Shown: positions 1 through 59,389, numbered from the whole stretch's first letter. The stretch is 59,389 bases of DNA, filler included, from Dugesia japonica (GCA_001938525.1; 6 parts of 6 records of this genome joined end to end with filler, not necessarily neighbours in it), one strand, 5' to 3'. Numbers and translations: made by a program. The notes: a model not told the origin generated them from the sequence alone.

Positions 1-11559: not shown

Positions 11560-14129
11560 GGTCTATGAATAAAAATAAAAATATCAATTTTCGGTTAACA
11601 ACATTATTATCATTTAAATAAATTATCGACATTCAAAATAGTTTATTAACGAATCTTCGGTCTGCGGCCTAATATGGCTTTGTCCTCACTCCTAACATGC
11701 AAACCAGAGAAGATGACGATTCAGAACTATCATCTTTTCTCGTTTTCATGTTTACGGAGCTCTCGAAAGATATCCTTATTAATTATATATCATATCTTTT
11801 ACTATTTACTTTAAGAATGAGTGCAAAATTATAAAACGACTAGACAACGTTCATTAATAATTTCACGATGATTTATTGCATTGTGTATGTTTTTTATGTT
11901 TCTCTGATGACTTATAGAATTTTACTTTATGATAAAAACATTGTTTTTAGGTAATAAATAATAAATAAAAAAATAATTAAATAGAGAGCATAATATTGAA
12001 AAATACATGAAAATTTTGCAACCCAAATACAACAGGTTGTATAAATAACTAGAAAAACTAATAAGCGCAAACAATGCCGTACGGCCATCGATTCATCCAT
12101 AGCTTTACCATTAAAATTACACATTCGTAATTTTCTAACTCATCTAATATTAATATTGCCTTCAATAAACGTTCTGAATTTTTTAAGCTATTTCACTTTA
12201 ATCTTCGCTAAATCAATCTCCGAATTTTTTGGAATCCGCTCGTATTAATATTTCATTCAATAATGGCTCTGAAAAATTTGAAGGCACGATCACCAGAAAT
12301 TATGGGATAAATGTAAGTTATGATAATAAACACTGTTAATTGATAAGAATTAAAATTTACTTTTTTCGGTATATATGATTTCTCCTCTGATTATCTAGAT
12401 GAAAATTATAATTGTTCTGTTGTGAAGTTTTTCAAACTTTTTGAAATAAGTATGAAAATTGTGTCGAAAAGCTTTAGGATTTTTTAAAAAATTGTATTTC
12501 CAAACTTTAGTATAAAAATTGTGTTGTTTTCTCTTTGGGTAGCCGGATTTTATCGATGGAGTTGTATAAGAATATTGGCTCTCAATTAGCCAGCCAATCA
12601 TCTATGATTTTTTCGAAATCTGGGTTTAAGATTGTGTTGGGGTGAAACACCCAGTTGAAAGAGAAACAAGATCCACGGGGTCATAAATCATCCATTATCA
12701 TAAAAAGTAAAAGCAAGAAGGAAAATATTAAGAAGAGCAAGTATGAAAATCAAGCAAGGAAAATCACGATCCAATTATTAAACGAACAAAACATGAGGAC
12801 GAAGAGCTCGGATGATTAAATTAAATCGGATCAATTATAATAATCAGAAGAATGAATAAAATTAATTGAAAAATGATTAATAGAAGAAGAAATAATTACA
12901 CAAAAAATCAATTAATTTAAACTGAAAAAAATAAATTAAAATTGCGCCAAAATTCAATTTATGCCAATAACTTCGCCCCAGATAATCACAGGAGGACGAC
13001 TCAAGAAAATCACGGAGGAATTTCGTTTAAGTGCATTGGAATTTTGTTATTAAAAATCTCAACCATGATNNNNNNNNNNNNNNNNNNNNNNNNNNNNNNN
13101 NNNNNNNNNNNNNNNNNNNNNNNNNNNNNNNNNNNNNNNNNNNNNNNNNNNNNNNNNNNNNNNNNNNNNNNNNNNNNNNNNNNNNNNNNNNNNNNNNNNN
13201 NNNNNNNTGTAAAAAATTCTGAAAATTGGCATCAACGCCAATGAGAAATCAGAAGTTTGAATTAAAAATAGCTGGCCAATGTCAAGCAAGTCGGGGTGTC
13301 ACTAGAAATCCTATTTAAACCCCCTAAATTTTAGTCAAACGGCTAAAATTTTTTCAATTTAAATTAGTGTTATTATTGGTGTAAAATTATCCACGTTCGC
13401 AGAGCAATAAAATTGGTGAATCAATCTGATTATTTTCCAAAGAAAACGAGATTAACCCACAAATTCAACGAGTGAATTAGTAGTTACGAACCAATCAGGA
13501 GAATTTTGTAAAGATAATTCAGCTATTATTGTTATCTCCGTTGTCAGAAGGAAATTTCAATTACTAGTAAGTCTACGTTATTTTTATATGTAATATCCTA
13601 GTTATTATGTTATAAATTGACTTCTCAATAAATATATCTCAATACTTCTTTATTTATTTAATTCCAATTATAATATGATAAGATGTTATTAATAAAATAC
13701 TGAATACTACAATCAAGGTTCTGGTTATGATATCAATGCCACTAATGGTATTACTACACTTCTATGTTACCTGTCCTTAGATAGTTTATGAGAACCCAAA
13801 CCTTGAATTTAGCCATTATACATTTATTATTTTTAGTTAATGCCAGCAGAACTACGCCATACCCTGCGATAGATAAAACAACAACGCCAAACTGCTCGAT
13901 TAAGACAGTTAATAGCTCATTTTTTGACCAATGGGAGGATCAAACATCCAGACGAGACTGATCTTCAGTGTTTTGCAGAGATGTTTCCTCTGGAAGAACA
14001 AATAGAGTCGAAGGGGAAATAAGAAATTGTCTGTTAAACTAATTCGTGCCGAATAAAATAATTTTCTCTTTGTTCATTTTAATGAGATTTGTTTTGCGAA
14101 TATCATTTTAAATATTTTTNNTTTAATAG

Positions 14130-14411
14130 ATGGAGTATAAATGGGAGGTGAGTCTCGACATTAATTCAGGACGCACAGTGTTTAAAAAATATNGAAATNC
14201 ATACGACCGTGACGCAGGNGTTTTGTTAGAAAGATCAAACTTGCCAATTAACCAGGCAATAACAGAGAGACACTGGGATGCAACCAAGAGACACGCATTC
14301 TACGACTGGACCGGCCCTAAAAGAGACCGAGTTGCTTTTCCCCCGGCGCCGCTTTCTTTTAAGAGAGATCTAGAAACACCACAATTAGAACGTATGTGGC
14401 ATCACTACTAG
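14130..14411 (+). CDS. Orphan 93-aa ORF (MEYKWEVS...), unknown function
   Basis: ATG directly after an acceptor-like tttaatag; protein-like composition; contains three ambiguous bases. Confidence 0.35.
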   Translation: MEYKWEVSLDINSGRTVFKKYXNXYDRDAXVLLERSNLPINQAITERHWDATKRHAFYDWTGPKRDRVAFPPAPLSFKRDLETPQLERMWHHY

Positions 14412-14684
14412 TAGCCTTCCCTCAGCAACCCAACTGACTTCATTCGTTCAGAACTATTTATGGAGCGCCCATAATAATATGTCTAGCAATAACAACGAAA
14501 ACGCCGAAGAGGAAATCTCAGCTGTGTTAGTGTAACCTAGCTAATTAAAAATAAAGTTTTAGTAAGGAATTTGTTTTTCTCTGCCTTTTTATTGTTTGAT
14601 TGATTAAGACCCCATACTGCTTTTGCTTTTTGAACCATAGACAGTCTTATTTAGATTCTATTATTTTATTGTATTTATGTTATA

Positions 14685-15026
14685 GTGCATTCATCATTAA
14701 ACCGTCCATCGGCTCCTAATAAGCAGATGAGAGACTCCAGCGAAGACACCGAAATGTCCTGGGAGTTATATCAACTGGTGAAGCTGAGAGTAGAAGCTGA
14801 GATATCCACTGCTAACGCAAAAGTGAAGCGTTATAGGAATAAATGTGTTAACGTACGCAAAGAGATGGAAGCTGTGCACGACCCAGAAAGAATTTGGAAA
14901 TCGCAAGTAGAGTTGTTCGCCGAGATCATCCGGTCCAGTCATGACAGTGAAAATAAACTGGTCAAGGATATCTTGCATCTTAAGGAAAATCATGTAGTAG
15001 TCTTTGCATTAGCATGTATCACCTAA
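14685..15026 (+). CDS. Orphan helical protein, MSWELY family
   Basis: Acceptor ttatag at the ORF start; MSWELY at ATG 14754; gap-free homology over ~72 codons to the disrupted copy at 31417. Confidence 0.55.
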   Translation: MHSSLNRPSAPNKQMRDSSEDTEMSWELYQLVKLRVEAEISTANAKVKRYRNKCVNVRKEMEAVHDPERIWKSQVELFAEIIRSSHDSENKLVKDILHLKENHVVVFALACIT

Positions 15027-15560
15027 ATTTTGATTAGACAAGTTCGATATCAATAATATTAATTATTTCTTTCCTATTGTTAATGCTTAATTATTTAGTG
15101 CCATGCATTGTATTTCCCACGAGTTTACGGAGGTGTCACCGGATTATGCATAGTTTGTTGTTAGAACGACATTAAAAGCGTAAGACCGAACGGGTCCTTC
15201 CAAGACATCTCAACCAGCGGGATTGATTAATAGAAAAATTAGATTTAGTGGTTAAAAAACAAAATGATTTGGCTGCACAAATCATGGCCCTTGAAGCACA
15301 AAACAAACAAATGTTACAACGAAAGGCAGATTTCCTTAGCAGTATATAGCCGACCTGTCAGGCCAAATGGAAAAACCCTGCTTGGGTACAGATGGATGAT
15401 GGTGACGACATAGCCGCGTTTGACTATTTGGAGACTGACCCAGACCAGTGGTTAGATTCTGGAGAATTAGAAGACCTATAATTTGTAATGCTAATAGATG
15501 TTTTGATAACTTTTGGCTAATTTTTTATCCATGTCTATAAGGGAAATTAATGAACCCAAA

Positions 15561-15821
15561 TTAAAGGTGTACGAGTGTGAACCTACCGTAAAAATTGAAG
15601 GTCAACCGCTCTGCACTGAATATCCAACTGCGGGCCATTGGATTTAAATTCTTGAAAGAGTTCCCTGAAAGCTGTTTTTCCCTAGCCACGTTTTCTTTCA
15701 CCCAACTCAGGTAGAACCCCAACAATTGGTTGATGTATTGCTCTCCTTTGGTGTGCACCTCTTCATTTTCGGTTGGATGAGAGGTTTCACGCACACTAAC
15801 TCGCCAATAATCTCCTGTCAT
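15561..15821 (-). CDS. Orphan 86-aa ORF, unknown function
   Basis: Open frame in a GC-richer island, convergent with the plus-strand ORF cluster; no homology recognised. Confidence 0.25.
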   Translation of the reverse strand: MTGDYWRVSVRETSHPTENEEVHTKGEQYINQLLGFYLSWVKENVAREKQLSGNSFKNLNPMARSWIFSAERLTFNFYGRFTLVHL

Positions 15822-17447
15822 CAGTCACCACGAATGACCTCTGATGACGGATTTTAGTTACCACCGATATTCCTTGTCTAGTTTAAAGTTATTCACTACT
15901 TTTGTTGTTAATTTTGCACTTAATTCAGCCTAACCAGACAATGACTGGGCCAGATTATTTCTTTAACTAAGAAATAATAATAATATCGTATATAGCGTGA
16001 TTATAGTAATGAAATTGGGTCATAGAGACCCGTTTAATAACTTATTATAATATAGTACATTATTTTTATTATTTGATTCTTCATTTCTTTTTATCTCATA
16101 TACATTTCGTTACCGTGTGACAAAATCTGAGTCTTCTACGTCCAATTTCCGATTCTCGACATTTCCCAAAATGGGGTTTAATTAGTTTGATAACTAATTT
16201 ACTTTGATTCGACTCCAAGATAGTGTTCGATAATAAATAAGACCCAACAATATATATATGTTTATTCAAATAATCATAAATTACAACAAAGTTGTCAATA
16301 ATAATTCCAACGATAAAGAATACACAAATACGATGGTAAGATAATTAATTAATCTGAGTTGAGTCAATGGGTTTGATTTGATGAGTAATGATTGAATAGA
16401 ACTCTAGCTTCTACTATTACGACAATTCCAATTTGATTACTTTGATTTCCTTTAACTCTCTAAATTATTTCAATAAACGTTATCTTCTTGGCTAGTTTAA
16501 TTTATCTTCGACTTTCCTCCTTTTTTTATAATTCTTTAAATTCTCTTAAATTCTACTAAATTCTCAAGTTATGCTTTTTACCTTCATTTCATATAGTCTC
16601 ATTCTGGCACCATGATTCTGATTTCGCTTCCTTGTCAAGTTTTTGACAACTTTCAATTATCTTCTTTTCGCCTCTTCTGTAGCAAAATTTTCATGTCTAT
16701 TCCGACCTCCCACGTTTTTATCTTTTTCTAATTTCAGCTGTGACTTTCTAATTAAACTCTTGAATTTTTGTTACTCGCCATCTCTCTTTTTATTATATTT
16801 TTTTTCTTTCATCTTTCCGCTTATTAATAATATAATATTTTAATTAATTAATTAATATTTTATTTATTTAGATTTGCTCAATTTTAACGTTCCAGATAGT
16901 ACTCAAACATACACATGCATACACATACTTGAAATTACATTTATAATACATTTTTACATTATTTAGCATTAATTTATATCATTATTCTTTTATTTTACAG
17001 GTTTCAATTAATTTCATATTTTATTGGAATCTAATTTTACTCGACCCAAACAAAAAATTAATTCATAATAATTATACTAATAATTACATAATAGTAATGC
17101 TAATTTTATTCATACTACTCAATTTTCTGGTCCAGATCATATTTCTTATTAGTTCTTTCGTTGTTCTTTATTATTTTTCTCATTCATCATTTTAAATGCT
17201 TAATCATTTTTATTGCGTTCTAGCCCAACATTAAATATGTGAAAAAGTACTTGAAAAGTAATTTTAACAACAAACATAAAGAATATCGTTTTTTCAAAAA
17301 TTAGGTAAAAAAATAAATAATCCACATATATAAGTAATGCAATCGTTTTAATATTCCAGTATACAATCAATTTCCAAAACAAATATTAAATAACATTTAA
17401 TTTACACAAAGGAATCAGTAAAAAAATTTCCGAACATTAATGTCCTA

Positions 17448-17650
17448 ATATTGCAATTAATTCGAGAATAATTGTTGGACATAACCGTTGATCGTTTTAT
17501 AGAATTTTTTTAAAATAAAAGCTTCGATCAAAATTTTTGTTGTTTTTTATTGAAATTTGATAACAATTCGATATTTCGACCTTGTCTTCGTCAAGAATTG
17601 ACTGAAATAAACAAAACAAAAATTGTGATCGAAGCTTTTATTTTAAATGA
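17448..17650. mobile_element. Asymmetric palindromic Penelope-type (inverted pLTR) insertion, copy 1
   Basis: Inverted arms around a hammerhead core; flanked by the direct repeat ATTAATGTCCTA (17436-17447 / 17651-17662); homologous to 47778-48013 and 49287-49463. Confidence 0.75.
17564..17600 (-). ncRNA. Minimal type-I hammerhead ribozyme (C3U core variant)
   Basis: Minus strand CAAUUC-UUGACGA-A-GAC(AAG)GUC-GAA-AUAU-C-GAAUUG: 6-bp helix I, 3-bp helix II, palindromic loop-less helix III, AUC cleavage triplet. Confidence 0.7.
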
Positions 17651-17663
17651 ATTAATGTCCTAC

Positions 17664-18856
17664 ATGGGAAAAGATAAAGTGCATATTTCAGCAAAGAGAA
17701 ATACATCAATATTTTGTCCGTCAAAAATGCAGTGTCGCAGGATCTATGTGCATTTTGGTTCAAGTGGTGATTTCAATGTCACAAACAACTGCCTAGTACT
17801 ACTAGGACATACAGCAATGAATATTTGGAACTAGTCTCTGATAATAACATATGGATCTTATATAGTAACTCAGCAAGCTTTCTAACCTCCTAATGAGATG
17901 GGTAAGATCGAAAAAGAAAGAAAATGGGTCTTGCATAAACTCACTCAATCCAACAAAATGGAACCTGTCTTTCTTTCTCTTTTCAATAGAACCAGTCGAA
18001 AGTCGTTCTTGTATGAACTTGTAACAGAAAATAAGAAATGGATACAATATGATAATCCGAAACGCAAAAAATCATCAACCATTTCCTAATCGTTTCGGAA
18101 AAAAGTAATCCTCTGCATCTGGTGGAATATTAAGAGAGTACTTTATTATTATCTATTTTAACCCAATTAAGTCCAATTAATTTTATTGAGTGATTATTTA
18201 GAGCTTAGTTTAGTGGAAAAGAAAAACGTCTTGTGAAGTTGTTGCATGATAACGCTAGGTTACATATTGATTATAAGGGAAAACACACGATAATAAAACG
18301 TATTAACCCTTTCAACGCAGTAAACGAAAAAAAAAGTTGATCTGAAAAATGCAAATTTTTCATGAAAAATAAAGTATTCTATAAAATTCTTTTTATTTTT
18401 TTTTGAGAATACCATGACTTAATACACCAAAAAATAGTCGTCAGGTGATATTTTTCGGGGAGAGGGGCTCAAAAAATGAAATTTAAATATCAAAAAATTA
18501 TTTTTTCGTAAAAAAATCGATAGTGATTATATTATTTATGATTTTAGAATGGAGGGAAAGTCATAATACCCACCCCTGCGTAATATTAAAACAAAAAATG
18601 TCTGTATATCACAGACGATGTAGTAAATGCGATTCAACAAAAGTCTGCTACCGCGTCCAAAGGGTTAACCATACATTATCCCAACTGATTATAATTTCTT
18701 CCGGTCACTGCAAAACGTCTTACACACTTTTAATCAATGGATGCCATCAAATAATAACTCTACGACTTTATCACATCCAAACAGTCAGAATTTTTTCGAG
18801 GTGGAATTCATCAGCGGTCAAAAGTTATCAATACCAACGGTGATTACTTTGATTGA
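17664..18856 (+). mobile_element. Decayed mariner (DD34D) transposase interrupted by a piggyBac MITE
   Basis: KWVLHKLT (WVPHEL), FLYELVTENKKWIQYDNPKRKKS (VTGDEKW), KKVILCIWW, LLHDNAR; after the MITE, PTDYNFFRSLQN and KVINTNGDYF. Confidence 0.85.
18307..18664. mobile_element. piggyBac-type MITE
   Basis: TTAA TSDs (18303-18306, 18665-18668); TIRs CCCTTTCAACGCAGTA and CCCTTTGGACGCGGTA (13/16 match); no ORF. Confidence 0.88.
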
Positions 18857-19074
18857 AAATTCGTGTCACTTACTTTATTAAATTTTGAAATTTTCCTGAA
18901 AATTTTTAATTATTTATTTATAATTATTTTAATTATTTAATTATAATTATTTAATTATAATTATTTTAATTATAATTATTTTAATTATAAAAAATTTTGA
19001 TCAACCCAAAGAAATACTATTACAAGGAAAAACGATTAAAAATAATGAAAAAAAACTTGAAAATTTTTTTTTAT

Positions 19075-20142
19075 TTAATTTCTCTTTTTCTTCTTATGAA
19101 TCAATTGTCTCGATTTTTGAAACTTTTTAACTTTTTCCTTTTCTTTACATCTTTTAATAATTTGTTCCGGCTTCAATTGTCGGCCAGTTTTACCACAATC
19201 TTTTGTTGTTAAAGTTTGTGATTGGTTCTTAAATCGACTGCCACGGTTGTTCAATAATGTAAATGATTTATTACTCTTATTTTGTTTACCAACAGCTTTT
19301 TTCGTAGTGGATTTCACATCATTGTTTTCTTCATCTTCAAACGACACTGTTTTAGCTGTAACCATCCCGGTATTACTAGTTTTGAGCCATCTCGCATATC
19401 TATACAAATATTTAACAATTCCAATAAAAAAAATATCGAAGAAAAATCAATTTACGCATCAGTTTTGTAACTTGCCGAAATGACAGCACCACTTTCAGTT
19501 CTAATCTTTTTAGAGTTTTTATCATTTTTCTCTCCGACAAATCTTTTCCGTTTCCTGTCCCATGTCATTCGTTGCCTTTTAGCACCAACAGCATGCCTAA
19601 ATTCAATATTGGAGATATTTCTAATCAATTAATCAATTAATCCATTTACACGTTAGAATTCAATTCGTCATTTTGAAACTCCAAAACAGCTTCTTTAGCT
19701 TCCAAAGCAAATCCGGAATTTTGTAAACTTAAACCAGATTCAGTAGCGTCAGGTCCTGTCAAGTTTGGAACTACGTATTTATTAATCGGCTTATCGGTTT
19801 TGCATTTCGATGAAAGAAAATCATCTTTTTCCACAACAATTCTATTCTTCACATGGAGATAGTCTTTCATTTCTTTCATTTTTCGTAAATTCAATAATGC
19901 ACTGCAAGCATTCTCATTTCTGCCGTGAGTTGTTTCGAAAATTGTTCTCTTTGGTCGTTCTTGTTTGAGAATTTTTCTGAATTCCATTTGAATATCGGAA
20001 ATATTATTAGCATGTGCAAATAACGGGTGACATTGCATATTTTCCATAGATTCGATAAATTCTCTTGATCTTTTCAGCGATTCAGAACTCGCCATTTTTT
20101 TGGTACGATTATATTTTCCAAAAGCTCTAACACTTGTTTCCA
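19075..20142 (-). CDS. DDX54: ATP-dependent RNA helicase DDX54/DBP10, 3' part
   Basis: Exons >20142-19650, 19596-19456 and 19399-19075 with GT-AG introns of 53 and 56 nt. Motifs [46 protein letters not shown] (DBP10 C-terminal domain) and LKPEQI. The 5' end is cut by the linker. Confidence 0.9.
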
Positions 20143-20242
20143 NNNNNNNNNNNNNNNNNNNNNNNNNNNNNNNNNNNNNNNNNNNNTTAATTAATTAANN
20201 NNNNNNNNNNNNNNNNNNNNNNNNNNNNNNNNNNNNNNNNNN
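20143..20242. other. Artificial scaffold linker
   Basis: N44-TTAATTAATTAA-N44. Confidence 0.95.
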
Positions 20243-21013
20243 TTTCATTATTAACTTATTTATAATTAATTAATTTGTAATTAATTTATTTAAATTATTA
20301 TTTTCATTTCAAAGCAGAAACAGATAAAAGTAACAATAAATATTTCTCTGAATATTTGGTTGTAATTTATTTTTTCGTGATTTATCATTGCTATTCATTC
20401 ACAAATAAGTTGTAGTTGAGGAAAAGTGTTTAAGTGATTTGTTAACGCATTATTTGAAAATTAATTTATAGTAAAACTTATTGAGGCAAATTTTTTAACA
20501 TTCTAAACATTTTGTTTTTAACATTTTGTGGTCTACTCGGATCTTGTTTTTATATATTTTGATTGAATGAAATATTATATATTTGTTGTTGAATATTGTA
20601 GCAGCAGCATCCAGCAACACATAAAACTCCTCAACGACAAAATTCTGACAGGCAAATTTAGATAAACCATCATAAATCTAGAATTGGCAGAACGGTATGC
20701 AAATTTTCATTATCAAGGGAACAACCATAGTGGATTTCAAAACTTTTCAAAAATTTTTCTTTCTTCATAATAAATATTTTAAAAATGCCTGAATAATTGA
20801 AAAGAACTGAGATAAGAAATAAATTATTAACAAAGTACCGCGATTTTTAAAACAAAAGTGCATCTTCATTTTGTACTAATTTATGGGATTTCAATTTTAA
20901 TAATTATCGCTTGTCTACAAGCTTCTACATATTTCATATCAAATGTTCTTGAAACTACACCAGTAGCAATATTAAATATAAATTAAGAGTTGTTTTGAAA
21001 TTATAACAATCAT

Positions 21014-21081
<68 letters not shown>

Positions 21082-21131
21082 NNNNNNNNNNNNNNNNNNN
21101 NNNNNNNNNNNNNNNNNNNNNNNNNNNNNNN

Positions 21132-21197
<66 letters not shown>

Positions 21198-22644
21198 GAG
21201 TTAAAAAACATGTTAAATACCGTAAATCGTTAAGAATCAAATAATATACATGTGTAGAAAAATTAAAAATTTTCTAGTATAGCAATCGGGCATTTAGGTT
21301 TATGCTTCATGAAGTATTTTTACTAGAGACATATGTTTGTGCATTATTATTTAAATTCAAAACCTCACAACTTTTCATAAGTTTGTTTTTATTATTACAA
21401 GTTTTTTGATTAAAGTTGAAAAAAAATGAAGAACAATTCATAGTATTTAAACAAAAAATCCGAAAAATTTGAATAAAATATTTTTAAATATTTTCATACC
21501 TTTATAATTTGGCCTAATATATTATTTAAAAATTATTTAAATAATTTATATTTACTTTTTTTCTAATATTATTTGAATGTTCGAAAAAAAATAATTTTAA
21601 TATATTAAATAAAAAAATAAAAAAATAAACCTCTCAGATATTTAAAAGCTAAGAATTATTCTTACGTACATAATCGGAACTAAATATATTCTTTTCCCAC
21701 AAATCCTCATTTCGTAAAGGATAATAGTGAGGATGAAAAATAAGTTAATAATACGAGATAGCCTGTGTTCCTGTGTAGTTCAATGTGGTAGATTTCCAGG
21801 TGTGTTTCATTTGTGCCATCTCCGAAATTTTATATTTCATAAATATGTCCGACTACTAAAAACGGTTTTTATTTTTCATTGATGTAAAAGTAAACAAATA
21901 AATTAATTGATATGGAATAAATAAAATAAACTAAAATAATAAAATAACAATATTTAAATTAAAATAAAAAACAGAATTATAAGTTTCTGCTTTTACTCAT
22001 GAGTAAAGATATTTTAGTTATAACTAATAAATATAAAAATAAAAAACATGTATTATGAGTGAACTGATTGTTGATTTCGTATAGAATTTCGTAAATATAC
22101 GATTCAATATGAAATGATATTATATTTTATAAATTAATTCATGGATTGGTTTGCTATTGAAATGTGTGTCGGGAGAGAATAATATCATCATAACTATTGA
22201 TGTTGTCTCAAATTCTAAGACAATTCCAGTAGTGTCGTCATATGTATTTGTTATTAATAATTATAATAATACAGTCCGGGCCACCTTGACAATAATCTGC
22301 ATGACTTATACGCATTGAGATGTATCAATGATCAATTGTAATGAATTTGTTGTTTCAAGTTATTTTATTAAAACAACATCTATGCTCTTTGCACTAGCAA
22401 ATTATTTGTGAATCAATTATTTATCTTTCATTCATTCTGTTTTACCAATAAACTATCTCTGTTTATTTATCTAGTCAATCGTGACAACAAGCAGTTAATA
22501 TTTTGTTTATTCTTTATAATGAAATAATGTTTTTCATATATCATTATTGTAATGAAATCTGAAATATTAATTGAAATTATTTTAATGCCTAACACACTGT
22601 TTGCATCAGCATGGACACATACACGCATACACACACAGATATAT

Positions 22645-22683
<39 letters not shown>

Positions 22684-24637
22684 CAGATATGAGAACCTCT
22701 ATCATATCACAATTTGCATCATTCTGCATTAGATAACCTTTTTTTCGCTTTGACATGAAAAGACAATTCGTTTAAACAATTAAATATAATAATTTATTTC
22801 AATTCAATTATTTAACAAAGATTATCGATTTTTTGCGTTTTAGAGATTTTCATTTGCGATTTGAAGGCAATTTACTGCACCTGTTAATATTATCTTGGCG
22901 CGCTAAAATCGATTTTAAAATTTTCGTTTTGACATCTTATGTTTATTTATTAATTNNNNNNNNNNNNNNNNNNNNNNNNNNNNNNNNNNNNNNNNNNNNN
23001 NNNNNNNNNNNNNNNNNNNNNNNNNNNNNNNNNNNNNNNNNNNNNNNNNNNNNNNNNNNNNNNNNNNNNNNNNNTAATAATAATAATAAATATCAATAAT
23101 GAAATTAATTATAATATTTATTATAATTATGGAGTCATGTTTCGCATTTATACATTTATTGTGTTGCGAATAATTAATTATTGGGTAATTACCCAAATTA
23201 TTTGTTTTGTTTTAATTAATTGCTGTAACGAATATTTTTTTTGTATTAAATCATCGCTTTAATTTCCATATTCATTCCACGACATTACATTACCTCCTTC
23301 GGTATGACAGTCCGACAGAACGCATCAATTAAGAATCATAATCATCCAATAAAAATCGTTCATTCAAACTTATCAATCATCTTTTGTAGGTATAACTAAG
23401 TTAACCTTGATTATATCATCCGCTTCTTCTATAGAAGGTGTTCCGACAGTTCACTTTCAGTCTTAAATGTAAACCACTTCAACTGAATTTTACTCAACCT
23501 TTGTGGTTTTTAATTACTAACAGATAACCATCGTCACCTAGACTTAGTTTGACTTGGATGCACNNNNNNNNNNNNNNNNNNNNNNNNNNNNNNNNNNNNN
23601 NNNNNNNNNNNNNNNNNNNNNNNNNNNNNNNNNTCCTTCAAATGTATAAAAGGCAAAATTGTTAAATTTTTCATAATCATCATGAACATTAATATCAATA
23701 TTGTTTATACATGATGTGGAAATTAATGAATACATTGAATTCTCAATTATAATTTGAACTACTTGATCATCTTCATACTTTTCCAACCACATTCATTTCA
23801 AACCGCAAATAATAGCATCACCGTCAATTAAAAGTACAACAATATTAGTATAGTTCAATATTTAAAAAATCTGAATGTTTGTTTAAATATTGTTTTATAA
23901 GAATCAGTTATATTTTGAACTTATTAAATAAACTTGTTAGGAAATTAAGACTTTTGATTTACTTGGCGATCCAGTCCAACTGAACCCAATTACTGGAAAC
24001 CCGGAAAACAAAATAAAAAGAATATACGAAGCTTTACCTAAAGAGTCTAGGGAATTATAAACCCCTAAAATTACGAAATGTTGTGGGAATTATGACGAAG
24101 ACGTAGCAAAATGTTTAAATAAAATTTCAGTTTTTGCAGAATCAGACCGTTTTGATTTATGATCAACCTTTAATTTTTTATTAAATGAAAGACTAATTAA
24201 TTAGGCATTAAATTAATTAATAACAAGGCAAAAGACTTGTTATTCAATCGTTGTACAATTGTTATGCAATCGATAATTACCATTACATAACCGCTACATA
24301 ATAACTATGTATACATTACGTAACTATTGCAAAATTATTTCCACCATTACCATAGCAACTGTTTCCATAACAACCATTACATACAGTAAGGATTTTTTTT
24401 AAAAGAATTTTCTTTTCTCAATAATTATGTCATGTTACACATTATTCGATGCAGAACTTTACGCTGCTCACGAATATCATATTTTAAAAATGTTGAAACA
24501 TACACAATAAATTTTTTAAACACAAATAATAAACAAAAACAATATAGATATAATTAACAATAAAACAACAATAGTAAATATAATAAGTTAAAATTAAACA
24601 ATTCTTTTTACAAAATTTTATTATTTTTTAAAAATAT

Positions 24638-24639
24638 TT

Positions 24640-24670
<31 letters not shown>

Positions 24671-27600
24671 CGAGTAATGCCCATATGTCACACTGCTTTT
24701 TTGAGAAGTCCAATTTCTTTTGTCATCAAACGGATCCAATGAATTCTTTCTTGTTTGAATAGTAAATAATTGATGGTTTAATGTTCCAATTCTGCTTTGA
24801 ACTACTCGTTTTTCTTCGCCGTTCTTATATGCATCTATGTAGTCTTGATGACTAATATTGGTTTGCTTGAGAGATATTCCTTTACTCGTCATCATTGTTT
24901 TTTCATCTGTTTGAAGTGAATATGACTTTGGGCGAATAAATATCCATTCTTTAAAATTTGCTAGACCTTTATTTTCATCCTTGAACTTCCCAATAGCTGC
25001 TGTTAATTGTGCTGAATAAAGAGGACCTTCCTTCTGAAAATTAGAACTGTCTAAAAGCATGTCCTGAATCATTGCTGCAACAAGCTGCTGTCTCTGATCA
25101 ACATTCTTACACTCCAGAAAGAAGCTGTCTCCAATGACAATGTTAATTTCACAATTAAATCTTTTTCTGTATGACTCCAATTCCTCATATTGTAACTTAT
25201 ACATTCTAAACTTTGATAGATCTAGAACCTCTTGTCCGATATATGATGGTCTATCCTATTTTACAACATCCTTAGCTAATAAAGCGGCAACCAAATAATC
25301 TGCTATTTCGATTTGAGTCTTTGAATTGTGGCTTACTAGCATATGTAATAAGTTTCTTCTCATTGTTGCACAGTCTCAAATTCAAACGTTTTAATAGGTT
25401 TTCAACAGTTTTTCCATACAGACTATTGTTTTTTAGTTTGAAAAATCTTTCTCAAAGACGTTAGTAGATTGAGCCCGTTTTTCTGAATTAAAGTCGATAT
25501 ATGACTTAAAAGCAGAGCCTTGATCAAACGCTACCGCTAGATGAACTTTATATACTTTTGCACCCAGTTTCATAAACAATTGAAGCCGCTGATAATGTAT
25601 AACATAATTCTGTTTTGCTTCATGTGTCAAAAGTAACTTCTTAACTTTACTTCCTAGTGGGCTTTGATTAATTGGAGAAAGTGGCAGTTGGTCTAATTTG
25701 TTATGTTCTTCATGTGAAATTGATAGGTCTACCTCAAAAACAAGTCCATGTTTTTCTTTCTCCGTATCTAAATATGGCAATATTTCTATCATAGTCTTCA
25801 GCTGATCTTCATCAATTATCCATTCAAAATTACCATATGGTAATGATTCACTCAAAGCCCACCCATACAAATTGTTAATGTCCTTATAAAGCAGACTTGT
25901 GCTTTCATATGCATGTACCCTATGTTTATTCACAAAGGTCATTCCTCCTCTTATTCCAGCTTGGAAAAAGTAGAATTTTCAGGATCTTGTAAAAATTCAA
26001 TCTTGACAGAATATGTTTTTATCGCAGTTGCCCAACTTAAAGCTGGTATTGCTATAACGTTTGCTGCTTCAAGCCCATCCTGATCCTTGACTTGTGTTCT
26101 AAATTGTTTAAAAACATCGGTAAGCAGGTATATGTCTAATTTCATGTATATTAGCATATACTGTAAGAGATTAGTGCAACTGTATTGTGTCCATACTTGT
26201 TTTGCTTCATCATATTCTTCGTCATCAATGTTGTCCCATTTTGGTGGTGGCTGGCTAATTGTTTTGAGATTTTGAAATGATTTTGCAAGCGTGTATTGAA
26301 AAACACCCTTCCCATTCATAAAGTTTGTAGGAAATCATGTTTTTGTCAATNGATAATCTTGTAAATTAGCCGCTAAAGTCTTCAGTGAAGCTGACAGGAA
26401 CTGATATGAATCCAAAAATTTAACTGACACTGTTTTCTGATTATCAGATTTCATAAATGCTGACAAAGTTGAGAATTTTTCCACATTCTGAGGTATAACA
26501 TTGAGATTCCAAGTAGGAAATTTGTTGATGGCATGCTTAAGTATATGAGGCCAGTCATATCCTTTTAGGTTGTGAAAAAGACTGGGAACATGCTGCGAAT
26601 CTGTCTGGACAAATTAAATTTATAACATAAAGCTCCAAGAAATTTTCCGGTAACATGACAATGATCTATCACATATTTTTTTGACATTATTTGACATAAG
26701 TAAAATTTGGCTGCATTTTTAAAATTGTTAATACGATAGTGGGGACAATGGGACTTCCGCATTCTCATAACGTGATGAAACCTTGGTTTTTGTGATAAGC
26801 TCTAACGCTGATAAAAAACTTATAATACAATCTGGACTAGTAAATTCTTCATAATGCATATATCTATTTAGTCCTAAAAGCAACAGACCAGCAGATGCCA
26901 GCAAATGAATATTTTTGTGAGTTTCTGATAGAGCCAACACCGACTAAAAGTCAGCATATTCAATAAAAGGAGGGCTGAACGTTTTTGAAAAATCTTTAAA
27001 CTCACAGTACCTTTGATCTGGCATTTTGTAAAGTGTTGTTGTTTTATCATTAGAATTGCACATGGGTAAGTGCTTGTCATATCCAGTNTGATATCTAAAT
27101 CCATGTAAACATTTGGATCACCAAAGTTTGCATTAAATCCTGAGTCCATCTTCTCTATCTCTTAAATTGAGCAATCACTCCAGATTAGTAATTGCTATAT
27201 AATGATAATTACTTCCATTCTCTAGAAGGAGTAGGTTGATTGGAATACCATCCAAGTTCTTGCTTCTGTATATTACATCAACATACGGGTTCCTGACAAT
27301 ATCTGCATTAACAATATCCGGTTCATTGTTGTATGTAAACACATTGATTGCTAATTCTAGATTATTTCTCTCAAACGAGGGAATGTCCTTAATCTTCATA
27401 GGCATTTCGTCTGTGGAATAATTAAGTTCTGATAAATATGACTTATATTTGTTGACTCTATGTCTGTTGCTTGTTATATTTCAATAATTTTGTACAGCCA
27501 AGATACTGTAAATGAAGTATAAGTTGTCTTTATTCTGAGCATTGATGGTAGAATTTGATTTTTCTAATGTTTCTGATGATTTTATATAACTTCTCCCAGA

Positions 27601-28383
27601 AAGATATGGCATTGAATTGATCTTGATTACCTTAAAGTAATAATGAAGTACTTTGACCATTTTCCATCCCCTTCCCATCTGACTATAATTCTCTATCTTC
27701 TCCGCTAAAATTGGAGAAATTTCATCAATAAAATTTGTATTGTATTCAACTGCCCTATGAGAAATATACCATTCTTTNNNNNNNNNNNNNNNNNNNNNNN
27801 NNNNNNNNNNNNNNNNNNNNNNNNNNNNNNNNNNNNNNNNNNNNNNNNNNNNNNNNNNNNNNNNNNNNNNNNNNNNNNNNNNAGGCATAATATCTCTGGT
27901 ATTGTTTCTGTTCACATCAAAAGATATTTCCATATGACTTCCATTCATGATACGAGTCATCTTCTGATACTCATTATTCCGCATTGATGGTTTTGATAGA
28001 ATCGGTGTTCCTTTTCGCTTTCTTGTTGAATTAATTTGATTAATTGGTTCAACTTGTTTGCTTGTAATTTGATTTACTGATTTATCTTGGTTATTTGCCA
28101 TTTGATTATTTATTTCATCTTGATTGTATTGTCTAGCGTTGTTTATGGTTCTTTCTTTCAATTTTAAGTTTTCAAAAATAGATTTATTGGAAACTTTAAA
28201 CGCTACTAGATGATCCTTATGCTTTTGGTAAAATACCGTATAGAAACTAACTTCTACTGTCTTGCAAATTGGGCAAACATAAAATACATTTCTTTTTATC
28301 TTCATCTTGTAATATAGGTGCATCACTTCGTGACAATCATCATGAATTTTGGATTGACAATATCTATAATTTTTGCAAACCAT
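24638..28383 (-). pseudogene. Near full-length, frameshifted protein-primed DNA polymerase B of a Polinton/Maverick/adintovirus-like element
   Basis: Collinear motifs: GRGW..SGRSYI..INAQNKDNLYFIYSILA and HYIAITNL (OTU-like N-terminus), DHCHVTGKFLG (endonuclease VII/HNH), FFHNLKGYD, FLDSYQF, KGVFQY, YMKLDIYLLTDVF (exonuclease), YKDINNLYG, NNSLYGK, IGDSFF, GKFKDE, RPKSYS, SLDPFDDKR..YGHY. Confidence 0.92.
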
Positions 28384-28998
28384 TATAATACTTGAAATTN
28401 TCAGAGAAATAATGACTGACAGTTTGTCTATTTATAAATTTTACAGTGATTACTGTTATGCAATAGTTTAGCAATACATAATCAACGATATGATTATTTG
28501 AAGTGTTAATTTTTTATTATTAAATCTGATTGGTGTATTTTGTACAACACACATTTTTTAACATTTGCGATATAATATAATTTATGTACACATGGTCTAA
28601 TTTTCATCTATTGTATAATAATGTTTACTTACCGGTAGATATTATTATTATTACTATTTTTATAAAATTATTATTANAATTATTATTACTATTACTATTG
28701 TTATTAATATTATTATAATTATCACTATTAATATTATAATTATTATTATTCCTACTATTTATTTTTAATATTATTGAAATTTTTATTATTATCTTAATCA
28801 ACATATAGTATAATAAAATCAATTTATACATGGTTTATGTTTAATCTATTACATAATAATCTTTATTTTATTGCAACCAAATATTTTCAAATAATTTTAC
28901 CAAAATTTATTTCGTGAATACTATTACATAGCAATATATTTTATTGCCTAGCGAATTATGTATGTTTGTACTGTTCCAGAGTTCTCAAAACTACCTAC

Positions 28999-29098
28999 NN
29001 NNNNNNNNNNNNNNNNNNNNNNNNNNNNNNNNNNNNNNNNNNTTAATTAATTAANNNNNNNNNNNNNNNNNNNNNNNNNNNNNNNNNNNNNNNNNNNN
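28999..29098. other. Artificial scaffold linker
   Basis: N44-TTAATTAATTAA-N44. Confidence 0.95.
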
Positions 29099-29879
29099 AT
29101 AAATAAAACTAATAAAATAAATGTCACCTGTATTTGTTTTTTATTCAAAATCAATACAAATACATTAATTCCTCAATAAAAATTAAATTCCAATAATTTT
29201 TATACACGAAATTTCTTATAACAAAATTTATCACTAATTTCATTCACAAAATAAATAAAGTCAAATAAATAATGTGAAAACAAAATCATTTAATTAAATA
29301 GTCAATTAAATAGGTTTGGATAATTGAAGTCTAATGGGGATCCACTGTTTTTGATGATTAATGAGTTTGGATCTGGAGATGAAGGATATTGATTTGATTC
29401 TTCTTTTTTCGTAGATTTCAAAAATATATTTATGTACATGCTATGTATATGTATATGTATGTGTTTATTGCTTTGTGATATATGTATGTGTTGTTTTATA
29501 ATGCCTAGAACCTCAACGTCATCATATAGTGGCAGTGGTTAATAACGAAACTTTTGTAAAGAAGTTGCTAGAGCAAAGGTTTAATAGAGATATTAAATTT
29601 TGATTTATTCATTTATTGTATTTCATAACTAAAGTCGTTAATTCTCAAAGATGTCAGGTAAAGCTAGTAGCATGTTTATTAGACATTTAACTTATTGAAA
29701 AATATTAGAATACATTAGATAAACCAGAGGGGNNNNNNNNNNNNNNNNNNNNNNNNNNNNNNNNNNNNNNNNNNNNNNNNNNNNNNNNNNNNNNNNNNNN
29801 NNNNNNNNNNNNNNNNNNNNNNNNNNNNNNNNNNNNNNNNNNNNNNNNNNNNNNNNNNNNNNNNNNNNNNACAAAGAAG

Positions 29880-30570
29880 CGTTGTTAGCCAAAATACTAG
29901 TAAGTGCATTGGAAAGTAATACACTACAGAGCAAAGTGATACTCAGGAAACATTCCATGGTGACAGAAATTTAAGAAACATTGCGTTTATTAGATAAAAT
30001 AAAAGGAAGATATTGAGGGGACAAAAAGTCAAGTAACAAGAATAAATAAGTACTGTCAAAAGTCAATAATTCCACAAATAAGGGACATCAAAGGTCAGAA
30101 AACACTGTTGAATGTTGAGGATCACATAAAACGGGCCTTAAAAGTGAACAGTCTCCTGAGAGAGAATTTAAAAAGAGAGAAATTTGAGTAAAAATTATAA
30201 AAAATCAACAAGTTAGATATTTTGGTTGCATTGAGTTTGGACCTTTGAAAAATGGAGTCACAATGATAAAATATTTATGTTGTGGTTGAGCAGGTCACAA
30301 AGTGACTAAATTCCAAAAAGTTTGGAAAGATGACTGGATAGAGTTTATAACTGAAGAGAAGTGGAACAGCAAAGTTTGCTTGAATATTTTAATACAGTAG
30401 TAGCAATAGAAGATAGGGAAGAAGATTAGATTAGATTAGAACTAAATCAATCAGAGTCATCGCACTCAAATAGGAGGACTCCACCAAGAGAGGGGCTAGT
30501 TAGGATTGAATATTAGTAAATACTTATTTTTGGGATGAAACACAAAAAAAAGAGTTAATGAAAACTTAAG
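29880..30570 (+). mobile_element. Highly decayed LTR-retrotransposon remnant (gag knuckles, PPT, LTR start)
   Basis: Relic knuckles FGCIEFG and CCG*AGH; purine tract AAGAGAGGGG (~30486) followed by AGTTAGGAT, resembling the TGTTAGGAT LTR start at 54310. Confidence 0.35.
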
Positions 30571-31416
30571 GGGGTCTCACATGACTGGAGTTTAACTCAA
30601 TTAATAATAATAAAATCAGAATTAATAAGAAATTAAACTGTAATTGAACTAAATAAGAAATAACCAATATAAAATGGTAAAGAAAGAAAATAAATACAGG
30701 CTATAAATAATTGATGAAATATGGAAAAGAACAATTAATTTTAAAAGAATTATAATGAATAATAAAGTTAATTTCGATAAAATAATGCTAAATCATAAAA
30801 TTAAAATTATAATCATTTAATTAATTAGAAAGATAAGAACAAAGGTCAATTGGTGAAAGAAAGGAAAAAAGTGAATAGAATGATCAGAAAACGTTAGGTT
30901 AAGAAACATTGAATATAATTTAAAACGAGTAATTCGAGTTTGCTAATTTTAAAAACAAGAAACCGTCAAGAGTATAAAGAAAGAGATACAAAAGATAGAT
31001 CAATAATTGGTTAGAAAACAGGAGTTAAAGCAAAGCACAAATAATCAGATCGTGGCTTAAATAATCACCAATGAAGAACAAAGAAAAGAACAGAAAATTC
31101 CAAATTTTATAATAAGAACCCAACCAGATAGCAAAGACAAAATTTAAAAATAACTAGCCAATACGAAGAAACTCCGGGTGCAACAAAAATGGTATAAAAA
31201 GACCACAATTGTTATTACTATAATTTATTTGCTAAAATTAGTACACTGTATTGAGTGTTCAAATTGCTTCTTATAAGTCGTTTTATTACAACTAATGTTC
31301 ACAACTGTATTATTAAATATTTAGCATCTAAATCTTTTATTGAAGTGAATCCTAATAAAGCTAAGCCTACTTCTTCCACACATAAACCAAAGAAAGACGA
31401 CAGCAATAATAAAAAA

Positions 31417-31650
31417 ATGTCTTGGGAGCTGTATCGACTTTCTAAATGAAACTAGGAAACCCAAGTAGCAATGCAAAAAGCAAAAAATAAAAAATATAAA
31501 AAACGCTGCGGAGAATATATGTAAGAGACAGTGCGCTCACATGAACAAGAAGGACTCTAAAAAGCCCAACCGGTCTCTTTCACCACATTGATTAAGCAAT
31601 TATATAAGCAAGAAAATCAACTGGACTAAAATATCTTAAAATAGAGGGCA
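31417..31650 (+). pseudogene. Disrupted MSWELY-family gene copy
   Basis: MSWELYRLSK*N*ETQVAMQKAKNKKYKKRCGEYM*ETVRSHEQEGL*KAQPVSFTTLIKQLYKQENQLD*NIL aligns without gaps to the ORF from 14754; upstream AGCCAAT (~31156) and GTATAAAA (~31192). Confidence 0.65.
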
Positions 31651-32009
31651 CGGATACTCTTTAAACAATTTTTATTGACTACGCAACAAAAACTAAACGT
31701 AGAACTAGTTTTTGAAAGCTGTAAATAACGTCTTAAATGTTTCAAATGTATCAACTTGGAGATGACGTAGAATGGCTAAGAAGGCTATCAAGGGGACAAG
31801 AAGTAAAATTTACATTTGATAGATTGCAAGGTAGACAAAGTGTGAGAATTTCTTTCAGTTGTGTGGAGTTAGGTATGAGAGCATGCATTAATATAATCAA
31901 CAAAAAATGTTTGGAGAGATGGTCAGAAACCAAGGTAATACAATGCAGTTGCATTGTGTTAATCTAGTGGATTGGCTACCAAGGGGTGCAATTAGATACA
32001 AGCATATTG

Positions 32010-32845
32010 GTAGTGAAATTTATAACCGAGAAGAATGTGTTTCGAGATATAAGCGTTCCTCGTATAACGTGGTTAATTTGTATTGTGCTATATCGAAACC
32101 GTGTTATACAAAACTTTCTTATTTAATCATTCTAACTAAGATAATTTTAATTTAATTTTGCAGCTAAAGCTATTACTTCTGGCAGATCAATTGAATTTAA
32201 ATGAGAAACCGATTCAATGTTACAAATGTTTTCGGAATCTTCTAGATAATTGGAAGTGGAGATACTTAGTAGTTAATTTGTTCTTCCTCATTCAAAGTTT
32301 GTTCTTCAAATAGTTCCCAAAAATCATCAATGTTCATATCTAAAATTTCGTCCCCTTCTAAATTAGAAGCAACCAATATTATTTTGTTATATTCTGCTTT
32401 TTCAAATGAGAAAAAGTTTCCTTTCTAGACCATTTAGGTAACAAAGGTTTCAAACACGCATAAAGTGAAGACTGTTATAATTCCTTGAATGCCAAAGCTA
32501 TAAATGCAAAGTAATCTAAAATNNAANATTNTTTCCAAGCTTGAGTAAGCGTTACATTTTTTGTCGTTTTCCAGTCTTTCGAAAATCTTTTGGAATACTA
32601 CTCGTATGTAGTATTCTTTCAGTGTTGCAATGATCTCTTGATCTAACAGTTTGATCAATGATGTGTAATTTGTAGAAAAAAACAATTTTTACTTTAGGAT
32701 TATTCAACTTTTTACTGTGGCTACCTGCTTTATCAATGAGCAATAAAACTTTAGAGCTCGAATTTGTTTTCATCAAAATCACTTTTAATTCGGGAATAAT
32801 ACACTTTTTCAACCATTCTTCAAACCAATAGAATTTTTCCTGATT
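32010..32845 (-). mobile_element. pogo/Tigger (DDE_1) transposase remnant with 3' terminal region
   Basis: KVLLLIDKAGSH..KVKIVFF.TNYTSLIKLLDQEIIATLKEYY matches LDNAPGH..FLPPNTTSLIQPLDQGII; subterminal ttcgagatataa/cgtataac motifs at 32010-32110. Confidence 0.8.
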
Positions 32846-33599
32846 TTAGTTGTCGAAAATTTTAATGGAATTTGTTTAGGACTCCGAGTTAACAGCCCAA
32901 ATTTTTCCACAGAATGATCGACTTGCTCGAATTTATCCTCGCTTTCGAACGATTCGTTAAATTTCTTTACTCGGCTTTGCTCGATTCATTCAAATTTTTA
33001 CTCGGTTGGGTTGATTCAGTCAAAATTTTGTCGGATTCGGTGTAATTTGGAGGAAATTTTCCTTTATGATGTCGAATCAAGTATATTTCTGGATGGTTTT
33101 AGGGGTTTTTAAGTAATTTTTAGATAATAATTTGCTCTGTGAAGTTAAGTCTTACCTAATTGCGTCGGTTTAAGTTAATTTTTGGACGAATCTTTACTCA
33201 ATGATATCAAATCTGGGCAAACTTAGAATGATGTAAGTAAATTTGGTGTGACAACTTGCTCGGTGAGGTCAAATAATGTTAATTTCAATCAAGGATTTCC
33301 TCGAGTTTGTTGGTTTNGGTAATTTTAAGACAAACTTGGTTGAGTTTTTTGTAATCTTAGGTAATTATTTACTCACAAGGATCAGTTTTGGGAGACTTTG
33401 GATGGTAATATCCTTGGTCTGGTCAGCTCATATTGTTTAAATAATATGAAAATTTTAAATGTTTTCAATCAAATTCCGAATTTCGTAAATTTTTTGATAA
33501 ATTTTTATCGAGATTTTTTCATGAAGCTATTCAGAATGACCTCGGGATCATTTCTGTAAAGAAAATATTTTTTCGAAAATTATTTTGTACTGAAATTTA

Positions 33600-34120
33600 A
33601 TAAGAATTCGATAGAGAATTTCATGCTGATCATGACTGATCAAGTTCAAAATTTTCAAATTCTGTCTGGGACTGAGGAAAATTGGACAAACCTAAAACGT
33701 TTGACAATCTTTAAAACTTTTTTCTCTAATCATATTGAAATATACATTATTCGATAGAGAATTTTTCACTGATCAAGAAAATAATCACGTGAAATCACTA
33801 AACTTAATTTTGACAGAGAAACTTTGAAAACACCTACTCAAAAATCCCGAGGATGCTTAACCGACACAAATAAAAAATTATTTTTTAAATTTTCATTCAA
33901 ATTTAATTGTTCATCTACTATTCGGATAGAACATTTTTCACTGATTAAGAATAAATACAGTAAAAAATTTNAAATCAAATTACTTGGAAAAAACTTTACA
34001 TTTTTTATTTCTTAAAAATTAATTATGATTTTAAAAATTATAAATATAAAAATAAAAAATAACTTAAATTTGAATATTAAAGTGTCTATTCAATAGGGAA
34101 ATTTTACCTTGAGTAAGAAT
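33600..34120 (+). repeat. Four copies of an ATTCGATAGAGAATTT..CTGATCAAGAA motif at ~140-170 bp spacing
   Basis: Copies near 33605, 33748, 33918 and 34087 with progressive degeneration. Confidence 0.55.
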
Positions 34121-34922
34121 AAGTAAACCTAAAATTGACAAACCTAATAGATAAAGTGTTATATAGAAAAAGATGCACTTAATTTGTGAGTTTGACCTAA
34201 TGAACATAATAATAAAAACAAATTGATAGTTTTTGGGTGAGTTTTGGTCAGGAATTTATTTGGTGAGGTCGCATAAGTTCTACTTTTGAACTAGTTTTGG
34301 CTCCTTTAGGTGATAATTTACGCTTCACTGGTCTTTTCTCTCACTTATTGATTTTCTCACTTGACAGGTTTTNACTCTTCACTGGTTTTCCCACTNTTCA
34401 CTAATTTTTAGTGATTAGTGCTCTGCTTACTGTAAACTAGTCTTCAGTTATCATTCGCTGCTTCCTGTGTACTGGTTTTCTTGCTCTTCACAGGTCTTCT
34501 TAATTCTTCTCTCTTTGCTCTTTTTTCTCACATATACTGCTTATCTTCCTCTATTTACAAATCTTAACTCTCATTTACTGATTTTCTTCCGCATCAGATG
34601 GTCTATGGTCTTTGCCTGCGGAAATTTATACAGTTTGATTATTGTTTTCGGCATTGAAATTTGTAGTGAACCAAAGTTTAAACTTATAAATTTAAACTTT
34701 AATTCGAATAAATGCTAATATCGATTTTATATTTTATAATCAGTAATTTGCAGATACATTTTTCCACGATTGACGATCGATTTGGAAGACTCAAATCACT
34801 ATTTCTATTGGTAATTATGGCGAAATAACTATTAATTAATAATNTCATCCAATATGATACGAGTTATCTGGATATTAATATTGAAATTCTTGTATTTAAT
34901 TTATATTTATCTTTTCAAACAT

Positions 34923-37900
34923 GTGTTGTAGTAGTAGAATAAATAATGTCTAAAAATAATAATTATGATTTGCAAAATAAATTACCAATTGAAGATATAC
35001 CTAACATGGTGGCAGCGGTAAATACCGATTCTATTACAGAGAGGTTATTGCCAAAGATGTTTTGCAGAGGAGATGATATTGAGAAATTCATCAAGCAGTG
35101 TGAATTGTCTTTTGAAGCTAAAAACCTCGCTCAGATAAAACAACAGCAGAGATTAGTCTTTTGTTTACTAGATGAAAATTTGTAGAAAAATATGCAAAAA
35201 TGTTGAAAAAAGTTGAAGGTTTTAAGGCTTGTTTACGAATGGCATTTGAGAAAGAGAAAGATATTATCAAAGACCTTCAAAATTTGATTAACTAAAGGCA
35301 TTGAAATAAAGAGATTCAATTTTATTTTAAAAATGTAAAATATTTAATAAAAAGAGTATTTACAAATAAAGATTTTATTGAAGAAAAAATGGTAGCAAAG
35401 ATGCTAGTATATTGTTCAAATAACAAAAGAGTTGAAGAAGAAGTGACTTTGCGGAAACGAGAGAATATAGAAGAAATTGAAGAAACAATGATGTAAGTAG
35501 ATAGAGTAGAGAAAACAGAGATCAAGTTGATGCAGTTAGAAGTAACGCGAGAGTTACAAATCAAGTTATTAGAAACCTGTAAATCATACTGTAAGGATAA
35601 CCTAAACTACATAAAATTTCTTCCGATTTACTCATGAAATAATGAATATAGTTATTAAATATAACAATAAAACTTTGACACTTATATTTTTAGAATGATT
35701 AATAAATATCAAAGAAATTACAATTTACTACAAAATTGTTTTAAAAAATTGTTTTAAAAAACTTTTAAAAATTGCCAAAAAATCGGTCATACTAAAGCAA
35801 ATTGTCCGACAAAAAAAGTGGTAGAGTTCTGGAGTTGCCAAAAAAAGGACATATAAGTTGAGATTATCCCCATAAAAAACCAACAAAATATTTTGGTTGT
35901 GGAAAGGTTGGCCATATTACCAGGTTATTTCAAGAAGTGAGGGGTAAACGATGTGGTAATGGTGTACATAGAGCAGAAGAGTGCTACACAAATTTGAAAG
36001 CGAAAAGAACAAGTAAGAAATTTATGACTACAAAAAGATCAAAAAACCGATNTAATCAAGTACATGCGATTGAAGATGAAGATGTTAGTACAAACGAAGG
36101 ATATCAGGAAGTATATGAAAGTAATTCCAAAAGACAGGGATCCGCCAGTAGAAGAGTTGGTTGGAGCCATCCATTATTAAATGAAGTTAGTAATTATCTT
36201 CAAGGGATCGAAAAGTGGGATGATATACGAAAAGTTACAGAAAAAGTATACAGGTTCTTAAAGAGGGAAATTATTGCGGATGATAGAAAAGTAAAATAGG
36301 TTGGAACAATTGAAACAGAAAAGAAAACAAATATATTGTACCATAAATTGCAAGGCAGACCAAGTGTTACTGTATTGATTCAAGGAAATAAAGTAGAATG
36401 TCTATTAGATACAGAGACTCGAATTAACCTGGTGAGTTTGAGTTGTTATAATAAATTACGAAAAGGAAATTTAGAAATGAGTGATGAAAGATTGCTTTGT
36501 GCAAACAACAGTGCACTTTAAATTGTTGGGAAAGTTAGAATTGGAGTGATAATTGATGAAGTTTGCAAAGAGATTACTTTCTTAGTTGCTGAAAGAGTAA
36601 CACCAGATCTGATAGGATGAATAGATATGCAGAAGATTTTTAAATACCAGCTAATGCGAAAGGTCGATAGCAAAACGGATGAAAAAGTTGAAAATTACAT
36701 TTGCAATATTGAAGCAANNNNNNNNNNNNNNNNNNNNNNNNNNNNNNNNNNNNNNNNNNNNNNNNNNGAAGATTAAAGACGATCAACAGTTATTGAAAAT
36801 AATTGAAAGTAAAGAAGATGCTTTTATGGTAGAAAATGAGATGTAAGACGCATACAAAATAATAACAAGTGGTGAATCGTATGTAAAACCGTATAGACAA
36901 CCAATGAACATAGAATCTAAAATTGAAGAAGCTATCCAAAACATTTTCGTGAATAATATTATTCGGAAATGCAACTCTCCTAGGAATACCTCACTAAATA
37001 TTTCAGTTCAATATATTTTGGAAATGCATACTATTAGGTAGAGCTCGAAGAAGAATCTCAAGAAAAAACAGTGTTTTCAACAAAGCATGGACAATATTGT
37101 TTTAAAGAATGCCATTTGGCATCACAGCAACACCAGGGACAATCAATTTAGCCATAGTTTATCTTGATGTCATTCTAATATTTGCGAATAATAAAGATCG
37201 ACACTATGAAATAATTGACAGAGTATTAATGGAAATAATGAAGACTAGTTTAAGAATTAATTCGGAAAGTGTCAGTTTCCTTAAAGCGAAATCAAGTTTC
37301 TTGGACTCATCATTAGCAGCAATGATGTTAGAACTGATCCGTTTAAAATGGAATTTGGCAATAAATTTTGGCAAACTTNNNNNNNNNNNNNNNNNNNNNN
37401 NNNNNNNNNNNNNNNNNNNNNNNNNNNNNNNNNNNNNNNNNNNNNNNNNNNNNNNNNNNNNNNNNNNNNNNNNNNNNNNNNNNNGCAACAAAAAATTAGA
37501 ATGGACAGATGAAATAAACGATACTTTTGAGGGTCTGAAAAAATCTCTAATGATTGCACCAATATTGTGTTTTCCGGACATAAAAAAAGAATTTATATTA
37601 GATACGGATGCCAGTTTTGATACAATTTGAGCAGTACTGTCATAAAGAGATAAAGAAGGAAGAGAAAGAGTTGTTGCCTATGGATCACAATAAATGACAA
37701 GTCATGAAAAGGGATACTGCATCACAAAAAAAGAGTTATTGACTGTTTAATATTTTTGTATGCATTTCAAATGTTACTTGTACGGTAGATAATTTACTCT
37801 TAGAACAGATCATAAAGCTCTAACTTTCATGATGACGACAAAAAAAACCAATTACGTCACAATTCAAGATATGGATTAATTATGTGAGCAATTTAGACAT

Positions 37901-38310
37901 GGTTTTAGAATATAGAATTGGAATTCAACATATTAATGCAGATATGTTATCTAGACCAAGATGTGAGGTATGTGTACAGTGTCAAATATCACANNNNNNN
38001 NNNNNNNNNNNNNNNNNNNNNNNNNNNNNNNNNNNNNNNNNNNNNNNNNNNNNNNNNNNNNNNNNNNNNNNNNNNNNNNNNNNNNNNNNNNNNNNNNNNN
38101 NNNNNNNNNNNNNNNNNNNNNNNNNNNNNNNNNNNNNNNNNNNNNNNNNNNNNNNNNNNNNNNNNNNNNNNNNNNNNNNNNNNNNNNNNNNNNNNNTGCA
38201 AAGAATTTGTGGAGTTAAATACAGAAGATAGTTTGTAGTTGTGTAATTTGTCAGAAGACCAAAGTAGTGACAACAGCAACTAAAGAGAAGAAAAAGAGAT
38301 TAGTCGCTAG
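34923..38310 (+). mobile_element. Decayed Ty3/gypsy retrotransposon 1 (LTR 3' end, PBS, gag with four knuckles, protease, RT, RNase H, start of integrase)
   Basis: ...CTAACA|TGGTGGCAGCGGT; LLDTETRINLV (protease); MPFGI and VYLDVILIF (RT); FILDTDASFDTI and TDHKAL (RNase H); CVICQKTK (integrase zinc finger); many stops and deletions. Confidence 0.9.
35007..35019 (+). other. Primer-binding site complementary to the tRNA-Leu 3' end
   Basis: TGGTGGCAGCGGT directly after the LTR-terminal CA; complementary to ACCGCUGCCACCA of tRNA-Leu(AAG/UAG). Confidence 0.75.
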
Positions 38311-39708
38311 TTTCTACTAAATAATTATTTGAATGAATTAATGGATTATAAATTTTGTCAGTATTAAAGTCATTATTATTCATGTATTTCTTCCTTAAAT
38401 GATGTTAGAATGCCACTTGAGTGGTATTCATATTACCCATCTTGTATTTGTATTGATGAACTGAATATTTTATATTGTAATTAATACATTTAAGAAGAGA
38501 ATATTTTGTATTAAGACTTCATAATCGCGAATATTGTATTGCATGTATGCTAACAGCTGCTGATAGTCAGTATTTTGTATGTTAAGAGCTATTCCTAACG
38601 AGTATTGTGTGTGTTTAAGTACTCTCTCAGGTAATATTAGCATTTGAAATTAATGTTTTATTAATTTATTATATAAATGAATTAGTGAATCATGAAACCT
38701 TTCAGTTTTAGTATAAAAAATTTCTATATATTCCAATCCTCGAATAATGTTTTAATGATATTCATATTGTACTAATCTTGTGCTTGTATTGTAATCACAC
38801 GGTACATGTAATGGACTCATACTAAGTATTGTGCATTCATCTTGCATAATTCATGTAAATTTCAAATAAGTTTTACATACATCATGTAAATTTAAGATAA
38901 AATCATTTGACTTAAAGTAAATTAGATATTACTTTCTCACTTTTTTGTCAGCATCGTTTCTTCTTACTAGTTCTCTTGCTCCTAAAGCAAAGAAACAAAC
39001 TAAAAATGAAGTGTAACCTAATTTGGATAGGAAATAATTGAATAGATATTACTTGCTCATCCCTGTGTTGTTCTAAGTGATGATATATTAATAAATCCTA
39101 ATGTAGTGGGGCATACTTACAAAAATTGGTTAATTGAATATATCTAGCTTAATTGTCTTATATTCAATGATAAGACCTAATGAGTAAGCAGGGTTGCTAA
39201 TGAGCAAACAAAGAAGCAGAAGGCTAATCAAATGATAAATATTCTGAAATGATTAAATTATTTTAAATAAGAAACATGTCATATCAACTCTTACTCAGTC
39301 TAAATAAATCTTTTTATCCTATTCAACGATTGATAAAGTGAGGACTGTAAAAATATGAATTGAAAATTTACATTAAAATCTAATGGAAAATAGAGAAAAT
39401 GATGAAAATAGGGATAAATAAGGATAAAAAGGCAAAATATTAGAAAACGACTAAGCATATGATAAAATATTGAAAAACGCAACAAAAGTGAACAAATTAA
39501 GCATATTAAATAGATTAAATGACTCTGTTTGAAGAATAAATGAAGCATAATTAGTGAGTATATTTACTCCATTAAGTATTTTCTGCCCAAACTCATATTT
39601 TCAAATGTTAAAATTCGTATTTTCTATAATAAGTCTATATTTTTTCAATGATACTTACAAAGGCCATACGGATCAGTGAATTCTGAAGTGGGTTTGTCCA
39701 AGGGGGGG

Positions 39709-39808
39709 NNNNNNNNNNNNNNNNNNNNNNNNNNNNNNNNNNNNNNNNNNNNTTAATTAATTAANNNNNNNNNNNNNNNNNNNNNNNNNNNNNNNNNNNN
39801 NNNNNNNN
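39709..39808. other. Artificial scaffold linker
   Basis: N44-TTAATTAATTAA-N44. Confidence 0.95.
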
Positions 39809-40552
39809 TAATTTTTCGCTATTGATTTAAAGTGGAAATGAAGTTTTGAGTATTTAATCAATGATTTAATGTAATAAAACAAGAAATAACATCAATTTGA
39901 ATTAAATTAAAAAGTTATTGAATGTTTAGTTTAAAAGTTTTGTTTGTTAACAAAAGCATAATAATTATTAAATATATTGCGCGAACCACTAAAATTTAGA
40001 TCATAATCTTCACTAAATTTACAATATTTTTTATTAAACTTTACTATTGATGATTTCTCTATTTATTTTGGTTATGATTTTACATTTTATTCAAATCCAG
40101 TATTTCTTGAATATAAAAGAATTTATCACACATAATTCTTCATATGACGATCATTTTAAAATAAACCGTTAATATCGTTTATGAAAAATTTATAAAAATT
40201 TTCAAATAAATCAACAGTATTTGAGAAATAAAACTCAGTTAAATTTCAACAAACACATTCAAACACGAATCATTATTATTTTAGATAAAAATTAATCAAT
40301 ATTTTTTTAAATTTAAATATGATTTTAGATTTTAAATATAAAAACAATAAATAAAAATTCTTCAATTAAATTTTATTAATTAAAACAAAATGTTTGTAAG
40401 GTTTAAAATCTAGTCTAAGGGAAATATTGGCTAACTATTTGAAAATGTTTTCGAAGATTTCTAAATTGAAATTTGCATTAGTACTTTTTAAATACAAATT
40501 TTACCTTTACCATCAAGTCAGTCTTCAATACGGCTCTAATAAAACAAATATC

Positions 40553-40611
<59 letters not shown>

Positions 40612-40661
40612 NNNNNNNNNNNNNNNNNNNNNNNNNNNNNNNNNNNNNNNNNNNNNNNNNN

Positions 40662-40717
<56 letters not shown>

Positions 40718-40781
40718 GATCATTATTATTATTTTCAATAATTCAATAACAATGAAATATCAAAATTAAGATTTCACATAC

Positions 40782-43138
40782 TGATGAAGTTATTGAAATT
40801 TTGGTTCCAGGCCCCATGCTTGCACCACGGTTTACAGATACAGAGCTCCTATTTTTAGCTCTTAATTTTTGTAAAGCCTGTTCAGCTTGATCAGCCCGTT
40901 CTTCCGAATCTTCAATTTCTTGTTGAATCTTTCGATATTTAGCCAAATTTACAGCAGCAATTTCTTCTGCTTCCTCAACTTGTCGCTTATACGTTTTAAT
41001 TTTTGCTTGTAGATTTTCAATAAGTTGTTGCATTCTATCTTGATTCTTTTTGTCTTCATCAATCTATTTTAAAATTAAATATATTAATTAAGAATTATAA
41101 GTAAATTAATGAAATTATTACTTGATAAGTAATTTCTTTTAATCTTCTATCATTCTTTCTGGCGTTCTTTTGAGTTTCTACATGTCGTTTTTGTTCACCA
41201 TCAAGTTCACCTTCCAATTCTCTTATTCTTTGCTCTAATTTACTTAAAGCTTTTTTGCCTCCCTTAAGAGCATTAGCTTCAGCCTCATCAAGTTTTGTTT
41301 GTAGGTCTTTCAACTACAAATAGGCATTAATTAATTAATGTATTAATTATCAATAAATAATTTTACTTGACTCTCAAAATTTTTCCTAGCTTTCTCTGCC
41401 TGTTGTGCATGTTCTTGTTCTTGCTTAATTTCATCAAAAAGTCTGGTATTGTCGAAAATTGCTTTTTTCAATTGTTCGTTGGCTTGTCGACCTTCATTTG
41501 TTGCTTCTTCCAAGTCGGCCTAAGATTTAGAATTCAATAATTAAAAGTTATAACTCGATATTTTACCTGCATTGCAGATAAATCAGTTTCCAATTTACGT
41601 TTAGCAGCCATAAATGAAGAATTTTGAATAGATAGCTCATTAAGTTTATCAACGGCTTCATTTTTTTCAGATTCAGCCGCTTTTCTGTTTTTCTCAGCAT
41701 GATCACACATATTTCGAACTTCCTCAAGTTCTCCATTCATCATAGTCAATTTTCTTTCGGCTAATACTAATTGTTCACTGACCAATTCACGTTGATGATG
41801 TTGTTCATCAACCTAATTTTATTATATATTTAATCAATGCAACATATTAATAGATTACTTGAGCTTGCATTTCTAATAATTGTTGTTGGTATTTCTTTGA
41901 ATTTTTTTCTTGTTCTGATTTTAATCTATTAGCAGTATCCAATCCAACTTCAAGTTCATTGATATCATGTTCCAGTTTTTTCTTCATTTTCATAGCTTCA
42001 GTTCGACCTCTTACTTCAGCTTCAAGAGATGCTTGCATAGATTCAAGAGATCGTTGATGATTTTTTCGTGTAACTTCAAATTCCTCCTCCTTTTCAGCAA
42101 TTCTTCTTTCTGCTTCTTGACGTGCCTGAAAATTATCAAATCGAAAATTGAGTGAATGTTTTTTTATAATTTCATACTTGACTTATTTCCAATTGAGCTC
42201 TTTGAGATTTTGCTTCTTCTTGTTCTAATGCTGATTCAGCTTCTTCTAAGGCATGCTGTAATTCATCTCTTTCGATTTCAATTCGTTTTCTTGCCTTTTC
42301 AATTTCATGGACATTTCTTCCTCCTTCTCCAAGTTGTTCCGTTAAATCGTGGATTTCATCTATCAAATATCGTAAATAAATTCATTTATTAATTATCATA
42401 AAATAAAATTAGATATAAATAAATATCAAAAGAAATTAGAAATGAAACATGATATCAAATGAATTTAAGAAGAAATATTCAGTTTCTTTTAATTGGAGTA
42501 TACAATATTTTAATTACATATTTTTAAATTCAATATTTTTCGTATCTATTCAATTATTTATTTTAAAACTCATCATAAATTCTTTTACAAATCTTTTTAT
42601 TGATTCTTTTCCGAAACAAGTTTATATTTGGTTAATAATTATTTAATAATCTAATTTATTAACAAGCGTTTAAATGTTCTACAAATATTATCACGGTTGA
42701 CATTTTATCAATAAAAATTGTCATTACGTTATCCATGTAATTTACTTGATCGATGTTTTCTTTTAGTAGTTAAAGTTCTACATTCCTCCTTGGATAAACC
42801 TAATATTATTTCTTAATAATTTGCAAATGTTTTTATTTCACTACCTACAGAAATTTTACAACTAAATAGAATTTTCAACACATTATTAATCTCTCATTTT
42901 ATTCATTCGTGTTGTAAAAATGTGAAGTAGATAGAAGTAGTAGAAACGTCAGATCATTGATAAATTACCACGTAATTTCCAATATTAAATAAAACTGTTA
43001 GATTTATATTAAATATTAAGGTTTTCTGTATGTTAATTTATTCTCAAAATATGAAAACAAAACTAATTAAAATTTATTATTATTATTANNNNNNNNNNNN
43101 NNNNNNNNNNNNNNNNNNNNNNNNNNNNNNNNNNNNNN

Positions 43139-43173
<35 letters not shown>

Positions 43174-45596
43174 TTAATATTATTATTATTATTATGATTA
43201 TTATTATTATTATTAGATTTATTTTTATTAAATGCCTTGAGATAAATTAAATTCTGGTGAAACCCATTGTTAAATATTTTAATATAAATGCAAAAGACGT
43301 GTGCTCACGTAATATGATAAAATTATTTCAGAATAACGAAGATAAGATATAGATGTTTATGTTGCACGAGAATTAAAGAAATGACGCAGAAACTTACTGC
43401 CACGACAACTTTATCAATGTACTTGTCAATCTCATCAACGCTATAAATCATTTCTGTTATTAAAACAACTATTCAACATGAACATCAAAACGCAAGAAGA
43501 TTGCTTTTTACTCCAATATGCTTACGACCATTGACAATTGTTGAAAACTACAACAAAATTCCAAATAGAGTTATTTTCTTTCAAAGTGGTAGTAAGCCTG
43601 AGGACAACATAGCATTTATATTTACAACATCTAGCAATATGGGCATTTCCAAGTCTTCTCCTTACGTATTTGTAGATGGAAAGTTTAAAAGTTTCACTAA
43701 TGATTTTCACGCAACTCAACACATTACATTGTATTCGTAAATCCGAAGTAATATCACTTATATTTTCAGTCAAGCAAAACTAGGAATATTAATACAAGAC
43801 TTTTAGACATAATCAATCTCTACATCCAAGACTATTGATTGATTTCGAAAAATAAACGGTTGAATCATTCAGAGAAGATTTTCGAGAATGTTTTCAAATT
43901 GGAGGTTTTTTATTACTGTAGTTTTTGATGTATTTCTAGCAAAACACAATTATTTGCTTATGCTAAACAAAAATATAAAGATGAAATGATTTTAACTTTT
44001 TGATAATTATTAGGCATACATTTTATACATTTTCGGAAAGTGAATTTTCTCACAATTAAACTAGTACATATACGTTGCTGCTCAACAAAACTAAGACATA
44101 TAATATATAATGTAATCGATTATTTCTAAGATATTTAGATAGGTAAATTGAGCCCTAATAATTATAGAAAATCAGTAATTTTTCTCATAGATTTGTGGAA
44201 TAATTATATCAACAAGACAGCTGAAAGTATTCTGATAATTAATAACTTTATTGAAATATAACATTATAATTACTCATCAATCTGGAAATTCATTGACGGA
44301 ATAAAAAAAGAGCAATGAAGAAGTGAGATGAAAATTGAAAACATAATATTTGAACAATCTATTATTTAAGCAAAATCAGTTTACAGGGACTATAGTACAA
44401 GAATTAAAAATATTGTGGATGATTATGGATTATTATTCACTATTATCTTTGAGAAATAGTGCAAATATCTTATTTAATTAGCAATCAAAATAAAAGCAAT
44501 TCGGTTGGAGCTAAACCTTTTCAGATATTTTAGTCTGTGATATATTTTTCTTTTTTAATAATTTGAATTTCAATAAAAAGTTTACTAAACAAAATAAACA
44601 TGGTAATATTAATCTCATATAAAATCTATTAAAATATCAGTTTTTAAATCTAACCTGATAAGTTTTTGTTTTCTCTCTTTAAACTCTCGATTTGATCTTG
44701 AGAATTTTCCAATACAGATTTCAATTTGAAAACTTCAGCTGAAACTGTTCTAGATTCTCTTAATGATACTTCTAATTCTTGTTGACTTTCAGAATATTTT
44801 TTCTGCCATTCACCAATCAATTTATCAACACCTTTTTGTTTCTTTTCTAATTGAGAAGCTAACCCGTTAGCTCTTTCAACATCAATCAATAAATCTTCAA
44901 TTTCTCCTTGAAGTCTAGATTTCACCTTTTCTAGTTGACTACATTTGGATTTATTTGATTCAGACTGGATTTTAGAATTTAATGAATAAATGACAACTAA
45001 TTACAAATAAATCTACCTCTTCTTCTAATTCCTGTATTCTTGCATTCATTTTTCGTTTGAATTCCTCCATTTCTTCTGATCTCACTCCTCCAGTTCCCTG
45101 AGAGTTTGATTTCAATTGTTGTAATTCATTTTGAACTTTAACAAGTTGTCTTTGTACATCACTTTTACCTTCTTGCTCTTCTTCCAGTGATTCTCTCATT
45201 GCATCTAAATCACTGAGGGCATTTCGCAAATCACCATTTAATTTTGATTTAGCCTTAATTATATTTATTAAAAGTTTCATAAAATGTTTTTATATAATTG
45301 CTTACTCTTGATTCGTCTTCTAAATTTTGTTTAGCTTCCTCAAGTTGTGCTTGGAGTTGTTGTTTAGCTTTACTGAGTTGATTAATTTGTGATTCCGCAT
45401 CTTCTAGGCTTTTGTGTAGTTCACTGTTTTCATGTTGATTTCGATTGTTGGAATTTCCAGCATCAGATAATTGTTTTGTCAATTCATCTAATTTATTTTG
45501 GAGTTCAGAAATAGTAGCTTCCAGGCCTTTATTTGACTTCTCAAGATTTATCTAAATTTAATTTGAAAATTTATTTTTTTTTTAACATATTATTAC

Positions 45597-45655
<59 letters not shown>

Positions 45656-46131
45656 NNNNNNNNNNNNNNNNNNNNNNNNNNNNNNNNNNNNNNNNNNNNN
45701 NNNNNNNNNNNNNNNNNNNNNNNNNNNNNNNNNNNNNNNNNNNNNNNNNNNNNNNNNNNNNNNNNNNNNNNNNNNNNNNNNNNNNNNNNNNNNNNNNNNN
45801 NNNNNNNNNNNNNNNNNNNNNNNNNNNNNNNNNNNNNNNNNNNNNNNNNNNNNNNNNNNNNNNNNNNNNNNNNNNNNNNNNNNNNNNNNNNNNNNNNNNN
45901 NNNNNNNNNNNNNNNNNNNNNNNNNNNNNNNNNNNNNNNNNNNNNNNNNNNNNNNNNNNNNNNNNNNNNNNNNNNNNNNNNNNNNNNNNNNNNNNNNNNN
46001 NNNNNNNNNNNNNNNNNNNNNNNNNNNNNNNNNNNNNNNNNNNNNNNNNNNNNNNNNNNNNNNNNNNNNNNNNNNNNNNNNNNNNNNNNNNNNNNNNNNN
46101 NNNNNNNNNNNNNNNNNNNNNNNNNNNNNNN

Positions 46132-46198
<67 letters not shown>

Positions 46199-49100
46199 AC
46201 AAAATTTCAATAAAATCTAAACAATAATTATATACCTTTGCTTTATTAAGTGATTCCAATTGACCAGATAAATCTTCGATATCTCCTCTTAATTCGTTTT
46301 TCTCTCTTTCAATTCTTTCATTAAAGTTATTAGATTTCATATTTCAGAATTTATTTTATAACTTACTTGGATTTAGATTTTTGTAATTGATCTAATTGAT
46401 CAGCAAATTCGTTGGCAGTGTCTTGTTGTTTCTTTCTCGTTTGCATTATTGCTTGTTCATGTTGCATATTGGCTTCTTCTAAATCGCGTTTCAATTTCAT
46501 AAGTTCTGCTTCTCGTTTTTTATTTAAATCAGTTTGTGCTTGGGTAGCACCTCCTTGTTCTTCAAGTCTTTCAGTGACTTCTTCAATTTCGGCTTCTAAT
46601 TGATGTTTGGCTTTTTCGGCTTTTGCTCTAGCTTGTCTTTCAGCTTCAAGATCTTCTTCTAATTCTTGGATTCGAGCTTGAAGTTCTTTAATCTTTCGTT
46701 GAAGGGTTGCAACTAAATTATTTTCATCTTCTATTTTGGAATTTGCACCGTTTAATTCCATTTCCTTGCGTTTCAATTGTTCTTCAAGTTCAGATTTAAC
46801 ACGTTCTAAATCATTCAGCATTTCTTGATTTTGCTTTAGTTCTCCTTCAACTTTTCGTTTTGCTTTTTCAACATCTGCTCTTACTTTTTGTTCTCGAGAA
46901 AGATTTTCCTCCATCTAAATTTATGTAATATAAATAATAACAATTGTATTTTGTTAAATACCTCATCTACAGCCTGTTCTAATTTAGCTTTAGCCTTGTT
47001 TAGATTGCTGACCTTTTCTTCTTCTGCTCGTAAAGATTCTTCCGTCTTTTTCTGCAATTCATCTGCTGCTTTCTTTTCTTTTTGCATTTTTGTAATTTGT
47101 TCTTCTTTCTCACGAACATTATCCTAAATAAATGATAGTTAACAGCATAATAAATTATGTTAAAACCTACATTAAGAGTTTTAATTTGTTGATCTTTTGC
47201 TGCCTTCTCTTGTTCCGCTTTTTGTAAAGACGACTCCAAACTCTCCACATCCTTTTTCAGTTCTTCAATTTCACCGTTCAGTTTCTTTTTAGCTTCTTCC
47301 AATGTTGTTGCAGAATTTTCTTCTTCAGACAACTGATCCTCAAGTTCTTTAATTCTTCCTTCCATATCAGCTTTTTGTAACACTAATTTAGAAACCTTTT
47401 CCTCAGCATCAGCAAGGCTGTCTTGCTCAGTTTGTAGTTGTAAAAATAAATCATTTTTAGCTTGCAAAAGAGTAACATTTTGCTCTTCTAAGTCTTTTTT
47501 ATATTTCTCTGACTTTTCAAATTCTTCTTTCAATTTCGCTAATTCCTCTGCCGCTTTTTTCATTTCTTCTTCCTGTCGAGCAATATTTAACATAGGCTTT
47601 ACCTTTGTGAATAATTTCCACCAAGTCCATGTTCTTAATACCAAGTATTTTCGGATATTTCTCTGGATTAATGACAAAGCAACTCTGAAGCAAATTATAA
47701 ATAAAAAATTAATATTTTGCTTTATTTCGAAAAAATTTCGAAATATTTTTATTTATTTATGTAAGTATGTAAGAATTGTTTTACAATTACAATTATTGCG
47801 AAAATAATTGTTGGAAGTAACCATTGATCGTTTTTCAGATTTCATTAAAATAAAAGCTTCCATCAAACTTTTTTTTGATTTTAATAATAATTCTAATTTT
47901 CGACTTTGTCTTCGTCAGGAAAGTCAATTCCTGAAAAAGAAAAAGTCGAAAATTAGAATTATTATCAAAAAGAAAAGAACAAAAATTTTGATAGAAGCTT
48001 TTATGTTAATGAAAAGTAACTAAGAATTTCAGAAAAGACATTTGAATTAAAAACTGACATTTTCATTTTTACTTTTATTTATTAGCTATCTTGATTATTT
48101 TTATTTATTTTTTTAGTGCGAATAAAATAAAACACAGTGATTTACATTTTTATTTATATTTCTAATAAAATTTGTAAATTTTTAAATTAACTTCTAAAAT
48201 TATCAAATTCAAATTATCAATAATTTCATAATTTTAACGTAATCTCCCTGTAATACTTCAAAGATGAAGAGACAAAAGAACCACATAATTTTCAAAGGAA
48301 TAAGAGGAAAAACATCGACTAATGATACAAAATTAAAAGCAAACGAATGTTCATCAAATTTGGAGGAACGTCTATAAGAGATCTTCAGTAATCAGACTAT
48401 TACCATCAATCATTCATCGATCTATTGGAATTCGGAACAATTAAACCAGTTTCAAATGAAATATGATGGATTGTTTGTCAGTAATCAAAAATTGGAATTT
48501 GAGTATTGTAAAAAATAAAGTCAAATTNAATATCTATGGAATAGAAAGAATGTCAAGTTACGGCATCGTGAACAACCAAAACAGTGCAACAAACATCTTT
48601 AAGGAAAAAAATGAGGGAAAATAGAGTAGCTGTAGAACACAAAACTTACTTGAAAATGAAACCTTCTCAACATGTGCCGATAAGATGAATGGAAAACTTA
48701 TTGATTCTACTAGATATTTTTTTAATATTGTTTACAGCTTATCGAAAAGAAACTATCCGTTTTTATAAATTGAATCCGAAATAGAGCTTCAAGTAAATAA
48801 CGGCTTGGGTATGGAAATTAAACTACATTCTCGACATTGTGTTTTTTACGAAGCTTTAACAGTTTCCAGTAGATCAACTCTCATAGTTTTCATAAAAGCG
48901 GAATCCTTTACAGCAGAATTTTCTGGAATATTTCCAGTAATTTTTATCGATATTGCGAAATTGATGCACAAAATACCAAAACTATATTTGAAATTGAAAA
49001 AAGAACTGAACAATATTTCTCAGGACCTTAATTTTGATTTAATTAAAATTAGAGAGCACCAAAATGGGTTTTATGTAGCCTTAAAACTGCTCTTCGTGTA

Positions 49101-50754
49101 TAACGAAGCTATTCTGCGTTATATGCGTTCTTTTCATCAAACTCTACTGAAGAATTTTCTGGAATGTCAAAGAGACTTAAATACAAGTTCTTTCTAGAGG
49201 ATTTAACTTTAATGATTGACATGCTTGAGGAATTCTCTTTATTGTCAACTGCACTTCTAGCTAGAAATATAAATATTATAGGAGGATTCATTTAATATAA
49301 AAGCTTTGATCAAAATTTAGGTTTTAATTATTGTTATTGGATAACAAATCGATATCAATAATTAAAACCTAAATTTTGATCAAAGCTTTTATATTAAATG
49401 AATTCTTTAAAACGATCAATGGTTAAGTCCAACAATTATTCTCGTAATAATTGCAATTGTAAAATTATAAGAGGAGATCAATAGATTCTAAGGTATCGTT
49501 GTGGTCATTATCAAAAAAAGTGGATGAAGTTATAAAGTCTGAAGCATTTAAAAAATTATATTAGTTGANNNNNNNNNNNNNNNNNNNNNNNNNNNNNNNN
49601 NNNNNNNNNNNNNNNNNNAATAGATTTTCACAAGTAATTTTTTCTTATATTTTATTTATTCCTAAATATACCTTAGTTCCTGAAGAAGGCTAAAACTTTT
49701 TTAAATAAAAATATTTTGTTCAAAACGTATTTAAATATTCCTTATTTATTTTGAAGTTAATGAAATCTTGTTGTCCTAGTTTATATAATTTAAAATATTT
49801 TTCGGTTCCTGGAACAAAATCGTTTTAAGAACCACTTGTTCAGAGTATGATTTGATGAAAAAATAATCTCAGTAAATATTCTTTCATCAATAATGAAAGA
49901 TTAAAAAATTTAATCAGAATTAATGCCAATATAATTGTAGGAATTAAAATTCTTTAAAAAAAACCGAATTTTTCATTCTTATATTTTCTAGTATGATTGA
50001 ATTTATTATTAAAAATCATGAGAATTAAACTACTAAATTTCGGTGTTTGTTTATTTGAAATAATTAGTTTAAATTGGTAGTTTAAGATATAAATTTCAGC
50101 TTGACATATAAACGACTATATGATCAGATAATCTCTGACGAAATTGATTTGTTGTCTTAATTTAACTGTTAAGTGATTTTTTGATGAAAGACTTCTTTTG
50201 AAAATTCGGATAACTAACGAAAATAAAGTAAACTAAATGTTTTTTATTTGTTAATTTTTTTATTAAAATTATTGAAAACTAAAAATCTACATAAAGTTTT
50301 TTAGTTAAGAAAAAATTCTTTAGTCTTACCGTTGATCTTGAAGTCTTTTGTATTGCCGTCTCATTAGGTATCCTCTTATTTGTGCTTGGAACATCGATAT
50401 CAATGATGACAATTTTTCATCTCTCAGATCTTCAAGTTGAGCCAGTGTACCAGCTTTGAAAAAAACTTTGGTATTACCCAATCGATAAAGATTTTTGTCC
50501 AATTGAATAGCACTAAGAATTTTATCAGTGACCATTTTGCCTTCAACAAATCCTTGTGGAATTGCATTCGGAGCCAAAATTGAATATCTTTAAAATCTTA
50601 ACTTCAATAACATGTTATAAAAGGTAGATTTATCACCGTTGTTTAAATTCTGAGTAGATCATTCTGTTTGGAAATCCCTTTCTGCAAATCCTAATACCTT
50701 CTAATACACCGTTACAATGAAGCTGATGCATAACCAAATGAGCATCAACAACTC
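40782..50754 (-). CDS. Mhc: Muscle (striated-type) myosin II heavy chain, SH1 helix to tailpiece, 15 exons; 5' motor exons absent
   Basis: GT-AG exons 50754-50637, 50587-50330, 47684-47171, 47123-46962, 46914-46367, 46314-46236, 45551-45306, 45253-45017, 44964-44655, 42359-42178, 42125-41859, 41812-41567, 41519-41367, 41313-41122, 41063-40782. Motifs [28 protein letters not shown] motifs, [12 protein letters not shown], heptad rod, [14 protein letters not shown]. Confidence 0.97.
43260..44460 (+). mobile_element. Mutator-like (MULE) transposase remnant in a myosin intron
   Basis: [22 protein letters not shown] (F.DGTFK..QLYT motif), a relic IDFE and a C-terminal IWKFID-like segment; heavily disrupted. 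Confidence 0.7.
47778..48013. mobile_element. Asymmetric palindromic Penelope-type insertion, copy 2, with two back-to-back hammerhead cores
   Basis: Fold-back centred at ~47923; degenerate TSD AAGTATGTAAGAATT (47763-47777) / AAGTAACTAAGAATT (48014-48028). Confidence 0.75.
47891..47921 (-). ncRNA. Minimal hammerhead ribozyme core
   Basis: Minus strand UUC-CUGACGA-A-GAC(AAA)GUC-GAA-AAUU-A-GAA; a degenerate mirror copy lies on the plus strand at 47926-47960. Confidence 0.6.
48440..49570 (+). mobile_element. hAT-family (KIAA1586/ZNF862-like) transposase remnant in a myosin intron
   Basis: [41 protein letters not shown] and [16 protein letters not shown] resemble this family; internally deleted and interrupted by palindrome copy 3. 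Confidence 0.6.
49287..49463. mobile_element. Asymmetric palindromic Penelope-type insertion, copy 3 (opposite orientation, ribozyme truncated)
   Basis: Near-perfect inverted arms; TSD ATTATAGGAGGA (49275-49286) / ATTATAAGAGGA (49464-49475); the centre keeps only the 3' side of the hammerhead (GATAACAAATCGATAT). Confidence 0.75.
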
Positions 50755-50961
50755 CTGCATTAAGATAAATAATTGTTTTTAATTAATAAAATTTTATATA
50801 TATTTTTACATTTCTCAAATCATAATTATACCATGTAACATAAAACTAAGAAGTTCAACGAATTTTAAAATAGTTTTAAAAATTCACAATTAAGCTAATA
50901 GTGTAATTCTAATATTTATTAAATAAAAATCATAAAATATTAAAATCAAAACAAATAAAAT

Positions 50962-51061
50962 NNNNNNNNNNNNNNNNNNNNNNNNNNNNNNNNNNNNNNN
51001 NNNNNTTAATTAATTAANNNNNNNNNNNNNNNNNNNNNNNNNNNNNNNNNNNNNNNNNNNN
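50962..51061. other. Artificial scaffold linker
   Basis: N44-TTAATTAATTAA-N44. Confidence 0.95.
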
Positions 51062-51817
51062 TTCATTTTATAATAATTATTGTTAATAATATTAAATTAA
51101 TTCAAATTTACTTGAATCTAGTAGTTCTTGTGACTCTGATACTTGGATGAAAATTGCAGTAATTAAAATTATTTGAAAAAATAATAATAGATATTTTCTA
51201 CAAGGAACGTCGTTCATAGCTCAATTTATATATATTTTTCGATAATATTACTTCTTATATTTAGTATTTAAACCAATAATAGTTGGAAATTTATTGGTTG
51301 TTTTCCATTTGTCAGTTTTTGTTTTATTTGATTTACGCGTTATGAAAATATTAATTAGAAATTTCTGTTAAAATGCACAATCTTCTCATTTCGATTGTTT
51401 TAAATAATTAGCTTTTATTAGTATATGATAGATGGTTTTCTATTTACTAATTTTCGTTTAACACTTTATGAATAGGTTTCTAAGTGGTGAAATCGTTTTA
51501 TTTTTTGAAATACGACAATTGCTGAGCAGTTATGAAGAGCGAGACCCAATCAGTAGGAGTAAATGTAGAATATCAATAAGTTTAAGCGGAAAACAGAAAA
51601 AAGCCTACCAGTAATGCTACAACATTTTAATGAAAAATGTAGTCAGAACTTTTATTATTTATTCATTCTTAATCGTGTTTTATATTCTGGGTGGCACAAA
51701 AGTCTCTCACGACAGAAAAGTTTAAGAAAAAAGGTAAAATATGTTTATATGATTTATCGTATTTCTTGTTATGTTTGTAAGCAGTCAAAAAATCTTTGAA
51801 AACTTCGTTTGATTATT

Positions 51818-51939
51818 ATTTCTATACTGTAATACTAATAATTTCTATACTGTAATACTATTAATTTCTATACTGTAATACTATTAATTTCTATACTGTA
51901 ATACTATTAATTTCTATACTGTAATACTATTAATTTCTA
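51818..51939 (+). repeat. 23-bp tandem repeat x5.3 (ATTTCTATACTGTAATACTATTA)
   Basis: Near-identical units starting at 51818, 51841, 51864, 51887 and 51910. Confidence 0.92.
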
Positions 51940-52460
51940 AATTATGAAAACTAACAGTTTATTACAATAAATGTCCAAATTGTTGACCTTGAACCTCGAA
52001 ATAACTTTTGAAGTCGGTGTTCACAAAAGTCTGAACATTCTGCAACACTTGGATATTTATCTTCAAGCATTCTAATATTATTCTTTCTTTCAAATCTAAG
52101 ACTTTCGTAAAACGATCTAAACACATACCGAAATTCAGGTAGCCCCATAGAAAGAAGTCGATAGTCGTAAAGTCTGGAGGCATATGTGGCTATTCTACAG
52201 CACAACGCCCCCCAATCTATTTATTTAGAAATTAAATATTCAAAAAGTCTCAAACGACGTAAGAAAATGTAGGGGTTAACCCTTATGCATGAACCACATA
52301 TTCGCTCAGTTTTGCAATTGACACCAGTTCAAAATAGGTATTAAGAATGTCTGTAACATAAATTAGCTTTCTACCAATGACATTAACTGCAAACAAAGTT
52401 TAAACTGATAAGCTGTTCACTCTACAAGGTGGCCCACACCATTACTTTACATTTATGTTG

Positions 52461-54534
52461 TGTTTTGATGTTTTAATATCCAACATAAAAATTTTATGAA
52501 AAGTTTCATAAAAATTTTATGTATTAATAATGGAAGAAATTTTAAATAAAAAAAAGAAACTAATTAAAACAAAAATTTGTATAATATTACTATTTTGTAT
52601 TAGAATAAATTTTTCATTTTATTTTCTTATAACTTATTGATAAATATTTACAGATGGAAACTGGAGAAAATATAACATTGGCTAATATGGCGTTCCACGC
52701 AAGTGCGACAAAAGACCGGCTCGTAGAAGCTTTGAGGCCAAAAGCATATAGAAAATGAGATGACGTTGAGAATTTTATAGTCGAATGCCGAAATTATTTT
52801 GATGCAGCTAACTTAACCAAGAGTACCAGTGAACTGGTAATTGTATTTGAACAGGATAATAAATTGAGGCGAAGATTCAAAAAAACCAATGAAGGACAGG
52901 GTTACGAAGATAGACTAAGACGTTTAGTCATCAAAGAAAATTCATTTGTAAAGAATATCAAAAGTGTATTGTCATTGTAATCGTTTCTGACATTATCTAT
53001 ACGGTATACGATTCATCCTACGAATAATTCATAAGGCGTCAATTTTCATGATAAAGACAAAGAAACCAATGACAGCACAGTTTCAAAACTGGATAAACTA
53101 CTTAAGTAGTTTGGATATGGATATTCATTACAGAATAAGAGAGCACATTCTAATGCCGAAATTATATCCAGAATAAAGTGCGAAACTTGCGTACAATGTG
53201 AAACGCAACACAAATAGGCCATGACAGATAAAACACGAATACGATTACAACGAATACGGAGTTCAAATGGCAGAAGGACAATGTTGGAAAAAAAAGATAT
53301 AATAAGGAACATCAACGAAGGCAAAAGTTCAGAATAAACAATTAAAAAGGTATAGTCCGACCAAAAAGCTACAAAATATTGATTCCAAAAGAGAAACGAT
53401 CAGAATGTATAAAGGAAATTCACACCCTACTAATGAACGCTGATCAAGAAAAGATATTATATTATATTATAAGTGGATATACTGAATAAGCGCGAAATAG
53501 AACAGAGACAATAAAAATTCGGAGATTGCCAAAGAAATAAAATATACACATCAATAACAAAAGAAGAGAAAATAACACTGGAAACTAACCATGTATTTGA
53601 AAACATCTATATCGTCGTATGTATTTCAAAGAGATACTACAAAGAAAGAAATACAGACTAGCCATAATAGATCACTATAGTAAATATATATCATTGTCGG
53701 CCATAGGAAGACAGGATGAGAAAACCATGAGCAAGATAATCAGGGGAAAATGGATCCTAAGGCTCGGAGCACCAAAGTAGATACATATTGATTACGGGAA
53801 GAACTTAGAATCAAAGGCGTTCAAGGATATTGCATGCAGAATGGGCATATAACTATGTTACTCGAGCCTATACCACAACGGGACAAATTGCTTGGTTGAG
53901 ATACAATTCAGAACCGTTAGGAACAGCATGAATTCATCTGGAAAAGCAAATTGGGACGAAAAGATTCCGGAATTAGAGTTCATGATAAACGTCACATATC
54001 AAAGGATAATTAAAACCAGTCCAGCTGCCATGGTTTACAGAAAATAGATTCAAGGAGAACGATGAATTGATCATGGAGAAGTAGAAAAGAAGTGGATAAG
54101 TGGGAAATTGTACCCAACTCGTGGAGCCTTCAAAATCGGTCAGAAAGTACTGGTGAAAAACAAAGTATGGTCAAAGAACAATGGAAGATACGATGGCCCA
54201 TACGATATAAAGGAAAATATCTATTAAAAATTGTGCAGAAGAAGAAGACAATGAATGAAGAGCAATATACAGAAATATGGAAAAGCTAAAATTTCTTAAA
54301 GAAGGGAAATGTTAGGATGTTTTAATATCCACCATAAATTTTTTGAAAAGTTTCAATAAAGTTTTATGTATTAATAATGGAAGAAATTTCAAATAAAAAA
54401 AGAAAATAATTAAATCAAATAATTTTTTTAATATTATTATTTTCTATTAGAATAAAGTTTTCTGATAACTTATTTACTTATAACTTTTTAATAAATATAT
54501 ATGGAAATTCGAAAAAATATAGCAGTGGCTAATA
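52461..54534 (+). mobile_element. Internally deleted Ty3/gypsy element 2 with both LTRs and a 5-bp TSD
   Basis: LTRs 52461-52687 and 54310-54534; TSD TGTTG (52456-52460 / 54535-54539); PBS-like TGGCGTTCC at 52688; PPT AAAGAAGGGAAA 54298-54309; gag N-terminus joined to the RNase H end and integrase (GPY); no protease or RT. Confidence 0.92.
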
Positions 54535-55299
54535 TGTTGAAAATGAGTTGTTTTCATCTAATGTTGGTTTCCATCAGACTAATAACGTGTATTATGTCTG
54601 AGGTGAATAGTCGCTTCGTAACTCAAAAAATGTTAGACATGAGGTTTCGCTGTTTCTGGAACCATTGTCAGAATTCCATACAATGATCCGTTTCATGCAA
54701 TAACACTAGAATATTATAAAATCATTGACTACGAGAACGCTCATATTATAATGGGTTTGATATTAAATTTATGATTCAGTACTGAAACTTCTACTGCTTT
54801 GGCTTATTAATAATCAAGATACTTAAATATAAAATGCAAGTGGTGGATAAGAAGGCTACGCCTTAGATTGCTTCTCAATCATAAAGAAAATCTTAATCAT
54901 TCCTATTTTAATAATTTGTCATAAAATGCCTCATCAAATTTATTTTTAATATTGACTAAATAAGAAACGATACACAAATGATGAGAAAGCCTTGTTAATC
55001 ATGTAATTATTAAACACTTTTTTTGATAAATTCAAAATATCGAGTAGCCGTATCTTCACTGAAAACATATAATCCAACACATTCGTAGAAAAACACATGT
55101 AAGTAAAACATCCCAACGAAACGGATGTATATAATATCAGAGATATGTTCATAACTAGTTGTATAAACTGGTGCAAAAATTAAAACAAATCAAGTCAATC
55201 TGAATAAATTACAAATATGTACAGTTGGAAATTGATATGATCTTGAAGTTTTGTTTATATATTTAGGTGTGAATAATAAATATAATTTCAAAATTTAAG

Positions 55300-58200
55300 A
55301 TGTCTGTTATTACTGATTTAACTGGTGACTGCTGCCATGTCAACTCAATATCAAGAAATCAAGCAGCAGAAGCAAAAATAATTTACAAACTGTTATTTCC
55401 AAGAATAACAAAATTCTCAGGAAATTATGATGAAAATCCAAATGCGTGGTTGAAAGGAATTGAGACGTTCTCAGCCACAAATAACTTCGACCTCATGTCA
55501 ACTTTCGATTTCTTATTAGATGGCGACGAGAAGGATTTATGGCTAGCTTGCAAAGCTCGAATCAAAATGGACGATAAATCAACGAGAGATTGGTTCAAAT
55601 TAAAGTTCGTCAAAGATAAATCTTTTTTACAAAGGATTGAAGAATTCAGTATAATCAGTCAAAAGACTGATAAAAGATATAAAACCTTTGAATTACGAGT
55701 TACAAGTGCTCTGAAGGAAATATTCGAATCCGAATTATCAATGGAAGAAATTGTGAAGCAAGTAATTTAGAAAAGAGTAAAATCTCATTTTGAATGCTGA
55801 TGATATGCGACAGTTAGCTGAAAATTATGAAAAAAAACGATGACATTGAGGAAAAGTTATCAGTCAATAAATTATCATATTCTGAAGTGGTAGCAGCTAA
55901 TTACCGCTCAATGTCAAAGAGGATGGATGCAGGAAAAATTAACGATCGGAATTACATGCGAATTCCGGATTGGCCAATGACATCAAGTCCAGATCCTGTT
56001 GTTAATGATCCAGAAAGAAATTCTCAAGTTCAATGCCAAAAGCAAATCCAGGGAAACTCGCCGACAACATCCATGAAGTTCATTGTCAGAAAACTGTATA
56101 ATCAATACAAAGGTTTTCAACTTCCAAAAGAATAGATCTTGAGATCCGGTATGTGTTTTTGTTGTGGTTCAATGAGACATTTCCGTAATAATTGTCGTTT
56201 AAAAGATTTTTCTTTAATTTGTGGAAAATTTGGACATAATTTTGGAAGTTGTAGACTGCTTGGGAAATATTACCACAGAAACGATGTTAGATGTATTGTG
56301 GATGAAACTAGTGAAAAAAATGCTATAGATGTAATTTGCGATGAATCGCTTTAAGTAGAGCATGATGAGAACTATTTAACCGAGAAGAACTTCGCGGTTA
56401 CAATTTCGTCTGTGGAGTCAAGACAGTAAGAACAAATCAAAATCGAAATTTAAACGTAGAAGATGAGATGTATGTGAAGATCGAAGGAAGAATTTGGAGT
56501 GTAGTTAAAGTGAATGGTAGAGATGTGGAAATGTTATGGGACACAGGAGCATCGATTTCAGTAATGGGTATGAATGCTTGGAAAAATGTGGTTAGTTTCC
56601 ATTGGAAAATTCAGAGATAAAATTGAAAGGAGTATTTTCTAAGGAAGCCGTTAAATGCTTAGACTTCGGAAAAGTGAAAATTGAATACCATAATATGATC
56701 GAAACTGTCAATTTGGTGATAGTATATAGTATAAGCCCAGAGTTCATTATTAGAATATACATGTTCAAAGCTTTTAATAGTCAATTAAAGTTGATTGAGT
56801 TAATCGAATTAGATATTGTAATGTGTGATAGTTTAAGAGTCACTATTGACGTTTTAAAACCAAGAGACGACACCTTGAAAAAATTGTTAACGCGTTTAAC
56901 CTCAATATTCATGGCGCATACGTTTGATTTTGGTAAAACACACCTAGTTAAACATTCTATCCAAACAACGAAAAATCCTGTCTTACAACAGCCAAGACGG
57001 CAACCAATGCATCTAGAAAGCAAGATTGGTGACATAATTGAAACACTTATCAAACGCGGTATCATAAAAGAATGCAGTAGCCCGTGGAATTCACCCATGT
57101 TAATTGTTAACAAAAAGAATGGAGCTATTTGTATGTTTCAGGATTTCAGATTATTGAATGAAGCAACTGAATAGTTTTCAATTCCTATGCCAGATTCTCA
57201 AATGTTATTAGATTATTTTATTGAGTGTAACATATTCTCAATACTAGATATAGGCCGAGCGTATTATCAAGTCGAACTAGGAGAGAAGGATAAAATTAAA
57301 ACCGCGTTTTTTACAAAGAAAAGCCAGTACGGCTTTAATCGCATGCCATTCGGCCTATCAACCGCTCCACCTACGTTTCAAAAATTAATGCATACAATTT
57401 TGTCAGATATTCTTTTTAAAAGCGTCGTAGTTTATATAAATGATATTCTAATCTTTGCAAAAAATTGGAAGGAACATGATCGCATTCTATCAGAAGTATT
57501 TCAAAAAATTCAAACCTCTGGTCTTAAAGTAAATACAGCCAAATGTAAACTTTATCAAAAGGGGTCGTGTTTTTGGGTCATACAATAAACAAATTTGGAT
57601 TATAACCATATTCGGAGAAAGTCAAAGAGATTGTTAATGTTGGAATTCCAAAATGTACTAAACAATTGCGATCTTTTCTTGAAATGGCAAATTATTACAG
57701 GAAATTTATAAAGAATTTTTTTCAACTTGCTACACCTTTATATGCTGCTACAGAAGATCAAAGGCACGAGATAATGTGGTCAAAAGAATGCAAGACGAGT
57801 TTCGGGAAAATCAAGAAAGCTCCTTGTAATTCTCCAGTACTGCGGTATCTTAATTCAGAAGGTCAATTTATTCAGGATACTGAAACCAGTTTTTTGGGAA
57901 TTGCTGCTGTGCTAAGCCAATCACACAACGTTATGGAGGTTGTTATAGCATATGAATCAAGGTTGCTGAACGCACATGAAAAAGGATATTTTGTAATCAG
58001 GAAGGAGTTATTAGGTCTTTATGAATTCATTCGACATTTTGGACATTATCTTTATGGGAAAAGTTTTGTCGCAAGAACCGATTACAAAGCTTTAGAGTTA
58101 CTAAAGAATTCAAAAAAACCAATTACACCACAGTTTCAGACTTGGATGAACGAAATATTACAATTTGATTTGGTATTAAAGTATAGAAAAGGGGAACATC

Positions 58201-59389
58201 ATTCCAATGCTGACTTTATGTCAAGACTGAAGTCCAGTTATTGTTTACAATGAGACTGAACATGAAAATTCCAAGTCTACATCGTCTAAGGTAAAATATT
58301 TAAATGTAATGAACGTTTTCAGAAGTGATTCACACAATTTCATAAAAGAATTTAAAGAAGACGAATTATTTAAGGATATCAAAATTCATATGATGGACAA
58401 ATCAGTTAAATTATCAGAAACATTATCAAACTTCCCAGTATTTTAAATATTTAGATAGATTTTTAATTGAAGACGATATGATGTTAATTGAGTCAGATGA
58501 TGAGCAAAAGATAGTGGTTCCCAAAAGATGCGTAACTAATTTTGTCAAAAAAATTTATAGAGATTTATGCCATGTTGGAATAAAGAAAACAACAAAATAT
58601 GTATTTGATTATTTCTTCTGGTCGAATATGATTACGGATATTCAGAATGCAATCAGAGAATGTCATTTTTGTATGCACAGGAAAATTAGTAGTGAGAAAG
58701 TTTAGGAAAAATTAATACCAAGATACGCAGCTAACCCGATGGAACAAATCGTGATAGATGTTGTATATGTATAACAGTAAATCCAACAAAAAATACATGA
58801 TAGTCATAATTGATCAGTTCAGTAAGTTAGTTAGTCTACCACAAATGAAAACGAAAACACGATCAAAAGTGCATTGTTAAATAACTGGATTAACAAATAT
58901 GAAAAACCTAAACGCATTGTTTCTAATCGAGGAAGAGTGTTTGAAGGAAAGATTTAACAATAGTTCGCTTCAAGATTTCATATTTCGTGGATATTAACAT
59001 CTCCCCAAGAACATAAGTCAAATGGTTTAGCAGAACGTGCAATTAGAACTGTCAGAAATATGTTAGTAACATCTTTGAAATCTGGAGGAGAGGAGAAGTG
59101 TTGGGATAAAATTCTTCCAAAAGTTGAGTTTTCATTCAATTGCAAGATATCAAAGGCGACAGGATTCTCTCTGATGGAAGTTATCTATGGAAGGAGAATT
59201 AATATTCATTAAACTAAAGAATTCAAGAGTAACCGTAAAGAAGTTCTGGAAAAGGCCGAAAGTAACTTGAACGCAACTTCGAACAAAAGGATGAATCAAG
59301 AAGGAAACCGAGTTGTAAAGGAATTTAAAGTTGGAGATAACGTTCTGGTAAAGAGAGATCCCTCAAAACGAAAGAAAAACGATTTTATA
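55300..59389 (+). mobile_element. Decayed Ty3/gypsy retrotransposon 3 (gag-pro-RT-RNase H-integrase), runs off the window end
   Basis: CFCCGSMRHFRNNC knuckle; LWDTGASIS; SPWNSP, RMPFGL, VYINDILIF; DTETS..TDYKAL; LCHVG..CHFC; NGLAER; FKVGDNVLVK; scattered stops and frameshifts. Confidence 0.93.

Follow-up and report, generated by a model that had tools for sequence, protein, structure and literature searches.

Fold-back repeats of Dugesia japonica as the front end of an EN+ Penelope-like element, with an excess of insertion ends at the predicted hammerhead cut site

The window (the whole stretch of DNA analysed, 59,389 nucleotides with filler, from Dugesia japonica, GCA_001938525.1) consists of six AT-rich stretches joined together. 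It contains three homologous asymmetric palindromes, at 17448-17650 (copy 1, on contig C614778), 47778-48013 (copy 2) and 49287-49463 (copy 3, like copy 2 on contig C598378), which match one another by BLASTN with E values of 1e-26 to 1e-30, far beyond chance. The short arm of all three stops at a common point (..AAGCTTTTAT.TTAA(A)TGAA). A sequence-only reading had picked out these palindromes, their common end and a separate direct repeat of 12-15 bp around each, all of which was borne out, the direct repeats matching at 12/12, 13/15 and 11/12 bases in copies 1, 2 and 3.

Unit positions are numbered from the G of GTCAATTCC, which is 0, and unit position u of copy 1 corresponds to window position 17602 - u on the minus strand. 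Copy 1 is bounded by an exact target-site duplication (TSD) of 12 bp (left 17436..17447, right 17651..17662). Its long arm, on the minus strand, is a full pLTR (17505..17603) starting from the common 5' boundary (unit -1), as identified by similarity to locus L023, and is followed by a tail of about 57 nt (17448..17504, minus strand). [quoted passage not shown] Over 154 nt of pLTR and tail together, copy 1 shows 92% identity with the pLTR linked to an ORF in L023 (E 8e-60). The start codon (17488-17486, minus strand) is mutated to ACG in copy 1, position 17487 being A in nearly all aligned relatives. The short inverted arm (17606..17650, plus strand) is a tail-less, 5'-truncated pLTR covering approximately unit +51 to +97, and is separated from the long arm by 2 nt of filler. 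The copy 1 locus is also present with the same flank and about 99% identity on L004 (G000:C328859), as an allele or a recent duplication, and the contigs aligned to the window contained no empty-site allele.

Copy 2 lies between TSDs at 47763..47777 and 48014..48028. Its tailed arm (47778..47921, minus strand) starts from unit +5, such that the hammerhead core is kept and most of the 5' strand of helix I is gone, while its tail-less inverted arm (47920..48013, plus strand) covers unit -3 to +97 and has a mutated core; the two arms overlap by 2 nt. Copy 3 has the opposite orientation and no hammerhead core, with TSDs at 49275..49286 and 49464..49475. Its tailed arm (49352..49463, plus strand) starts from unit +46 and carries no hammerhead. 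Its tail-less inverted arm (49287..49355, minus strand) has a 5' end at unit +28 to +32, ambiguous because of a 4-nt microhomology and adjoining the predicted hammerhead cut site. It is the only arm in the window that ends near the predicted cut, and does so ambiguously.

Copies 2 and 3 sit, in opposite orientations, within a minus-strand myosin heavy chain gene, in the interval separating two of its exons (46366-47752 and 50329-50589; Myosin_tail_1, E 9e-14), with coiled-coil repeats from about 42262. Copy 3 splits a more GC-rich ORF-like remnant within the myosin intron (48240-49550), which has a 142-aa frame at 48769-49194 with no convincing Pfam match. Elsewhere the window holds a tandem array of about six copies of a 23-bp unit (51795-51962), and three repeat pairs of 130-200 bp, dispersed or local, at 77-94% identity (4270-4424 / 5404-5558, 52489-52689 / 54336-54536 and 3268-3398 / 34813-34943), for which the checks made showed no relation to the PLE unit.

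The long arm of copy 1 contains a predicted minimal type I hammerhead at 17564..17600 on the minus strand, recognised from its sequence and spanning unit +2 to +38. Helix I is formed by 17600-17595 and 17569-17564, the core lies at 17594-17587 and helix II at 17586-17578, and helix III is a palindromic AUAU. Cleavage is predicted at 17570|17569 (minus strand), separating +32 from +33, exactly where it had been placed before. The hammerhead of copy 1 had also been described as intact, which it is not: core position 3 is C in 138/150 relatives and is changed to U in copy 1 (17594), and in the predicted fold of the copy 1 monomer the core pairs with helix I instead. The 150 relatives were chosen without any hammerhead motif, and they show the marks of minimal type I hammerheads, namely the conserved core, the extra base after A9, G10.1-C11.1 and a palindromic 15.2-16.2. 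Variation is greatest at N7, loop 2, H17 and the outer helix I pair; the latter is formed in only 55% of the copies, and H17 is G in only 2/150. Positions 15.2/16.2 are TA in 116 and AT in 19 of the 150 copies, probably reflecting few events, since one inherited change counts many times, and the swap keeps the palindrome needed for a dimer.

Covariation in helices I and II had been suggested as a test, alongside variable TSDs and asymmetric arms. The last two were found, but no compensatory change recurs among the 150 copies, in which a pair is either kept or lost through a change on one side only. An Rfam scan of the window gave no hammerhead family, and its five weak matches were all below the gathering score. 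A further candidate hammerhead part, CTGAAGAAGGC at 49680, was rejected because it has no matching helix II or GAAA. The AATAAA that follows the hammerhead in copy 1 had been pointed out as well, but is not a conserved feature, being absent from one large subfamily, and was rejected as a poly(A) signal for this reason; arms end at fixed points about 45 and 100 nt further on.

Genome-wide abundance was measured as exact pattern counts in the assembly (G000, 854 Mb), which are lower bounds because copies differ by 10-20%. There were 3,637 exact matches to a 27-mer from the tail, 5,784 to a 29-mer from the arm end and 4,095 to a 20-mer from the hammerhead start, with 2,602 matches to a hammerhead pattern of 32 places, while reversed-pattern controls gave 0. 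The high abundance expected from three copies in the window is thus confirmed, and by this measure the pLTR and tail unit is present in thousands of copies. The 26-mer across the junction from tail to ORF has 29 exact matches, compared to 3,637 for the tail 27-mer, and ORF-less stubs, counted in this way, exceed tail-to-ORF junctions. Many copies lie inside (AAT)n microsatellites (L013, L019, L037, L188, L198 and others), which is consistent with a target bias tied to the linker zinc finger, as described in the available part of PMC8557442.

Among the best 30 loci for copy 1, six have common upstream sequence, which in L018, L023 and L030 can be followed back into sequence for a GIY-YIG domain and an RT thumb. 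A further 30 loci were found with the RT/endonuclease body. They have decayed RT and endonuclease frames, in which GIY-YIG is recognised with a Pfam E value of 2.6e-6, mostly followed by the unit, and the unit ends there either near +97 with no tail or near +157 with the tail. The pLTR is thus found 3' of RT-thumb and GIY-YIG sequence in L018, L023, L030 and many of L060-L089. In L154 the unit is instead 5' of the ORF and the tail reads as the first ORF codons; the tail continues into the ORF in 30/30 loci found with this type of junction. A 5' pLTR and partial tandems are also seen in L195-L197 and L201, so that the pLTR occurs on both sides of the ORF. Given that the unit lies both 5' and 3' of the ORF and that the tail is the ORF start, it is concluded from homology that the repeat is the pLTR and tail of a C-terminal EN+ PLE with decayed coding copies in the same genome. 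The Penelope link, the minimal type I hammerhead and its palindromic helix III, the inverted pLTR with a one-sided tail, and an RT/GIY-YIG partner (found here with the same pLTR at both ends) had all been anticipated by the sequence-only reading; its view that the repeats are wholly non-coding fails on the tail of the long arm.

A complete relative, P0001, has 843 amino acids. It shares 76% identity with the L064 RT and has the same starting peptide, and the tails of copies 2 and 3 agree with its first 20 residues. Its domains are RVT_1 (E 7e-7) and GIY-YIG (E 2.8e-4, just below the Pfam cut-off). A CCHH motif, composed of a CxxC between the GIY-YIG halves and downstream histidines, is present in P0001-P0007 and in L069. 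The partner also has DKT and, between RT and EN, a C-x3-C-x-C-x5-C linker, while in the more distant matches P0004, P0006 and P0007 the linker is CX3CxxC, a form found in Neptune and Nematis (CX2-5CxxC). The DKT and CxCx5C motifs suggest the Hydra clade, but membership was rejected since CCHH is present too, which Hydra lacks. Judged by its motifs (P0001; L064, L069, L084), the partner may belong to a lineage between Nematis/Neptune and Hydra. No intact ORF was found among the loci examined in this fragmented assembly, all of those read carrying stops or frameshifts. The 3'UTR of one coding copy contains a 114-bp fold-back stub of the same element with a 12-bp TSD (L018:1255-1368), which recalls the self-targeting of PAc in vitro.

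Loci for the analysis of arms were sampled by motifs lying 3' of the region tested, taking the first 100 places per motif in contig order. Thirty places per motif were used as loci and 20, 40 and 60 further regions were added, so that the samples are mostly short contigs in contig order and are non-random. Arm ends were called by anchored extension and a likelihood model with a constant truncation risk and one spike, dropping arms with less than 57 nt of flank. Sample A comprises 141 arms at 114 loci. Sample B represents another subfamily, with A at +32, and had 89 matches, of which 9 were dropped for short flanks and 10 as duplicates, leaving 70.

About half of the arms begin at one sharp boundary just before the hammerhead: by EM mass, 73/141 arms in sample A and 35/70 in sample B start at -9..+1, as do some ORF-bearing copies. 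Of the 4,095 exact 20-mers at the hammerhead start, only 277 are preceded by the 3'UTR 8-mer that lies upstream in ORF-linked copies, a share that mutation in the 8-mer could at most approximately double, by our estimate. The AG at -1/0 was also considered as an acceptor for splicing or trans-splicing, but this was rejected, because most arms keep the upstream A-run. The boundary is likely to be the start of the RNA, and an internal promoter has been reported for Penelope of D. virilis in the available parts of PMC2377424 and PMC6765202. Most stubs would then be run-off cDNAs from the junction of 5' pLTR and ORF. Most arms begin about 35-40 nt upstream of the predicted cut, and therefore come from uncut RNA. 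Three same-species RNA runs on L201 and two on the window gave no pile-up of RNA ends at the boundary or the cut; these are random-fragment libraries and little informative. A search of sequencing runs had listed no RNA holder. In the two larger runs 95-97% of reads run into unrelated sequence, with both strands present, and the reads look like passive copies inside host RNAs.

A second, smaller group of arms starts at +33, the first base after the predicted cut. In sample A this position ranks first of 36, with a risk of 0.12 compared to 0.014 per base, and in sample B it again ranks first of 36 (0.08 compared to 0.009). With one weight per locus, the likelihood ratio test (LRT) at +33 gives 11.3 for sample A (114 loci; reached by 0/150 null simulations) and 5.9 for sample B (70 loci; reached by 1/150). 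A stricter set of 83 arms gave an LRT of 6.9 at the same position. The EM mass at +33 is 15/141 in sample A and 4/70 in sample B, with 3 more at +32, so that the arms starting at the cut site are a minority of about 6-11%. We regard it as somewhat more probable than not that this excess is an indirect trace of cleavage in vivo by the predicted ribozyme.

It could also have arisen without cleavage, through a polymerase stall at the hammerhead fold, through joining favoured by the AATT at +34..+37, or through small-RNA slicing, and we keep this as a serious if less favoured possibility. In sample A the neighbours from +28 to +35 are also raised, and there is a second bump at +28 (LRT 7.4), which cannot come from cut RNA without microhomology. 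The AATT is palindromic and a few junctions are centred on it (L222, L274). The RNA reads show no ends at the cut, nor are there any for PAc in the available part of PMC11167929. Against these points, the peak at +33 is one nucleotide wide and is replicated in a subfamily with a different base at +32, and the null simulations included inverted-arm flanks. In L311, L320, L326, L427 and L441 both arms end at +33/+34 with non-matching filler between them, rather than microhomology. Nor is there any excess at the other positions that start with G (+10, +13, +16, +22 and +25). Cleavage by the hammerhead is the reading that we prefer for the +33 excess.

At their 3' ends, arms stop at two fixed points, near +97 and near +155-165, and longer ends follow ORF sequence. 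The two points match the two internal RT start sites and the two-strand priming of PAc in the available part of PMC11167929. In fold-backs where the tail is readable it is on one arm only. It is on the inverted arm, with the forward or ORF-side end tail-less, in L147, L151, L160 and L169, which implies that either strand can take either start site. An origin by a single priming, in which one run-off cDNA folds back and copies itself (or self-primes on an antisense template, as favoured in the available part of PMC3846280), would account for the matching of arms within a copy and for junctions that are perfect palindromes (L274, L130). It also allows most of the 38 tailed fold-backs compared, namely the 19 in which the two 5' ends are similar and the 8 in which the tailed arm is longer. 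However, in the other 11, and in copies 2 and 3, the tail-less arm extends further 5' (by at least 12 nt in the 11) and so has 5' sequence absent from the tailed arm. This class is beyond one snap-back, since neither cDNA could serve as template for the part that it does not itself contain, the tail in the one case and the extra 5' sequence in the other. Extra resection would be needed, and snap-back gives no reason for the short arm to stop at +97, the point used by tail-less solo and ORF copies. We therefore consider a single priming unlikely. Two primings joined head to head would be the simplest account of these arms.

The sequence-only reading had proposed a separate non-coding, ribozyme-processed family mobilised by a Penelope partner. 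Such fold-backs would be transcribed, cut by their own hammerhead and inserted again in trans through the protein of the PLE, in the manner of a retrozyme or SINE. There were 108 fold-backs across the loci compared, 57 of them in motif-selected samples, and among these 57 the junctions are nearly all different and variable, with microhomology or filler. If one master fold-back had spread, its descendants should have junctions in common and variants peculiar to one side; neither was seen, whether as junctions shared across dispersed copies in the 57 motif-selected fold-backs or as arm-specific variants in 43 arm pairs. Two junction types do recur, an ATAT overlap at +28/+46 and a TT overlap at -3/+5, but both are on microhomology and on differing subfamily backgrounds. 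In the 43 copies with both arms long (a set that includes similarity-selected loci, with two copies dropped for length), the distance between arms is 9.2% within a copy and 18.4% between copies, a difference not reached in 5,000 permutations, and the distance between copies is alike for same-side and opposite-side pairs. Gene conversion within the palindromes could contribute to the arm matching. Copies that carry the ORF can have the same inverted cassette on their 5' side (L194, L198, L199), and ORF or 3'UTR sequence is contained in longer inversions (L017, L063, L075, L143, L146, L195, L213).

The very high copy number relative to ORF junctions would suit a family of its own, as would hammerhead variation that falls mainly at tolerated positions, and pLTRs are reported to act in trans (available part of PMC3846280). 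Set against this are most arms starting upstream of the cut and the many fold-backs in which the hammerhead is missing, broken or buried in a long hairpin. Head-to-tail tandem arrays with a hammerhead per unit were not found among the loci read, where units are single or head-to-head, and a retrozyme reading was rejected on this arrangement. We consider a family of this kind very improbable. Given the diverse junctions, the matching of arms within copies and the same cassette before coding copies, the fold-backs are likely not a self-propagating family, and each was probably built anew at insertion, although some stubs may serve as templates, re-mobilised in trans as single pLTRs. Movement as a MITE by a DNA transposase, which small size, inverted repeats and high copy number might suggest, can be dismissed: as the sequence-only reading had foreseen, the resemblance is superficial, since the arms are asymmetric, the internal junction is variable, the TSDs are variable (9-19 bp, mostly 9-12, in 28/49 tailed fold-backs and none in 21/49, without a shuffled control), and the arms match the pLTR of an RT and GIY-YIG element.

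With good confidence, then, we regard the repeats as the front end of a PLE, pLTR and tail, each fold-back likely being made at insertion by two RNA-copying events. From the biochemistry of PAc (available part of PMC11167929), the GIY-YIG endonuclease would nick an AT-rich target on each strand, with about 10-13 bp between the nicks. Each nick would prime reverse transcription at one of the two internal start sites, so that one cDNA has the tail and the other lacks it, and the two would be joined head to head by end-joining. Arms reaching -9..+1 would be short run-off cDNAs from the 5' pLTR-ORF junction that stop at the transcript start, while those beginning at +33 had, somewhat more probably than otherwise, a template that the hammerhead had cleaved beforehand. 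The stubs are likely dead ends.

Most of this anatomy has precedents, here compared using the parts of the cited papers that were available. The EN+ elements Pen2a_Av and Pen2_Av of Adineta vaga (PMC3846280) similarly have an inverted, shorter 5' pLTR and an optional tail on one arm. As here, Adineta Penelopes have a pLTR with a tail containing the first ORF codons, microhomology junctions, short TSDs (8-10 bp) and an ORF of about 840 aa. In that paper pLTRs alone are reported to have been enough for mobilisation in trans. The Adineta elements differ in that here ORF-less stubs dominate by roughly 100 to 1, in thousands, and in that the tail is about 57-65 nt compared to 31. The junctions described here also fit two primings better than the self-priming favoured for Adineta.

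The general PLE scheme (PMC8557442) includes 5'-truncated copies, an inverted 5' copy, a tail at one end, a pLTR hammerhead, a C-terminal GIY-YIG with CCHH and AT-rich or microsatellite targets, all as found here. The partner, however, mixes Hydra-type DKT and CxCx5C with the CCHH that Hydra lacks. Minimal hammerheads (PMC4209133) likewise have a CUGANGA core, an extra nucleotide after A9, G10.1-C11.1 and a palindromic 15.2-16.2, and occur mostly as single dispersed motifs from truncated PLEs, with opposite-strand pairs 100-700 bp apart. Helix II is only 3 bp here, in contrast to theirs, and the available part of that paper contains neither in vivo evidence nor the mapping of insertion ends carried out here.

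A parallel for the two primings is PAc, a Poseidon element of Anolis (PMC11167929, available part), which has two internal RT start sites bounding the tail, the tail being inside the ORF start. Both target strands are nicked and extended, targets are AT-rich and the hammerhead is protein-assisted, and we liken this to the repeats described here. The PAc ORF starts inside the hammerhead, whereas here it starts about 85 nt after the predicted cut. There are no PAc RNA reads at the cut in the text available, and uncut RNA is the main template in vitro; in our case a minority of genomic ends are at the cut. Animal non-LTR retrozymes (bioRxiv 10.64898/2026.07.22.740005, available part) are also non-coding, hammerhead-bearing and related to PLE pLTRs, but are arranged as tandem head-to-tail units that each contain a hammerhead, in contrast to the single or head-to-head stubs found here.

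The anatomy of the inverted-pLTR stub is thus already published (available parts of PMC3846280, PMC8557442 and PMC4209133), and the repeat family is ordinary. Only one finding touches on an open question, namely that ends are in excess at the scissile bond in both samples. In the literature covered, largely the main texts of freely available papers, we found no description of PLE insertions whose ends cluster where a hammerhead cuts. How PLE inverted ends form, and whether minimal hammerheads cut in vivo, are both open questions in the available parts of PMC8557442, PMC4209133 and PMC11167929, and the function of hammerheads in EN+ PLEs is called unclear in the first of these. The value of the repeats is as a dataset, because thousands of short copies provide statistics for both questions. 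The short-copy data favour two independent primings over snap-back and point to the transcript start.

There is also a practical consequence for annotation. The palindromes sit inside host transcripts on both strands, and such sequences could be misfiled as MITEs or as miRNA hairpins, for which the window scan gave weak matches below threshold. On the reading that we think fairly probable, the stubs are a genome-wide fossil record of PLE RNA ends, containing the RNA start, both RT sites and the cut, and approximately one in ten templates was cleaved by the minimal hammerhead in the germ line, ahead of being copied. If this is true, these weak ribozymes do cut in vivo, and two-strand priming can still use the RNA after it has been cut.
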